A stretch of DNA of 64,000 nucleotides, from NCBI GenBank assembly GCA_964600985.1, contig CAZRJR010000001.1:335431-399430 (forward strand), read 5' to 3'. This stretch comes from an uncultured Candidatus Saccharibacteria bacterium (lineage in GTDB: Bacteria > Patescibacteriota > Saccharimonadia > CAILAD01 > JADZBC01). Position 1 is the first letter of the stretch. The number at the start of each line of letters is the position of its first letter. This document shows positions 1-64,000 of this stretch, piece after piece. Under the pieces are notes generated by a model. It was not told the DNA's origin and did no database searches. It worked only from the letters and a program-made list of their open reading frames with translations. The position numbers and the translations under genes are program-made.

Positions 1-34
1 GCGGTCGAATTGCCGGCGGACACCGAACGCGAAC

Positions 35-63
35 ATTGTAGCATAAGCTTTGTTATTTGTCAA
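35..63 (-). promoter_or_regulatory. Near-consensus sigma70-type promoter firing leftward out of the window (rc: TTGACA-17nt-TACAAT with TGcTACAAT extended -10)
   Basis: Plus strand 35-40 attgta and 58-63 tgtcaa give -10 and -35 with a 17-nt spacer on the minus strand. The spacer holds the AGCTTATGC motif seen in other promoters here. Confidence 0.5.
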
Positions 64-79
64 TAGCTTACCGCATTGA

Positions 80-108
80 TTGACATGCCGCGCTCAAAGG
101 CGTATTAT
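80..108 (+). promoter_or_regulatory. sigma70-type promoter (TTGACA 80-85, 17-nt spacer, TATTAT 103-108), divergent from the previous one
   Basis: Read directly: ttgacatgccgcgctcaaaggcgtattat. Confidence 0.5.
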
Positions 109-186
109 TCCTCCAATTCTGATATATCCATCAACCGACAGCGTGCGTGAATAACAGGAGGAACCTTGGAAGACGTAGAACAGTGG

Positions 187-315
187 ATGAAGCGGCGACG
201 CGCCCGGCGCATGAGAACCGCCCTAACAGTCGTCGCAGTGGCGGTCGTGATGATGGGGCTGGCGCTCATGCTGGGTACTGCCGGCTTCACCCTCGATCCT
301 TTGTCGAGCCCATGA
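187..315 (+). CDS. Small 42-aa ORF (MKRRRARRMRTALTVVAVAVVMMGLALMLGTAGFTLDPLSSP): basic N-terminus plus one hydrophobic helix. Its TGA overlaps the ATG of the next gene (ATGA).
   Basis: ATG at 187, stop at 313-315 overlapping the ATG at 312. High GC. Not in the ORF track (under 60 aa); found by reading frame 2. Confidence 0.35.
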   Translation: MKRRRARRMRTALTVVAVAVVMMGLALMLGTAGFTLDPLSSP

Positions 316-599
316 ACCGCGAGGACGCTGCCGAGGACAGCAACAACGATCCCTACCCCATGGTGGCCGTGGCTATCATGTCTGTGGTGGTCATTCTCGG
401 CGTAGCCACCTGGCTGCGCGATCCAATCCAGCATCTCCCCTATTGGGCCCTCTTCGCGCTCAAGGGTGCTGGTTGTGTGGCCGTGTTGACGATCTTTCTG
501 GCGGTGATCACGGTGATCATCACCAGTGACACTCCGATCTATCCCGGCACTAGCAGCACAGAGCCCGACGACAGCGAGGACGACCCAGTCCTTCCGTAG
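312..599 (+). CDS. Small integral membrane protein (~95 aa, 3 predicted TM helices), high GC
   Basis: ORF track 147..599, but its N-terminal 55 aa are low-complexity R/G-rich and overlap the small ORF. The internal ATG at 312 (MNREDAAEDS...) precedes hydrophobic segments. Strong GC3 bias. Confidence 0.5.
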   Translation: MNREDAAEDSNNDPYPMVAVAIMSVVVILGVATWLRDPIQHLPYWALFALKGAGCVAVLTIFLAVITVIITSDTPIYPGTSSTEPDDSEDDPVLP

Positions 600-687
600 T
601 CAACCCAACTGCCCTCGCGGGCGCCCCACCACTAAGGGGCCTCTGCGGGGGCTCCTTACTTTTACCCGTAAATCTTTTACAAATAAC

Positions 688-713
688 AAACGCACCTCCC
701 GAGAGGTGCGTTT
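688..713. terminator. Perfect 11-bp hairpin (aaacgcacctc-ccga-gaggtgcgttt) between convergent genes; likely bidirectional terminator
   Basis: Inverted repeat read directly. Lies between the stop of the 312..599 gene (+) and the stop of the 744..1172 gene (-). Confidence 0.5.
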
Positions 714-743
714 GCATTCCTCAAGAGGTGCTCTTGGTGCTAC

Positions 744-1172
744 CTACGTGCCCAGCAAAGCCGCTGCCGAGGTCTTGGAGGCGCCGAACAGGTAGAACTC
801 GGTATCCCGCATCAACAGATCCAGTGCTTCGCCAAGAGTTGCTAGCAAGCTGGCGTCGCTCACAGCAGGGTTGGACAACGTGGCCACCACCGAACCACTC
901 AGTTCACCGCGGCTGAGCCCAAGGAGCGCTTGACGAAGCTCCTCTCGCTCCTCCAGACGGTAGCTCCGCACGATCTGCATGGCAGCCCGCTTGGGCAGAA
1001 GCCTCTCTGCCTGGGTGGCCATGTATGCCTCGACCAAAGGCACAAGTACCGCGGATGGATACTCCTTGTTTGTAGAGAAACGCGAAGGTGCGGTCAGTTC
1101 CCTCCTTTCCACCACATAGCGCTGGAGCTTCTCCCCCGCGCCTGGCTTGCCGGCACACTTGCCAGCCTTCAA
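744..1172 (-). CDS. Hypothetical protein, high GC; the start is uncertain (TTG in the track, in-frame ATG at 1026)
   Basis: The ORF has strong GC3 bias. The upstream SD AAAGGAACG is followed by ATG-TGA in another frame (see findings). No family recognised. Confidence 0.4.
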   Translation of the reverse strand: MKAGKCAGKPGAGEKLQRYVVERRELTAPSRFSTNKEYPSAVLVPLVEAYMATQAERLLPKRAAMQIVRSYRLEEREELRQALLGLSRGELSGSVVATLSNPAVSDASLLATLGEALDLLMRDTEFYLFGASKTSAAALLGT

Positions 1173-1273
1173 CCAGAGACCAAGCAGGTCCCAGCTGATA
1201 CTTGCGCAGATACTTCCGTAGTTGTTGTCACATCGTTCCTTTCAAAGCTATGGGTAGCGAAACAACTGGCGAT

Positions 1274-1302
1274 ATTATGCCTTAAGTTACTCTTTGATTC
1301 AA
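1274..1302 (-). promoter_or_regulatory. Divergent promoter for the 744..1172 gene (rc: TTGAAT-17-CATAAT)
   Basis: Read directly on the reverse complement. Confidence 0.4.
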
Positions 1303-1313
1303 GCATAAGACTA

Positions 1314-1342
1314 TTGACAAATAGTAAAGCTTATGCTATTAT
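1314..1342 (+). promoter_or_regulatory. Consensus promoter TTGACA-17-TATTAT with extended -10 (TGcTATTAT); near-identical to the module at 35-63
   Basis: ttgacaaatagtaaagcttatgctattatg. 24 of 30 positions match the rc of 34-63. Confidence 0.6.
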
Positions 1343-1375
1343 GTCTCTCGGAACCTCGACAAGAAAGAAGACAAC

Positions 1376-1936
1376 ATGATCAGCGGAGTTTTGGCAATTG
1401 GCACTGTCGGCATCACGTTCTTCCTGATGGCGATTGCTCAGCCCATTCTGGGGAAGGTTCAGGGGTTCAAGCCTCCGAAGCATCTCGTCAGGTTGCCCAA
1501 CGAGATGCTTTTCCGAGTCCTCGCCGCACTCAGCATGGCGGTGATGCCGTTCCTCCAGCCCAACCAGGTTCCTACGCCCATCTTCGCGATCGGCGCCGGC
1601 ATCATGCTGGGGAGCTTGGCGCTGATGTTCTGGGCCCAGTTTACCCTCGGGAAGAACTGGATCCCAGGCGCCGGCATCCACCACAACCACAAGCTGGTTA
1701 CGAATGGACCTTACTCGAAGGTCCGGCACCCGCTCTACACGGCAATTGGGATCTTCTGGGTCGGCGCAGTCGTCGCAACCCTGAACATCGCAGTGCTGGT
1801 CGCAGGTGTGTTCATGTGGCTCTCGCTGGCCATCCGGGCTCCGTTCGAGGAGTCCCTGATGCGCCAGAAGTTCAAGAAGCGCTGGGAGAAGTACGAGGCT
1901 TCTACGGCCATGTTCTTCCCCCGCTTCCACGACTGA
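1376..1936 (+). CDS. Isoprenylcysteine carboxyl methyltransferase (ICMT)/phospholipid methyltransferase-family membrane methyltransferase
   Basis: Multi-TM protein with the C-terminal motif VTNGPYSKVRHPLY (the G-x-Y...RHP-x-Y signature of ICMT/PEMT-family enzymes). High GC. Confidence 0.8.
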   Translation: MISGVLAIGTVGITFFLMAIAQPILGKVQGFKPPKHLVRLPNEMLFRVLAALSMAVMPFLQPNQVPTPIFAIGAGIMLGSLALMFWAQFTLGKNWIPGAGIHHNHKLVTNGPYSKVRHPLYTAIGIFWVGAVVATLNIAVLVAGVFMWLSLAIRAPFEESLMRQKFKKRWEKYEASTAMFFPRFHD

Positions 1937-1946
1937 GGCAACCCAC

Positions 1947-2010
1947 AACCCCGCGGCACCGGGACTCTCCGACCCAAGAGAGCTCCGCGTGCCAGCGGGG
2001 TTTCTCTATT
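1947..2010 (+). terminator. GC-rich compound hairpin (CCCCGC...GCGGGG) followed by a T-rich tract; terminator of the methyltransferase gene
   Basis: ccccgcggcac...gtgccagcgggg stem, then tttctctattt. Confidence 0.45.
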
Positions 2011-2064
2011 TGAGCAAATAGTAGTGCGACCACAAACCCAAGCCAATTGTGTATAATAGCCCTT

Positions 2065-3213
2065 ATGAAGCACAAGCAAAGCTCTAGGTCGGCAACTCAC
2101 AGCAATAGTAATACTGTGGCTGCAGCCACAGTGGCCCCAGCGCCGGTCGCGAACAAAAAAGGTCCGCTCGCTTGGATTAAGCGCAACTGGTGGATTATTC
2201 CGATAGCTGTTGTGAGCCTCTCCCTTCTCGTGGCTGGCGGATTAGTGACTAAATCCAAGCTATCACCACAAATCGTAACCTGCCCCAAATCTACCGAGGA
2301 TTTTAAGTGTTGGCAAAAGCACTTTCAACAGCTGATTGCTGCCAAATCGCCCGAAGCGGCGTTCAAGGAGGCCAAGGCCGTCTATGACACGAGCTCGATC
2401 GTAAAGAATAATTGCCACCAGATCTCGCACGTGATTGGCCGAGCCAGCGCGCTCAAGTACAAGACCATTGTAGAGGCCTTTAATCACGGTGATAACTTCT
2501 GTTGGTCTGGCTACTACCACGGCGTTATGGAGGCTACTGCCAAGCGCCTAGGAGGGGCCAAAGTAATTGCCACTGCCCCAACCATTTGCAATGAATCTAA
2601 GGGCAATAAGCCGTATAGCTTTTATCACTACAACTGCGTGCATGGCCTAGGTCACGGCATTATGGGGATCGAAGACAATGAACTCTTTGACTCCCTCACC
2701 GTCTGCGATCGATTCCTCGACAACTGGGAGCAATCCTCGTGTTACGGCGGGGTATTTATGGAGAACATCATGAGCGCCTCTAATCCAGATCACCGCACAA
2801 ATTACATCAAGCCCGACCAGCCACTCTACCCGTGCACGGCGGTGGACGAAAAGTACAAGCAGCAATGCTACCTTATGCAAACTTCACAGGCCCTGGTAAC
2901 TGAGAATCAAGATTTTGACAAGGTATTTGCGCTGTGCGACGGCGTAGAAAGCCCGCACAACCTTACCTGCTACCAAAGCCTAGGGCGCGACGCCAGCGGA
3001 CATACTATTAGTAGTGTGGAAGGCACCGCTGCGCTCTGCAATAAAGGCACAAGCCAAGTGGCGCGCTCCAACTGCTTTGTAGGCGCAGTCAAAGACTTTA
3101 TTGGCTATTTTCACAAGCTCGATCCTGGCTTGCAGCTCTGCAGCGCCATTACCGAAGCCGACACTAAGAATGAGTGCATCACTACTGCCAATATGTATAT
3201 TCAGTCGTTTTAG
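2065..3213 (+). CDS. Membrane-anchored, cysteine-rich (about 20 Cys) extracytoplasmic protein, function unknown
   Basis: Extended -10 tgtgtataat at 2048-2057 and ATG at 2065 (MKHKQSS). One N-terminal TM helix, then a Cys-rich domain. Confidence 0.6.
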   Translation: MKHKQSSRSATHSNSNTVAAATVAPAPVANKKGPLAWIKRNWWIIPIAVVSLSLLVAGGLVTKSKLSPQIVTCPKSTEDFKCWQKHFQQLIAAKSPEAAFKEAKAVYDTSSIVKNNCHQISHVIGRASALKYKTIVEAFNHGDNFCWSGYYHGVMEATAKRLGGAKVIATAPTICNESKGNKPYSFYHYNCVHGLGHGIMGIEDNELFDSLTVCDRFLDNWEQSSCYGGVFMENIMSASNPDHRTNYIKPDQPLYPCTAVDEKYKQQCYLMQTSQALVTENQDFDKVFALCDGVESPHNLTCYQSLGRDASGHTISSVEGTAALCNKGTSQVARSNCFVGAVKDFIGYFHKLDPGLQLCSAITEADTKNECITTANMYIQSF

Positions 3214-3216
3214 CTC

Positions 3217-3582
3217 ATGAAGAACTCTACCAAAATTATAATTGTAGTACTAAGCCTTATCGCCGCTGGCATGCTTATTGGCGGTGGGCTGTGGTTGGCT
3301 GGCAGTAGCTCTGGAAGCACCTATGTGCCCGAGCAGGACGGTGCAAAGAGTATAAGCACGAGCGAGCTCACTGCTGCCGATGGCAAATCCGGCCATGCTT
3401 GCTGGGTGGCGATCGATGGCGCAGTGTATGAAATTAGCCAGGGTATACTGTGGGTCGACGGTGTACATAAATCTTCCGACAATCTCGCCTACTGCGGAGC
3501 TGATTTGAGTAAGGTAATTGACCAAGCACCCCATGGTCGCAAAAAGCTCGAGCAGCTCAAGGTTATTGGCAAACTACAGTAA
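3217..3582 (+). CDS. Small membrane-anchored protein with a possible cytochrome-b5-like (heme/steroid-binding-like) C-terminal domain
   Basis: N-terminal TM helix. The pattern EL...GHACWVAIDGAVYEIS...W.DG.H resembles b5-like domains but lacks HPGG, so this is a weak call. It starts 4 nt after the previous gene. Confidence 0.45.
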   Translation: MKNSTKIIIVVLSLIAAGMLIGGGLWLAGSSSGSTYVPEQDGAKSISTSELTAADGKSGHACWVAIDGAVYEISQGILWVDGVHKSSDNLAYCGADLSKVIDQAPHGRKKLEQLKVIGKLQ

Positions 3583-3692
3583 TAGCCGTCATTCTTCCTA
3601 CAAATGCAACGCAAAAGGCCCTCGGTAATTAGTACCAAGGGCCCATGGGCCGGTAGGTCCTGTTTCAGCCTACCGCACCCGCCTCTTTGTTA

Positions 3693-4049
3693 CTACAGGT
3701 ATTGGCCCGGATCGGGCTGCACCTGCTGCTTCACCGTCTCGAGCAGTCCACTGACCACTTCGTCCATGAAGCCGGCGCTGCTGACCCCCGTGGGCGTGAA
3801 GATCCGACGGATCTCATCGGCCAGCTCGGTGAAGCCACCAACGTTGTGGTACGTGGCATCAGTCCAGGCGAGATCCGCCAGGGCCACACCCTTGTCGCCA
3901 ACGTAGATGGACTGACCGTAGTTCTCGCTACGGAACACCTCCTTGGGCAGAGCCAGCGGCTTGGTCTCATCCAGCACGTAGATGATGATGGCCGGCACCT
4001 GATCCCCCACCTTGGGGTACCTGAACTCAATCTGGAACACTGGTTCCAT
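3693..4049 (-). CDS. Hypothetical 118-aa protein, high GC, has its own promoter and terminator
   Basis: SD AAAGGAGCG, then 5 nt, then ATG. Promoter at 4093-4121, terminator hairpin ggccct...agggcc plus T-run at about 3600-3635. Overlapping plus-strand ORFs in the track are rejected. Confidence 0.6.
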   Translation of the reverse strand: MEPVFQIEFRYPKVGDQVPAIIIYVLDETKPLALPKEVFRSENYGQSIYVGDKGVALADLAWTDATYHNVGGFTELADEIRRIFTPTGVSSAGFMDEVVSGLLETVKQQVQPDPGQYL

Positions 4050-4092
4050 TACACGCTCCTTTCAAAGCGTTTGAACTACAAAGAGTTACAAC

Positions 4093-4121
4093 ATAATACC
4101 ACTGCAAGCTTATGCTGTCAA
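4093..4121 (-). promoter_or_regulatory. Consensus promoter (rc TTGACA-17-TATTAT) with a GCATAAGCTT spacer motif
   Basis: Plus strand 4116-4121 tgtcaa and 4093-4098 ataata. Confidence 0.55.
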
Positions 4122-4124
4122 TAC

Positions 4125-4547
4125 TTATGCTACATCAGTAATCGGGATTGGGAAGCTACGGACAAAGGTCAATAACTGCTTTGGGTTCTTATGTAGGTCC
4201 ACTTCTATCCAGTTTCCTAACATACCATATTTAATCAGTTCCGCACGCTCGTCCGGGAACAAATCATCGTCAAACCATAGGAATGGCTTGCTTAGGTCTA
4301 TCGCTTCGGTCTTTGCCGTGTGCCAATTGGTTGGCTGGGCATGCTTGGCCAGCAGCTCAATCGTCGCGGGGTTCATGTTGGTTTGCGCAAGTCGTCGAAT
4401 GGCCGGGGCACTGTCTCCCCTACACCAAGTAGTCAGCCAATACACCTCCCCACGCTCCAGGCACTTAGCCACAAACTCATCCACGTGTGGCGCAACAAAC
4501 TTGTCATTAGCTAGTAACACCCCATCGATGTCGAGATAGACGTTCAC
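4125..4547 (-). CDS. HAD-superfamily hydrolase-like protein
   Basis: N-terminal motif YLDIDGVL (HAD motif I DxDGxL). GTG start 8 nt after the hsdR stop. Confidence 0.55.
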   Translation of the reverse strand: MNVYLDIDGVLLANDKFVAPHVDEFVAKCLERGEVYWLTTWCRGDSAPAIRRLAQTNMNPATIELLAKHAQPTNWHTAKTEAIDLSKPFLWFDDDLFPDERAELIKYGMLGNWIEVDLHKNPKQLLTFVRSFPIPITDVA

Positions 4548-4555
4548 TTTAAATA

Positions 4556-7549
4556 TTATGATGGTGTATTCTTATTTGTATTCGTGTACATTTCTTCAAA
4601 AATTCTTTCAGCGATTGTATCTTTCAGGGTGCTGTCCTCATCCAGCTTCTTATAGAATTCGGCTCGCTCCTTAAACATTTTCATAAGTTCATCTTGCATT
4701 ACAGAATTGAAGTGCTCGCGTGCTGCGCCCTTCGGGTTGTTGGCGATTGCTTTCTTGATATCATCTCGGTCGCGTATTCGTGAAATCAATAACATACCGT
4801 CTTCTTCCATGCCTTCTGGCAAGCCAAACTGTTCATTGATACTTTTTACAATCAAAGACAGGCGTTCCATTTCGTCTAGCGGCTTGCCGCTACGTGAATT
4901 GCTAGACATCGGGTCAAGCTCCGATTCCTCGTCTACCAAGCCAATAGCGGCCTTCTTGCCCTTAGAAATGGCGATAGAACTCAAATCTATGTAATCAAGC
5001 ATTTCGGTTGGCAGCGGATCCTTTTCTTTTGGCAGTTTCTTAGCCAAGTTGCGGATGTATTCGTAGAACTGCTCAAGTCCGGCATCGCCAAAATCAAACA
5101 GCTGCGCTATGAAGGCGTACTTGCGCGCAAAATCTACAGCCTTGTCACGGAATGCGGCCTTGTCATCGTCATCCAGGTCGTTCCAGCGTTGCACGGCTTC
5201 ATCCAGCAGGCCGGCGACAACCGCTTGGTTGTTTTGGTCGCCAGAAATCAGCAGCTGGTAATGTTGGCGGACTTGTTCCTCGCCAAATACGCTGGCGCTC
5301 AAAATGTCGCGCTTCAAATCGTACAAGATGTTCGGGTCGGTCGATTCGGACAAGATTGTGCTGGTGTAGTAAGGCTGGAAGTCTTTTTGGATGCTTTCGG
5401 CGTCATTCACAAAATCAAGCACAAATACGTTATCTTTGGCCTTGCCCATTGTGCGGTTTAGGCGACTGAGCGTCTGTACGGTTGCTACGCCGCCCAGTTT
5501 TTTATCGACATACATCACGGCCAGTTTTGGTTGATCAAAGCCAGTCTGGTATTTGTTAGCCACGATCAAGAATTTGTAGTCATCGCTATCGAACTTTTCG
5601 ACCGTTTCGGTTTCACTGAAGCCATTGAGGCCAGCTTCGGTATATTCTAGGCCGCCACGACTTGCATCGACAACCGTGCCAGAGAAGGCTACGATTGCTT
5701 TTTCCGGGTAGCCTTGCTTGGCCAAATAGTCGCGCACTGCTAGATAATAGCGCACGGCGTGTAGGCGAGATTTGGTTACTATCATGGCCTTTGCTTTGCC
5801 GTCTATCAGGCGCTCAATTTGAGAGCGGAAGTGCTCAACCATTAGCTCGGCCTTCTTTTCGATACCATGTTCGTGAAGGTCGGCGTAACCTATAGCCAGG
5901 CGGTAGGCCTTCTTCTTTTCAAACTCAGGGTCAAGCTCGGCCGCTTTTTGGGCGAGTTCAAAATACATTTTGTGCGTAGTGTAGTTTTTGAGAACGTCTA
6001 GGATGAAGCCTTCTTCAACAGCTTGCTTCATGCTGTACAGGCTGAATGGCGAGAAGCGGCCGTCAGCGCCTTTTACGCCAAACAATTCAAGCGTCTTTTC
6101 TTTTGGTGTAGCCGTAAAGGCAAAGAAGCTAACGTGCGGTAGCCGACCGCGTGCGGCCTGCGCGTCTAGCGCAAACTGTTCTTCAGCGTCCGGTGTGGTG
6201 TTGGCTTCGTCTTCCGCTTCAGCGTCTTCCAGTTTGCTCAGGGTTTGTTTCAATGCTTTAGTGCTTTCGCCGCTTTGGCTACTGTGCGCTTCATCGACAA
6301 TAACTGCGAAGGTTTTGCCGGACAGCTTTTCGATATCTTCAACAATAATCGGGAACTTCTGGAGTGTCGATACGATGATTTTGGTTTTGTCTTCCAGTGC
6401 TTCGCGTAGTTCAGCTGAGCTGGTTACGCCGCGCACCACATCGTGCTGCTGTTCAAACTGGCTTACTGTGTCGCGTAGCTGGCGGTCAAGTACCCGGCGG
6501 TCTGTGATTATGATTATCTTGTCAAAGACTTTGCGGTCTTCGGCGTTGTGTAGGTCGCTTAGGTTGTGTGCCGTCCAAGCGATAGAGTTCGACTTGCCGG
6601 AGCCGGCGCTGTGCTGGATGAGATAGTTCTTGCCGGCACCATTTTCGCGCGCATCAGCAATAAGTTTTCGCACCACATCGCGCTGGTGATAGCGAGGGAA
6701 TAGGAGCATTTCTTTTTTGTCGATACGGCCGGTCTTCAGGTCTTTTTTCTTCTCAACTGTGACATGCATGAAGCGGGCGATGATTTCGGCCAGACTATCT
6801 TTGGTGAACACGTCTTCCCATAGATAGTAAGTTGCGAATTTGTTTTCAACGGCCGGGTTGCCAGCACCGTTATTGTCGCCGCGATTGAATGGCAGGAAGT
6901 AGGTTTTTATACCGTCAATCTTGGTAGTCATAAAGGCCAGGTTGTTATCTACGGCAAAGTGAACAAGCGCGCGTTTGAAAGCAAACAGCTTGTCGCTCGG
7001 CTGGCGGTCTGTTTTGTATTGGTGGATTGCGTGCTGCACATTTTGGCCGGTTAGTTGGTTCTTCAACTCAAAAGAAACCACCGGGATTCCGTTGAGTAGC
7101 AGTACCATATCTACCGAGCGTTCATCGCGTGGGCTAAAATACACCTGACGCATCACGCTAAATACGTTGGTTTGGTAAAGTTTCTCAGCATCCGGGTTGA
7201 AGCCACTATTTGGCCGGCGATAGAAGAGGTCGATATGGACACCACGATCAGTAACACCCGAACGCAGCACATCTAGAACACCGATTTGTGAAAGTTCTTG
7301 ATCAAGCCTTCTAGCAAAACTTTCCAGTGCCTGGTCACCATAGATTTCGTGTAGGCGCGCCCACTCATTTGGTTGAGTGGTTTGAATGAAGCGACCTAGC
7401 AGTTCCAAATCGAGCGCAAGTGCGCGGTCATAGTCTTTGTCCTCGACTGGCCGGCCGGCTTCATCTGCACCACGCAAAATATAGCCGTTATGCTCAATAA
7501 GCCAGTTTGTTATGTATTGCTCGAAGTTGGTTTCTTTTAAATCTATCAT
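4556..7549 (-). CDS. hsdR: Type I restriction enzyme R subunit (HsdR), 997 aa
   Basis: Helicase motif I QHSAGSGKS and DEAH-like VIVDEAHSSQ. Size and layout are typical of HsdR. The ATG overlaps the stop of the upstream gene (ATGA). Confidence 0.9.
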   Translation of the reverse strand: MIDLKETNFEQYITNWLIEHNGYILRGADEAGRPVEDKDYDRALALDLELLGRFIQTTQPNEWARLHEIYGDQALESFARRLDQELSQIGVLDVLRSGVTDRGVHIDLFYRRPNSGFNPDAEKLYQTNVFSVMRQVYFSPRDERSVDMVLLLNGIPVVSFELKNQLTGQNVQHAIHQYKTDRQPSDKLFAFKRALVHFAVDNNLAFMTTKIDGIKTYFLPFNRGDNNGAGNPAVENKFATYYLWEDVFTKDSLAEIIARFMHVTVEKKKDLKTGRIDKKEMLLFPRYHQRDVVRKLIADARENGAGKNYLIQHSAGSGKSNSIAWTAHNLSDLHNAEDRKVFDKIIIITDRRVLDRQLRDTVSQFEQQHDVVRGVTSSAELREALEDKTKIIVSTLQKFPIIVEDIEKLSGKTFAVIVDEAHSSQSGESTKALKQTLSKLEDAEAEDEANTTPDAEEQFALDAQAARGRLPHVSFFAFTATPKEKTLELFGVKGADGRFSPFSLYSMKQAVEEGFILDVLKNYTTHKMYFELAQKAAELDPEFEKKKAYRLAIGYADLHEHGIEKKAELMVEHFRSQIERLIDGKAKAMIVTKSRLHAVRYYLAVRDYLAKQGYPEKAIVAFSGTVVDASRGGLEYTEAGLNGFSETETVEKFDSDDYKFLIVANKYQTGFDQPKLAVMYVDKKLGGVATVQTLSRLNRTMGKAKDNVFVLDFVNDAESIQKDFQPYYTSTILSESTDPNILYDLKRDILSASVFGEEQVRQHYQLLISGDQNNQAVVAGLLDEAVQRWNDLDDDDKAAFRDKAVDFARKYAFIAQLFDFGDAGLEQFYEYIRNLAKKLPKEKDPLPTEMLDYIDLSSIAISKGKKAAIGLVDEESELDPMSSNSRSGKPLDEMERLSLIVKSINEQFGLPEGMEEDGMLLISRIRDRDDIKKAIANNPKGAAREHFNSVMQDELMKMFKERAEFYKKLDEDSTLKDTIAERIFEEMYTNTNKNTPS

Positions 7550-8274
7550 GGTAAATCCCTCTCTCCTGATACTAGCTTGTATAAGTTTCTTGCCGCTTCG
7601 TCTTCATCCACTGTATATTCGATGACCTTTGTTACTACAAAAGGTATGATTTCTTTTTCCAACTTAGCAAAGAGGACGTTTATGTAGATGCGCCAATTGC
7701 GGCCGCTACCATCATCTTCGAATACCCGCCACTTTGACATCTTTTCTATTCTGTCGTCTAATGTCGGGACGGGTTGGCCGCGTCTTGGCTGCTTAAACTC
7801 AAAAGTAACAACTTGTTTACCATGCTCTACCGTGCCTAGATGGGCTAAGTAATCTCGAAACCCATTCCAGATGAGTTTTTGTCCTGCAGCATCATTTTTA
7901 TCAACGCCAAGTTCAATGCCATTGTCGAACAAAAGCTTGATAAAGTGTCTGAAGGCATCTGTTTCGCTCACAGTGAAATACACTGAGTCGTGTGGAGTGA
8001 AGCGTTGTGGCTTATCTATGAAGTAGCAAATCTTCGTTAATAGACTCAATGCACTAAATGCGGCCAGAGCAGAAGTTATATTGCCACCACCTAGTTCATT
8101 ATCGATATGTAGATTATTGGCACGTACATAGACAAATGTACGATGATCGGCGCATAGTCCACCAATTCGTTCTTGAATAATCTTGACTACTTCTGATTTA
8201 TAAACACCAATAGCCCCACTGCCATATCCGGCAGCGACAACTCTTTCGGCGATTTCGTATTGGTCTATCATCAA
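7546..8274 (-). CDS. Hypothetical 242-aa protein embedded in the hsd operon. Contains an R-x4-H dyad (FRDYLAHLG) reminiscent of HEPN RNases; family not identified.
   Basis: ATGA overlaps on both sides (with orf420 and hsdR). GC is about 42%, versus about 49% for the hsd genes. Confidence 0.6.
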   Translation of the reverse strand: MMIDQYEIAERVVAAGYGSGAIGVYKSEVVKIIQERIGGLCADHRTFVYVRANNLHIDNELGGGNITSALAAFSALSLLTKICYFIDKPQRFTPHDSVYFTVSETDAFRHFIKLLFDNGIELGVDKNDAAGQKLIWNGFRDYLAHLGTVEHGKQVVTFEFKQPRRGQPVPTLDDRIEKMSKWRVFEDDGSGRNWRIYINVLFAKLEKEIIPFVVTKVIEYTVDEDEAARNLYKLVSGERDLP

Positions 8275-9533
8275 TCAGTTTCCTTAACTTCACTGCCGTC
8301 AGAGTATAGGTTGTAGATTAGGTAGTGCATCTCAACTGATTTTTTATCGTCTTCCAAGCTGTGCTTAGCTACGAAATGCGTAGGGTCTATTTGCTGAAAA
8401 CCATTTATATATGATTCGCTGTTGATAATCTCGGCCGCCAGACTGTCGCGGACTTGTGTGAAGTTTTTATTGCGTGCGAAGAAAATAATAACGCCAAAGT
8501 TATGTCGCCAAGTAAGGTAACCCCTGATTTGGTCTATTGTACTGAAAAGAAGTTGTTTGCCGCCCCATATCTTGCACTCAAAAATCAATATATTACCCTT
8601 GTCGATGCGCAGGTAGATATCTGTTTTGCCTTTTTTCGAGAAGGTTTCGCCAGTGGCAGACCCGTCAAACACTTCATTGAGGTGAGCAAGCAATAAATCT
8701 CGCAATTCTTCCTCACCAAGCGGCGAAACAGATTTCGGTGTTCGCTCCAGCGCCTTCATGTAGCTGTCGATGAATTTGATAATCTCCAAGACTTTCTTTT
8801 GGTCAAGCTCGTACTCTTCCACCGGCTTAGCTTCTGGTTTGAGCTTCTTAACCTCTTTCTTGACCTGTATTCTAGGCTGGACTGGTTCGGTAGCGCCGCG
8901 TTTTACTAGGGGAATTGATATCTTTTTTGATATACCATCTAACAAAGATTCGTTCTTGCTTATCTGTTCTTTGCGTGCGTTTATCTCATTGAGTGCCGCC
9001 TGCTTCAGCTCGGCATTGTGCTTCTTTATATCATTATTTTTCCACTCTATTTGCTGGTTAATGCGCTCGACTTCGGACGCAACTCTTTGTGCGACCTGGT
9101 CGTCGTTTAGCTCTAGGTTATAGGCTTTTATATCAAACCCAACGCCAATACAGTTTTGGTCGATTATGTAATTATCCAGGCTGTAGCTAACAGTAAAGGT
9201 AGATGTCAGTAGTGGCCAAAATTTTCGAAAGTCAGGAAAGTCATCTATCCAAGTACGGATTACACCTCGCTTTATTGGGAAGTTGCGCAAAGGACCTTCA
9301 TTTGCATACCACTCATCGCGCTGATTCGCCGGAATATCTACAACATCTTGTATTATTTCAAGCTCAGGACCTTTGACTATCTGTAGTTCCGGTAGGCCAT
9401 ATTTGTCGTAGTAATACTCGGCAAGCTCTTCTGTATCTGTACCGACTATAGTTGCTTCAGATTCACGGCGTATTTCACCCTGCATATCTTCAATTATCTT
9501 GCGGTATAAGTCGCTTATAGAAGCCCTGTTCAT
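8271..9533 (-). CDS. Hypothetical 420-aa protein embedded in the hsd operon. Central coiled-coil; C-terminal PD-(D/E)xK-like nuclease motif (GKTDIYLRID ... ILIFECKIW ... QIRGY).
   Basis: ATGA overlap with the hsdS stop and with the orf242 start. Low GC. The D...ExK spacing is typical of the restriction-endonuclease fold. Confidence 0.6.
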   Translation of the reverse strand: MNRASISDLYRKIIEDMQGEIRRESEATIVGTDTEELAEYYYDKYGLPELQIVKGPELEIIQDVVDIPANQRDEWYANEGPLRNFPIKRGVIRTWIDDFPDFRKFWPLLTSTFTVSYSLDNYIIDQNCIGVGFDIKAYNLELNDDQVAQRVASEVERINQQIEWKNNDIKKHNAELKQAALNEINARKEQISKNESLLDGISKKISIPLVKRGATEPVQPRIQVKKEVKKLKPEAKPVEEYELDQKKVLEIIKFIDSYMKALERTPKSVSPLGEEELRDLLLAHLNEVFDGSATGETFSKKGKTDIYLRIDKGNILIFECKIWGGKQLLFSTIDQIRGYLTWRHNFGVIIFFARNKNFTQVRDSLAAEIINSESYINGFQQIDPTHFVAKHSLEDDKKSVEMHYLIYNLYSDGSEVKETD

Positions 9534-10828
9534 ACTTTAATCTTTCCGGTGACGGCACTTGATATGAGGCTTGTGCGGCGCTCTTTTAGCAGGTCAATCT
9601 GTTCCTGGACTTTGCTTTTTAACGCCTCGTTTTTTACTTCACAATCATCCAGATACTTGGCTATTCTTTGTTGCTCATCTAAATTGAAATGGACGAAAAA
9701 AAGCTCGTTGAAAATTGTGCTGTTTAGGTTTGCCAGCCCAGAGGTGCTATTGGAGTAGTAGTTGTATTGTTCGCGGGCAAGTTGAGAGTTAAGAAGGTAC
9801 CAGTAGAATTTTGGCTCCTCATTTTCTTTGAGCCTCAATCGCTGCATGAAGTTTGAGTAACTATAACCTTGAGTAGATTCATCCACTACAGAGGTCTTGC
9901 CTATATGAAGTTCGCTACCGCTCGATTTGGTGATAACTAGATCACCAATTTCCAGTCTTGTTTTGTCATATTCTGACTTAGTAATTTGACGCGTGGCCGG
10001 GTCATCAAGGATCCATTGCCCGGTCATTGTCTGTTCAGTGGAGCGTAAAACAACAACGTCGGTTTCATTTCCCATAGGGTCATTTCCCCAAGCTCCGCCC
10101 GTATTTAGAGACAGTATGAACTTTAGTTGTTTCGCTGTAGTGCCGTAAGGTACCTCGCTTAACCACGTATTTTCCGTGTCTTTGAATTCTGCATTGTGGT
10201 TTAGACCGCGCGTGACGGCGTTGGTGATGGTTGCGCGGCGCTTCTCTTCCAGGAGTTCTAGCAGGTGTTGCTGTTTTGCGATTAGGTCGTCAATGAGCGC
10301 TGTTTCTTCATCCAGGTAATTAATTATGCGCTGTTGGGTATCGATAGACGGAACTGGTAGGTAGTATTTCTTGAACTCCGAGTAATTCAGCGTTAGGCGA
10401 ATACCCGTTCCCCAGCCATTTAGTACTTTCTGTCCATCTAGTGCTTTAAGTAAATAAGTAGCATACATCGGCAGAATGTTTTTGCGTGTGCGTAGTGATA
10501 TGTAGGCAGGTGTTATACACCCGCTTTTTTTGACTACGGCCACACGCTGGGTAAGAAAATCGTAGTTCAAGTTTAGGCCGTTTAGCATAATGTCGTCTTT
10601 CTCGACAACGGTATAGCGCCTTATTTCTTCTTTCGTCTTCTCATCCACGTCTATTTTTTTGTCGATAATCTCACCCAGCTTGAATTGCATAGGCTCAACA
10701 GATAGTAAGTCGGTGTTTGTTTGCTTATTCTCCTTGAAAAGAACGGATGCACGCAGCAAATTCCACTCATCAGGAATATCTCCCAAATATTTCAAACCAG
10801 AGTCTTTCATCGTCTGGTATGTTTGCAT
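9530..10828 (-). CDS. hsdS: Type I R-M specificity subunit (HsdS), two target-recognition domains
   Basis: Size (432 aa), position between hsdM and hsdR, and conserved central/terminal repeats (LxxLL...ITNAVTRGLN / ISSAVTGK). Confidence 0.85.
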   Translation of the reverse strand: MQTYQTMKDSGLKYLGDIPDEWNLLRASVLFKENKQTNTDLLSVEPMQFKLGEIIDKKIDVDEKTKEEIRRYTVVEKDDIMLNGLNLNYDFLTQRVAVVKKSGCITPAYISLRTRKNILPMYATYLLKALDGQKVLNGWGTGIRLTLNYSEFKKYYLPVPSIDTQQRIINYLDEETALIDDLIAKQQHLLELLEEKRRATITNAVTRGLNHNAEFKDTENTWLSEVPYGTTAKQLKFILSLNTGGAWGNDPMGNETDVVVLRSTEQTMTGQWILDDPATRQITKSEYDKTRLEIGDLVITKSSGSELHIGKTSVVDESTQGYSYSNFMQRLRLKENEEPKFYWYLLNSQLAREQYNYYSNSTSGLANLNSTIFNELFFVHFNLDEQQRIAKYLDDCEVKNEALKSKVQEQIDLLKERRTSLISSAVTGKIKV

Positions 10829-12516
10829 TAGTCCGTTACCTCGTTCAGCAATTTCAAAATATCTTTCGTGACGGCCTGTAGGTCGTCATCGATTTCATCG
10901 AGGTCGCGTGGCGGTTTGTATTCGTAGAAGTAGCGGTTGAACGGTATTTCGTAGCCAATGCGGTCTTTTTTACGGTCAAGTTTTGCTTCTGGCAGGTGTG
11001 GCAATACTTCGCGCTTGAAGTATTCGTCAATATCTTCACCTAGGGGCACATTTTCGGTATCTTTTTCTTTGCCGTTTAGCACCGTTACTTGCGTATAGCC
11101 AAAGTTTGCGGCGTCAAAAATCTTACTGCGCTTAGTAGGCGCGAACTTTTCGTATAGCTCGTATACTTCATCGATGTCTTCGGCCGTCATCTCTTTGTTC
11201 TTGTCGCCCAAGTTTTTGCGCAGCTTGTGGAATATGTTGCTGGCGTCTATTAGCTGGACTTTGCCTTTCCGCTCGGCGCTCTTGCGGTTTGTTAGCACCC
11301 AGATGTAGGTTGCGATGCCGGTGTTGTAGAACATGTTTGTCGGCAGAGCGATGATAGCTTCCAGGTAATCATTTTCAAGTGCCCAGCGGCGGATTTCGCT
11401 TGGACCGCTACCGGCTGCGCCAGTGAAAAGTGGTGAGCCGTTGTGGACCACCGCAACACGGCCACCCCCTTCATGCGCAGGTCGTAGCTTGCTTACCATG
11501 TGCTGAAGGAATAGCATTTGGCCATCGCTCACGGCTGGCGTGCCGGCCGGGAAACGCCCAGCGCTGCCGCGCGCGGCTTCAGCCTCAACAGCGTCCTTGT
11601 CTTTCTTCCAATCTGTACCGTATGGCGGGTTTGCGATTACATAGTCAAATGTCTTGTCGTAGAATTGGTCGTTACTGAGCGTGCTGTCTTCGGCGTGCTC
11701 GCCGCTGCCGCCTTTGATGCGGTTGGCATCTTCGCCTTTGATCAAAATATCACTTTTGGCGATAGCGTAGGTTTGGGGGTTTAGCTCCTGGCCATATAGG
11801 TAAACTTCGGCAGCCGGGTTGATTTTAGTCTGGATGTATTCTTTTCCAATGGTGAGCATGCCGCCGGTACCCATAGCCGGGTCATACATTTCAATGATTT
11901 TGTTTTCGCCTTTGATGCGCGCGGCATCCGGTTCTAGTAGTAAGCGCACCATCAGGCGGATAACCTCACGCGGCGTGTAGTGCTCTCCGGCGGTTTCGTT
12001 CGATTGCTCATTGAACTTACGGATCAGTTCTTCAAAGATGTAACCCATGTCGTGGTTGCTCACGGCTTCAGGGCTTAGGTCTACTTTGTCCAGTTCTTTT
12101 ACTATCAGGTGGAGTATTTTGCCGCCCTTTAGTTTGTTTAGCTGTTTGGCAAAGTCGAACTTCTCGATAATGTCGCGCACATTTGGGCTGTAGCCGTCTA
12201 GATAGTTGATGAAGTTGGCGTAGATGCCTTCGCTATCGTCAAGCAGCTTTTTGAAGTCGTAGGGGCTTGTGTTGTAGAACTTGTAGCCAGCGGCCTGCTC
12301 CAGGAAGGGCGTGAGGTCTGACACTTTGCCATCCATATCGCCGTAGGTACGCAGTACTTCGGGCTTCGTCTTGGCAAGCACACTATCTAGGCGTTTGAGC
12401 ACCACGAGCGGGAGTATCACGTCCTGGTATTCGTGCTGCTTCCAGCCACCGCGCAAAATGTCGGCGATATTCCATATAGTTGATGCTTGGTTTTTCGGGT
12501 TTTCGTGTGCTTCCAT
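10828..12516 (-). CDS. hsdM: Type I R-M N6-adenine DNA methyltransferase subunit (HsdM)
   Basis: Motifs GEHYTPREV, DPAMGTGGML (AdoMet binding) and VIANPPYG (catalytic NPPY). Confidence 0.9.
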   Translation of the reverse strand: MEAHENPKNQASTIWNIADILRGGWKQHEYQDVILPLVVLKRLDSVLAKTKPEVLRTYGDMDGKVSDLTPFLEQAAGYKFYNTSPYDFKKLLDDSEGIYANFINYLDGYSPNVRDIIEKFDFAKQLNKLKGGKILHLIVKELDKVDLSPEAVSNHDMGYIFEELIRKFNEQSNETAGEHYTPREVIRLMVRLLLEPDAARIKGENKIIEMYDPAMGTGGMLTIGKEYIQTKINPAAEVYLYGQELNPQTYAIAKSDILIKGEDANRIKGGSGEHAEDSTLSNDQFYDKTFDYVIANPPYGTDWKKDKDAVEAEAARGSAGRFPAGTPAVSDGQMLFLQHMVSKLRPAHEGGGRVAVVHNGSPLFTGAAGSGPSEIRRWALENDYLEAIIALPTNMFYNTGIATYIWVLTNRKSAERKGKVQLIDASNIFHKLRKNLGDKNKEMTAEDIDEVYELYEKFAPTKRSKIFDAANFGYTQVTVLNGKEKDTENVPLGEDIDEYFKREVLPHLPEAKLDRKKDRIGYEIPFNRYFYEYKPPRDLDEIDDDLQAVTKDILKLLNEVTD

Positions 12517-12581
12517 ACTGCTTACTATACCCCTTTTCCAGATCAGCGGCTAGTATGTGAATTTTGGCGTATACTATGGCT

Positions 12582-13004
12582 ATGGACATTGCCGATCTAC
12601 CCCCAGTTGAATTTAATGAGGATACCGAACCGCGCGATGATCGGCTACTTGAACTGCTCGATATGGCCTACCGTGGTCAAATAACGTGCACTATGGCGGT
12701 GGCGGATATGGGCGTAATTGTGCCTTTTAGTGACTTTCGGCCAACTGTTTCGGACAGCTACCGTGCCCACTTTGTGCAACAACTTAGCGAGCAATCACCT
12801 CCTGCCCTGTACGTGTATGCTCAGGACGGCAAGCTGATTATGAGTGATGACTACAGTGCGTATAGTCTGTACTTGGAGTATGGATTGGAGCACGCGCTGT
12901 GCGTGGTAATTGGTGAAACACCGCCGATTGACGGCGTGCACTACCAAGGTGAGCCGTTTGTACTACCCCTACCAAGCGTGGAGGTTTTGCCCTCGGGCGA
13001 CTAG
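12582..13004 (+). CDS. Small, strongly acidic hypothetical protein, divergent from hsdM
   Basis: About 28 D/E versus about 6 K/R in 140 aa. TATACT -10 lies 6 nt before the ATG (leaderless-type). The track start TTG 12564 is unlikely. Confidence 0.45.
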   Translation: MDIADLPPVEFNEDTEPRDDRLLELLDMAYRGQITCTMAVADMGVIVPFSDFRPTVSDSYRAHFVQQLSEQSPPALYVYAQDGKLIMSDDYSAYSLYLEYGLEHALCVVIGETPPIDGVHYQGEPFVLPLPSVEVLPSGD

Positions 13005-13017
13005 CTCTTAGCAAGTA

Positions 13018-13046
13018 TTGACATATTGTAGCATAAGTGTTATAAT
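13018..13046 (+). promoter_or_regulatory. Perfect consensus promoter TTGACA-17-TATAAT (the spacer contains TGTAGCATAAG)
   Basis: ttgacatattgtagcataagtgttataat read directly. Confidence 0.6.
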
Positions 13047-13105
13047 ACGCAAGTTCTATCGTATCTCGACATTACTACCACCTACCGAATCAGGAGTGTG
13101 CTGAA

Positions 13106-13771
13106 ATGCACGGCATCCAGCTCGTCGTCGTGACCATTGCGATGATCTTCATGTCCCTCTATGCAATTCGAGAGCTTTACCTGTGGCGAGCTGAGATCAT
13201 CCTCGGTACTCGACTGGGAACCGCCTACGGTGTGTTCTGGGGCCTCGTCCTCACGTACACGGCCGGCAAGTGTTTCCAGAACTTCCAGGTGGGGCCGGAG
13301 TTCTACCGGTACCACTTGAACGACCTTGGCTTTGTGGCCGCCTGGGGCGGCATCATCTTGAACATCGAGATGAAGAGCCTTTGTCGCCGGGAGTTCGTGG
13401 CCTTCAACAAGCGGCCCATCATCACGCTTCGCATGGGACTGAGTGTGGCGCTCATAGCCGCTCTCATGTTCGAGTACATGACCGCGCACGATGATGGCAC
13501 CTTCACCACCCAGGGGCTTCACTACTCCGGCCAGTTGGACTACATGGACATCACCATGTACCTGACCTGTTTCGTTGCCATGTGGCTTCTCGCTCCGTGG
13601 ATGTACGAAGTCAGAGACGCTCCTGCCGTGGCCGAGGTGAGTGTTGCCCCAGCGGCAGCCAAGAGCCGGGCGCAGAAGTTGACCCCACCCACTGGTGTTG
13701 ACCCGAAAGCTATGTCTCGACGGACCACCCCCAAGGGGACCAGGCCCCAGCCAGCGAGGCGCAAGCGGTAG
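13106..13771 (+). CDS. Polytopic membrane protein (about 5-6 TM helices), high GC, unknown function, basic P/R-rich C-terminal tail
   Basis: SD CAGGAG before the ATG. Hydrophobic segments. GC3-rich codons. Confidence 0.6.
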   Translation: MHGIQLVVVTIAMIFMSLYAIRELYLWRAEIILGTRLGTAYGVFWGLVLTYTAGKCFQNFQVGPEFYRYHLNDLGFVAAWGGIILNIEMKSLCRREFVAFNKRPIITLRMGLSVALIAALMFEYMTAHDDGTFTTQGLHYSGQLDYMDITMYLTCFVAMWLLAPWMYEVRDAPAVAEVSVAPAAAKSRAQKLTPPTGVDPKAMSRRTTPKGTRPQPARRKR

Positions 13772-13840
13772 TACAAGTGATGCGACAGCATCCCGCCGAG
13801 CTCCAGCAAGGAACTTGGAACTACCCAAGAGGGTACATGC

Positions 13841-13890
13841 CCCGATGAGAGTCACCCGACTCTACGTCGGGGCTCTTTTCGTTTAATTAA
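13841..13890 (+). terminator. GC-rich hairpin (CCCCGAtGAGAGTC...GACTCTaCgTCGGGG) plus CTCTTTTCGTTT
   Basis: Inverted repeat read directly. Confidence 0.45.
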
Positions 13891-13920
13891 TAACGTATTT
13901 ATATCGACGTACTAGTTGAA

Positions 13921-13952
13921 AGAGACCTGCCCAGTTTACCCAGGCAGGTCTC
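13921..13952. terminator. Perfect 10-bp hairpin gagacctgcc/ggcaggtctc between convergent genes
   Basis: Inverted repeat read directly. Confidence 0.45.
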
Positions 13953-13982
13953 GATCGTTTGCTGAATTTTTACTTCGGGCGA

Positions 13983-15235
13983 CTAAGCCACCAGCAGTTC
14001 CTTGCCGATGTCGGACCGGTACTGCTTGCCGGGGAACTGAATGAGCTCCACAGCGCGGTTGTTGTGCGTCTTGGCCACGTGAGGGTTGGCGTGGCGCGTT
14101 ACCACCGTGAGCACTCGCCCGCCCTTGGTGATCAGTTGCGACTCTTCATCGAGGTCGACACCCCCAAAGAAGATCTCCGTGCCGGGAACCTTCTGAGCCA
14201 CCTCTAGCCCAACGATCACGAACCCGTCACGGATCGCCGCCGAGTCTGGGTAGCCCTCGCTAGACAGCACAGTGGCAATCGTGTACTCCGGCGAGAACTC
14301 CACCGGATCCATGGGGAGGCCTGAGGCAGCCTGCTTGAAGGTCGTAAGCAGGTTGCTGGTAACCCGTGGCAGTACTGCCTGAGCCTCCGGGTCACCCATG
14401 CGGATGTTGTACTCCAGCAGGTAGGGCATGCCATCCACGATCATCAACCCGGCGTAGATGATGCCGCGGTAATCGATGCCACGGCGCTGCAGCTCGGCCA
14501 GGAGCGGCCGAATGGTCAGCTCGGCCCAATCGCTGAGCTTGGACTGATCGCGGGTGCGCGAGTACGCCCCCACGCCGCCGGTGTTGACGTCGGAACCAAG
14601 CGACAAGCGCTTGTAGTCCTGTGCCCCCTCGAGGAGCACATACTCGGTGCCGTTGCAGATGGCGAAGATCGAAACTTCGTACGCCTCGCCCGGCCCCTTG
14701 TTTTCGAGCGGCTGCTCGATCACCAGGGTCTTACCGGCTTCACCGAACTTACCGTCCAGCTTCTGCTGAGCGTCACGCACAGCGGCGTCGTAGTCGTGGG
14801 TCACAAACACACCCTTGCCGGCGGCCAAGCCATCGGTCTTGATCACACAACCGCCGTAGCGGTCCATCATGTAGCGCACTGCCGCCAGCATGTCTGCGGT
14901 ATTGGAAACCACACGGTACTCGGCCGTGCGTATTCCGGCCGCGCTGGCGATGCGCTTCATCCAGACCTTGGAGCCTTCCAGCTGAGCGCCAACAGCACCC
15001 GGACCCAGCACCAGCTTGCCCTGCCGGCGCAGCCGATCTGCTTCTCCGTGAACCAGGGGCTGCTCGGGGCCATACACGAACAGATCCGCCACCACATCGT
15101 CGGCCGACTTCACCCGCTCGAAAGGCATGCCGGGGTTGCCGCCCACCACCACGATATCGGCGTGGCGCCCCAGAACTTTGGCCAGGGCATGCTCGCGCGC
15201 ACCGCCTCCAATTACACAGACTCTCGGCCTGGTCA
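13983..15235 (-). CDS. purD: Phosphoribosylamine--glycine ligase (GAR synthetase, PurD), high GC
   Basis: N-terminal RVCVIGGGAREHALA (ATP-grasp PurD signature) and overall PurD architecture. GTG start at 15235 preferred over TTG 15248. Confidence 0.85.
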
Positions 15236-15374
15236 CTGATCCACTCAAGGTACCTTCTCTTTTCTATAGGGAACTACCATTCTGGCAATTCAACAAACGA
15301 ACGTGCGTACTATACCATAATTACTTTTTGTATCAAAGCATAAGATCTGACCGCCACAGACAAGCTGCTACATA

Positions 15375-16202
15375 CTATCTGCAGTAATCACTGTTCTTGC
15401 CCTGAACGCCATCTCCTGCCGGGAGTTGAGCTAAAATGGAATTATTTGCGTCACTAAACATTGAGAGCCAGCATAATGCGTAGCCAGCCTGACTAAGTTC
15501 GCTACCATGCTTTGATTTGTACTCGGAGCTTTGTGCTGCATTATTGGGCTTACGGAGGTCATAAACTCCTAGATCATATGCGGCGTTACCAGTAGTTGCA
15601 AAACCAATACTCGTAGCTACTACATCGCCTTGTTTAACCGCCACCGCAGTATTAAACCGAGTAGTGCGCGAATCGTTGGGTTTGGCTGCCGGGAGCTGAT
15701 CGGCTAACTTCTGGAACGTCGGACTCAATACACGCAAATGATCGTAGCGATAGGCAATTCCACAGTCATTTACGATTGTGAACATATACTGAGTCTCGCC
15801 AGACTCGATGTACCGTGAGCCTTCAGTTACTTTGCCATCATAAATGGCGTACACCTGTGTGGCGTTCTTGCCATCAGGGTAACGCAAACCACCATGAGGC
15901 TTATAGTTGCCGCCTCGATACTGCCCCGGATACAGTACGGCAGTAGCCTCAGACAGATTTGATGGCGTGGTAGCAAACCGTACGGGGCTTGCGCATGCTG
16001 GGGGCTTCCCCGACGCTTGCCATGTAACGCCATTAAAGCTCCAGGATACACTACCGCTGCTGGTTACTGGGTTGGTACTGTCAGTCTTTGAAGGATTGCT
16101 TCTACTGCCAGATAATCCAAACCATGCAACAGCCCCTATAACAGCAAGAATCCCTAAGATAATTACGAGCTCAATTAGGCTAAAGCCATTACGCTTATGC
16201 AT
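15375..16202 (-). CDS. Type IV pilin/pseudopilin-like protein (prepilin N-terminal cleavage/methylation domain)
   Basis: MHKRNGFSLIELVIILGILAVIGAVAW is a class III signal peptide (G|FSLIE). The ATG at 16202 is preferred over the track start 16271. TATACT lies 6 nt upstream (leaderless-type). Confidence 0.7.
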   Translation of the reverse strand: MHKRNGFSLIELVIILGILAVIGAVAWFGLSGSRSNPSKTDSTNPVTSSGSVSWSFNGVTWQASGKPPACASPVRFATTPSNLSEATAVLYPGQYRGGNYKPHGGLRYPDGKNATQVYAIYDGKVTEGSRYIESGETQYMFTIVNDCGIAYRYDHLRVLSPTFQKLADQLPAAKPNDSRTTRFNTAVAVKQGDVVATSIGFATTGNAAYDLGVYDLRKPNNAAQSSEYKSKHGSELSQAGYALCWLSMFSDANNSILAQLPAGDGVQGKNSDYCR

Positions 16203-16261
16203 AATGCTAGTATAGCAAACATACATCAAAACAATACATAGTTGTCTAAAAATGAGGAGAC

Positions 16262-16312
16262 CCCGCCCCACAATAGAGACGGAATCTCACAGGTGGAGCG
16301 GGGCTTGGGTCT
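16262..16312 (-). terminator. Hairpin CCCCGCTCCAC...GTGGGGCGGGG plus T5 downstream of the small membrane gene
   Basis: Inverted repeat read on the reverse complement. Confidence 0.45.
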
Positions 16313-16315
16313 TCT

Positions 16316-16570
16316 TCAGCTGTTGAGCGGCGCCATCTTGCCTCGCTTGATCTGGACGAGGCAGTAGATCGGTCGACCTACCATGTACCAGGGCCAGAGG
16401 AAGATGTGCCTCCCAGCGATCTCGAACCAGAACTTGAGCAGCTCGCTGATCATCTTGGCGTCCTGTGGAAAGTCTCGCGCAAAGTCGTGAAACATCACGA
16501 TGCCCAAGGCGAAAACCAGGGCAGATAGCACGATGCCACCGAGGTAGATGAAGGCCAGGATATCGAGCAT
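16316..16570 (-). CDS. Small (84 aa) two-TM membrane protein, high GC
   Basis: SD AAGGAG 6 nt before the ATG. Promoter TTGACT-17-TATTAT at about 16615-16650. Confidence 0.5.
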   Translation of the reverse strand: MLDILAFIYLGGIVLSALVFALGIVMFHDFARDFPQDAKMISELLKFWFEIAGRHIFLWPWYMVGRPIYCLVQIKRGKMAPLNS

Positions 16571-16699
16571 GAAAGCTCCTTGGGTCGGGCATCAGACGAT
16601 GCAGTGTTTCAAAAAAGACCTATATATAATATAACAAATAGCTATATCAGTCAATGGTCTGCAGCTCTATGAAGAAGTGGAGCCATATCAAGAAACAAG

Positions 16700-16765
16700 T
16701 ACTGAGCTGGCACTCTATACTAGGCGAAGTTCAGGAGTATGCCACTATAAGTGTGGATTAGAACT
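16700..16765. repeat. Conserved ~65-nt element E1 (CTGGCACTCTATACTA...GAAGTT.AGGAG...AGTGT...TTAGAAC), about 75% identical to E2
   Basis: Aligned by eye with 18071-18137. Shared 16-mer ctggcactctatacta. Confidence 0.6.
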
Positions 16766-16773
16766 CTGCAATA

Positions 16774-17367
16774 TTATCGTGTTTCTCTCCACGGGATGAC
16801 AACAAGTTTAGGCCAGACCTTAGTCCATCGTGCTAGCTTTGCATCGTAGACTTTCTCAGGAGCTACCGTCTTATTAGGTCTAATAACCAATCCGAAGAGA
16901 TCATGAAGGCCATAGGGCGCATACACCTTTAGTCTACCTCCTTCCATCCTTACTCCTACACAGCATACTGTAACAGGCCACGAATTTATACCTTCTGCCG
17001 CGCTGCCGTAATATGGTGCCGGAGTTCCATTACGTTCTTCGTACCATGTATAGACACGTGCCTGATTTACTAATTCCATAGAAATGGACAGTTGCGAGAA
17101 CTGTTTGTTTGCAATCTGAGTTATGACATCTTCTGTTTCATGACTTTCATCTTTGTTATAGTAAACCACATCATAATCCTTGATATTAGCTTCTGAGCTA
17201 AAGCCATGAAGATAATTCCATACTGTCTGAGAAATACAGCCACCCGCCAAGTAGTAATCCCCTAGCTTTAGCGCCTCCAAACCTTTAAGAACTTTTACAA
17301 TATTCTCGTTAGTACGAAGAATCCTCGCAAGCTCTGTGGTTTGACTCTCTAGATCGGCATTTTCCAT
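16774..17367 (-). CDS. Nucleotidyltransferase-family protein (DUF925/NTP_transf_6-like), low GC
   Basis: 197 aa. Motifs GDYYLAGGCISQTVWN and YDVVYY resemble the small bacterial NTase family. Moderate certainty. Confidence 0.5.
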   Translation of the reverse strand: MENADLESQTTELARILRTNENIVKVLKGLEALKLGDYYLAGGCISQTVWNYLHGFSSEANIKDYDVVYYNKDESHETEDVITQIANKQFSQLSISMELVNQARVYTWYEERNGTPAPYYGSAAEGINSWPVTVCCVGVRMEGGRLKVYAPYGLHDLFGLVIRPNKTVAPEKVYDAKLARWTKVWPKLVVIPWRETR

Positions 17368-17561
17368 ACTCCAATCCTAGCACAAAACAAAAATGCGACC
17401 CGAGATATTCTCGAATCGCTCAGTCTAGATACTTCCCTGTTATCTACTGCCGACATCCAATGGAAATGTTTGAACTGAAAAAGCGGATCAAGGAATAATC
17501 CCCGAACCGCTATGGGGCCAATGAGTCCAAAATGCCCATTGCACCCCTCCTCTTGACCGAG

Positions 17562-17888
17562 CTAAGCGCGGACGGTTCGGTCGGTGGTGTGCACGGAGCC
17601 ATCGGGCTCGCGGATGCACTCGTTGTTGCCGTTGCGGTACCCCACCGAATGGTCTTCGCCGAACAACTCCATAAGGAGGTTGTGCAGGCGCTCGACGAGC
17701 CGGACCAGATCCCACCCCTCGTCGGGCAGGGTGTACATGAACCCCTTCGTCGTGGGGAACATGCGGCCCTGCCTTCTCTCGTTCAGGGCGCGCTCGATGG
17801 TCTCGCGAGCCTCTGTCGTGCGGAGGGATCTGTCGAGTTCGACTTCGACTTGACGCCCTCCAACCTGGAAATCCAAGTAACTGTGCAT
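17562..17888 (-). CDS. Hypothetical 108-aa protein, high GC
   Basis: ATG at 17888 with SD CAGGAGAG. Promoter TTGATT-17-TATTAT at about 17925-17960. The track start 17924 is rejected. Confidence 0.5.
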   Translation of the reverse strand: MHSYLDFQVGGRQVEVELDRSLRTTEARETIERALNERRQGRMFPTTKGFMYTLPDEGWDLVRLVERLHNLLMELFGEDHSVGYRNGNNECIREPDGSVHTTDRTVRA

Positions 17889-18070
17889 AGTGCTCTCCTG
17901 AATGTCTCGAGTGAGTGAATACATAATACTATAATTATGTTATAAAATCAAGACCTTTCCGGTGGTATTACTGGGAGTATAACTCAACCAGGAAAACCAC
18001 CCACTCGTTGGCTGAGCACCTTTCTTGGTGAACTATATTAAATAGAATTGGAATCCTATAAAGAAGGAGT

Positions 18071-18137
18071 GACTAGACTGGCACTCTATACTAAGTGAAG
18101 TTAAGGAGCTTGTCTCTACGAGTGTAAGTTAGAACCT
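18071..18137. repeat. Conserved element E2, abutting the trpS stop
   Basis: See E1. Confidence 0.6.
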
Positions 18138-19134
18138 ATGGCTGATAGAGCTTCATTGCCTTCCTAACGCCGCCCATCGTTACCTGTACTTCAGCCCTGG
18201 CTTTTGCCGTACCGTCTCTAATAATACTTCTTACGAGCTCAGGCTGGCTCTCGTAGAACTTCCTCTTACTCCGTATAGGCTCTAGGAAGTCATTCAATAC
18301 TTCAATGAGATATTCTTTAGCTTCCATGTCACTAACTCTACCCTTTCTATATAAGAACTTTAGTCTGGTAACTTTATCGGTATCATTACAGAAAGCATCC
18401 AAGTAGGTAAAAACTAGATTGCCTTCCACTTTTCCTGGATCAGTTGTGCGCTTACGGCCAGGATCCGTGTACATTCTCATTACTTGTTTCTTTACTACGG
18501 CGGGTGTATCGGACAAGTAGATTACGTTTCCTAGGCTTTTACTCATCTTAGTCTTGCCATCTATACCAGCTAGGCGCGCAACTCGCCCGACCTTTATCTC
18601 AGGCATCGCAAAGGTCTCACCATAGATATTATTAAAGCGACGTACGACTTCACGAGTTAGCTCAACCATTGGCGCTTGATCGTCACCGGCAGGAACTAAG
18701 TCAGCTTTAAACCCAAGGATGTCTGCAACTTCAGAAAGCGGATAATTCAAGAAACCAACCGGCACATTATTGCCAAAGCCTTTTTGTTTCATTTCGTTTT
18801 TAACAGTAGGATTCCTCTCAAGTCTCGCTAGGCTAACTAAGTTCATGAAGTAAACTGTTAGTTCGGCTAGCTCTGGTATCTGTGACTGTACAAAGATAGT
18901 AGAGTTACTTGGGTCCAAACCAGCCGCCAAGTTGTCGAGGGCTACTTCGTAGACGCTATCCCGCACTCTCTCTGGATTGTCGAAGTTATCAGTCAGTGCC
19001 TGAACATCGGCGAGCATTATGTATGTCTCGTACTGATTCTGTAGCTTGACCCGATTTTCAAGGGTGCCTAAATAGTGACCAAGGTGTAGTTTACCTGTCG
19101 GTCGATCACCCGTTAGTATTCGTTGTTTTCTCAT
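18136..19134 (-). CDS. trpS: Tryptophan--tRNA ligase
   Basis: HIGH-type motif TGKLHLGHYLG and KMSKS-type motif KMSKS. Confidence 0.9.
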   Translation of the reverse strand: MRKQRILTGDRPTGKLHLGHYLGTLENRVKLQNQYETYIMLADVQALTDNFDNPERVRDSVYEVALDNLAAGLDPSNSTIFVQSQIPELAELTVYFMNLVSLARLERNPTVKNEMKQKGFGNNVPVGFLNYPLSEVADILGFKADLVPAGDDQAPMVELTREVVRRFNNIYGETFAMPEIKVGRVARLAGIDGKTKMSKSLGNVIYLSDTPAVVKKQVMRMYTDPGRKRTTDPGKVEGNLVFTYLDAFCNDTDKVTRLKFLYRKGRVSDMEAKEYLIEVLNDFLEPIRSKRKFYESQPELVRSIIRDGTAKARAEVQVTMGGVRKAMKLYQP

Positions 19135-19144
19135 AATAATCTCC

Positions 19145-19867
19145 TTATGTCTTAAATGACTTAGGCCTACTTAAGCAAAAGCCCTTTGAGCCACGAAAAG
19201 CTACTCGTCTTGGTAAAAACGGAATAACCGTAGTGCCCTCTATTAGTTCGAAACTCTTAGCTCCAAACGGGATTGGCATCTCTAATGGTATTTTCCCCTC
19301 GGCTGTATAAATAGAGTGTTTATGTGTTGGCATTCTAACGCCTAGCAAGAGGTTACGAACCACATCCTCTAACTGGATAATGTTCGCTACATTGCGAGCT
19401 AAACTATCAGAGTACTCAAGCGATACGCTGCCTCGAAACTGACTAATAAGCGAACCAAACCCACCCTTCATATAAACAATATTTGTACTTGGTAGCTGGT
19501 TAAGGATGGTGCGAGTACGAGCAGTGAGGTTGGTAATAATCGGAACCATAGGGAGATGCCCTCGTGTCGTGTGTATGTCAATAATATAACTACCCGGATC
19601 AATTGCCTGTAAGAGTTGGTGGGCAAGTTTCTCTTCCAGGTTACCAAGGGCATTACCCGGAAAAGAACGATTAAGATCTGCATCAATGTAACGTGTTCGC
19701 TTCGCCAAAGCTTCTTCATTCGCCAATATTAACGTAAGGCCGGGATAGGCATCGATTTTATTCGCGAAGTACTCAAAGACGACTCTGCCATAGTTCTCAC
19801 TGCCATGCACACAGCCCACAAGTGTAACTTTATGTCTTGATAGTTGGTTATTTTGCAATACTTTCAT
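19145..19867 (-). CDS. Succinylglutamate desuccinylase/aspartoacylase (AstE/AspA)-family zinc hydrolase
   Basis: VGCVHGSENYG (HGNE-like zinc-binding motif) and the family's size. Confidence 0.7.
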   Translation of the reverse strand: MKVLQNNQLSRHKVTLVGCVHGSENYGRVVFEYFANKIDAYPGLTLILANEEALAKRTRYIDADLNRSFPGNALGNLEEKLAHQLLQAIDPGSYIIDIHTTRGHLPMVPIITNLTARTRTILNQLPSTNIVYMKGGFGSLISQFRGSVSLEYSDSLARNVANIIQLEDVVRNLLLGVRMPTHKHSIYTAEGKIPLEMPIPFGAKSFELIEGTTVIPFLPRRVAFRGSKGFCLSRPKSFKT

Positions 19868-19884
19868 AATATTCCTTTGGGGTT

Positions 19885-19914
19885 GGTGCCCGGGAGCGTA
19901 AACTCCCGGGCACC
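19885..19914. other. Perfect 12-bp stem-loop ggtgcccgggag-cgtaaa-ctcccgggcacc in the 5-prime leader of the 19145..19867 gene
   Basis: Inverted repeat read directly. Confidence 0.5.
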
Positions 19915-20435
19915 GTTAATCGGCGTAAGGGCGCCGTACCCATTTATCACCAGTCCATTTGGTTCTCCTTTCGGACTCGTGTGCGGGAAACAAAAATCCC
20001 GCCCTCATCACATACCTAAAAAGATATGTAACAAGGGCGGGATTCTAGATCACGCGGTGCCACCTTGCTTTGTCATGAATCGTACTTTCTTGTACGAAAA
20101 AAGACCTCTTCGCTGACTCAGACTCTACATACCGTAGACGACAACAGCTATCCTATGATTACGGAGGAAACCGGATTACCACTAGCGCAGTAATCACCCT
20201 TCACAAATGTGAAAATCTAGCCCCAACCCTGCCTCACAAATGTGTGCAGGAACTAGATATAGGTTTTGAATTATTGCAAAGAACTTAGGATATTGTATAC
20301 CTATTATGGTTGAGTGTCAAGAGACATTACCATGCAATGTGTATTCGAACCCATTTTAACCTGTAGTGCCAAGTCGTTTGTCACTGTAATAAAGTCCAGA
20401 TCTTTTTTACAGGTTAGAAAACTGTATTTATACTT

Positions 20436-20454
20436 TGGTGATCCCGGCGGGATT
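20436..20454. repeat. 19-nt direct copy of the tRNA-Glu 3-prime end (tggtgatcccggcgggatt), 148 nt beyond the tRNA 3-prime end
   Basis: Exact match to 20603-20621. Confidence 0.7.
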
Positions 20455-20602
20455 ACTAGATGTATAATCATCGTCGTTCGTAAAGCTTAAAAGCAAGCTC
20501 TTTGCTTTGCCTCACTCCTTGATTATCGTCCCCGCTTCGCAAGTTCCAGTCTCACAGAGACTACCAAAGCAAAACGCCCACCATAGGGTGAGCAGCTTGC
20601 CC

Positions 20603-20678
20603 TGGTGATCCCGGCGGGATTCGAACCCGCGATCTTCTGGATGAGAACCAGATATCCTAACCACTAGACGACGGGACC
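20603..20678 (-). tRNA. tRNA-Glu (anticodon CTC), CCA encoded
   Basis: rc gives a 76-nt cloverleaf: acceptor GGTCCCG/CGGGATC, anticodon stem TCTGG/CCAGA, loop TTCTCAT, T-arm GCGGG-TTCGAAT-CCCGC. Confidence 0.8.
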
Positions 20679-20854
20679 GAGTCGCAGTAATATAGATGTA
20701 ACGCCAGATCATACTAGCATTTGTGAGGGGAAAATTCAATTACCCTACTTGACGAACTATAGTACAGTTTCGTACAATGTTCGTATGCAGTGTGTACTCT
20801 AAGGGGGTAAAAACAAAAGGACGCTTGATAGCAGAGAATTGCATGGCTGAAGTG

Positions 20855-20883
20855 TTGACAGCTAGCATAAGCGCTATATATAG
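20855..20883 (+). promoter_or_regulatory. nrdA promoter (TTGACA...TATATA) overlapped by a near-palindromic NrdR-box-like site CGCTATATATAGTG (20872-20885)
   Basis: -35 and -10 read directly. The site resembles the NrdR-box core acaCwAtATaTwGtgt. Confidence 0.4.
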
Positions 20884-20922
20884 TGTATATCATAACAATA
20901 CAAACACTACAGGAGGGTGAGG

Positions 20923-23631
20923 ATGAGCTTTTCGCAAGTAAAAAAACGTAATGGTGCGGTGGTAGACTTTGACTCTGCACGCATCGAAGTGGCTATTCAA
21001 AAAGCGTCGGTAGCGGCTGGCGAAGAAGTTCCAAGCGAAGACATCCCCCTGATAGTAGAGAACATTCTTTCTAACTTAGATGCTGTACTGACCGGCGCCA
21101 TGCCAGATGTAGAATTAATTCAAGACCATGTAGAGCAAGAACTCATGCGCGGTGGTCACTACCAAACTGCTCGCACCTACATCGTGTATCGTGATACCCA
21201 CAAAGCCATTCGTGAAGCCCAAGAGCGCGACTCCGCCCACAAGCTTGAACAAAGCGAGCTCCAAGTAAAGGGCAAAGATGGAAGTGTGGAGATGTTTAGC
21301 TACGCTCGCCTGGTAAAGGACTTGCTGGTAGCAGCCGAGGGCCTGGGCGATGTAATTAACGTAGATGAATTAGCGCAAGCAGTTAAGACGAACTTATACG
21401 ATGGTATCAGCACTACTGAGCTCGAGGAGGCTATGATTATGGCCACAAAGGCCTACATAGAGCGTGACAAAGCTTACTCTCAGCTCGCTGCCCGCCTGCT
21501 TATGCGTAAATTGCAGCGCGAGGTGCTAAAACTAGAATCCGGCCAAAACCCTAACGAGCAATATAGCGCCCAGTTTGCTCAGTTCGTGACCAACGCAGTA
21601 AGTAACAAACGCTTAGACAAGCGCATGCTCGACTTTGACCTCGAAAAACTCGGCGCGGCACTCAAGCTCGAGCGCGATGATCTGCTTGACTACATGGGTC
21701 TCCACGTACTGTATGGCAACTACTTTTTGCGCTCCGAAGCACGCAAAGATGTACTCGAACTACCACAATACTTTTGGATGCGTGTAGCCATGGGTATTGC
21801 CATTGCCGAAAAGAAGGATAAAACCAACTGGGCGATTAAGTTCTACGAGGCGCTCTCTACTCTACGCTACGTAACCTCGAGCCCCACCCTATTTAACGCC
21901 GGTACGAACTTTTCGCAGCTTAGCTCGTGCTTTTTAAATACCGTCGAAGACGACCTAAAACACATCTACAAGGTATACCTAGACACTGCGCTGATGTCGA
22001 AGTTCTCCGGCGGAATTGCTACCGACTGGACCAACGTGCGCGCTACTGGCTCACAAATTAAGACTATAGACGTAACCAGCCAGGGCGTGGTGCCATTTCT
22101 TAAGATCGCCAACGATTCTACGGTGGCTATTGCGCGAAGTGGTCGCCGAATAGGTGCAACTGCGGTGTATCTAGAAACCTGGCACCTCGACATAGAGGAC
22201 TTTCTGGAACTTCGCAAGAATACGGGTGACGAACGACGACGTACTCACGACATAAACACTGCCAACTGGATTCCAGACCTATTCATGAAGCGTGTTATGG
22301 AGGACGCTGAGTGGACGCTATTCTCGCCAGACGACACGCCCGACTTGCACCACCTGTATGGCAAGGCTTTCGAAAAACGCTATAAAGAATATGAAAAACT
22401 AGCCGACAAAGGCGAAATTAAACTCTTTAAGCGGGTGTCAGCCGCAGCCCTATGGCGCAAAATGCTATCAATGCTGTTCGAAACCGGCCATCCATGGATG
22501 ACGTTTAAAGACCCGAGCAATTTACGCTCTCCCCAAGATCATGTTGGCGTAGTGCATAACTCCAACTTGTGCACCGAGATCACTCTAAATAACTCCAAGG
22601 AAGAAACGGCTGTCTGCAATCTGGGTTCGGTTAACCTCGCTCAGCACATGGTCGAGGGTAGGCTTGACCAAGAAATGCTCAAAAGCACCATTAGCTGTGC
22701 GGTACGTATGCTAGACAATGTAATTGACCTTTGCTACTACGTAACCAAAGAAACTGAGCGTGCCAATATGAACAACCGCCCGGTCGGGCTTGGCATCATG
22801 GGTCACCAAGACGCACTCTATATGCTCGACATTGACTTTGCTTCGGACGCTGCAGTTGCCTTTGCCGACGAAAGCATGGAGATAATTTCCTACTACGCTA
22901 TTTTGGCCTCGAGCGAACTTGCCCAAGAACGTGGCGCCTACAAAACCTACAAGGGTTCCAAGTGGGATCGTGGCATCTTCCCGGTCGACACGCTCGATAT
23001 CTTAGAACGAGAGCGTGGCATAAAGCTCGACATACCACGCGGTGGCAAGCTCGACTGGAAGCCCCTGCGAGCGGCTGTTAAAAAGTATGGCATGCGTAAC
23101 TCCAATGTGATGGCGATCGCACCTACAGCCTCGATTGCCAATGTGGCGGGCTGCGTACCGTGCATAGAGCCAATCTACAAAAACTTGTATGTTAAATCCA
23201 ACATGAGTGGTGATTTTACGGTTCTAAACAGCTACCTCATTGACGACTTACGCCAGTTAGGACTGTGGGACGAGCAAATGCTTAACAAAATTAAGTACTA
23301 CGATGGCAGCATCCAACAGATTGAAGAAATTCCTGCCAAGATCCGCGCTAAGTACAAAGAAGTGTTCGAGATCGAGCCTGAGTGGTTGATTAAGGCTGCG
23401 GCGTACCGGGGCAAATGGATTGACCAAAGCCAGTCGCTCAATATATACATGCGTGGCGTATCGGGCAAAAAGCTATCCGACGCTTACATGTACGCCTGGA
23501 AAATGGGACTCAAGACCACCTACTACCTCCGCACCTTGGCCGCTTCGCAGGTAGAAAAATCGACTGTGAACACCACTGAATTTGGTGCTACCCACAAGCG
23601 CGACTTTGCCGCTGCACCCACTGCCTCATAG
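20923..23631 (+). CDS. nrdA: Ribonucleoside-diphosphate reductase alpha subunit (class I), with an N-terminal ATP-cone
   Basis: ATP-cone VKKRNGAVVDFD. About 900 aa. AGGAGG 6 nt before the ATG at 20923. Confidence 0.9.
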   Translation: MSFSQVKKRNGAVVDFDSARIEVAIQKASVAAGEEVPSEDIPLIVENILSNLDAVLTGAMPDVELIQDHVEQELMRGGHYQTARTYIVYRDTHKAIREAQERDSAHKLEQSELQVKGKDGSVEMFSYARLVKDLLVAAEGLGDVINVDELAQAVKTNLYDGISTTELEEAMIMATKAYIERDKAYSQLAARLLMRKLQREVLKLESGQNPNEQYSAQFAQFVTNAVSNKRLDKRMLDFDLEKLGAALKLERDDLLDYMGLHVLYGNYFLRSEARKDVLELPQYFWMRVAMGIAIAEKKDKTNWAIKFYEALSTLRYVTSSPTLFNAGTNFSQLSSCFLNTVEDDLKHIYKVYLDTALMSKFSGGIATDWTNVRATGSQIKTIDVTSQGVVPFLKIANDSTVAIARSGRRIGATAVYLETWHLDIEDFLELRKNTGDERRRTHDINTANWIPDLFMKRVMEDAEWTLFSPDDTPDLHHLYGKAFEKRYKEYEKLADKGEIKLFKRVSAAALWRKMLSMLFETGHPWMTFKDPSNLRSPQDHVGVVHNSNLCTEITLNNSKEETAVCNLGSVNLAQHMVEGRLDQEMLKSTISCAVRMLDNVIDLCYYVTKETERANMNNRPVGLGIMGHQDALYMLDIDFASDAAVAFADESMEIISYYAILASSELAQERGAYKTYKGSKWDRGIFPVDTLDILERERGIKLDIPRGGKLDWKPLRAAVKKYGMRNSNVMAIAPTASIANVAGCVPCIEPIYKNLYVKSNMSGDFTVLNSYLIDDLRQLGLWDEQMLNKIKYYDGSIQQIEEIPAKIRAKYKEVFEIEPEWLIKAAAYRGKWIDQSQSLNIYMRGVSGKKLSDAYMYAWKMGLKTTYYLRTLAASQVEKSTVNTTEFGATHKRDFAAAPTAS

Positions 23632-23661
23632 CCTAAAATAACCCAATTTAGAAGGAAGATC

Positions 23662-24696
23662 ATGCCAATTACCCAAACAAGCAAGCGAATCGACATTAAT
23701 AAGCGTCGCATAATCAACGGGGCCGACTCCGATGTAATGCAACTCCATCCTATGAAGCACAAGTTTGCTTGGGAAGCCTACAATGCCGGCAACGCTAACC
23801 ACTGGCTCCCCACCGAGATAGCCATGCAAGACGACATAGAACTCTGGAAATCTGACCGCCTGACTGACGACGAACGCAAGGCCCTCAAGACGGTGTTAGG
23901 CTTTTTTACCACCGCCGACTCCATAGCCGCCAACAACATTGTGCTCGCCCTATACAAACACATTACCTCGCCCGAATGCCGCATGTACCTGCTCCGTCAG
24001 GCTTACGAAGAGGCGATTCACACTCATGCCTACCAATACATTGTAGAAAGCCTTGGTCTTGACGGTGGCGAGATATTCAATATGTACCGCGAGAACACCG
24101 CCATATATAGTAAAGCTTCGTTCATACTTAGCTTTAACGAAGGTATATTCGATGACAACTTCAAAACCGGTACGTTTGAGTCCGATCAAAAGTTCCTAGA
24201 AAACCTATGTGTGTTCTCGCTCATATTAGAAGGCATATTCTTCTACAGTTCGTTTGCGGTCATGTTTGGGTTTCAACGCCAAAACAAGATGACTGGTGCC
24301 GCCGAACAGATTCAGTATATTATGCGGGATGAGTCACAGCACCTTAACTTCGGTATCAATATGATAAATACTATCAAAGAAGAGCAGTCCGAACTTTGGA
24401 CGCCAGAATTTCAGCAACACATCGTGGAGCTCGTGCGTGAAGCAGCTAAGCTCGAATACACCTATGCAGCCGCTGTGTTCCCTCGGGGTATATTTGGCAT
24501 GAATGCCGCTGGATTTAAGCAGTACATAGAGCACATTGCCGATCGCCGACTCCAAACAGTTGGCTTGCCCGCCCAGTTTAAGGTCGTAAATCCATTCCCA
24601 TGGATGAGCGAAGCAGTAGACTTAGTAAAGGAAAAGAACTTCTTTGAAACCCGCGTGACCGAATACCAAACTGGCGGCGCTCTGAGCTGGGAGTAG
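23662..24696 (+). CDS. nrdB: Ribonucleoside-diphosphate reductase beta subunit (ferritin-like di-iron R2)
   Basis: Directly downstream of nrdA. 344 aa. Typical R2 helices with E/H ligand pattern (EEAIHTHAY..., ESQHLNF). Confidence 0.9.
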   Translation: MPITQTSKRIDINKRRIINGADSDVMQLHPMKHKFAWEAYNAGNANHWLPTEIAMQDDIELWKSDRLTDDERKALKTVLGFFTTADSIAANNIVLALYKHITSPECRMYLLRQAYEEAIHTHAYQYIVESLGLDGGEIFNMYRENTAIYSKASFILSFNEGIFDDNFKTGTFESDQKFLENLCVFSLILEGIFFYSSFAVMFGFQRQNKMTGAAEQIQYIMRDESQHLNFGINMINTIKEEQSELWTPEFQQHIVELVREAAKLEYTYAAAVFPRGIFGMNAAGFKQYIEHIADRRLQTVGLPAQFKVVNPFPWMSEAVDLVKEKNFFETRVTEYQTGGALSWE

Positions 24697-24753
24697 TGCA
24701 ACCAGAAGCCTATTAGGCTATATGGTTATGCTAAAATAGTGGTAAGGTAACAC

Positions 24754-26034
24754 ATGTCTGAACCACAAAAACAACCCAAGCCACTCAATAAACCAAGCAA
24801 GAAGCCAGCTCCTGCGGCCGAGCTTGCAATTGATCCGCTCGAGGAGCCTAAGGCGAGCAAGGCTGGAGATTCGGTAGTTACAAAAACAGCCAAAGAACCC
24901 AAGGAGCAAGGTAAAGAGGATGGCGCAGCTGAGCAAAATGCCATAGGCACTGCGGCAACAGACACACCACCAGGGAAGAAGCTAAGTCGCAAGCAAATCA
25001 TATGTATAGTGGCCATCAGCCTGGGGGTACTTGTACTGGCGAGCATAAGTACATACGTACTAACCCACAAACGAGCAAAGCCGCCGGTTAAACGCGAAGC
25101 TACTAAGACGATTACTGCACCACCCAAACCAAAGACCCTACCCAGCCCACTGACTGGTGTAGAGGTAACTCCGGTGCAAGCTGAGCACCCGGTGGTTGCG
25201 GTGGTTATAGAAAACCTCTACCCAAGTGCGCGACCGCAATCTGGCCTGTCTTCGGCCGGCGTAGTCTACGAAACCCTAGCCGAAGGTGGTATTACACGCT
25301 ACCTAGCGCTATTTGGCGACACTATACCAGCCGACATTGGTCCGGTGCGTAGCCTACGTACCTTCTTTGTGCGCTGGGGACTCGAATACGGCGTGCCTGT
25401 CGTGCATGCCGGAGGAAACATTGATGCCCTCGATATGATCTCCCCACTAGGACTCAAGGACCTCGACCAGTTCTATAACGGCAACTACTTTAGGCGCATT
25501 ACCGCTCGCTATGCACCCCACAACCTCTACACCAGTGGCGACCAGCTAGAGAAGCTCATGCAAGCCAAGGGTTACTACACCAAGCCTGTCTTTACACCAT
25601 GGCTGCGCAAGGACGACGCCAAAAGCACTGCGCCGACCGCCGCAAGTATCACCATTGACCCTTCATACTACGATTATCAGGTGTCATACGCCTACGACCC
25701 AGCCGACAACAGCTATACTAGATCAATCCGAGGAGTAGCCGATACCGACGCCAATGGCAACGTGCCAATTAAGCCTAAAAACGTCGTCGTGCTCAAGGCA
25801 GCCACCACATATGGCATAACACGCGTTGGCTCACAAGCCACCTATACCCAAACAGTTGGCACCGGCACGGGAATAATCTTTACGGACGGCGTAGCGACAG
25901 AGATCACTTGGAGTAAGCCGAATGACAGTGCACGTACCAAATTCTTAGACACCAGCGGCAAAGAAGTAGCATTAAACCGTGGTCAAACCTGGGTAACCGT
26001 GATACCGCTCGAAAAGACTGTTAGCTACAAATAA
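24754..26034 (+). CDS. DUF3048 (YerB-like) membrane-anchored protein
   Basis: N-terminal low-complexity region plus one TM, then VVAVVIENLYPSARPQSGLSSAGVVYE...GGITRYLALF, typical of DUF3048. Confidence 0.65.
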   Translation: MSEPQKQPKPLNKPSKKPAPAAELAIDPLEEPKASKAGDSVVTKTAKEPKEQGKEDGAAEQNAIGTAATDTPPGKKLSRKQIICIVAISLGVLVLASISTYVLTHKRAKPPVKREATKTITAPPKPKTLPSPLTGVEVTPVQAEHPVVAVVIENLYPSARPQSGLSSAGVVYETLAEGGITRYLALFGDTIPADIGPVRSLRTFFVRWGLEYGVPVVHAGGNIDALDMISPLGLKDLDQFYNGNYFRRITARYAPHNLYTSGDQLEKLMQAKGYYTKPVFTPWLRKDDAKSTAPTAASITIDPSYYDYQVSYAYDPADNSYTRSIRGVADTDANGNVPIKPKNVVVLKAATTYGITRVGSQATYTQTVGTGTGIIFTDGVATEITWSKPNDSARTKFLDTSGKEVALNRGQTWVTVIPLEKTVSYK

Positions 26035-26038
26035 CTCG

Positions 26039-27502
26039 CTAACCTAAAACTCTGATAGCCGCTTCAAGTCTTTGAACGGACTGGGCTTCACCTAGCGTAG
26101 CTAGCGTTTCGAATAGCCCTGGCGCAGCAGTGCGGCCCGTAATGGCCACGCGGATGGCATAGAACAACTTGCCTGCATGTAAGTCGTGCTGGCTCACTAA
26201 AGTCCGTAGTGACGCCTCGATTTGCTCTTGCTGCCACTCAGTATTTTCTAAGCTCTTCACTACCAATTCCAGCCAGCCCTTCACGTCTGCTGGCGAAGAC
26301 TTCTTAGTCAACAAATCCTTAATTTCCGAACTAAGCTTAGGCGCGACGAAGAAGAATTCTACTACTTCCGGAATATCACTCAAAACCTTAACTCGCTCCC
26401 GATCCAGAAGGAGTACTTCTTGGATGTAGTCATCGCCAAAACCCTCTGTACCATAATCTGCCTTCAGCAAAGCTTGCTTGGCAGCCACTACATACTCCTC
26501 TTGGCTCAGTACATTGCGTATGTATTCGCCATTCATCCAGCGTAGGCGTTCAATATCGAATTGCGCCGGGCTTTTCTGTACTCGATCAAGTGAGAACTTT
26601 TGTATCAGTTCTTCTAGACTAAAGACCTCCTGGGTAGTGCCGTCATTCCAGCCAAGCAGAGCCAAAAAATTAATCATCGCCTCTGGCAAATAGCCCTGGT
26701 CGCGATAATCGAGCGCATCCACATCCCCATCGCGTTTAGATAGTTTCTTCTTGCCATCAGCACCAAGAATAGTCGGGCAGTGCGCAAATACCGGTCGTTG
26801 CCAACCAAAATAGTCATAGAGTAAGGCATGCTTAGGAGTCGAAGCCAAGAACTCTGGGCCTCGCACTACATGGCTTATATTCATAAGGTGATCATCGACC
26901 ACATTGGCAAAGTTGTAAGTTGGGTATCCATCGGCTTTTATAATTATAAAGTCGTCAATTATGTCATGATCGACCACAAATTCACCATGGACACTATCGC
27001 CCCACTCGAGCGATCCTGGACTAACTGCCAAACGTATTGGCAGCCCCTCGGTACTTACAACACTTTCGCTCGGCTCCATCGATTTGCGGTACACAAACGG
27101 ACGCTTTTCATCGATTGCTTGCTGCTTAAGCATAGCAAATGCATCTGGGCTAATGCCAGAATAGTAAGCCTTCCCTTCTGCCACCAATTGTTGCGCATAA
27201 CGTTGGTATATACCAAGCTTATGGCGCTCGGACTGTATGTATGGGCCAAATTCCCCAGAACCTTCATTGGTAGGTCCTTCATCAACATGCAGCCCAACCC
27301 ATTCAAGAGCTCGCATGATTTGGTCTATACCGCCCTCGACCAAGCGTTCTCGGTCGGTATCCTCTATACGAAGTACGAAGTCACCACCATGGTGTTTGGC
27401 CAACAGGTAGCTATATAACGCAGTACGTAAGCCCCCTATATGAAGTAAGCCAGTTGGGCTAGGTGCAAAGCGGGTACGAACTCGAGAGCTGTGTTTTTCC
27501 AT
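26039..27502 (-). CDS. gltX: Glutamate--tRNA ligase
   Basis: RFAPSPTGLLHIGG (HIGH) and KLSKRDG (KMSKS). Confidence 0.9.
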   Translation of the reverse strand: MEKHSSRVRTRFAPSPTGLLHIGGLRTALYSYLLAKHHGGDFVLRIEDTDRERLVEGGIDQIMRALEWVGLHVDEGPTNEGSGEFGPYIQSERHKLGIYQRYAQQLVAEGKAYYSGISPDAFAMLKQQAIDEKRPFVYRKSMEPSESVVSTEGLPIRLAVSPGSLEWGDSVHGEFVVDHDIIDDFIIIKADGYPTYNFANVVDDHLMNISHVVRGPEFLASTPKHALLYDYFGWQRPVFAHCPTILGADGKKKLSKRDGDVDALDYRDQGYLPEAMINFLALLGWNDGTTQEVFSLEELIQKFSLDRVQKSPAQFDIERLRWMNGEYIRNVLSQEEYVVAAKQALLKADYGTEGFGDDYIQEVLLLDRERVKVLSDIPEVVEFFFVAPKLSSEIKDLLTKKSSPADVKGWLELVVKSLENTEWQQEQIEASLRTLVSQHDLHAGKLFYAIRVAITGRTAAPGLFETLATLGEAQSVQRLEAAIRVLG

Positions 27503-27535
27503 GTACCTAGTATACCTAATATTCCTAGAGTTCGG

Positions 27536-27868
27536 CTAGTGAAGGAGGTCTTCGGGACTAATCTCCACTGCAGTGTCCGCGTCCATACGATAAAACACTA
27601 CCTTGTGCGTTCGTTCATTAGGGTCGTATTGCACATGAGAGCTCGTGGCAATGCCAGTTTTGTTATAAGTAGTCCGCTTATCCACTATGGTCGGCGAACT
27701 AATCCGTTCTATACGGTATTCTTGGCCCTGACGTGTAAAATCGATTTGATCAACGAGCGCCATAAGCTCTCGCTCGCCCTCAATTGGCTGTTCAAATTTA
27801 CGAGATCGAGTGATGCCAAAATTAACGTCTATGCGATCGACCAGGTCTTCCCAGGCCCGATCACTCAT
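27536..27868 (-). CDS. Hypothetical 110-aa protein, coupled (ATGA) to the upstream membrane protein
   Basis: ORF with a 4-nt overlap. No family recognised. Confidence 0.45.
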   Translation of the reverse strand: MSDRAWEDLVDRIDVNFGITRSRKFEQPIEGERELMALVDQIDFTRQGQEYRIERISSPTIVDKRTTYNKTGIATSSHVQYDPNERTHKVVFYRMDADTAVEISPEDLLH

Positions 27869-29397
27869 AGGCTAGTTGCCAGCTTAATGATCTGATCTTG
27901 TGACAATCCACTATCACTACCCTCTACCTTATACCAAGTACCGTTATTGACCCAGCTAGCTTGATTACCATCATAAAGATATATGGTTAGCCCCTGAGCT
28001 TGGAGCGCCAAGTAGTTACTAGACTTGGGTGCCACATAATTCTCTGCTAAGGCCTGAGAGTCCCAGCTTGTTTTTGACTCACTTACCTGGAGTGACTTAC
28101 CGGTCTTAGTATTAGCAATATTGTAGCTGATGTTGCCCGCACTTGACTGGATATTACCACTCAATTTCCAGCCATTTGGTACATAACCGGGGAAGTTGGC
28201 ACTAATGCCCGCCTTACTGCCAGCTACCTTCAGCGCTAGATTTGGGTAATTAACTTGCCAAATATAGCCGCCGATTAGGAGTAGTCCAACTAGACTAAGA
28301 GCCACACTGCTCGCACGTACCCCCTTAGAAGCTGGCTTGGCGGGGGCTGGTGTGGCACCAGTTGGCATGCCCGGCATAGCAGGTTGATTGACGCTATCAC
28401 TAGGGGCCGCAGCAGTCTGTTGCGACACTGGCGATGGCTGAGCGGAAAGCGCTGGTGGAGCAACCGCTTCTGGTGTAGGGGCAGGAGTGTTCAGTATAGA
28501 CTCGAGGGGCTGATCGGCAGACAAGGCCGGTGCTACTGGCTCAACTGGTGCCGATACAGTGGCTACAGGCGCGGCGGAAGGCGCTGGTGGCTGCTGTGTA
28601 GGCTTAGGTGTCGTAATCGAGGCAGCTACACTAGGAGCTACAGGCGTTGGAGCCGCGGGGCGCACATCGCTAACCGCCTTAGGTAATTTATTGGTAGCCG
28701 ATTGGGTTAAATCCAGCTTATAGCTGGACTCTGCCGGCATAGTCGATACCGTTTGTACCGTACTGGCTGGACCAATTGACTGAGTCGACATAGACTCTTT
28801 GATGTCTTGTGGTTCAGTTTGCTTAGCCGCAGGGGGTTGAACTGGAGTATCATGAGTATCTTGTGGAGTTAGCTCCGGTTTTACCTCTGGCTGTGCTCCA
28901 GCATCATTGTCACTGCTCGGCATAGGCTCCTTCGTGGCCTTAGCAAGTTCGTCGAGAGTCTCATCGCTCATAACTGATTCACCTGCCTTATCATCAAGCG
29001 ACCCAATCTCACTTGGTGTGGCAGCAAACTTACTAATACTGGCGCTCTGCTGGGTATTCATAGCGCTATTGAGCTGATCAGCCTTAAGGCGCGCTTGCAG
29101 AATTACATCGTTATTTTCGTTTGCCGTACTGCTCGTAATAGCATTTGAAGGCGGCATACGCTCGGCTGGCGCAACACTCGCCACGCTAGCCGCACTTGGG
29201 CTGGGTTGGATAGCTGGGGTATCGGCACTTGAATGCGCCACCGTACTCAGGCTCGGCGTGGCAGTTGCGGCAGGTGCTTGCGAGGTAGCCGACTGCGGAG
29301 TGCCGCAGTGCGCACAGAAGGTCTTACCAGCAATCGTAATAGAGTCTTGCTCGTTGCAGTTCGTGCAGGCAGTAGATGTATTTGCTCCGTCGCTCAT
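27865..29397 (-). CDS. Membrane protein with an N-terminal CxxC...CxxC zinc ribbon, a long P/A/S-rich linker, one TM and a C-terminal extracytoplasmic domain (anti-sigma-like architecture)
   Basis: CTNCNEQ...CAHCG. Hydrophobic helix SSVALSLVGLLLIGGYIW. Confidence 0.55.
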   Translation of the reverse strand: MSDGANTSTACTNCNEQDSITIAGKTFCAHCGTPQSATSQAPAATATPSLSTVAHSSADTPAIQPSPSAASVASVAPAERMPPSNAITSSTANENNDVILQARLKADQLNSAMNTQQSASISKFAATPSEIGSLDDKAGESVMSDETLDELAKATKEPMPSSDNDAGAQPEVKPELTPQDTHDTPVQPPAAKQTEPQDIKESMSTQSIGPASTVQTVSTMPAESSYKLDLTQSATNKLPKAVSDVRPAAPTPVAPSVAASITTPKPTQQPPAPSAAPVATVSAPVEPVAPALSADQPLESILNTPAPTPEAVAPPALSAQPSPVSQQTAAAPSDSVNQPAMPGMPTGATPAPAKPASKGVRASSVALSLVGLLLIGGYIWQVNYPNLALKVAGSKAGISANFPGYVPNGWKLSGNIQSSAGNISYNIANTKTGKSLQVSESKTSWDSQALAENYVAPKSSNYLALQAQGLTIYLYDGNQASWVNNGTWYKVEGSDSGLSQDQIIKLATSL

Positions 29398-29452
29398 TAT
29401 GCTTATCCTAGAGTCATTCTAGCATGCCCAAAGCATGAGCGTAAAGTGATTT

Positions 29453-30340
29453 TTATGATGATTCTTTGGTATAAAGCTGCTTAGCCTGCTTTTGCACGGC
29501 CATTATAAATCGCGGCACAGCTAGCTGGCGCTTAATTCGACTTGGTTGCAGTATGAGTCGCCACAACCATTCCAATCCCAATCTGCGCATGGTGTACGGA
29601 GCACGCTTTTTACTGCCGCCCATTTCCTCATAATCAAAGGAACCGCCCTCGCCAATCATAACACTCGCCAACCCAGCATGAGCAAATGTATCCATAAATA
29701 CCTCCTGACGCGGAAAACCCATAGCAACGCACAGTATGTCGAGCCGAGCAGATTTAATACTATCGATAATCCGACTCAACTCATCATTATTTTGCCAGTG
29801 CGTATAATCAGACGATTGCGTGGCCTGTGTGTAGCCAGTCCATGTTCCCTGTAACTTAAGCTCAGGCCAGCGAGTGCCAAGTGCATGTTTTATACGAAGT
29901 GGATCATCCCCGCCTATTACACCCACACGCCAGCCCTTGACCTGCGCCATATCAAGCAATTGCTTGGTATAGGTAATGCCGGCAAATTTTTCGGGTAGAA
30001 TTTGGTCTCGCCAAGCTGGCTTTTGCAACCACACAATCAGACTGCGTAATAACTTTATTGTAGTCGGCTTCGAGTGTGGTTCGCCATACAAGTAACTTGC
30101 CGCCCACTGGAGCGAGACACCGTCCGGGACGGAAAGAGCTGATTTATTGAGCACAGCCTGCACGGCTGTATCGCGCAAGGCAGAGGTCATAAATTCTACA
30201 TAAGGCTTGGTAATCACTCGAGCTGATTTAGTAGGTTTCACCACATACTCGTTTATGAGATCGAGCGACTGCTTCATGGTAAATACGTCCACTCGTACGC
30301 CCAGAATATCGCAGTTAGTCCGCACTGGCTTATTTAGCAT
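29453..30340 (-). CDS. WecB/TagA/CpsF-family glycosyltransferase
   Basis: DILGVRVDVFTMKQSLDLI...SVPDGVSLQWA...CVAMGFPRQEVFM, typical of the TagA family. Confidence 0.8.
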   Translation of the reverse strand: MLNKPVRTNCDILGVRVDVFTMKQSLDLINEYVVKPTKSARVITKPYVEFMTSALRDTAVQAVLNKSALSVPDGVSLQWAASYLYGEPHSKPTTIKLLRSLIVWLQKPAWRDQILPEKFAGITYTKQLLDMAQVKGWRVGVIGGDDPLRIKHALGTRWPELKLQGTWTGYTQATQSSDYTHWQNNDELSRIIDSIKSARLDILCVAMGFPRQEVFMDTFAHAGLASVMIGEGGSFDYEEMGGSKKRAPYTMRRLGLEWLWRLILQPSRIKRQLAVPRFIMAVQKQAKQLYTKESS

Positions 30341-31454
30341 CGTGCAAAGCCTCCTCTACGTAGCTATCAAGTTTAGCTATAAAGTTTGCATGACTAAACT
30401 TACGCGCAATTGCCTTAATCTTTGCCTTATCCCACTTTGTGTGCTCAAACGCAGGTAACGCGCTGCGCAAACTCTCGCTCGTGGGCTGACTAAAGAACAG
30501 TCCACTCACACCCTCTTGTACGGTCTCCTTGAGCCCACCAGCGGCCAATGCAAGCACTGGTGTTCCGAGCGACATGGCCTCGACCGGCGTCATGCCAAAG
30601 TCTTCTAGGCCCGGGAAGATAAAGCCTCGCGCCTGCACCATTAGTTCACTGCGCCGAGCATCGCTCACCCTACCCTCGAATGTAATATTGGGCGCACCCA
30701 TTGCTAGATTTTCCAAACGAGCCCGGTCCGGACCATCGCCGGCAATAATGAGTTTATACTTGGTTTGCTTAAAGGCCTCGATAGCAATGTCGATATTCTT
30801 ATACCGGCTTAATACCGAGAGCACAAGATAGTAGTCACCCATGTCCCCAATAGTAGACTCAGTGCTTAGCTGTCGAACCGGCGGATACAGCACGTCGGTC
30901 TCGACCCCATAGTACTTTTTCATCCTACTTGCGATGTAGGCACTATTGCCAACGATCTTATGAATCCGCTCGGTACTGTAAAAATCCCATAGTCGCAAGC
31001 GCGAAGCCATATGGGTAATTACAAAGCGACTCACTGGCCCAACCTTGAACGGCCCAAGTTTTTTACCCTCCAGGTACTTCGGCCAGCTATCCCACAGCAT
31101 GCGCGCCGGCGAATGGCAGTAACAAAAGTGCTTACTGCCTTCTGGCACTTTAATATTCTTTACCCAAGCTGATGAGTTGGTAATAATGAGGTCGTAACCT
31201 GTAAAGTCAAAGCTCTCTACCGCCCGACGCATAAACGGCAACATAAGTTCTGGACGGCTCTTAATAGGCCTTGGTATACGCTGCAGAAAGCTCGTATGAA
31301 CATTCCGTTTCTTTAAATATGGAGTATAGCGCCTCTTGTCGCAAACCAATGCAAAGAGCTCAGCCTGCGGGTAGTGTTCGGCCAACTCGAAGAAGACTTG
31401 CTCCGCACCCCCAACTCTAGACCCCAACCAGTCATGTACAATCGCTACTTTCAT
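30330..31454 (-). CDS. GT-B glycosyltransferase (family 4-like)
   Basis: MKVAIVHDWL...GGAEQV N-terminus and C-terminal EGFGMTPVEAMSLGTPV-like motif. Confidence 0.8.
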   Translation of the reverse strand: MKVAIVHDWLGSRVGGAEQVFFELAEHYPQAELFALVCDKRRYTPYLKKRNVHTSFLQRIPRPIKSRPELMLPFMRRAVESFDFTGYDLIITNSSAWVKNIKVPEGSKHFCYCHSPARMLWDSWPKYLEGKKLGPFKVGPVSRFVITHMASRLRLWDFYSTERIHKIVGNSAYIASRMKKYYGVETDVLYPPVRQLSTESTIGDMGDYYLVLSVLSRYKNIDIAIEAFKQTKYKLIIAGDGPDRARLENLAMGAPNITFEGRVSDARRSELMVQARGFIFPGLEDFGMTPVEAMSLGTPVLALAAGGLKETVQEGVSGLFFSQPTSESLRSALPAFEHTKWDKAKIKAIARKFSHANFIAKLDSYVEEALHDAK

Positions 31455-32734
31455 ACTCGTTTATTCCTCATGAGGCCAAGCAAGCTAAATGTCATGATGC
31501 CAAGCGTACTATCTGCCCAAGCGTGCAAAAACAGGTTGGTTAGCGAAAGGCCCATAATGCTCGCTGCCAACGCCAAACTAAGTGGAGAATTTAATCGAAC
31601 TAATTCGACAACATTATTACCACAAAACACTATAAACAACGCCAAGCCGACTAATCCAAGTTCTAAACCAATCTGCAAATACCAACTTTCTGTTATAAAC
31701 GGTTGGCTAGCCCGAAAGCTCGCTGGGCCAGCTGTGCCCAAGCCGTGCCCCCATGGTTCGCGCGCGATCACAGCTATGGCCTTGCGCTGGGAGCTGGTTC
31801 GGCCCACATCCGAGCCCTCGACCTGACTCGTGTCATTATACCGACCGTGCAACAAGAAGTACTGAGCCTTCGTACCCTTAAGGTATTGCGGTAGCGAACT
31901 CGACAACAGTAAAAGACTCACAAGGCCCAACCCTACCAGAGTTGCCAAAATGATTTTAAGCATCTTATTTCCAAGTAAGAACACTGCGCACACCAGCGCT
32001 ACCATCATGCCAAGCCATGCACTGCGAGAAAACGACACTACAGACCCTGCTCCCGTCAATATAGCACCGAGTGCGTACTGCCAGCGCTTAGTGCGTACCG
32101 CTAGTACAAGCCCTAAAATGGTCGGCAGAATCAAGTAAGCACCTAATTGATTTGGGCCACCGAGGGTTGCAAAGGCACGAATGCTACGTACGGCGGGATC
32201 CACTAGTTGAATTGGCCGAATGGTGGTGTCGCTATAGCCCAAAATCCCCCACCAGCTCTGCGGAATGAAGTATTCTTGCAGGATGGCAACGGTGGCAACC
32301 ATATAGCTCGGCCAGAGTACTAATTTTGTCAGTAATTCATCGTTCACCTGCACCCCAGCAAGCTGAATGGCCAAGAACAATATAAATGGCAGTAGTACTA
32401 CCTTTATGCCGAATACAGCGGGCACGAACGCTACGCCAAGAGCGACGGTTATCACCAGCCCAAGTGCGACAAATGCCAATGCTAATACATTGCTGGTGTC
32501 GAGACGGAATAGCCGCTCTTTAGGCTGAGAACGTGCAAATATATAAACCGACAAACCAACGATTGCGATACTCAACAGCTCCTTCCAGCCCTGCCAAATA
32601 GCCTGGTGACCAATAAACTTGCCGAGCACTATAACCAAGAAGGCATGAAAGGGCATTACCGCCAGCAGCAATACTACAGCCCACCACACCATATGCCTCG
32701 GTACCGCTACAACCAATGTGCTACCCGACTTCAT
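31451..32734 (-). CDS. O-antigen ligase/polymerase-like (Wzy_C) polytopic membrane protein
   Basis: About 10 TM helices plus an SFSRSAWLG loop. Start set at the ATG that makes an ATGA overlap with the mreB stop; the track start at 32806 would overlap mreB by 75 nt. Confidence 0.65.
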   Translation of the reverse strand: MKSGSTLVVAVPRHMVWWAVVLLLAVMPFHAFLVIVLGKFIGHQAIWQGWKELLSIAIVGLSVYIFARSQPKERLFRLDTSNVLALAFVALGLVITVALGVAFVPAVFGIKVVLLPFILFLAIQLAGVQVNDELLTKLVLWPSYMVATVAILQEYFIPQSWWGILGYSDTTIRPIQLVDPAVRSIRAFATLGGPNQLGAYLILPTILGLVLAVRTKRWQYALGAILTGAGSVVSFSRSAWLGMMVALVCAVFLLGNKMLKIILATLVGLGLVSLLLLSSSLPQYLKGTKAQYFLLHGRYNDTSQVEGSDVGRTSSQRKAIAVIAREPWGHGLGTAGPASFRASQPFITESWYLQIGLELGLVGLALFIVFCGNNVVELVRLNSPLSLALAASIMGLSLTNLFLHAWADSTLGIMTFSLLGLMRNKRV

Positions 32735-33738
32735 CGGTTGCTCATTACGCTCCGCATGTAGTCGTCGAGGTTTTCGAGCGCAATACCAGTTCCACGCACC
32801 ACACACAAAAGCGGTTCCTCGGCAATATAGCTTGGCACACCAGTAACTTTGGTCATAAGCTTATCAATGTTACGTAGGAGCGCTCCGCCGCCCGTCATAA
32901 CCATACCGCGGTCAATTATATCGCTAGAAAGTTCAGGGGGGGTCTGTTCGAGCACGGCTCGTACCGCCAATATAATTGCATCGAGCGGATCAGCAATCGC
33001 TTCGGTAATCTCGGTAGAATTAAGGGTAATAGTTTTGGGTAAGCCAGCCACCATATCACGGCCCCGAATCTGCATAGTCATTGGCTTATCGAGCGGCAAG
33101 GCGCTACCAATCTCCTTTTTGATCTCCTCAGCTGTTTGATCGCCCACAATCAAGCTGTACTTTTTGCGTATATAATCCGCAATAGCCTGGTCAATCTTGT
33201 CGCCCCCCATACGCACGCTGTTCTGGGCTACAATACCACCGAGCGAAATAATCGCTACCTCGGTGGTACCACCGCCAATGTCTACCACCAAGTTACCAGC
33301 TGGTGCGGCAATCGGCACACCAGCCCCAATCGCCGCAGCGACCGGCTCACGAATAATATACGTGCGCTTAGCACCAGCGGCCGACGCTGCGTCGATCACC
33401 GCTCGCCGCTCGGTTGAGGTTACACCGGCAGGCACACTAATCATGAGCTCGGGGCGACCCAGTCGAAAACTCCCGCTCACCTTGTCTATAAAGTGTCTTA
33501 ACATAGCCTGGGTGATTCTATAATCAGCTATCACGCCGTCACGCAGTGGCTTGGATGCCGTTATGATATCTGGGGTACGACCCAGCATTTCGCGCGCTTC
33601 GTTACCAATAGCCACGATACGGTTGTCGTCTACACTTACAGCCACCACCGACGGCTCGTTGGCCACAATGCCTTTTTTCGGAATGTACACCAAGGTGTTG
33701 GAGGTACCTAGATCAATTGCAATGCGTTTTTTAAGCAT
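32731..33738 (-). CDS. mreB: Rod-shape-determining actin homolog MreB
   Basis: IAIDLGTSNTLVY and VVDIGGGTTEVA (actin-fold phosphate motifs). Confidence 0.9.
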   Translation of the reverse strand: MLKKRIAIDLGTSNTLVYIPKKGIVANEPSVVAVSVDDNRIVAIGNEAREMLGRTPDIITASKPLRDGVIADYRITQAMLRHFIDKVSGSFRLGRPELMISVPAGVTSTERRAVIDAASAAGAKRTYIIREPVAAAIGAGVPIAAPAGNLVVDIGGGTTEVAIISLGGIVAQNSVRMGGDKIDQAIADYIRKKYSLIVGDQTAEEIKKEIGSALPLDKPMTMQIRGRDMVAGLPKTITLNSTEITEAIADPLDAIILAVRAVLEQTPPELSSDIIDRGMVMTGGGALLRNIDKLMTKVTGVPSYIAEEPLLCVVRGTGIALENLDDYMRSVMSNR

Positions 33739-33774
33739 ATGTCTATTTTAGCAAGCGCTTGAGCGACTGGCCAG

Positions 33775-35028
33775 CTAATCTACCCGGTGCATTTTAGCAC
33801 CAAGCGAAACCAAGCGCTTGTCGAAGAATTCGTAGCCGCGATCAATGTGCTCCACCCGATCAATCGTAGTTGTGCCTTCGGCTATCAAGGCGGCAATTAA
33901 TATAGTTGCGCCAGCCCGGATGTCGAAGCTAATTAGGTCTGTGCCATGCAAGCGCGTGGGCCCTTCTATTTGCCCTACGTGTGGGTCACGAATGCTCGTT
34001 TCGGCACCCATGCGCTGCAGCTCGAACAAGTAATTCAGTCGGCCTTCATACATAATTTCGCATATTTCTGATTTGCCTTTTGCCTGGGTCATGAGTACAG
34101 CAAAAGGCGCCTGCAAGTCACTCGGCAAACCAGGGTATGGCTGGGTTTGAATCCGTACGGCACGCAGACCCTCGACTGGACCCACCTCGATTGTGCGGTC
34201 GTCTAACATAGTAAAGTTCACACCCATTTCTTCGAATTTAAGCAGGAGCATGTCATGGTCTTCGCGCACAAATTCGTCGATAATTACATGGCCCCTACTT
34301 GCTGCTGCCGCAATAGCGAGCGTACCAGCTTCGAGTTGGTCGGGTATAATGGTGCCTTCTCCGGGGTGTAGCCGTTCTACGCCCTCGACTGTAAGTATAT
34401 AGCTATACATGCCACTAATTTTTGCCCCTAGGTTATTTAAGAACATGCATAGCTCTACCACGTGAGGCTCGCAAGCCGCCAACCTAATAGTGGTGGTACC
34501 ACTCCCCAGTACGGCTGCCAGTAGAGCGTTCTCGGTAGGAGTTACCCCAAGCTCGGCATTTATAGTTTTGCCGGCTTGCAAACGCCCGCTCAGCGCCACG
34601 CCCTCTTCATTGGCCTCCACCTTATAGCCCAGCATTCCAAATATTTTATGATGCACGCCAAGTGAGCGAGCACCGATAATGTCTCCGCCTGGTTGGGCAA
34701 TTGCTACTCGCTCCAACCGACCAATTGCACCACCGAGCACCAGTACCGAAGCGCGCATACGGCGAGCGTCCTGCAAATAACCATCGTATTCATGCAAGTT
34801 AGTCGCGTCTATAGTAAGTGTGGTGCCGTCGCGTTCCACACTTGCGCCCAGGTCACGGAACATATCGGTCATAACGTCCACATCAGATATATGTGGTACA
34901 TTGTGCAGGGTGGTTTTACCCTCAACCAGCAAGCATGCCGCCATCATCGGCAAGGCGTGATTCTTACTGCCAGCTACCTTAATTCGACCGTGTAGTGGTG
35001 TGGGACCTTCTACAATAAGTTTTGACAT
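33775..35028 (-). CDS. murA: UDP-N-acetylglucosamine 1-carboxyvinyltransferase
   Basis: LIVEGPTPLHGRIKVAGSKNHALP N-terminus. EPSP-synthase-like fold of about 420 aa. Confidence 0.9.
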   Translation of the reverse strand: MSKLIVEGPTPLHGRIKVAGSKNHALPMMAACLLVEGKTTLHNVPHISDVDVMTDMFRDLGASVERDGTTLTIDATNLHEYDGYLQDARRMRASVLVLGGAIGRLERVAIAQPGGDIIGARSLGVHHKIFGMLGYKVEANEEGVALSGRLQAGKTINAELGVTPTENALLAAVLGSGTTTIRLAACEPHVVELCMFLNNLGAKISGMYSYILTVEGVERLHPGEGTIIPDQLEAGTLAIAAAASRGHVIIDEFVREDHDMLLLKFEEMGVNFTMLDDRTIEVGPVEGLRAVRIQTQPYPGLPSDLQAPFAVLMTQAKGKSEICEIMYEGRLNYLFELQRMGAETSIRDPHVGQIEGPTRLHGTDLISFDIRAGATILIAALIAEGTTTIDRVEHIDRGYEFFDKRLVSLGAKMHRVD

Positions 35029-35101
35029 GCTCGCTCCTTTATACAATGACGACAGAACTCAATTCTACCATATGTAGAGTCAAGATAACCAAGCTATAAG
35101 C

Positions 35102-35725
35102 TCAGTCATCATGCATAATAACTAGCCCGATGTCCTGTGCAAGAGACGGTGCAAGCTCGAGCAGCTGATCGTATGTTGTTAGCGCACCTTTTAAGCTCGT
35201 GGCGCCAATAATCCCAGCTAACTTAGAGCCACGCAGATCCAGACTCTTGATTTGAGCGTTTGAGAAGTTTACTCTTTCTAGTTCGCAACCGACCATTTCA
35301 ACCCCATCAAATAAAACATTAGTAAAGTCCGCATTTTGCATTAGGCAATTTTCAAAACGCACCCTTTTTAAACGTGCACCACTAAAGTTTGCCATATCGA
35401 GTTTGCAATCCATATAAGACACCTGCTTCTGTTTTGACTCGTACAGTTTAATTCCGCTAGCGCGGGTGCTTGTAATTGCACTATGCTCTATATAAGACCT
35501 ATGGCAATCGAGTCCAGCAGTCTCGCATCTAATGACCTCGCATTTCTTCAAAGTCAACTCTGGTAGCTCTAGCCCACTTAAGTTCGCGCCCTTCAGGTCA
35601 CACCTCTTAAAATACACATTACGGGCGACTGAATCTATTTTTACGCTCTCAATTATAAGGTTCGTATACTCTTCGCCAGACTCTACATGCAGGTCCACAC
35701 TGGTATTATCGGAGATCTTGTCCAT
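35102..35725 (-). CDS. Pentapeptide-repeat protein (Qnr/MfpA-like size, 207 aa)
   Basis: Tandem A(D/N)LxG-type pentapeptide repeats throughout (CDLKGANLSGLEL..., ANFSGARLKRVRF...). Confidence 0.75.
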   Translation of the reverse strand: MDKISDNTSVDLHVESGEEYTNLIIESVKIDSVARNVYFKRCDLKGANLSGLELPELTLKKCEVIRCETAGLDCHRSYIEHSAITSTRASGIKLYESKQKQVSYMDCKLDMANFSGARLKRVRFENCLMQNADFTNVLFDGVEMVGCELERVNFSNAQIKSLDLRGSKLAGIIGATSLKGALTTYDQLLELAPSLAQDIGLVIMHDD

Positions 35726-35806
35726 AAATGGATTATAGCAGTCAATGCTGTTGTTATGGTTCTTAACAAAGTGCCTATATAAGACTATAATCTAGGCAAT
35801 ACACTC

Positions 35807-37183
35807 ATGATTTCCAAGCAAACCCAAAAAGCTATAAGCTATATATTTGCCATCCTGGCCGTGGTGCTTGGAAGTATCTTTTTAGTAGCAATAGCCCAGG
35901 GTTATCGTTATGATTTCCTCACCGGCCAGATCAAAGAATCGGGCCTAGTGCTGATCGACTCAAAGCCGGGCAATGCCGACATATACATAAACGGTAAGCA
36001 TAGCAAAAAGGCCACACCACAGCGCATTACCAATGCACCCGTAGGGCCCATGAACGTGGAGCTGTTGCGTCCCGAATTCCGGGTATGGAAGAAGTCGTTT
36101 GTGGTGCGGGCCCAACAAGTCAGCTTTGCCGACTATGCCATACTTTTGCCGCAACAGCTTCACTACACCTCGTACTTACCTGATTATAAAATCTCAGAAC
36201 TTGTGCAGACTTCGAGCCAAAATAAATCATTCATCGTAACTACCAAGCCAGAGGCAGCAGTTTGGCAGCTCGAAGCCAACCAAAGTCCCGCCAAACTCTA
36301 TGCTCCCCCACCCAATAGCGGTGACACTGACCTTTCTGGACTCAGCGTAAATAGTGACGGCTCACGCCTGCTCGTCAATCAACGCACCGGTAGCACGGTG
36401 TCAAAGCTAGTAATTACCGGTCAAGATGCTGCGCTTAACCTCAGCGCCAATTTACAAATTACCACCGGCAGCTTAAGCTTTAACCCTAGCAATAATAATG
36501 AACTCTACTGGCTAGGCGCCGACAGCACTCTGCGTAAGATCAATATCGACAACCAAACGATAGGCTCAGTTCTGGCTCAAAATGTAGTAGCATTGCAGCC
36601 CGAAGGCAACCAGATTTTCGTAGTGCTAGGGCCAGATGCTAACTCCACAGTTAACACCCTGTGGCGAATTGACTCAGGTTCGGGCAAAAAGACCAAGCTC
36701 AACGTAGCCATTCCACAAAGCCCAAGTTACCAGCTTAAACTTGCAAAGCCTCGAAGTGGCAATTACCTAGCACTACTAAGTCAGGCTACCAAGGAGCTCA
36801 TAATTATCAAGGAATACGACCAAACCAAGCCAATCAATGGCCTGTTGTCTAAATCCGCCACCACATTCACCATTAGCAAGAATGGTGAGCGAATCGTGTA
36901 CGCCACAGGTGATAAGCTCAAGACTTACGACATTCAGCAAGCTGAGCGCTTTGACTTTGGGGTAACCATCGCCGGGCTGCAAGGTTGGTCGTGGTACGAC
37001 GATGAGCACCTGGTTCTTGTGGCTAATAACCAACTACGCTTCATAGACTACGACGGCCAAAACGATCAAGTAATCAGCGATCGTGGCGACAGCGTGAGTG
37101 CTAGCGCCCTACACGCAAATGACAAGGACGTGATTTACATTTCTACTGGTGGACTTAAGACCGTGCGTTTAACTCAAAACTAG
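35807..37183 (+). CDS. Membrane-anchored protein with a PEGA-like domain and a C-terminal beta-propeller-like region
   Basis: N-terminal TM, then LIDSKPGNADIYINGK (PEGA-like). Repeating beta-rich C-terminus. Confidence 0.5.
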   Translation: MISKQTQKAISYIFAILAVVLGSIFLVAIAQGYRYDFLTGQIKESGLVLIDSKPGNADIYINGKHSKKATPQRITNAPVGPMNVELLRPEFRVWKKSFVVRAQQVSFADYAILLPQQLHYTSYLPDYKISELVQTSSQNKSFIVTTKPEAAVWQLEANQSPAKLYAPPPNSGDTDLSGLSVNSDGSRLLVNQRTGSTVSKLVITGQDAALNLSANLQITTGSLSFNPSNNNELYWLGADSTLRKINIDNQTIGSVLAQNVVALQPEGNQIFVVLGPDANSTVNTLWRIDSGSGKKTKLNVAIPQSPSYQLKLAKPRSGNYLALLSQATKELIIIKEYDQTKPINGLLSKSATTFTISKNGERIVYATGDKLKTYDIQQAERFDFGVTIAGLQGWSWYDDEHLVLVANNQLRFIDYDGQNDQVISDRGDSVSASALHANDKDVIYISTGGLKTVRLTQN

Positions 37184-37208
37184 ATTGTTCCCCGGAGAAT
37201 TCAGCCCC

Positions 37209-38363
37209 CTAGCTAACCTCTGGCAAGCGAGGCTGAGTATCTGCTGGTGTGGGATTCTTAGGCACAGTAGTGCTTGGCTTGGTCTTGAAGTAACTAGCTA
37301 TATTCGAAAAGATTTTACCAATTTGCTGGCCAATAGTTGGTGCACTGCCAGGGAGTGGCTTTGGCTTGGCAGTAGTTGACTTAACCGGCTGAGCATCAGG
37401 GCGCTGCGCACTTGCGACCTGTCCAGTAGACTGCTTTACGTTCGGGGCTGGCTGAATCTGCTTAGCAACCACGATTAAACGCTGCCACGAGGTACCTGGA
37501 GGCGTGCAAGTAATCAGCGTAAGAGTTGGGTCGGGAGTTGGATTGAGGACTGACACCTCAGTGGGTGCTACCACCTTCTTTTCACCCACTTGGTACACGT
37601 ACTTACGCGATGAATAATTAACTTGAATCTGATCGCCGACCTCGAGCTTACCCAAAAGCGCGAACACAAACTTATAATTACCCGGCTCCCACCAGTCGTT
37701 GGATGAATGACCGAATATCACAACGTTGCCGTTTTCGCCGGGGTTCGCGGTATTTACGTAGTGCACCACACCGTCTTGCAGATTCTTCATAACCACATCG
37801 TCAGCGGCTGTATCGGCGTAAATAACTGGTGCGCTCACGTTAATTTTAGGTATGATTACCAAATTATCAGGTGGCACTATGGCCGTCGAAGCAGTTGTAG
37901 CATTAGGGTCCTGTAGTACCAAATTATCGGCTGGCTTGGTTGGATGCAAGAAAAAACCAATTTGCTGCGCAATCAGCTGGAAGTTGAATATTATTAAAAA
38001 CAATGTAAAACCAGCCAAGGCATAGGCAACTGGTCTTAATTTGCGCCGCATATCTTGAGGCTCTTTGGGTAGATTTTGCTGCGTGTGCGCGGTGGGGTGA
38101 TCAGCCGACAGGACCTTTGGTTGTGGTTCCACGGGGACCTGATGCGGTGAAGCTAGTATGGGCGAGGTTGGCTGATCGGCTGGTGGACTTACCGGAACAG
38201 TGGACGCCACGGCTATAGGTTCTTGCACTTCTGCATTAGTATCTAAATTTTGTGCAGCGCCAATTACCGCCGCAGGACGCGGCGGTTCGGGGCTAGGAAT
38301 CTGTCCGCCCGTCAGATCCTCAAATGATAGTGTGTGTTCTGGTTTAGCGTCTGTCATAGACAA
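37209..38363 (-). CDS. Sortase-family transpeptidase with a long P/Q-rich cytoplasmic N-terminus and one TM
   Basis: Catalytic motifs VIFGHSS (His) and TLITCTPPG (TLxTC Cys). Confidence 0.75.
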   Translation of the reverse strand: MSMTDAKPEHTLSFEDLTGGQIPSPEPPRPAAVIGAAQNLDTNAEVQEPIAVASTVPVSPPADQPTSPILASPHQVPVEPQPKVLSADHPTAHTQQNLPKEPQDMRRKLRPVAYALAGFTLFLIIFNFQLIAQQIGFFLHPTKPADNLVLQDPNATTASTAIVPPDNLVIIPKINVSAPVIYADTAADDVVMKNLQDGVVHYVNTANPGENGNVVIFGHSSNDWWEPGNYKFVFALLGKLEVGDQIQVNYSSRKYVYQVGEKKVVAPTEVSVLNPTPDPTLTLITCTPPGTSWQRLIVVAKQIQPAPNVKQSTGQVASAQRPDAQPVKSTTAKPKPLPGSAPTIGQQIGKIFSNIASYFKTKPSTTVPKNPTPADTQPRLPEVS

Positions 38364-38429
38364 GATTTATACCCATACATTATAATACAGAGGCTCTCCA
38401 TTAGGCTAATATGCCTTAAAAGCGAGCGA

Positions 38430-38514
38430 GCCAGAGTGGTGGAATTGGTATACACGCACGACTCAAAATCGTGTGCCGCAAGGCTTGTGGGTTCGAGTCC
38501 CACCTCTGGCACCA
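38430..38514 (+). tRNA. tRNA-Leu (anticodon CAA), long variable arm, CCA encoded
   Basis: Acceptor GCCAGAG/CTCTGGC, anticodon stem CACGA/TCGTG with loop CTCAAAA, T-arm GTGGG-TTCGAGT-CCCAC. 85 nt. Confidence 0.85.
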
Positions 38515-38658
38515 TTCTGAACGGCTCCACACCGTTGAGGTGTTCAGAATAGTAATAGCATGAGATGAGAACTGTAGGTTCGATGTAGTAAAGCGCGCAG
38601 CATCATACAAGCTATCCTGTAGTGACCAAGTACTTCACGGAAGTCGAAGAGCGACCGA

Positions 38659-38671
38659 CCCACCTCTGGCA
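38659..38671. repeat. 13-nt direct copy of the tRNA-Leu 3-prime end (cccacctctggca), 144 nt downstream of the tRNA
   Basis: Exact match to 38499-38511. Confidence 0.6.
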
Positions 38672-38711
38672 ATATAACTATTCTTTCTTCTCATAAGTGC
38701 GGCAGGAATCG

Positions 38712-39599
38712 CTAGTTCATCTCACGCTGGATAGTTTCGCGAATTAAACGGTCTGCTTGAACCGGATCTCGCAACTCCCTCTCGGCCAGCGTAATAGTGT
38801 TAAATAGATAGCCAGCCGTCAAGGCTTTGGGCAACACATCGCTCAGCTCAACCGCAAAGTCAGCCAATAGCCCGCACAATAGACCCATAAACAGCCCCCT
38901 ATATTCATTAATCACCGTAGGCCGAAAGTGGATTATACCTACTTCGCTTGCGTGCGATGTATCGACCACAACCGCCATATCGGCGCCATAGCAAATTACA
39001 TGAGCCCGCAATCGCTTACTCACCGATTGAGCAATATTAATTACGTTATACACACCTCGTCCAGGCCTGATTTTGACCGATAAATCAAGCGCGCCGGCCA
39101 ACTTCATAAGGGCTTCACTACCGAGATACAGAAGTGTGTTAGGTCGCATCCAGCTCACTTGTGGCATAAAATTATAGAGGGCTAGCGCTTCGTCGGTAAC
39201 TACAAGCGGCACCGCAGTAGTTGACCATATCTTCTCAAAAAGTATCTGCATGCTACTGCCAAACTCCACATCGGGCGCCATTACCACAAGGTTCGCATGA
39301 GTTAAAAAGTCGAGAACTTCGCCAGTTTGTTCAATATGCCCAGTTTTGCGGCCAGCGCTCAGTAGCATAGAGCCTAACGGCAGCAAACTCGCGTCCGTAG
39401 CCCTTGCCTCGACCAAGCAGACTGGTGAAACCCCCATAGCCACAGTGGTGCCATACAATTGACTGAGGGTATTGAGGCGTTTTTTGCTGCCACCAAACAG
39501 TGCTAACTGTAAGCGACTCAAACCACTAATCGGCCGATTAAAGACTATGTCAGGATACAGGAGCTCGTCACGCTGATGAATAAGAGCTAGCTCCGCCAC
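38712..39599 (-). CDS. Ribokinase-like/YjeF-C-like putative sugar or NAD(P)HX kinase-dehydratase family protein (weak call)
   Basis: The C-terminal pattern ...ICYGADMAVVVD...GLLCGLLA resembles the YjeF_C/ThiM-like fold. Confidence 0.4.
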   Translation of the reverse strand: MAELALIHQRDELLYPDIVFNRPISGLSRLQLALFGGSKKRLNTLSQLYGTTVAMGVSPVCLVEARATDASLLPLGSMLLSAGRKTGHIEQTGEVLDFLTHANLVVMAPDVEFGSSMQILFEKIWSTTAVPLVVTDEALALYNFMPQVSWMRPNTLLYLGSEALMKLAGALDLSVKIRPGRGVYNVINIAQSVSKRLRAHVICYGADMAVVVDTSHASEVGIIHFRPTVINEYRGLFMGLLCGLLADFAVELSDVLPKALTAGYLFNTITLAERELRDPVQADRLIRETIQREMN

Positions 39600-39611
39600 A
39601 GGTAGTTCCGC

Positions 39612-40016
39612 TTAGGCGTGGGCATACAACCGCGCCAAGTCGGCCGGCAATATACGAGTTAGTTTAACGGCGGTTGGGTAATCGCTAATGGTACGAATAG
39701 CCATAAAGTACGATTCAAAGATTACCTCAGCCTCTTCGGTAGATGTAAGTTGTAAGCGTCGGGCTAGTTGCTGAGTAGCAGGTAAAGCCGTTTGTTTGGC
39801 GCCAGCGCGAGTGCCAATTCGGCTAAAAAACACTTGCTTGTGCGGGCGTAAGTAACCTGGTACGAGGGCAAAAAACTGACTCTCTTGGCTTGGCGTAAGC
39901 ACGCGCTCCAGAACCTCGCTCACAGCTATAACCACACGGCCAGCCTGGTCGTCATTGAGTAAGCCCGCATGCTGCTTTACGAGTGCAGTGAAGTAATCTG
40001 GAATAGTACTTTTCAT
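39612..40016 (-). CDS. DUF2267-like small protein
   Basis: Two helical repeats with a conserved L/R pattern. Weak family call. Confidence 0.4.
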   Translation of the reverse strand: MKSTIPDYFTALVKQHAGLLNDDQAGRVVIAVSEVLERVLTPSQESQFFALVPGYLRPHKQVFFSRIGTRAGAKQTALPATQQLARRLQLTSTEEAEVIFESYFMAIRTISDYPTAVKLTRILPADLARLYAHA

Positions 40017-40073
40017 GGCACTACTCTACCATATTATAACGAGCATGTCTACCTTGACCCTAGAAACAACCTA

Positions 40074-40319
40074 TTATTCAGACACGACATTGCTCGAAAC
40101 AGCACCAAAATCCTCTTTAAGTTGGCTTACACGGTTTTCGGCTTGCTGCAAATACTGCTTTAATTGGCCCGCCAATGCCGCTCCACGTTCAAACCTTTTA
40201 ATCGCTTCATCCAGGTCGACATCTGAGCGCTCTAAGTATGCTGCAATTTCCTCGAGCTCCTTCATGCTCGCCGAAAAGTCAAAGTTCGAGTCTAGTTTGC
40301 TGGCTGTCTGTGTGGCCAT
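40074..40319 (-). CDS. xseB: Exodeoxyribonuclease VII small subunit
   Basis: FSASMKELEEIAAYLE...LDEAIKRFERG matches the XseB pattern FExALxELEEIV...LEE(S/A)L..FExG. Overlaps xseA. Confidence 0.8.
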   Translation of the reverse strand: MATQTASKLDSNFDFSASMKELEEIAAYLERSDVDLDEAIKRFERGAALAGQLKQYLQQAENRVSQLKEDFGAVSSNVVSE

Positions 40320-41475
40320 CGGCTTTCCTCATAGTTACATTTCCTTGATGTAATTGTAGCATAACCAAGCTTTCGGCTGTAATCTCGTTAGCACGCTTTA
40401 CGCTCCGACCATTCACCGTGGCTATGCTGTAGCCACGGCTCAAAATCGCCCTGGGATCTAACCCTGTCAAGTTCCTAGCCTGGTAAGCGAGCTGCTGACT
40501 AGCTCGCTGCAAAATGTCATCAATTCTATAGTACACACGGTTCGTGTTGTACTCCAGCCGGTCTCCAAGGCCATGGTACAACCGTAAGAAGCTTTGATTA
40601 ACCCGCTCGATCACACGATCACACTGCTCGATATTACGCTGCACTAACCTACCCATAGTCTCTACTCTACCATCTAGCTGCGCTATTACCTCCATCTTAT
40701 CGGCAGTAATGCGCCGGGCCGCATCGGTTGGTGTAGCCGCTCGCACGTCGGCTGCGAGCTCGGCTAAGCTCACGTCATCCTCGTGGCCAATACCAACTAC
40801 GGTAGGTAGCTTTGCGCCATACACGGCCCGCACCACATCTTCATGGCTAAACGCCTGCAAATCCTCCGCACTACCACCGCCGCGGATAATCACAAGTATA
40901 TCGTAGCCCTTAGCTCGCGCGTTAAAATATTCTATGGCTCGCACAACTTGCCGTGGTGCGTCCGTCCCTTGCACCTGCACTTGAGCCTGATCAATTTCTA
41001 ATCCTGCCCAGCGATCGTTCACAATCGTAACGAAGTCATTATACGCTGCAGCCTGCTGAGAGGTTATGAGAGCAATACGGCGAGCATACTGCGGCAAAGC
41101 ACGTTTGCGCTCAAGTGCAAACAGTCCTTCCGCCTCAAACTTAGCCTTAAGAAGCTCAAAAGCTTTTTTGACTGCCCCCTCGCCAGCAAGCTCCACAGAC
41201 TTAACCGTTAAACTAAACTTACCCCACTTTGTTAAGTTAGGTGTAGAACTTGCCCTAATCTTCATGCCATCGGCCAAAGCTACCTTGAGCTGGAATATTG
41301 GCATAAAGCAGCTAATAGTTGACTCTTCGTCTTTAAGGTCAAAGAACACCCATTTGCCCTGATTTACCTTATAGCTACTTACCTCGCCCTCCACCGTCAC
41401 GAGCGGATAGGCAAATTGGAGCGTTTGGTTTACGAAGGCGTTCAGCTCCGAGACACTTAATACCTCATGCTCCAT
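40279..41475 (-). CDS. xseA: Exodeoxyribonuclease VII large subunit
   Basis: N-terminal OB-fold LSVSELNAFVNQTL...VEGEVSSYKV. Size about 400 aa. Adjacent to xseB. Confidence 0.9.
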   Translation of the reverse strand: MEHEVLSVSELNAFVNQTLQFAYPLVTVEGEVSSYKVNQGKWVFFDLKDEESTISCFMPIFQLKVALADGMKIRASSTPNLTKWGKFSLTVKSVELAGEGAVKKAFELLKAKFEAEGLFALERKRALPQYARRIALITSQQAAAYNDFVTIVNDRWAGLEIDQAQVQVQGTDAPRQVVRAIEYFNARAKGYDILVIIRGGGSAEDLQAFSHEDVVRAVYGAKLPTVVGIGHEDDVSLAELAADVRAATPTDAARRITADKMEVIAQLDGRVETMGRLVQRNIEQCDRVIERVNQSFLRLYHGLGDRLEYNTNRVYYRIDDILQRASQQLAYQARNLTGLDPRAILSRGYSIATVNGRSVKRANEITAESLVMLQLHQGNVTMRKADGHTDSQQTRLEL

Positions 41476-42463
41476 CGATTGTCTCTCGTTTATAGAACCA
41501 TAATCCGACCGGTAGGAACAGCCAGAAAGCTATAGTGCGATACACCAGCACCACCGAAAAACTCAAGCCAAAAGGCTGACCAAGCGCCACAAAGGTACCC
41601 ACCATAGTGGCCTCGTATACCCCCACCCCAGCAGTAAAAAACGCGGCGGTTGAAAACAACAATGCCAAGCAGTACCCAGCTATAACCACACCTGGGTTAA
41701 TAACCGCACCAAAGGCCAAGAACACAATGTAAACCGACAGTACCTCGAGCAAGAGCCCAGCCATTACCCATCCCACTGGCCGACGCACCCTGCCGTGATT
41801 ATGACGCATAGTATGGATAGCGCCATAAAAGTCATCCAAAAAAACCTTTATGCGCTCTCGACTTAGGGCATTACGCTTTATATAATGCAGCACAAAGTTA
41901 ATCGGCCTAGTCGACCAATACAGCACCGCCTCGGTCGTGGAACGTTGGAACACCACCACTGTGCTCACCAAGCCTACTGCTAATACACCAAGTATAAACA
42001 TTAGAATTACTTTAAAACCCACGTGCGCTGTGTTGTTGGTAAAGAATAAACTAATGAACGCCACGACGAGCAAGCCAAAGTAGCCCGCCAGGGTAAACAC
42101 CTGCCAAAACACCTGTGCGATTGCTGTGGTGTGTGTATCTACCTTGGGCTTCAGTGCTCTGGCTATATATGACACGCCCGATATGCCGCCGGTCGGGAAT
42201 ACGGTATTCACGAAGTTCATAGTTACTACACTACGAAACAGCTTTCTGTGCTCTACCTTGTGACCAAACAGGTCCAAGAAACTTACAAAATAACGGGTGT
42301 TGCTGTAGTAACTTAGGTAGCGGATTGGGAGAATGAACAAAAGTATCCACAGATTTAGTTGGTCGAGAAGGTCGACAAATTCACCAAATCTACCCAGGTT
42401 TCTCATAACAAATATACCCAAGACAGCCAGGGCGACAAAGAACAAGACATGTCGTAGTTTCAT
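41465..42463 (-). CDS. UPF0104/LPG-synthase-TM (flippase-like) family membrane protein
   Basis: Eight-TM topology and family-like motifs. Moderate certainty. Confidence 0.6.
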   Translation of the reverse strand: MKLRHVLFFVALAVLGIFVMRNLGRFGEFVDLLDQLNLWILLFILPIRYLSYYSNTRYFVSFLDLFGHKVEHRKLFRSVVTMNFVNTVFPTGGISGVSYIARALKPKVDTHTTAIAQVFWQVFTLAGYFGLLVVAFISLFFTNNTAHVGFKVILMFILGVLAVGLVSTVVVFQRSTTEAVLYWSTRPINFVLHYIKRNALSRERIKVFLDDFYGAIHTMRHNHGRVRRPVGWVMAGLLLEVLSVYIVFLAFGAVINPGVVIAGYCLALLFSTAAFFTAGVGVYEATMVGTFVALGQPFGLSFSVVLVYRTIAFWLFLPVGLWFYKRETIDGA

Positions 42464-42536
42464 AGTGCTTATTGTACTCTACCGAGTGCCTTCTGGCGAG
42501 GCAGTACGGTGCACTAAAGTAAGGTATAATGACGTC

Positions 42537-43688
42537 ATGAACACCCTCGCCATCCTCGGCCGTGAAACCAAACTTTGCCAGGCCGAATTGAGTAGTCTCT
42601 ACCCCCACGTACAGCACTTTGGACCTGTTAGTGTTATAGATTCCCCGCAACAGCCAAGCATAGGCCGTCTGGGTGGAACTACCAAACTAGCTGCCGTGAT
42701 CACAAATCTACCCACAAACACAAGCCCAGCAAACTTGGTCGATGCTATATTTCACTACCTTGTACAAACAGCCGGTGATGGCAAGCTCCATTTTGGGCTA
42801 AGCGTGTATAGCCAGGGCCATTCGCGTTCGACGCGCGCCGAGGTGCACAAGCTCGGGTTAGAGATCAAAAAAGCCCTCCGTGCCCACGGTAAATCAGTGC
42901 GGTTTGTGGAGGGCAAATCGGGCAATGAGCTCGGTGCCGCGCAACTTAAGTATAATCAACTCACTACCAAGGGTTTTGAAATCATTGTAGTCCACACTCT
43001 TAATGGTATTCTTCTCGCCCGCACTTACGCCTACCAGGACATCGATAGCTACAGTAAGCGCGACTGGGACCGCCCGGTCCGCGACAGCAAAGTCGGCATG
43101 CTACCACCTAAGCTCGCTCAAATCATGATCAATCTTGCCAACCCAGCCAAGGATTCAACGGTGTACGACCCATTCTGCGGTAATGGCGTGATCCTGCAAG
43201 AAGCTCTGCTGATGGGATTTAATGTGCTCGGCAGTGACCTGAGCGACGCTATGGTTAGAGCTAGCACGCAAAATACTAATTGGTTGAGAGACCATTACGA
43301 CATCACAGGCACCAGTAGGGTTTGGGCAGCCGACGCTACCAAACTCACCGAGCTACCAGATAATAGTGTAATTGTGACTGAAGGCTACTTAGGGACGCCG
43401 ATTCATGGCCCCTTGCGAGCGTCGCAGCAAAACTCAGTTATCGATCCCGTGAACACCCTCTACACTCAGCTCCTAAGTAACTTACGTCCACTCCTTGCCC
43501 CTGGTGCCCGATTGGTCATAAGCTTCCCTTGCTGGAGTACACCGGACGGACTTTTACACTTACCAGTTATTGACCAGATTGCTGATTTAGGGTATACTAC
43601 TCATCAGTGTAGCGGCAGCAGCACCTTGGTGTACCGCAGAGACAACCAGTTTGTCGGCCGCGAAATAGCAGTATTAATAGCCTCTTAA
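42537..43688 (+). CDS. THUMP-domain RNA (guanine-N2 or adenine-N6 type) methyltransferase (RlmL/Trm11-like)
   Basis: AdoMet motif [18 protein letters not shown] at 42537 lies 6 nt after TATAAT (leaderless-type). The track N-terminal extension overlaps the opposite-strand gene and is rejected. Confidence 0.75.
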
Positions 43689-43698
43689 AGGACAAGAT

Positions 43699-43977
43699 AT
43701 GTCAAAGACGAAAGCCGGTGGTTCCACAAGAAACGGCCGCGATTCCCAATCTAAACGACTCGGTGTAAAGCTTTTTGGTGGCCAAGAAGTTAAAGCCGGC
43801 AACATAATTATTCGCCAACGTGGTACTAAATACGGTGCAGGTGAAAACGTACGTCTTGGCAAGGATTATACTATTTTTGCAACCGCAGCTGGCAATGTAG
43901 AATTCACCCAAGAACGCAAAACCCTCTTTAGTGGTCGTGCCAAGCGCAAAACAATTGTGCACGTAAAAGCAAGCTAA
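43699..43977 (+). CDS. rpmA: 50S ribosomal protein L27
   Basis: [20 protein letters not shown] signature. Confidence 0.9.
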
Positions 43978-43996
43978 GAACACAACCAATCACGTA

Positions 43997-44030
43997 TACA
44001 CTAAAGGGCCTTTCGGGGTCCTTTAGTGTA
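43997..44030 (+). terminator. Hairpin tacactaaagggcc-tttcg-gggtcctttagtgta after rpmA
   Basis: Inverted repeat read directly. Confidence 0.55.
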
Positions 44031-44040
44031 TAGTATTGCT

Positions 44041-44535
44041 ATGGATGATGTTTATATTGCAAAAGGCAAGCTTGCCGGCAAAGGGGTCTACGCGGCTCGC
44101 GACTTTGAGTCAGGCGAAATCGTAAAGTACTACAACTTACGGCCCCTCACTCAAGCTGAATTTGATCAACTACCTACAGAAGAACACATGTTCGTGCACT
44201 CGTTCTTCGGCAAGATGTACTTATTTCCTGAGCCCTCCCGATATACAAACCACTCACCAACTCCAAACACACGTGCTGACTTAGAGAGGATGTGTGACAT
44301 TGCAATTCTACCAATTAAGCGTGGTGAAATGATCACGACTAATGCAACTAAAGAAGTAGAGAACGAGCTTAGAACATTTATAGAAGCACTCGAACATCAA
44401 AAGGTTTTAAACTTCCAGCGTATTAATGGTGGCTACCGTAATGCTACCTGCAGCTATTCAGTAGAGCGAGATAACGAAAAACTTGAAAAGACTGTAAAAC
44501 TCAAACGTATTCGTGGGAACTGGCACATAGTCTAA
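44041..44535 (+). CDS. SET-domain protein (putative protein-lysine methyltransferase)
   Basis: GKGVYAARDFESGEIV (SET N-motif) and YTNHSPTPNT (NHSxxPN motif). TATAGT lies 6 nt before the ATG. Confidence 0.65.
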   Translation: MDDVYIAKGKLAGKGVYAARDFESGEIVKYYNLRPLTQAEFDQLPTEEHMFVHSFFGKMYLFPEPSRYTNHSPTPNTRADLERMCDIAILPIKRGEMITTNATKEVENELRTFIEALEHQKVLNFQRINGGYRNATCSYSVERDNEKLEKTVKLKRIRGNWHIV

Positions 44536-44544
44536 TTCGTAGGT

Positions 44545-46191
44545 CTACACTCTCTGCGAAAGAGGTTTGTTGCCCATATCGGCCACGCTATTAGCCCTCT
44601 GCCTGTTGGCAGCTGCCACAAAGTCCCTAAACAGCGGGTGGGGCTTATCTGGTCGAGACTTAAACTCTGGGTGCGCCTGAGAGGCCACAAAGAACGGGTG
44701 ATTCTTGAGCTCAATTATCTCTACCAAATTCCTATCGGGCGATTCACCGGCAATTACCAAGCCAGCTGCCTCGAGTTGTTCACGGTAAGCATTATTGAAC
44801 TCATAGCGGTGGCGGTGGCGTTCATGAACCTCGTCTGTACCATAGGCAAGATAACTACGAGAATTCTTATTAAGCACCGTTTTGTAGTTACCCAATCGCA
44901 TAGTCCCACCCAGACTCACCCCCACCTGGTCTTCCATGATGTGAATTACCGGGTGCTCTATATCCTCGACCATCTCGGTACTGTGCGCCTGTTTGGTCGC
45001 CAGTACATGGCGGGCAAAGTCAATGACCGCCGCTTGCATACCCAAACATAGGCCAAGGTAAGGCACGTTGTTCTCTCTCGCATAGCCCGCCGCCAGTATC
45101 TTGCCCTCGATGCCGCGATTACCAAATCCACCAGGCACTAGTATGCCATCGACGCTCCTAAGCGGCTTTTGGTCAACCTCGAGCTCTTCTGCATTAATCC
45201 ATTCAATGTTAACCCGCAAACCATGATGCCAGCCAGCAGCTTTGAGTGCCTCGAATACACTGGCATAGGTATCTAAGTTACTCAAATATTTCGCAACCAC
45301 ACCAATCGTAACTTCGTCCTGGGTATTCTTAATGCGATTCACCATGGCCCGCCACGAAGCTAAATCTGCCTTTCGTTTGGGCAAGCCAAGCTGAGCCACT
45401 ATGTAGTCCCCTATGCCGCTGTCCTCCATAGTAAGCGGCACATCATATACGGTCTTGGCAGTTGGTAGCGCTACAATCGCCTCGGGGGCGACGTCGCAAT
45501 ACAAGCTAAGCTTTTCGATTCCCTCTTGGCTGAGCTCGTGATCACTACGCACACACAATACATCGGCCATAATGCCCAGGCTACGAAGCTCGCGTACGCT
45601 GTTCTGAGCCGGTTTGGTCTTAAGCTCGTTAGACGCCACTAAGTACGGTGCAAACACCACATGTACATACAGGGTGTTTTCTGCCCCCACTCTACGCTTA
45701 AACTGTCGAATCGCCTCTACGAACGCCATCGCCTCATAGTCGCCAATGCTGCCGCCGATTTCTACAAAGTGAATGTCACTTCCTTCGCCCGCTGCTTCTA
45801 TCTGGGCTTGGATCTCACCTGTTACGTGTGGAATCATCTGAACTGTTTTACCCAAGAACTTACCGGCTCGCTCGTCGGCAAACACCTTACTAAACACCGC
45901 CCCACTTATAGTGGAGCTCTTGCGGCTCATTTCTATATCGGTAAAGCGCTCGTAGTGGCCTAAGTCTAAATCGGTCTCTGCCCCATCGGCAGTTACGAAC
46001 ACCTCGCCATGCTCGGCTGGATTTAATGTGCCAGCATCTACGTTTAGATACTGGTCACACTTTTGCATCGAAACTAAAAAACCTCGGGCCTTTAAGATCT
46101 TGGCCAGCGAGGCTGCGGTGATTCCTTTTCCGAGGCCAGATACGACCCCTCCGGAAACAAAGATATACTTTGTTTGTTTTGGTTTTTCCAT
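44545..46191 (-). CDS. pyrG: CTP synthase
   Basis: KYIFVSGGVVSGLGKG N-terminus and C-terminal glutamine amidotransferase domain (GLCLGMQ). Confidence 0.95.
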   Translation of the reverse strand: MEKPKQTKYIFVSGGVVSGLGKGITAASLAKILKARGFLVSMQKCDQYLNVDAGTLNPAEHGEVFVTADGAETDLDLGHYERFTDIEMSRKSSTISGAVFSKVFADERAGKFLGKTVQMIPHVTGEIQAQIEAAGEGSDIHFVEIGGSIGDYEAMAFVEAIRQFKRRVGAENTLYVHVVFAPYLVASNELKTKPAQNSVRELRSLGIMADVLCVRSDHELSQEGIEKLSLYCDVAPEAIVALPTAKTVYDVPLTMEDSGIGDYIVAQLGLPKRKADLASWRAMVNRIKNTQDEVTIGVVAKYLSNLDTYASVFEALKAAGWHHGLRVNIEWINAEELEVDQKPLRSVDGILVPGGFGNRGIEGKILAAGYARENNVPYLGLCLGMQAAVIDFARHVLATKQAHSTEMVEDIEHPVIHIMEDQVGVSLGGTMRLGNYKTVLNKNSRSYLAYGTDEVHERHRHRYEFNNAYREQLEAAGLVIAGESPDRNLVEIIELKNHPFFVASQAHPEFKSRPDKPHPLFRDFVAAANRQRANSVADMGNKPLSQRV

Positions 46192-46329
46192 TTACTCCCC
46201 TCCCTCTTGATCTAGCATAGCCCTTATACACACGGAGGGTCAAGAGTTTTTTGGCATTTCGGGGCAAAAAGTCTTGCCGCTACAGCTCCTTGCTATTCAA
46301 CTCTTCTTTTGTGCAATTGGTATTCCCAC

Positions 46330-46380
46330 CCCTTCTTCCATCATTCCGGCGCCTTTGTTCCCCTCATTCCGGCGTAAGCC
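46330..46380. repeat. Direct repeats TCATTCCGGCG x2 plus the palindrome ATTCCGGCG-TAA-GCCGGAAT, immediately upstream of the GIY-YIG gene
   Basis: Read directly. Confidence 0.6.
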
Positions 46381-46403
46381 GGAATCCAGTATAATACGCT
46401 ATC

Positions 46404-46691
46404 ATGAAGTCAGCTTACGTCTACATCCTAGCAAGTGGTCGTAATGGTACGCTCTATACTGGTGTTACAAGCGACATTATTAAGCGCGTATATGAGCACA
46501 AACAGCACTTAGTTGATGGCTTTACTAAGAGATATGACGTAACCAACCTAGTTTGGTTCGAGCGATACGATAATATGACCGACGCTATATCTCGTGAAAA
46601 ACAAATGAAAGAATGGAAACGTAATTGGAAGCTAGCAACTATTGAGGCTGTGAATCCAAGCTGGGAGGATCTCTATACGAGCCTCCTTTAG
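46404..46691 (+). CDS. GIY-YIG nuclease-family small protein (95 aa)
   Basis: YVYILASGRNGTLYTGVT...R...H matches GIY-YIG motifs. Confidence 0.8.
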   Translation: MKSAYVYILASGRNGTLYTGVTSDIIKRVYEHKQHLVDGFTKRYDVTNLVWFERYDNMTDAISREKQMKEWKRNWKLATIEAVNPSWEDLYTSLL

Positions 46692-46694
46692 CCT

Positions 46695-46720
46695 GGATCC
46701 CGGCTTTCGCCGGGATGACG
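46695..46720. repeat. Palindrome GATCCCGGC-TTTC-GCCGGGATG downstream of the GIY-YIG gene; further GCCGGGATG copies up to about 46850
   Basis: Read directly. Confidence 0.55.
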
Positions 46721-46911
46721 ATGGAGTGTCGAAACGAGAAAAGGAAGCAGATCCTTCGACTATGCTCAGGATGACGTATTATGCGAGCTCTAGGTTGTGG
46801 GAAGGTGGGGGATACCAATCGAATTCTACCTGACGTATATCGAGGCCGGGATGGCGGAAGAGGACCAGGATCCTCGAATAGCGCGGGAGCGGCAGGAGAG
46901 CAGTGGCGGGA

Positions 46912-48111
46912 CTACATCTTGCCTTTAAGAACTTCGAGGGCCTTGATGTATTGTGGGTCACGACTCGCGTTGTAGTCGTCGGTCGTAAGCTTTACCTCTA
47001 CATCTGGCTTTATACCCGCTTTACCTATATTAATGCCTTTGGGTGTGTACCAATGCGCCACGGTCACTTTTAGTTGGGCGCCGTCTTTTAAATCAATCAC
47101 CTGCTGCACACTACCCTTGCCAAAGGTCTTTTCACCCACGAGTGTAGCGCGGCCAGCGTCGTGCAATGCACCTGCCGTTATTTCTGATGCCGAAGCACTC
47201 CCACCATTCGTGAGTACCACCACCGGGGTATCAGTAAACTTACCACCTGGCACCGCTGTGAGTTTGCGATTCTCGTTATGCTTGCTGCGCTCCTCTACGA
47301 CCGTGCCAGAACTAACAAATTGACTACTTACCCCAACTGCCGACTCTAAGTAACCACCAGGGTTGTCACGCACATCGAGCACTATACCTTTTACACCAGC
47401 GGCTTGGAACTGGACAGCAGCAGCTGCTACAAGATCGTTGGTGTCTTCGGCAAAGCGGCGTATACGAATGTAGCCCACATTGCCATCGCGCACCTCGGTA
47501 GTTACACTCGCTACAGTAATGTTGTCACGGGTAATTTCAACTTCACGCGGCGCTTCATTGCCGCGCACAAGTGTTAGCTTCACTTTAGTGTCCTTAGCTC
47601 CGCGGATTTTATTAACAGCTTCGTCGAGCGTAAGGGTAGAACTGTCTACCCCATCGACTTCGGCTATGATGTCTCCACTACGCAATCCAGCTTTTGCCGC
47701 TGGCGTACCGTCGATTGGTGCAATTACCGTGAGCTTGCCGTTCTTTACACCTACCTCTACGCCAATGCCACTCAGCTGGCCATTCAAGTCGTCACTCAAA
47801 GCTTTGCTTTGGGCAGCCGTGAGGTACGTAGTGTACGGGTCACCTAGAGCAGCTACCATGCCCTGGGTAGCACCTTCGCTCTGCTTTTGCGTATCTATAT
47901 TGCCATCAAATTTTGCCTTCAGCAGCGATGAAACTTTGTTAAAAGTGCTTAAGTCAATGGAGCTACTGGCAGTACTCCGCGGCGCACCCAAGTAGGCCCT
48001 TACCCCCAGTGCGTTAAAGCCAAATCCCAGCACAAAACAAGCAATTCCAACCAAAATTAACTTTTTGGAAGTGCGCTGAGGAGAGGATTCTTGTGGCGTG
48101 TCAGACTTCAT
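46912..48111 (-). CDS. C-terminal processing peptidase (S41 family, CtpA-like) with a PDZ domain
   Basis: LDVRDNPGGYLESAV and TNGGSASASEI (S41 catalytic region). Confidence 0.85.
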   Translation of the reverse strand: MKSDTPQESSPQRTSKKLILVGIACFVLGFGFNALGVRAYLGAPRSTASSSIDLSTFNKVSSLLKAKFDGNIDTQKQSEGATQGMVAALGDPYTTYLTAAQSKALSDDLNGQLSGIGVEVGVKNGKLTVIAPIDGTPAAKAGLRSGDIIAEVDGVDSSTLTLDEAVNKIRGAKDTKVKLTLVRGNEAPREVEITRDNITVASVTTEVRDGNVGYIRIRRFAEDTNDLVAAAAVQFQAAGVKGIVLDVRDNPGGYLESAVGVSSQFVSSGTVVEERSKHNENRKLTAVPGGKFTDTPVVVLTNGGSASASEITAGALHDAGRATLVGEKTFGKGSVQQVIDLKDGAQLKVTVAHWYTPKGINIGKAGIKPDVEVKLTTDDYNASRDPQYIKALEVLKGKM

Positions 48112-48126
48112 AGGTGATTACGTGGA

Positions 48127-49245
48127 TTATGGGAAATGGAGAAATACCACGCTACTAGCAGATATATCGCTTTCGGAGTAACGACCATCATTTGCCGCAT
48201 TGTATTGGCTCACATGCACAGTGCCGTTACCGTTAACACGCTCTACATACATAGCATGCCCATATGGACCGGCATTTGAGATAGCTACATCGCCAACCCT
48301 CGGGTTCCCGTCTACCGGAATTCCGGCAGCCCGAGCATTTTCATCCCACTGGTTTGCGTTACCACGACCGCCCCAGTACGGCATATTACGGCCAGAATTT
48401 GCCACCTTCCAAGCGGTGTAAGACACACATTGGCGCTGATACATACCCCAGGGGTCAGGTATTGAGTTGGGGAACGGCGCATTAGCATAGGGGTAGCCAC
48501 CGCTGCCACCATACGTTACGTTTGACGATATTGCGGCAACTGCTGCGGCTTGCTGTCGTTTTAGCTCGGCAATTTTCTTACTGTCCTCGGCCGCAACTGC
48601 GCGGTAGTTAGCCTCTTCGCCCTGGGTGCGAGCAAGCAAGCTCGCCTGCTCTGCGCGCTGTGCAGCTATTTCGTTATATGTTGCCTTTTGCTGATCTGCT
48701 AAAGCATTAAGCTGAATCTGCTTTTGGCTAAGTTCCTCTTTAAGCTGTTCGATCTTCTTTAGATTAGCATTAATTTTGTTTTTAATAGCACTTAGGTACT
48801 GACTCTGGGCCACAAAATCGCTTAGATTCTTACTTGATGCCACGAGTTCCAACGGAGAAACTTCTCCCTGCTTGTAAACCAAGCGTAGGTTATCCTTCAA
48901 GATGCCCTTCTGGCGGTCCAAATCCCTATTAGCTTTATCGATCTCTGCCTGGGTATTGCTTATTTGCAAGCTCGTAAGGTTTAAAGCAACTTGGGCTGCG
49001 TAAATATTTGCGTCAATACTGGCAAGCTTTGATTTGAGTGAATTTGCTTCGGCAGCTTTTTGAGCGGCGGCGTTTTGTGTTTCCTGAACTTTGGCCCTTA
49101 GGGCAGCAATCTGGGCATCAAACTGGTCGGCCTGCGCAGTGCGAGGCAATACGAACAGACCCAGCATAAGCACTGCGGGCAGAACTATTGCGGTAGTGAT
49201 TTGTATTTTGGTTTTTGCAGTTTTTACTCTGCTTAATACGTTCAA
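48127..49245 (-). CDS. Secreted coiled-coil protein with a C-terminal CHAP peptidoglycan-hydrolase domain (PcsB-like)
   Basis: Signal peptide, long coiled-coil, then QRQCVSYTAWK...YGHAMYVE (CHAP Cys/His). Adjacent to ftsX/ftsE. Confidence 0.75.
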   Translation of the reverse strand: MNVLSRVKTAKTKIQITTAIVLPAVLMLGLFVLPRTAQADQFDAQIAALRAKVQETQNAAAQKAAEANSLKSKLASIDANIYAAQVALNLTSLQISNTQAEIDKANRDLDRQKGILKDNLRLVYKQGEVSPLELVASSKNLSDFVAQSQYLSAIKNKINANLKKIEQLKEELSQKQIQLNALADQQKATYNEIAAQRAEQASLLARTQGEEANYRAVAAEDSKKIAELKRQQAAAVAAISSNVTYGGSGGYPYANAPFPNSIPDPWGMYQRQCVSYTAWKVANSGRNMPYWGGRGNANQWDENARAAGIPVDGNPRVGDVAISNAGPYGHAMYVERVNGNGTVHVSQYNAANDGRYSESDISASSVVFLHFP

Positions 49246-49319
49246 AAAGCACCCTCCTAAAGTATTTTTCTTGCACTAATTATAGCATAATTCGGCAATA
49301 GCAAGTAGTAAGTTAGACT

Positions 49320-50237
49320 TTATTTCAGTCTTAAGTATCGAGAGATCGCGAACCAACTACTTATAGCGCCGATCATTATGCCGAGGCCATAAGTAGCCAG
49401 CACCGCAATGCCGAAGTGACTGGTAAAGTAATCTATCGCCGCGCCAGCATTGAGTCGCTGAGTAATAAACGGTCCCACTGCGCGTGAGATAGGTATAAGC
49501 AGCAAGAGCGCCACGGTTCCACCAAATACACCATACAATGATCCCTCGACAATAAACGGCCCGCGAATAAACCAGTTGGTTGCACCCACTAAGCGCATAA
49601 TTTCGATCTCTTCTCGACGGGTAAAGATCGCCATTCGAATGGTATTAAAGATTACTAAGAGGGCAATAATCAAGAACAGCACGCTTACCACTGCCCCAAC
49701 TTTGGCCACACCATTGCTAATGTTTATGATGTTCTCTACAATGCCTTGGCGGTTCTGATCGTTCTTGTCCAAGCTCGACTCAGTAACTATTTTGTCTTCG
49801 TCCAACTTCTTAAGTGCTACGTTGGTAGCCTTGATGGCGTCTAAGTTCTTTACCTTCACCTCAAAAGATGCTGGAAGTGGATTACCAATTTCCTTGGCCG
49901 ACTCAGCTAGCTTCTGGCCGTCGCTGCTGCTAGAAGCTAAGCGCTTCAGGGCGTCATCCTTACTCACATATTCTACCGACTTTACCTCTGGATGGGCGAT
50001 TAGGCGTGCCTGGAGGGCCTTAATATTATCCTGAGTAGCGTCGTCTGATATAAACAAACTTAAGTCAATCTTGCTCTTTACCTCGGCAAGCTGATTACGC
50101 ACGAATATCGCCGAGAATCCAAAGAAGGTAACCACCAACAAGGTAACTACCATAATCGCTGTAGCCGCGGTGCTAAGCCAGGCGTTACGGAAAATGTTAC
50201 GAAAGCCGGTTTTAAAGATACGCCAAAGTGTAATCAT
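49320..50237 (-). CDS. ftsX: Cell-division ABC transporter permease FtsX
   Basis: Four-TM FtsX topology with a large extracytoplasmic loop. Downstream of ftsE. Confidence 0.8.
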   Translation of the reverse strand: MITLWRIFKTGFRNIFRNAWLSTAATAIMVVTLLVVTFFGFSAIFVRNQLAEVKSKIDLSLFISDDATQDNIKALQARLIAHPEVKSVEYVSKDDALKRLASSSSDGQKLAESAKEIGNPLPASFEVKVKNLDAIKATNVALKKLDEDKIVTESSLDKNDQNRQGIVENIINISNGVAKVGAVVSVLFLIIALLVIFNTIRMAIFTRREEIEIMRLVGATNWFIRGPFIVEGSLYGVFGGTVALLLLIPISRAVGPFITQRLNAGAAIDYFTSHFGIAVLATYGLGIMIGAISSWFAISRYLRLK

Positions 50238-50403
50238 GCCATTACCCCAACCATTGACAGATAAGATTGCGAATCGCTACTAGGCATTATCTTATACTTG
50301 TAGTACGAGGCAGTTGCGAGCAGCGCAGCAAGCTGTACATGCGCGTACAGCGCGCGAGCAGCGCAGCAACTAACAAAGTAATACTGTATAAGTTGGTGCC
50401 GTC

Positions 50404-51084
50404 TCATACTACGTACCGTCCAACCTTCTCGTCTTTTACCACTCTACCTCGGTTAATGGTGATCACGCGTTTTTTAAGTGCGTTTACGATTTCTTTATTA
50501 TGTGTAGTTAGAAGCACGGTAGTACCAAACTTATTAATCTTTAGCAAAAGCTCAATGATATCCCAGGAGTTCTTGGGGTCAAGATTGCCAGTTGGCTCGT
50601 CGGCAATCAAGATCTTGGGGTTGCGTACCAAAGCGCGAGCAATTGCTGTACGCTGCTTTTCTCCACCAGATATCTCGCTTGGGTAGTCGCCGGCTTTTTC
50701 ACTCAAACCCACCAGTTGTAGAATCTTCGGCACGGCGCGTTTGATCTCGCGCGTTTTCACCCCTGATACCTCGAGTGCAAAGGCTACATTCTCGTATACC
50801 GTTAAGTTCGGTAGCAGTTTAAAGTCCTGAAACACCACCCCGATGCGACGGCGCAAGTGCGGGATGTTGGACTTATCGATTGTGTCGTAATCCACGCTAC
50901 CTACCACGATTTTGCCGGACGTAGGAACTTCTTCTTTTATAAGCAACCGTATGAGTGTAGATTTGCCCGCCCCGCTCGAGCCCACAATGGTCACGAACTC
51001 TTTCGGGGCAATATGAAGAGAGATCCCAGAAAGGGCAACGGTTTTATTTGGGTACATTACTGAGACTCGATCGAGCAAAATCAT
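50404..51084 (-). CDS. ftsE: Cell-division ATP-binding protein FtsE
   Basis: Walker A GSSGAGKST, ABC signature LSGGEKQR, Walker B ILIADEPTGNLD. Confidence 0.9.
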   Translation of the reverse strand: MILLDRVSVMYPNKTVALSGISLHIAPKEFVTIVGSSGAGKSTLIRLLIKEEVPTSGKIVVGSVDYDTIDKSNIPHLRRRIGVVFQDFKLLPNLTVYENVAFALEVSGVKTREIKRAVPKILQLVGLSEKAGDYPSEISGGEKQRTAIARALVRNPKILIADEPTGNLDPKNSWDIIELLLKINKFGTTVLLTTHNKEIVNALKKRVITINRGRVVKDEKVGRYVV

Positions 51085-51143
51085 ATATGTGTATTGTAGC
51101 CTAAAAAGGCTTATGAATAAAGATTAAGAGCAGCCCTACTTGG

Positions 51144-52229
51144 CTACTTCCCTTCTACTAGATGGCTCAAGTAAGCTTCGATAAACGGCTCTATCTCCCC
51201 CGCAAGCACACCGTTCACGTCACTGGTTTCATAGTCGGTGCGGTGGTCTTTTACCTTCGTATACGGCTGCAATACGTAGGAGCGGATTTGAGCACCCCAG
51301 TCTGCACTCTTTACCTTGCCCCGAATCTGCGCAATGTCTTCAAGCTGCTGAGAGCGTGCTACTTCGCTGAGTCTTGAGGCCAAGATACTCATGGCCTTCT
51401 CCTTGTTTTTAAGCTGAGAGCGCTCGTTTTGAATACTCACCACAATCCCAGTTGGCAAATGAGTAATGCGCACTGCACTATCAGTGGTATTCACACTCTG
51501 ACCGCCATGACCACCCGAGCGATACACGTCTATACGCAAGTCATCGGGGCTTATGTGGACCTTCTCGACCGGGATCTCCGGAATAACATCTACCAATGCA
51601 AACGAAGTCTGACGTAAGTTTTGGGCATTGAATGGGCTTAAGCGCACCAGCCGGTGCACGCCTTTTTCGCACTTAAGTTTGCCATAAGCAAAGCGACCAT
51701 TTACTTCCAGTGTAGCGCTCTTTATGCCCGCTTCTTCACCATACGACACATCTACTAACTCGGTTTTCCAGCCGGACTTCTCGCAATAGCGGGTGTACAT
51801 CTTAAGCAGCATCTCGGCCCAATCCTGCGCATCGGTGCCACCTACACCAGCAGAAATCTGTACCACTGCTGGGCCAGCGTCAAACTCGCCACTTAGCTTA
51901 AGTTCTACCATGAGGTTATCAAACCGCTCATTGAGTCTTTGATGTTGCGAGCTAAACTCTGCCTCCTGAGTCTCGTCACTAAGCTCGGCTAGTTCGAGCG
52001 TGGTAGATATATCTGCCTCGAGCTCACGCCAACTAGCAATGTGCTTTCGCATGCTGGCAGCTTCAGCGCTGATTTGTTCGGCCTCGGCAGGAGCGCCCCA
52101 GAAACTGGGCTCGGCCATGCGTTCCTCAAGTACTGTCAACTCGCGCTCCGAAGCGTCCACGCCTATTTGGCTCATGGCCTGCCGGAGTGACTCAAGCATA
52201 TCAGAGAGGGATTCGATAATCTGTTTCAT
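51144..52229 (-). CDS. prfB: Peptide chain release factor 2 (single uninterrupted ORF, no programmed frameshift)
   Basis: SPF tripeptide (LVRLSPFNAQ) and GGQ (SGGHGGQSVNTTD). Confidence 0.9.
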   Translation of the reverse strand: MKQIIESLSDMLESLRQAMSQIGVDASERELTVLEERMAEPSFWGAPAEAEQISAEAASMRKHIASWRELEADISTTLELAELSDETQEAEFSSQHQRLNERFDNLMVELKLSGEFDAGPAVVQISAGVGGTDAQDWAEMLLKMYTRYCEKSGWKTELVDVSYGEEAGIKSATLEVNGRFAYGKLKCEKGVHRLVRLSPFNAQNLRQTSFALVDVIPEIPVEKVHISPDDLRIDVYRSGGHGGQSVNTTDSAVRITHLPTGIVVSIQNERSQLKNKEKAMSILASRLSEVARSQQLEDIAQIRGKVKSADWGAQIRSYVLQPYTKVKDHRTDYETSDVNGVLAGEIEPFIEAYLSHLVEGK

Positions 52230-52360
52230 AGTTTCATTTTACCCTGAATAGGTCCATTTAACCAAAAGGGCAATTGCGCGGAATAACTAAAAAGACCCTT
52301 CGGAATCAACCTTGGGTCTTTTTAGTGTAGAAGCTGGCTTTGCCAGAGGCTAAGGCTAGC

Positions 52361-53494
52361 TTACTTTCGAACGTCGCGCAATGCGGCTTTTACACCCTTC
52401 TTACTCTTAAGGTAAGAACTTACTGCGTAACTCATACCACCCATACCGGCTAGGCCTGCAACAGGTAACTCGGCACCAGTCTCCGGCAACGTAGTTGGCG
52501 GAGTTACTGGAGGAGTTACTGGTGTGTCTTTACAAACCTTGGTCAGGGCAACGTTGTAAAACTCATTCATGCCTTCGGGGCGAACCACGCCGACATTCTT
52601 GAAGTCTGTACATCCTGGGTTAAGGTTTGAGTCAACCTTAACTTGGAACAATACGTAAGCCACTGAGCCTGGAGCATAATCACCGATGTCGATGCCGCCC
52701 TTGGTAACATTATCGCTCTTAATAGCTACACCGTTGGGATTAAGCATATTCTTAAGCTTCGTGCTACCGTTCACATATGTCATGTGAGGTGGGAGGTTAT
52801 CGCCTACGATAACGTGCTTGAGAGTAGTGTTACCTGTGTTTTTCACAGTTATCATGTACTCTAGCGTATCACCAGGGTTCGCAACATTGCTCGTAGTCCA
52901 GGCGGTTTCACCTGCTTTACGAACTTGTTTTACGATACTTACTGAGTTAGCCTTTACACGCGCTAGAACGGTTACAGTTGCTTCGAAGTTGAAGCATGGC
53001 TTCTCATTCTCTAGAACTTTACCGCCCGCACCTACAACGGAGTCATCGATATTCTCGGTAACCCAGTTTGGCTGCTCATTCGTACCCTTGTTGTGGCGCC
53101 ACTTGGCGCTACCAGGAATGTACTCTAGTCGAGCCTGATCAAGCGAAAGGTTTACATTAGCCGTATCAACTACAGTATTGCTGTTGTCAGCAGATACAGT
53201 AGATGTTACTACTTGGCTTTTGCCAGGGTTAGTTGGCAAAGCAATTTTTACTTTGAGGTTTTGGGCAATTTTGCCAGAATCTGGGTTTTCTTTGTTGTGG
53301 TACCAAACTTGTACCTTTACAACTTCATCAACTTTAGCGTTGACACTATCGGCATACTGAGTATCACCAGCAGTAACGTTTGCTACTTGCACAGTACTCT
53401 CAATACGCACATTCTCTACTGCGCTAGCCTGAAATGGCATTGCCAATATGGCAAGTGACAAAAGGCCGGCAGTGAATTTACGAAGTGCATTCAT
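52361..53494 (-). CDS. LPXTG-anchored surface protein with DUF11-type repeat domains
   Basis: Signal peptide. GDTLEYMITVKNTGNTTLKHVIVGDNLP (DUF11). C-terminal LPETG plus hydrophobic and basic tail. Confidence 0.8.
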   Translation of the reverse strand: MNALRKFTAGLLSLAILAMPFQASAVENVRIESTVQVANVTAGDTQYADSVNAKVDEVVKVQVWYHNKENPDSGKIAQNLKVKIALPTNPGKSQVVTSTVSADNSNTVVDTANVNLSLDQARLEYIPGSAKWRHNKGTNEQPNWVTENIDDSVVGAGGKVLENEKPCFNFEATVTVLARVKANSVSIVKQVRKAGETAWTTSNVANPGDTLEYMITVKNTGNTTLKHVIVGDNLPPHMTYVNGSTKLKNMLNPNGVAIKSDNVTKGGIDIGDYAPGSVAYVLFQVKVDSNLNPGCTDFKNVGVVRPEGMNEFYNVALTKVCKDTPVTPPVTPPTTLPETGAELPVAGLAGMGGMSYAVSSYLKSKKGVKAALRDVRK

Positions 53495-53804
53495 GCATTT
53501 TCTCCTTATACTTGGTTACGAACTATAAGACACAGCTGTAAGCCTTGCTCGAAGTATGGGGTATGAGTTGTCAACGAACGATTACTCAATGATATTATCA
53601 TAATATGGCGCTTGTGTCAATACTTTTTTGCTTATGTTTTTACCTGTTATGGTAACCCTTATTGTAATCCTTACCTGCCGGGAATATTTACTGTTACACC
53701 ATGTTTTTTACTTTTCATAAAGTGAAAGCCCCACTTACGTGGGGCTCGAGACTATGGTGTGTTGATCGCTCATGTCTCACGTGAGCGCACTTGGCCGAGA
53801 CTGA

Positions 53805-54917
53805 CTACCAGCCCCCAGGGTCCCCAGCTGGCACGGTGGCGTCGGGGTTGGGGTTGGCGTCGTGATCCGGGTTGCCGGTACCAGCACTACCGCCGGATCC
53901 GCCGTTGGATCCGCTGCCGGAACCGCTGGGCGAACTCCCTCCACCTCCACCGCTGTCGGTGCCGTTGGGCGTCGGGTTGTCCCCGTTGCCATGTTGGCCC
54001 GCATCGGTGTTCTCCGCATCACCCGGGTTGTAGCCCGGAGTGTGGGCAACCTGGCCAGGATCGTTGTCCTGGGGGTTCTGCTGCTCCGGACCCGAGTTGT
54101 TCGTTCCACAGATGGAACGACCGTCGGTGCACTTCGGCCTCGTGGTGGGAGGCGGAGGTGGCGGCGGAGTGCAGTTGTGCCGGCAGCCAGGAGGGCTCGT
54201 GGGTGGCACCGAAGGCGGTGGCGTACCCGGAGGCCGCGTACCCGTGCCCGGAGGCGGCGGAGTGGTGACCGGAGGCTTCGGCGGCTTCTGCCCGGGGGGC
54301 AGAGTGCCGCGCGGAGGACCGGCGGGGTAACCCCGCAGGATCCGCGCCACCGGCTGCCACAAGCACTTCACCTTCCAGACGAACACGCGGTTACCCGCGG
54401 TCTTCTGGACCAGGACGGTCTCATGCACCATGCTCTTGCTGAGCTTGTAGGCATGCCATCCATCCTGGGTCGCCGCCGCGAACAGCGTCTCGTACTGCCC
54501 AGACCAGTTGGTGTCCACCGTGAACGTCGACGCGTCGACGACCTGGTTGACACGCTGGCTGGCAGCCGTGAGAGCACCCATGTCGCTGGCCAAGTACTGC
54601 TGGCGAGCGAACCGGGCTGCCTCGTCGGGCAACGGCTCGAGCCCCCACTGCATCTCACGAACGGAGATCTGGAAGGGATCACAGGCCGCGCTCTGCTTGA
54701 ACGCAGACGCCATGTCCTCGGCGGACAGCTGCATGTTGCCGCTGCCATCACCGAAGAAGTGGCTGCCTGCCGGGGCGCTCTCGGGAGAGAACACCGCCTG
54801 CTGGCACCCCGTTGACCTGGGGTTGTTGTCCACGACTGCGTTGCACCCAGCGGGGATTGCCAGGAGCAACAGCAGAAGCACTGGTACTGCAAGGAGAAGT
54901 CGCCTGTTTCGGCTCAT
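53805..54917 (-). CDS. High-GC lipoprotein with a P/G/T-rich low-complexity C-terminal half
   Basis: SD AAAGGAG 6 nt before the ATG at 54917. The signal peptide ends in LLAIPAGC (lipobox-like). The track start 55016 is rejected. Confidence 0.55.
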   Translation of the reverse strand: MSRNRRLLLAVPVLLLLLLAIPAGCNAVVDNNPRSTGCQQAVFSPESAPAGSHFFGDGSGNMQLSAEDMASAFKQSAACDPFQISVREMQWGLEPLPDEAARFARQQYLASDMGALTAASQRVNQVVDASTFTVDTNWSGQYETLFAAATQDGWHAYKLSKSMVHETVLVQKTAGNRVFVWKVKCLWQPVARILRGYPAGPPRGTLPPGQKPPKPPVTTPPPPGTGTRPPGTPPPSVPPTSPPGCRHNCTPPPPPPPTTRPKCTDGRSICGTNNSGPEQQNPQDNDPGQVAHTPGYNPGDAENTDAGQHGNGDNPTPNGTDSGGGGGSSPSGSGSGSNGGSGGSAGTGNPDHDANPNPDATVPAGDPGGW

Positions 54918-55070
54918 CTCGACTCCTTTCGGGAGTGTAGAGGCCGCATTGGGCCGGGACTGGATTTGGGGTACTAACTGCTTCGAAGCGAACTTCGGAG
55001 CAGAATGGTATCTCAAAGTGTCTCGAGGCGAGGGGAAGAGCCGAAGCTCTTCCCCTCCTCCTCGGTTGCC

Positions 55071-55787
55071 TCAGGGGTTGGCCTGGGGCGTCGCCGCGGG
55101 CGGGGGCGGCGGGGGCGCAGGGTGCTGCTGGACGTGGACAGCGGGGATCTGCTCGGTGGCCGCGACGGGGTTGGCCTGCCGGACCACCGGATCGGGCTGC
55201 GGTTGGGCAGCGCCGTTGCCATCCCCAGCCGGCGGAGCCGGAGGGTCGTCCAGGCGCCGGATGTGGCTGGTGATCGCCAGGACGATGACGATGAGCACGA
55301 CGTCGGCCAGGATCGCCACGCCCAGGTTGCCGATGGTCAGCGCCACGTTCATCGAGCTCAGGTAGAACAGGGTGAGCCCGATGATGATCGCGACACACGC
55401 TCCGTCGATCGCCCAGGAGAACCAGCCGTTGTAGCCCTGGATGTACGTCCGGATACGACCAACCTCATCCTCGAGGTGAGCAGCACGGTCGTTCAGCTGA
55501 CCGATGTGACGAGCGGTGTTCCCGTTCATCTCCATCTGGAACTCGCCGAAAGCGTTGACCCCATCGGCCCAGCGGTCAGCAGCGTTGAGCCGCTGCTGGT
55601 GCTGACCGAGTCGGCGCTCGTGATCGTTGGCGACAGCGATGACATCGTTGGCGAGCCCAACGCGAGGATCTCGCCCATCATGGCCGTAGCGGCGGATGAG
55701 TTCAGCTTCGAACTCGACGTCCGGGTCGAACGGCATGAGCCCTGCCGGAGGGGCTGCAGGCGGTGCCTGCGGGGGTACGTCACTCAT
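55071..55787 (-). CDS. High-GC single-pass membrane protein with P/A-rich termini
   Basis: SD AAGGAG 6 nt before the ATG at 55787. One strong TM helix (IIIGLTLFYL...IVLAI). Confidence 0.5.
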   Translation of the reverse strand: MSDVPPQAPPAAPPAGLMPFDPDVEFEAELIRRYGHDGRDPRVGLANDVIAVANDHERRLGQHQQRLNAADRWADGVNAFGEFQMEMNGNTARHIGQLNDRAAHLEDEVGRIRTYIQGYNGWFSWAIDGACVAIIIGLTLFYLSSMNVALTIGNLGVAILADVVLIVIVLAITSHIRRLDDPPAPPAGDGNGAAQPQPDPVVRQANPVAATEQIPAVHVQQHPAPPPPPPAATPQANP

Positions 55788-56128
55788 TGCACTCTCCTTG
55801 CCCTGTAGGGCGGGTATGTGGCCCCAGACGGGGCGGTACACTACAGCGCTAGGAATCCCCTAGTTTGTCTGTAGCTCCACCTCGATGTCTGGGGTGGAAG
55901 CCTGCATACGATCAACCTGGGCGGCAGATGTCACGCATGCAGAGTTCCACCTCAGAAGCCACTGAGTAGAGCTACAAAACAAAAAAGCAGGCTTTGAGCC
56001 AGCTGGGGTGTAATTATAACTGATTACCGCCCGAACTAACTTTTACCCTCCTGCTTCAAAGATATGAATCTTTAAGTTGCAAGTTGTATTCGCAATGAAA
56101 CAACTACAACGTAGATACTACTATATAT

Positions 56129-56160
56129 TGAACAGTTTGTCAATAGTCTTATTAACGGTC
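56129..56160 (-). promoter_or_regulatory. Promoter module (rc TTGACA-17-TAGTAT) sharing the 16-mer TAAGACTATTGACAAA with the promoter at 1306-1321
   Basis: Read directly on the reverse complement. Confidence 0.4.
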
Positions 56161-56180
56161 TACTTAATTATGAAGATGAC

Positions 56181-56528
56181 TTAGTTCTCTGCCCTAAGGC
56201 GATCCACCTCGGCGAGTACGGCATCTTTATTGTTAACCAATTCATCTAGTGTATCCTGAGCAATCTTAGCCACCATTTGATCGTAATCGGGAATGTGTTG
56301 CTTTATAAGCTCTAGTGCCTGATCTGGTGTGCCGTTATCCACTAAATTATCGAGCTGACTATTGACTTCATCACTAAGCTTCTCGGTAACTGCCAGCGCT
56401 ACGCGGGCTTCTACTAGTTGATCGAGCTGTTGTGCCAACTCACTCTTTTGGTCGTCCGAGAGGTTTTGAAGTGATAATCGGGTAAACATGTCTGCTTGTT
56501 GTTGGCTTTGGGTTGATGCGCTGTCCAT
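56181..56528 (-). CDS. Hypothetical 115-aa acidic coiled-coil protein
   Basis: ORF 20 nt downstream of the large gene. No family recognised. Confidence 0.45.
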   Translation of the reverse strand: MDSASTQSQQQADMFTRLSLQNLSDDQKSELAQQLDQLVEARVALAVTEKLSDEVNSQLDNLVDNGTPDQALELIKQHIPDYDQMVAKIAQDTLDELVNNKDAVLAEVDRLRAEN

Positions 56529-56547
56529 TGGTTGGGCTCCTTTACTA

Positions 56548-59286
56548 CTAACTATTACTTACAATTATCTGGTTAAGGGTTGTGGGGTTCAGTGTTCCTG
56601 CACTATTCTGGAAGCCAATCATCTCGGCAGCTTTTTCTTGGTTAGCCTCAGGGAGTCCCTTGACTGCCTTAACCCAGTCTTTGGCAGCGCTGTTGTTAAA
56701 CATAGCATCAGCTCGTTGCTGAGCGCCTGCTCCCGACCTTAGTGCCTCCCAGTTAATTGGTCCCCTAGCTTTTTGCTGGTCCATTGCGCCCCTCAGGAAG
56801 GCTTCGTTGAGCTTAGTACCAGCTTCACCGCCCCTGCCCGTACCTCCAAATGGGTTCTTGAACGAATCAGCCCAGTGTATGAGCGCGGCTGAGTTTACAA
56901 GAAGTGCTCCTGTAGCGGCCAAGTACTTACTACGACGAGTCCAGGTCACATCAGACTTAAGTTGCTCAAGACTTCTACCCATCAATTTATCAACAACCGC
57001 ACCAGGAGAAACCTCGGCACCCCTCCTTAGGGCCGCACGCAATCCGTCGGGCTCTATAAGGATGTCTTGGTAGTTCTCTTTAATAAATCGCTCCACGTAC
57101 TCACGCTCTTCTTCAGGAGTAGCGGAAGCTCTTTCCGCTGCTAGGCGATTTGCTTCTATGACTGCACTTTCGCCCCGACGAGCTCGTAGATCCGAGAGTC
57201 CTTGGTTGGTTGCACTTGTATCCTTACGCTCTGAGCGTCTACCTGTAATGGTCCTACCCGCACCCTCAACACCCATATAGGTTCCAACGGTACCAATACC
57301 TCGCTTGAGCCCCAAGAGTCCGAGAGCTAGCGGAGGGGCAAATGCACCAGTTGCAGCGGCGCCGGCCGTAAGTGCAATACCAATTCCAGCCCTCATGGCG
57401 GGATGCTTAGTCCACCACTCACGGAACTTTCCGATAAATCTACCCCCTGGCTTGCTCTTCTTAATCTCTAATTGTGCTTGGTCTACTCTATAGCGTGCTG
57501 CTGCCATTTCCTGCACAATCAAGAGTGTGTTGTCTGTTTCCAGCTGCCCAATACCGGCTTCGGCATCACGGTATTGGCGCGCCAGGGCAACCATTTCAGG
57601 GCTGTTAGGATCTTCGCCGGCCGTAAGCCGGGTATGGTATTCCGTTTGCACCCTGGTCATATCTGCACGCGCTGCGTCAGTGCGAGACTTCACTGCTCGA
57701 GCTACTATTTCTACATGCTGGGCAAATACTTGCTTGAGGTTTTCTGTGGCTGCCTCTAACTCTGCTTGGTCATCACGGCCATCTCTATCCCTGTGAATGC
57801 GACTAAAGATTGATTCTCGGCGGTCTTTGGCACGAGCAAGTCGCTGAATGGCGTCCTCCAACCCTGCTGCAGATGTAGGAATGTCGGGCATTGGCTCGGG
57901 AGTTGACTCATCTTCACCTGGTGGCGGAGGTGGTGGTGGATTTTCGTTGCCACCTTCGCCCTCTTCGTCCTCTGGTGAACCAGGTGCGCCGCCCCCTCCT
58001 TCTCCGTCATCACCATCTCTACCGTCGCGCCCATCTCGGCCATCACGCCCGTCTCTACCATCTCTACCGTCACGACCATCCCTGCCATCATCGCCATCTT
58101 CGGCAGATCCAGGATTAGCTGGCCCTTCTACACGAACATTCTGATCTACATCAATATTTACATGCACATCTGGTCCGCTTCTTTCATCCTCAATGGTACC
58201 GCGAGGACCACCCGGAGGAATGGGATTATCTACATTGGTCGGAGCACCAATTCTCTCATTTGCTGCATTGGCATCTAGACCAAATACAAGGTGCTGATCT
58301 TTAGTTGCTTGCAAAACAACACCCGGAGGATTACCCAAAGTATTGCAGAGAATATAGTAATCAGCCTGTTTACCGCTCTTTGACGTATAGCTGACTATAG
58401 AGCCCTTGGGGTATTCACGACCGTTAACTACTACTGTTTCTGCACTATCGACCTGATCCGTCTCGGCTTGCACGGCAGGGTCTTGAACCATTGGTGAGCT
58501 TTCTACTACAGGATGCGCAACCATTGCTTCTTCTGGTGCCACCTCGACGCTCACCTGGGAATCTGGCTGCTCGGGCTGAGAACTAACTACATGAGGATCA
58601 ACTGGCTGACGAGTAGCCTCAGTTGCAGGTGGGACAGGATATAATTCCGCAGGCTGCGGTGCACTTACTTCTGTAGACTGCTGAGTTAGCGCCCCTGGTC
58701 CGCTATTACCGGTCCCCTGGGACACCTGTCCTGCGGTCGGCTCGGGTTCAGGCACACGGCTCCAGGCCGAACCGTCTTCGTCAAGCTGTGATGCCAGCTT
58801 ATCTAGCCTTCTGTCTATTTTCTCCTTACTATCTCCTTCGCCATACACAAGCTGGACGATCTTTTTACCTTGTCTGCCGTCAAGAATCCGCTGCACCTTA
58901 AAGTGGCGGCCGGTACTATGCTGAATAAGCTCTTGGCCCACTTGAACATCTCCAGGTAAACCCTCGGCAGTGACTGGCTCCACGTGGCCTACAGGGGCTG
59001 GTTCGCCAGTCGGGGCCACAGGTCCCTGCGGAGTAGCCGTACGAATAAATGGATCACTATCCGGGGGGGACGATTCAGACTGCTCTTTAGCGACACGATC
59101 AAGCCATTGGTCGGGACTTTCGCCAACTCGTGGTCTAGCAGCGGCAGCTTGCTCAGGCACAGGTCCGCTAGCTGGGGGGTCTTGGCTCAGGGGGCCGGCC
59201 TGTATTCCCTTTAGCTCGTCATCTACCTTATCCGTTAACAGCGGTGGTTCGCTGCCCCTACCTAATTCCGGCCTACTCATATGCAC
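56548..59286 (-). CDS. Large (912 aa) low-complexity envelope-associated protein with (GRD)n collagen-like repeats, a poly-Pro tract and central TM helices
   Basis: DGDDGRDGRDGRDGRDGRDGRDGRDGRDGDDG, PPPPPPP, hydrophobic GIGIALTAGAAATGAFAPPLALGLLGL. Confidence 0.65.
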   Translation of the reverse strand: MHMSRPELGRGSEPPLLTDKVDDELKGIQAGPLSQDPPASGPVPEQAAAARPRVGESPDQWLDRVAKEQSESSPPDSDPFIRTATPQGPVAPTGEPAPVGHVEPVTAEGLPGDVQVGQELIQHSTGRHFKVQRILDGRQGKKIVQLVYGEGDSKEKIDRRLDKLASQLDEDGSAWSRVPEPEPTAGQVSQGTGNSGPGALTQQSTEVSAPQPAELYPVPPATEATRQPVDPHVVSSQPEQPDSQVSVEVAPEEAMVAHPVVESSPMVQDPAVQAETDQVDSAETVVVNGREYPKGSIVSYTSKSGKQADYYILCNTLGNPPGVVLQATKDQHLVFGLDANAANERIGAPTNVDNPIPPGGPRGTIEDERSGPDVHVNIDVDQNVRVEGPANPGSAEDGDDGRDGRDGRDGRDGRDGRDGRDGRDGDDGEGGGGAPGSPEDEEGEGGNENPPPPPPPGEDESTPEPMPDIPTSAAGLEDAIQRLARAKDRRESIFSRIHRDRDGRDDQAELEAATENLKQVFAQHVEIVARAVKSRTDAARADMTRVQTEYHTRLTAGEDPNSPEMVALARQYRDAEAGIGQLETDNTLLIVQEMAAARYRVDQAQLEIKKSKPGGRFIGKFREWWTKHPAMRAGIGIALTAGAAATGAFAPPLALGLLGLKRGIGTVGTYMGVEGAGRTITGRRSERKDTSATNQGLSDLRARRGESAVIEANRLAAERASATPEEEREYVERFIKENYQDILIEPDGLRAALRRGAEVSPGAVVDKLMGRSLEQLKSDVTWTRRSKYLAATGALLVNSAALIHWADSFKNPFGGTGRGGEAGTKLNEAFLRGAMDQQKARGPINWEALRSGAGAQQRADAMFNNSAAKDWVKAVKGLPEANQEKAAEMIGFQNSAGTLNPTTLNQIIVSNS
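58010..58100. repeat. About ten tandem 9-nt repeats (encoding GRD triplets) inside the 912-aa gene; a C7 tract lies at 59062-59068
   Basis: Periodic atctctaccgtc / gcgcccatc / tcggccatc ... units read directly. Confidence 0.7.
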
Positions 59287-59370
59287 GTTAGTTTCCCTTT
59301 ACTACTTATGTTTAAGTATAGAGGGAATTTTTGGCCTTTGTCAAACAGCTTATGCTTGAGTGTATAAGAA

Positions 59371-61956
59371 CTAACGACGGTTCTTTTTGGCGGCCCTTGC
59401 GGCAGCTCGGCGTGCCGAACGATTACCGCCCTCGGCCCTGTTACCGGCTTTATTACTACTGGCACCTGAGCCAGATTCCAGCATGGTAGTACCCTGGTGG
59501 GCATTAATAGCCCCAGTGGTTATAGCAGTTTCCGGCAGCGACTCTACTGGTTCACGCTCTAGTGAAACCTTAAATATTGTAGTTGCTACTTCGCTATCGA
59601 CACCGCGCTGTAGTTGTTTGAATATACGAAATGCTTCGGATTTGTATTCTACCAAGGGGTCTTTTTGTGCATAGCCGCGCAAACCGATGCCATCGCGCAG
59701 ATGCTCCATGGTCTCTAAGTGATTCAGCCAAGCTGTGTCTATAATCTGCAAGCTCACCAAGCGCTCCAGGGTACGCATACTCTCGGCGCCAAATTCCTTT
59801 TCGCGCTTTGCGTAGAGCTGCTCCGCGTAGCCCATAAGATTCTCTACGATGTCCTGTGGTAGCCTGGACTCAAGCGTCGTAGCCCAATCCTTGGGGAGCG
59901 GTAGTATGTGCTCGGCACTCGTAGCGACTTCGGCAAGGTCGATCTCACCGGTTTTGGTGTCAGTATTGCTATCCACAATCACACTGAACTCGCCCTTGAT
60001 CATATCGAGAATCTCTTGCTTTTGATCAAGCTTATTGAGCACTCGACGACGGCGAGCATACATAATTTCGCGGTGCGAGTTCATAACATCGTCGTACTCT
60101 ACTAAGTGCTTGCGGATGTCAAAATTATGGCCCTCGACCTTCTTTTGAGCCGATTCGAGTGATCGTGAAATCATGTTGTTTTCAATCGGGGTATCATCGG
60201 GTAAGCGCAGGGTGTTCATTACACTAGCAATGCGCTCGGAACCAAAGATGCGCATTAAGTCATCGTCTAAGCTCACAAAGAACTGACTCGATCCTGGATC
60301 ACCCTGACGACCAGCACGACCTCGCAGCTGATTATCAATTCGGCGCGACTCGTGGCGCTCGGTACCGAGTACATGCAAACCACCCAGCTTAGCCACACCT
60401 TCTCCAAGCATAATGTCGGTACCACGGCCAGCTATGTTGGTGGCTAGGGTAACTGCACCGCGCTGGCCGGCTCGAGCAATTACGCCGGCCTCGGCTTCGT
60501 TATTCTTGGCATTGAGCACTTCGTGCGGAATCTTGGCTTTGCTGAGCATAGTGCTTAGCCGCTCGTTCTTTTCAATGCTTACCGTACCCAGGAGAACTGG
60601 TTGACCCTTGGCGTGGCGCTCGGCTACATCTGCTACAACGGCGTCAAACTTAGCTTGCTCGGTCTTGTAAATTCTATCCGGCGCATCTTTACGAATCATG
60701 GGCCGGTGAGTCGGGATTGTAGTTACTTCGAGCTTATATATCTTAGAAAACTCCTCGGCCTCAGTAGCTGCCGTACCGGTCATACCGGCCAGCTTGGCAT
60801 AGAGTCGGAACAAGTTCTGGAAGGTAACAGTGGCCAAGGTTTGAGATTCCTGCTGGATTTCGAGACCTTCTTTGGCCTCCACCGACTGATGCAAGCCCTC
60901 ACTCCAACGACGGCCCGGCATGAGTCGACCAGTAAACTCATCCACAATCACGATTTCACCTTCTGATGTAACCACGTAGTCTCGATCACGCTTAAATAAC
61001 GCCACGGCCTTCAGGCTCTGCTCGATAAGGTGAACGTCTTCGATCCGGCCGGCCTCATATATATTCTCTACCCCCAGAGCTTTCTCGATTGCAGCTATGC
61101 CTTCATCGGTAAGGCTAGCCGTCTTTTGTTTCTCATCAAGTGTATAGTGTTCGCCCTCTTTGAGGCTTTTGGCGATTTTAGCAAAAGTGTAGTAGCGCTC
61201 AGTCGACTTGGCGGCTGGCGCGGAAATGATAAGCGGCGTGCGAGCCTCGTCGATCAATATAGAGTCTACTTCGTCCACAATTGCAAAATTAAGTTCGCGC
61301 TGTACCATTTGGCCTAAGTCTTGCACCATGTTGTCACGCAAGTAGTCAAAACCAAACTCATTATTAGTACCATAGGTAATGTCGGCTCGGTAAGCCTCCT
61401 GGCGGTTGACCGGTCGCAGGTGAGCCAAACGACTGTCATCATGACTCATATCATTGTGTTCGGGATCGTAGAGCAGAGCCTTGTCGTGAATGATCACGCC
61501 AGTTGAAAGGCCGAGAAAATGGTAGACCTTGCCCATCCAGCCAGCGTGCAGCTGAGCTAGGTAGTCGTTTACGGTTATTACATGCGCGCCCTTACCCGAG
61601 AGGGCATTGAGGTAGGCGGGAGCAGTTGCTACTAAAGTCTTACCCTCGCCGGTACGCATCTCCGCAATCTTACCCTCATGCAGTACCACGCCGCCCATAA
61701 GCTGGACGTCGAAGTGACGCATACCAAGCACCCTGCTCGACGCCTCACGAACCACCGCAAAAGCTTCAGGCAAAATATCATCGAGTGACTTACCAGCATC
61801 GAGCTGAGCCTTGAATCCCGCTGTTTTAGCCTGCAGGTCCTTATCGGACAACTTAGCGGTTGCCTCGGTGTGCTTATTAATTCGCTCCACGACCGAGCGT
61901 ACGCGACTAACTTCGCGTGCATTAGGATCCCCAAAGATTTTCTTTAAAATTGGCAC
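59371..61956 (-). CDS. secA: Preprotein translocase ATPase SecA
   Basis: [13 protein letters not shown]-terminus, Walker [17 protein letters not shown]-like motifs, 861 aa. Confidence 0.95.
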
Positions 61957-62001
61957 TAAACTAGCCCCTTTACTACCTTACGATTATACATGGTGTACGC
62001 C

Positions 62002-62415
62002 TTAATCGAGCTCGCGCTCTCGTCCAGAAGACCTACTTGTGTCCTTGGCCAGTTTGCGGTCTTCGCGACTTGCCCGGTTAAAGAGCTCTTTAATGCGAAA
62101 GCGACGTGTGGCATGCTTTTCTTTGTACTTCCTGATTTGGAGTTTGAGCTTTTCGCGCACGATGTCGACTGCCGCGTGCGGATTCATAGTAGCAGTATCG
62201 GCGACGATTTCGTGATCTGGCAAGTGGAGTTTGGCCGACACTTTGTAACGATTGTCCTCCTTGCCCGAAGGATCGCGGAATATCTCGACATGCATACTTT
62301 GCGCCTTGTGCTTACGTGGTAAATACTTATCGAGCCCACCGAGACGCTTGCGCGTATAGCGCGTTAACTCCTCATCGATCTCATACTTGCGGCCAGTAAT
62401 ATGTACTTTGATCAT
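62002..62415 (-). CDS. hpf: Ribosome hibernation-promoting factor (RaiA/HPF family)
   Basis: MIKVHITGRKYEIDEELTRYTRKRLGGLDKY matches the HPF N-terminus. ATGA overlap with the serS stop. Confidence 0.8.
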   Translation of the reverse strand: MIKVHITGRKYEIDEELTRYTRKRLGGLDKYLPRKHKAQSMHVEIFRDPSGKEDNRYKVSAKLHLPDHEIVADTATMNPHAAVDIVREKLKLQIRKYKEKHATRRFRIKELFNRASREDRKLAKDTSRSSGRERELD

Positions 62416-63695
62416 AGTGTTTCTCCTCCATAATAGTTCACCAAAGCCTTTGGAATTCGAATTCCACCATCTGCCTGCTGGTGGTTTTCTATAAGGGCCT
62501 TTAGAATTCTGCCGAGTGCAAAGGCTGTGGCATCGTTGGTATGAACGTATTCGCTTCCAGCTGCGGTCTTGACCTTGGTACTCAGGCTCCGGGCCTGGTA
62601 ATCCGTCATATAGTCAGCCGTGTGTGTCTCTCGGTACTCACCCTGCGCTGGCATCCAAGTGTTAATATCCATGCCCTGCGCATTTGGCTTTCCAATGTCT
62701 GCCGTGCACTTTTGCAAGAGCTGGTAAGGTAGTTCGAGCTGTTGTACTAAGTGCTCCTGAAGGGCCACTAGTAGCCTGTGTTCGTCTAAGCCAGTTTCTG
62801 GGGTCGAGAATACTTCCATTTCTAGCTTGTCAAACTGATGCATTCTGAAGATGCCCTCGGTATCTTTCCCGTAGCTGCCAGCCTCACGACGAAAACTGGT
62901 AGAATACCCAACCATACGCAATGGCAACTGTGCTTCTTCGAACGTTTCACCCATGTACATGGTGCACAGGCTGTGTTCAGCACTGGCGTTAAGCCATAGC
63001 TCGTCATCTGCCAGCTTATAGGTGACATCCTGCGCGTCTAATCGGCCAGAGGCCTGATAGGGCTCAGTCCGCACGAGGGCAGGCGGCAGTACGGGTATAA
63101 ATGGCGTAGGCTTAAGTGAGAGACCGTTTTCGGCTATAAGGCGGGCTATGAGCTCCGTATCGGCAAGTATATCGAAGGTCATTTGGATAATCGCAAATTG
63201 CAAACGCACAATCTCACCCTTAAGGTACGCGAAGCGAGCACCCGCTACTTTGGCAGCGCGGTCTTTATCAATCAGATTACGCTCTACACCAAGCTCGGCA
63301 TCGCTCTTTGGCTGGAAGCTAAGTTGCGGTACTGTGCCGATCGTTTTAACCACTACATTGTCGTCCTCCGATGCACCAATGGGAACACTAGGGAGCGCCA
63401 TATTGGGCACAGTACGGAGTTGCTGAGTCAGTTCTGCCTCTACCTTGGCAAGCTGCTGTTCGATCTCTGCAAGGCGCTCTCTTAACTCTTTCCCTGCTGT
63501 GATTTCCTCTGACGAAGGAGTACCACCCTTGGAGAGTTCGTTTCTTTTCGCGCGAAGGTCTTCACTTTGAGCGATCAGCTTACGCCGCTCATTATCAAGC
63601 TCAAGGATACGTGCTACGTCTACAGTATAGCCTTTGTTCTCAGCGTTTTGAGCCACTGCTTCCGGGTGCTCACGAATGTATTTGATATCTAACAT
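62412..63695 (-). CDS. serS: Serine--tRNA ligase
   Basis: N-terminal coiled-coil MLDIKYIREHPE, class II motifs (FRREAGS..., GLDEHRL). Confidence 0.95.
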   Translation of the reverse strand: MLDIKYIREHPEAVAQNAENKGYTVDVARILELDNERRKLIAQSEDLRAKRNELSKGGTPSSEEITAGKELRERLAEIEQQLAKVEAELTQQLRTVPNMALPSVPIGASEDDNVVVKTIGTVPQLSFQPKSDAELGVERNLIDKDRAAKVAGARFAYLKGEIVRLQFAIIQMTFDILADTELIARLIAENGLSLKPTPFIPVLPPALVRTEPYQASGRLDAQDVTYKLADDELWLNASAEHSLCTMYMGETFEEAQLPLRMVGYSTSFRREAGSYGKDTEGIFRMHQFDKLEMEVFSTPETGLDEHRLLVALQEHLVQQLELPYQLLQKCTADIGKPNAQGMDINTWMPAQGEYRETHTADYMTDYQARSLSTKVKTAAGSEYVHTNDATAFALGRILKALIENHQQADGGIRIPKALVNYYGGETL

Positions 63696-63747
63696 ATACC
63701 CTCATTATACGCCATTAACTTCGAGAAGACGAGGCGCTAGAAGCAGG

Positions 63748-64000
63748 CTAATCCCGAGGCTTCATAGTTGGGAAGTAGATAATATCGCGAATACTATCTT
63801 GGTTAAGTAGGGTCATGGCCAAACGATCAAGCCCAATACCAATGCCCCCAGCCGGCGGCATACCTAACTCCATGGCAGCCAAGAACTCTTCGTCTACTTG
63901 CCCCCAGATCTCTTCGGCACCTTTGTCGGCCAATGCTACCTGATCCTCTAGTAGTTTACGTTGCAAAACAGGGTCATTAAGCTCTGAGTAGGCATTAGCC
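63748..64000 (-). CDS. lysS: Lysine--tRNA ligase, C-terminal part (gene continues beyond the window end)
   Basis: Class IIb motif 3 [19 protein letters not shown] and the ending IYFPTMKP. Confidence 0.75.

Follow-up and report, generated by a model that had tools for sequence, protein, structure and literature searches.

The window analysed here is a stretch of 64,000 nucleotides from an uncultured Candidatus Saccharibacteria bacterium, and all positions are counted from its first letter. A gap of about 1 kb (19868-20916) separates an AstE/AspA-like gene, which starts at 19867 on the minus strand, from the RNR large-subunit gene, whose start codon on the plus strand is either the GTG at 20917 or the ATG at 20923. 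The initial annotation described this gap as free of credible ORFs, and the ORFs inside it are indeed unconserved and of 90 aa or less, apart from a conserved three-codon mini-ORF on the minus strand (19958-19947). At the gathering threshold, Rfam reports only two tRNAs in the whole window; at E <= 0.5 the sole addition is a T-box in the leader of the trpS operon. Neither tmRNA nor RNase P was found within the gap by ARAGORN and Rfam scans. The gap most probably consists of three independent units, namely a minus-strand leader, a tRNA-Glu gene and the promoter/operator region of the RNR gene.

Results

At the RNR end of the gap, a promoter-like site on the plus strand (20855-20886; TTGACA, 18-nt spacer, TATAGT) is overlapped by an NrdR-box-like palindrome, GCGCTATATATAGTGT (20871-20886), which is kept in the relative L083; a search for a second NrdR box found none. 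The plus-strand stretch at about 20855-20916 would serve the RNR large-subunit gene as promoter and operator. The tRNA-Glu noted in the initial annotation is a tRNA-Glu(CUC) gene at 20603-20678 on the minus strand (ARAGORN; Rfam tRNA 65.9 bits), with an encoded CCA and discriminator A73. A terminator scan places a terminator-like hairpin with TTTTGCTTTG directly after it (20565-20594, minus strand), and the unit running from 20678 to 20565 would be an ordinary, independent gene with its own terminator. At the opposite end of the gap begins the operon that the leader is proposed to regulate (18136-19877, minus strand; Pfam PF24827 and PF00579, with operon variants among relatives). It comprises a ribosome-binding site, AAGGAA (19877-19872), the AstE/AspA-like deacylase gene (19867-19145; 240 aa) and trpS, encoding tryptophanyl-tRNA synthetase (19134-18136).

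The minus-strand sequence from 20320 to 19865 is very likely a conserved mRNA leader of this deacylase-trpS operon, of the T-box riboswitch type and specific for tRNA-Trp. The evidence consists of sequence elements, covariation, conservation and gene linkage, from which we infer tRNA-Trp binding and antitermination. All parts of the leader are on the minus strand. It is headed by a σ70-type promoter (20292-20320; TTGACA, 17-nt spacer, TACAAT; 11/12 match), whose -35 hexamer is invariant and whose -10 hexamer is conserved across 11 leaders. A truncated T-box Stem I follows (20215-20258), with a lower helix AUCUAG/CUAGAU, an upper helix CCUGC/GCAGG and a short, variable apex; its 3' internal loop reads GUUGGGG and holds the putative specifier UGG at 20225-20223. 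Between Stems I and II stands a small hairpin, UUCAC-AUUU-GUGAA (20200-20213). Stem II (GAUUAC/GUAAUC, loop UGCGCUAGUG) and the Stem IIA/IIB pseudoknot together occupy 20151-20195, and in the pseudoknot CGG pairs with CCG and the loop UCCU with AGGA. The next segment (20072-20138) is made up of an extra hairpin (20138-20124), enclosed by GCUG/CAGC, and of Stem III (20105-20072), bordered by purines (GAAGAGG...AAAG) that are conserved in the alignment. In the antiterminator (20033-20066; Rfam T-box alignment), the 7-nt T-box bulge UGGCACC (20062-20056) sits between helices A1 (AAGG/CCUU) and A2 (GCG/CGC). The intrinsic terminator (19988-20044) is a 23-bp stem with arms of 23 nt each (19995-20017 and 20022-20044), followed by the U-run UUUUUGUUU, and its 5' arm overlaps the 3' strands of A2 and A1.

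Several inverted repeats that the initial annotation had singled out turn out to be parts of this leader rather than remnants of a mobile element. Of the two TCACAAATGTG palindromes, both found in the expected place, CTCACAAATGTGTG (20233-20246) is the apex of Stem I and TTCACAAATGTGAA (20200-20213) is the adjoining small hairpin. The reported 11-bp stem with a 28-nt loop is real and is the T-box terminator, but the coordinates 20013-20062 are about 18 nt too high; its true arms are 19995-20005 and 20034-20044, and the supposed loop is itself mostly paired. The perfect 12-bp stem (arms 19885-19896 and 19903-19914) is present as described and corresponds to hairpin P-c, discussed below. An unannotated structured RNA, which had been suggested for the region, does exist in the form of the T-box leader. 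The suggestion that the remaining ~600 nt are a degraded element does not hold, as they contain the conserved, covarying leader and its mini-ORF, which occur also in relatives without a nearby tRNA.

The covariance-model scan proposed in the initial annotation did align a T-box at 20213-20030, albeit with 27.5 bits (E = 7.7e-4 in a 1.4-kb scan) against a gathering threshold of 93 for RF00230. The T-box sequence and the antiterminator are aligned in this match, and Stem I is deleted (87 positions). In eight relatives (L003-L006, L011, L015, L026 and L010), the orthologous gene or operon is likewise preceded by a sub-threshold T-box match (28-63 bits). The structure was tested on 11 aligned Saccharibacteria leaders, with slid partners and 500 shuffles as controls. 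In the proposed structure 94.6% of cells are paired, compared with 37-44% with slid partners, and 20 pairs change on both sides, a number reached by 0/500 shuffles. Pairing is complete (100%) across the 11 leaders in the lower helix of Stem I (both sides change at 4/6 pairs), the Stem II helix, the Stem IIA/B pseudoknot (4/4 pairs change on both sides) and the antiterminator helices A1 and A2. The small hairpin changes on both sides at 4/5 pairs, and the terminator, which the terminator scan scored as intrinsic, is paired in 98% of cells. In relatives, the deacylase ORF can be extended upstream in frame; these extensions were rejected as coding sequence, given that they show no protein conservation and that the RNA hairpins covary.

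The distal platform of Stem I, on which the tRNA elbow stacks, is absent; the apex is variable and 12-27 nt in length, and no distal bulge or loop is conserved in it. Judged by sequence, the tandem G·A signature of a K-turn at the base of Stem I is not recognised around 20259-20265 or 20214-20196. The S-turn of Stem II is partly recognisable: the loop UGCnnnAGUG carries half of the signature (AGUG, without GAA). The pair of helix A2 beside the bulge is G-C (GCG/CGC) in the group of the window and not the conserved G·U steric sensor, which is present in L006, L098 and L100, where helix A2 has CGU. The relative L010 has a canonical long Stem I.

The assignment of UGG (Trp) as the putative specifier rests on comparison. 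The loop GUUGGGG, with UGG followed by a purine, is invariant in the 11 leaders, and of its triplets UGG alone recurs in each of the variant loops ACUGGG (L015), GUUGGG (L026) and AAAUGG (L011); the long Stem I of L010 contains it as well (...GAAAU-UGG-A-CCAGG). The trpS gene lies within the operon in the window, L003, L083, L087 and L088 and stands directly first after the leader in L100, and in some other relatives the operon has proS in its place or the deacylase-like gene alone. The UGGC of the bulge fits G73 of one Saccharibacteria tRNA-Trp (L017), and the UGGU found in four aligned relatives predicts A73 or a wobble pair. We consider it very unlikely that the T-box senses another tRNA, such as one for Gly (GGG), Val (GUU) or Leu (UUG). 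The loop GUUGGGG does contain several overlapping triplets, some of the regulated operons contain proS or no aaRS gene, and the UGGU bulge of some relatives mismatches G73. However, no other triplet is common to every loop variant, the linkage to trpS includes the case in which it is the first gene after the leader, and the leader ORFs contain Trp codons. UGGC also fits neither the U73 of bacterial tRNA-Gly nor the A73 of bacterial tRNA-Val and tRNA-Leu.

Downstream of the terminator the leader continues with three further hairpins. P-a (19976-19953) is part of the RNAalifold consensus and has GGAG (19968-19965) in its loop; P-b (19936-19921) is formed by CGGCG...CGCCG; and P-c (19914-19885) is the perfect, GC-rich 12-bp hairpin, with no U-run after it, whose structure is kept (about 11-15 bp) while its sequence differs in each lineage. 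Beginning within P-a, the mini-ORF AUG GAC UGG UGA (Met-Asp-Trp-stop; 19958-19947) has a ribosome-binding site upstream. In each of the 14 leaders compared, a ribosome-binding site precedes a start codon, and the ORF of 3-7 codons ends in D/E-W-stop; L011 has a leader peptide with WWRWW in place of the mini-ORF block. In the window, ~70 nt separate the mini-ORF stop from the main ribosome-binding site downstream, a distance that rules out direct occlusion. A search for competing RNA structures that would couple the mini-ORF to downstream expression gave the three conserved hairpins and no clear alternative set. The mini-ORF is predicted to be translated and may provide a second, ribosome-based check on the supply of Trp-tRNA.

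Alternatively, the GACUGGUGA block could be an RNA motif rather than a translated leader peptide, for example one component of a second structured sensor that also includes GGNACGGC...GCCG and the GC hairpin, which we regard as unlikely. The block is almost invariant in its nucleotides, and three codons are very short for sensing via a peptide. Its start codon is inside P-a, and an upstream CAU seen in relatives that start with AUG is CAC in L083, whose start is GUG. On reading the alignment, UGGUG is also complementary to a CACCA after P-c in several lineages. All this has to be set against a purine tract resembling a ribosome-binding site within 16 nt upstream of an in-frame start in 14/14 leaders, even though the ORF ranges from 3 to 7 codons, and against substitutions that look coding, as the acidic residue is encoded by GAC, GAG or GAA (Asp/Glu swaps at the third codon position) and the stop by UGA or UAA. 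Moreover, L011 has a classical multi-Trp leader peptide at this place, and the block matches no Rfam family.

Separate from the leader is a duplication of the tRNA-Glu end. Two copies of TGGTGATCCCGGCGGGATT, and no more, are present in the window, one within the tRNA (20603-20621) and the other at 20436-20454 on the minus strand, upstream of the leader promoter. The two are identical at 19/19 positions, and two matches with up to three mismatches were seen in 0/100 shuffles; the duplication of the tRNA end that the initial annotation reported is thus exact and not due to chance. The copy corresponds to A58-A76 of tRNA-Glu and contains the 3' half of the T-loop, the 3' strand of the T-stem, the 3' strand of the acceptor and ACCA; the edges of the duplication are sharp on both sides. 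A spacer of 148 nt (20455-20602), unique to the lineage and without an ORF, separates it from the tRNA, and the 113 nt from the copy to the promoter (20323-20435) are not conserved in relatives. The inverted repeat TAACCTGTA/TACAGGTTA, reported as 9 bp, was confirmed there and extends to 12 nt (20354-20365 and 20408-20419). In the closest relatives available for comparison (L083, L084 and L086), a tRNA-Glu identical at 76/76 positions is found at the same place, and the repeat is absent. In these, the tRNA is only ~50 nt from the leader promoter, ~236 nt less lie between the tRNA and the operon, and the flanks are not alignable to the window; the similarity of the spacer or the post-copy stretch to the post-tRNA flank of L083 is not significant. 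A metagenome scan with the leader motif gave three more leaders (L097-L099) and no closer relative of the tRNA region.

For the 148-nt spacer, searches of the fetched loci, the window, phages and plasmids gave no homolog, and two of its 22-mers are absent from IMG/VR. A blastn search with 20323-20602 gave no match in phages (INPHARED) or plasmids (PLSDB), and IMG/VR has no match to the predicted attP junction and four to the 19-nt core, all of them ordinary phage tRNA genes; coverage of Patescibacteria elements is probably poor in all three databases. No integrase is present among the neighbouring ORFs scanned. A decayed tandem tRNA gene was rejected as the source of the copy, as the sequence upstream of it agrees with tRNA positions 1-57 at 14/57 in register, which is chance level. 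The idea that the T-box is functionally tied to the tRNA-Glu fragment was likewise rejected, the fragment being located upstream of the promoter and its ACCA end mismatching the UGGC bulge. The duplication is the mark of a lineage-specific rearrangement that added at least 167 nt (148 + 19) beside the tRNA, and how it arose we can only infer.

One possible but unproven origin is an integration scar, about which we are doubtful. In such a case an element with a tyrosine integrase would have entered the 3' end of tRNA-Glu by crossover in the T-loop and later been deleted except for 148 nt, and the empty site would read GGTTCG-AATCCCGCCGGGATCACCA-AAGTATAAAT without interruption. Typically, tRNA att cores run from the T-loop to the CCA end. 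The exact repeat from A58 in the T-loop to the 3' terminus, with an intact tRNA on one side and a fragment on the other, resembles attL/attR in tRNA genes; the sharp edges without a decayed second tRNA fit as well, as do the relatives in which an identical tRNA has no repeat and a much shorter gap to the promoter. Unlike in such elements, only 148 nt lie between the repeats, with no integrase or other mobile-element genes between or beside them and no attP partner. In addition, nothing homologous to the spacer was found among phages, plasmids or IMG/VR sequences, the core is matched in IMG/VR only by ordinary phage tRNA genes, the empty site is undefinable as the flanks cannot be aligned to relatives, and the terminator-like hairpin right after the complete tRNA would fall within the supposed element.

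That hairpin looks like a normal terminator of an intact tRNA gene, which an illegitimate or microhomology-mediated rearrangement with no mobile element would account for; we judge this origin to be rather unlikely too. As an example, an incoming patch of tRNA-Glu and terminator could have joined by homology upstream and illegitimately downstream, so that only the final 19 nt of the resident tRNA gene stayed behind, as a stub that is sharp without any integrase. Between the copy with its 5' flank, ATCTAG-T-AATCCCGCC, and the terminator of the T-box, whose 5' arm reads ATCTAG-AATCCCGCC, 15/16 positions agree (a score reached by 3/300 shuffles), which hints at a short-homology exchange within the region. 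Direct evidence for such an event is lacking, however, the post-tRNA terminators of the window and L083 are not significantly similar (102/500 shuffles), and it would have to be coincidental that the stub stops precisely at the mature 3' end. It is extremely improbable that the duplication is an assembly artefact. Two independent Logan assemblies of the same strain (L001 and L002) do break in the leader terminator loop and leave the repeat uncovered, and three exact-protein look-ups brought no match, but assemblers normally use k-mers longer than this 19-nt repeat, the intervening 148 nt are unique sequence and both junctions are clean.

Discussion

From its elements, the leader would be expected to work as follows. 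Transcription on the minus strand would start from the σ70-type promoter, and the UGG specifier in the truncated Stem I is predicted to pair with the anticodon of tRNA-Trp, a contact that Stem II and the IIA/B pseudoknot would support. If the tRNA is uncharged, its free 3'-GCCA end would pair with the bulge sequence 5'-UGGC-3' and stabilise the antiterminator, so that RNA polymerase could pass the 23-bp terminator. A charged tRNA would be unable to pair, and transcription would therefore stop at the U-run (about 19995-19988). The read-through RNA would then present the Met-Asp-Trp-stop ORF, two hairpins and the real ribosome-binding site, and the mini-ORF may add a second, ribosome-based check on Trp-tRNA supply.

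The leader shares with class I T-boxes (RF00230; B. subtilis tyrS and trpS leaders) a UGGNACC bulge between A1 and A2, an intrinsic terminator with U-run that excludes the antiterminator, an aaRS gene downstream, a specifier in the 3' internal loop of Stem I with a purine next to it, Stem II followed by the IIA/B pseudoknot, and Stem III with purine flanks, for which the definition is 5'-RRRxG ... AA-3' (PMC7583486). It differs from them in having a Stem I of about 44 nt with no distal elbow platform or recognisable K-turn, extra hairpins between Stems I and II and before Stem III, a G-C pair where the base of A2 otherwise has G·U, a score of 27.5 bits against 93, and a host within the Saccharibacteria (Patescibacteria). 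Naturally truncated Stems I are known from the class II translational T-boxes of actinobacterial ileS (PMC7583486; TBDB, PMC7778990), in which the loss of the elbow contact is compensated by Stem II together with the IIA/B pseudoknot (PMC7583486). The leader described here likewise combines a truncated Stem I and a missing platform with Stem II and the IIA/B pseudoknot. However, ileS T-boxes sequester the ribosome-binding site, whereas this leader has a strong intrinsic terminator, hence its output would be transcriptional; its specifier is UGG (Trp) rather than Ile, and the host phylum is different.

The leader of B. subtilis rtpA-ycbK (anti-TRAP) consists of a tRNA-Trp T-box and then a leader peptide with Trp codons. 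Both leaders have Trp sensors in series, a T-box for uncharged tRNA-Trp and then a short ORF that needs charged tRNA-Trp. In contrast to rtpA-ycbK, the mini-ORF has 3-7 codons with a single Trp as the last of them, the distance of ~70 nt precludes direct occlusion of the main site, and the genes are the AstE/AspA-like deacylase with or without trpS or proS.

No papers linking T-boxes to Saccharibacteria, the candidate phyla radiation or Patescibacteria were found in the literature searched. The riboswitch is missed by standard annotation, given an Rfam score of less than one third of the threshold, and for this reason tRNA-sensing regulation in Patescibacteria is probably under-counted. A platform-less transcriptional T-box also bears on the question of whether a long Stem I is needed for fast co-transcriptional capture of the tRNA (PMC7583486), and the mini-ORF, if it is a ribosome-based sensor, would be a second readout of Trp supply in one leader. 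The tRNA duplication itself is of minor importance.

Tentatively, and at rather less than even confidence for the proposal as a whole, Saccharibacteria may use a platform-less T-box with terminator output and a mini-ORF as a second Trp checkpoint, whose constant target across Patescibacteria would be the uncharacterised AstE/AspA-like deacylase and not trpS. As part of the same tentative proposal, this constant target suggests that starvation induces the freeing of tryptophan from an N-acyl conjugate in organisms unable to make amino acids. The consistent link to the deacylase points to amino-acid salvage in these host-dependent bacteria.

A T-box leader in the gap

What stands out in this gap of a Saccharibacterium is not the att-like repeat stressed in the initial annotation but a Trp T-box that has escaped annotation, is atypical in structure and has a Trp mini-ORF in tandem. 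The observations of the initial annotation are sound, and its interpretation is only partly right. The gap spans approximately 1.05 kb, from the start codon of an AstE/AspA-like (deacylase-like) gene (19867, minus strand) to the one at 20917 or 20923 (plus strand) that opens the gene for the RNR large subunit, and its ORFs are short and unconserved. About 600 nt had been read as possibly a degraded remnant or an unannotated ncRNA; the bulk of the region is a T-box leader, as indicated by covariation among 11 leaders and a sub-threshold Rfam match. A permissive Rfam scan of 1.4 kb places this match at 20213-20030 (minus strand); it scores 27.5 bits, where the gathering score is 93 (E = 7.7e-4); the T-box sequence and antiterminator fit the alignment well, and 87 Stem I positions are deleted. 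T-box matches of 28-63 bits lie upstream of the orthologous gene or its operon in eight related genome-collection loci. In the 11 leaders, aligned from genome and metagenome contigs, 94.6% of cells are paired in the proposed structure versus 37-44% when partners are slid by 1-3 columns, and the 20 pairs that change on both sides are a count reached by none of 500 shuffles.

On the minus strand, the promoter (TTGACA, 17-nt spacer, TACAAT; 20320-20292) has a -35 hexamer that does not vary among relatives. Stem I (20258-20215) is truncated: its lower helix AUCUAG/CUAGAU changes on both sides in four of six pairs, its upper helix CCUGC/GCAGG and 3' internal loop GUUGGGG are invariant, and its short, variable apex is the CTCACAAATGTGTG noted initially. 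A small hairpin at 20213-20200 corresponds to the TTCACAAATGTGAA of that annotation, and both TCACAAATGTG palindromes (20200-20213 and 20233-20246) are confirmed. Stem II (20195-20174) is followed by a Stem IIA/IIB pseudoknot (20173-20151; both-side changes in 4/4 pairs), an extra hairpin, Stem III with purine flanks (20105-20072), the antiterminator AAGG-UGGCACC-GCG...CGC-CCUU (20066-20033) and a terminator (20044-19995) that is followed by UUUUUGUUU and is 98% paired across the aligned leaders. The reported 11-bp stem with a 28-nt loop is this terminator; the stem is real, but it lies at 19995-20044 rather than 20013-20062 and most of the "loop" is paired, giving 23-nt arms.

The element is a T-box with a truncated Stem I, without room for the distal tRNA-elbow platform. 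No K-turn is recognisable in it, and in the window lineage helix A2 has G-C at its base in place of the conserved G·U. Truncated-Stem-I models in TBDB are restricted to Actinobacteria (PMC7778990), and truncation has been tied to translational Actinobacteria ileS T-boxes, in which Stem II and the pseudoknot compensate (PMC7583486). In contrast to the translational output of those, the output here is a strong intrinsic terminator.

Two further observations concern the terminator. A short segment 2-10 nt past the U-run, UUCCCGC in the window (approximately 19986-19980, minus strand), is complementary to GCGGGAUU in the 3' arm of the terminator. Such a segment is present in about 12 of 13 leaders, with equivalents in the relatives' loci L003-L006, L083, L087-L089, L097, L100 and L101 and a compensatory change (AUGGGAU/AUCCCAU) in L006. 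In addition, two independent Logan assemblies of the same strain (L001 and L002) stop within the terminator loop (approximately 20011-20014), 144-147 nt upstream of the start of the deacylase-like gene; assembly from de Bruijn graphs may fail there at the long inverted repeat.

Predicted specificity for tRNA-Trp

The GUUGGGG loop holds several overlapping triplets. More distant relatives carry ACUGGG (L015), GUUGGG (L026) or an apical AAAUGG (L011), and the higher-scoring L010, with its long canonical Stem I, reads ...GAAAU-UGG-A-CCAGG; UGG is the sole triplet common to all five. In the window, L003, L083, L087 and L088, trpS lies behind the deacylase-like gene; in L100 it comes first after the leader (hisS, leader, trpS, deacylase-like gene, proS). 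The UGGC bulge predicts a discriminator G73, which is present in the one Saccharibacteria tRNA-Trp compared (L017); the bulge is UGGU in four relatives of the alignment. The adjacent tRNA-Glu, with A73 and anticodon CUC, is not the ligand.

A mini-ORF behind the terminator

All 14 leaders carry a ribosome-binding site and an in-frame start opening a very short ORF that ends in an acidic residue, Trp and stop. The window and close relatives encode MDW with stop UGA (19958-19947, ribosome-binding site GGAG at 19968-19965, minus strand), and other relatives MMDW, MSGDW or MNGDW (UGA), MSDW (L100, UAA), MGEW (L097, UAA) and MRFGDEW (L006, UGA). Substitutions are of coding type: the acidic residue is encoded by GAC, GAG or GAA, and the stop is UGA or UAA. 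In the distant Saccharimonadia relative L011, a leader ORF encoding MKNKTISIWWRWWPMR... (approximately 2104-2233) follows the T-box and contains four Trp codons. It stops shortly ahead of a GNAT-like gene, behind which the deacylase-like gene lies. Downstream of the mini-ORF are a conserved CGGC...GCCG hairpin (19936-19921, minus strand) and a very stable GC hairpin (19914-19885, minus strand), the perfect 12-bp stem of the initial annotation, whose structure is kept, whose sequence is not and which is never followed by a U-run.

We infer that the mini-ORF adds a second Trp checkpoint, one that depends on the ribosome. A similar arrangement, a T-box and then a Trp leader peptide, is that of the B. 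subtilis anti-TRAP operon. No coupling of the mini-ORF to downstream expression can be derived from the leader structures. An untranslated RNA motif is a less likely reading of the post-terminator block.

The duplicated tRNA end

The tRNA-Glu(CUC) gene (20603-20678, minus strand) encodes its CCA and has its own terminator-like hairpin (20594-20575, minus strand). As reported, the 64-kb window contains two exact copies of its terminal 19-mer TGGTGATCCCGGCGGGATT and no more (20436-20454 and 20603-20621); two matches at up to three mismatches arose in 0/100 shuffles. Relatives at 79% protein identity (L083, L084 and L086) have the tRNA 76/76 identical in the same position and orientation, lack the repeat and have only about 50 nt between tRNA and leader -35 hexamer, so the window lineage gained at least 167 nt (148 + 19); in relatives further removed, the tRNA is missing from this place altogether. 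The copy is exactly A58 to A76 with sharp edges, which fits a recombination junction. Upstream of the copy, 57 nt agree with tRNA positions 1-57 at 14/57, the chance level, so a tandem tRNA gene in decay is ruled out.

An integration scar, left by an integrase-type element at the tRNA-Glu 3' end, is a tentative reading of the copy, less likely than not: the repeat starts in the T-loop and reaches the 3' end, as tRNA att cores typically do. Among the neighbouring ORFs scanned, however, integrase or element genes are absent between and beside the repeats, no attP was found in IMG/VR and no homolog of the spacer in IMG/VR, phages, plasmids, the related loci or the window, the supposed element would include a tRNA terminator of ordinary appearance, and the flanks cannot be aligned to relatives. 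An illegitimate rearrangement without integrase is only slightly less likely than the scar. An assembly artefact is highly improbable, even though the site lies outside the independent same-strain assemblies L001 and L002.

The copy together with its 5' flank (ATCTAG-T-AATCCCGCC, 20462-20436, minus strand) matches the A2 loop of the T-box and the 5' arm of the terminator (ATCTAG-AATCCCGCC, 20049-20035, minus strand) at 15/16, a score reached by 3/300 shuffles. Where the T-box has this ATCTAG, relatives carry TTCATAG or TTCGTAG, and AUCUAG also forms the Stem I lower helix in the window lineage only. The match hints at short-homology exchange and proves nothing. The inverted repeat 20354-20365/20408-20419 is confirmed. 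A promoter-like site at 20406-20434 (plus strand; TTTACA, 17-nt spacer, TATACT; 10/12 match) is directed into the copy, antisense to the spacer and tRNA-Glu, and is probably due to chance (five sites found, 2.2 expected).

The RNR side and other genes

Promoter-like sites for the RNR gene lie within 20679-20916. An NrdR-box-like palindrome, GCGCTATATATAGTGT (20871-20886, plus strand), overlaps the -10 region of the site at 20855-20884 and is kept upstream of the L083 ortholog as ACACTATATATAGCG; as a single box it is not significant alone (a match in 54/100 shuffles). In L083 (1390-3217), the ortholog is called at only 158 aa, ATP-cone only, directly followed by a TraG/TrwB-like coupling-protein gene, which may reflect mobile-element insertion into the RNR gene of that genome or a chimeric contig. 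Elsewhere in the window, a type I restriction-modification operon (hsdR, hsdS, hsdM; 4556-12516, minus strand) holds two ORFs without Pfam match (7546-8274 and 8271-9533) between hsdR and hsdS.

Discussion

Our literature search found no paper linking T-boxes to Saccharibacteria. L010 carries a 63-bit match (2025-2249, UGG-A specifier) upstream of GNAT-like and deacylase-like genes, and L042 a 29-bit match (3756-3912, UGGC bulge) upstream of a gene judged AspRS-like by eye. T-boxes therefore seem widespread in Patescibacteria, most of them below the Rfam threshold.

The constant target of the leader is the AstE/AspA-like gene, here (19145-19867, minus strand) encoding 240 aa with trpS 10 nt further, and partner genes vary (trpS, proS, or GNAT-like, GCS2-like and amidoligase-like). 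The protein has few homologs, the closest in Saccharibacteria and other Patescibacteria, and it belongs to a small family that is repeatedly under a Trp T-box; a search of 5.8 billion proteins found 39 clusters at its word-based sensitivity. Of the solved relatives, aspartoacylase, aminoacylase-3 ("aspartoacylase-2") and DoeB come nearest, with a match to the N-terminal catalytic half only. Given this distant kinship, a putative N-acyl-amino-acid deacylase that would free Trp is a reasonable guess for its role.
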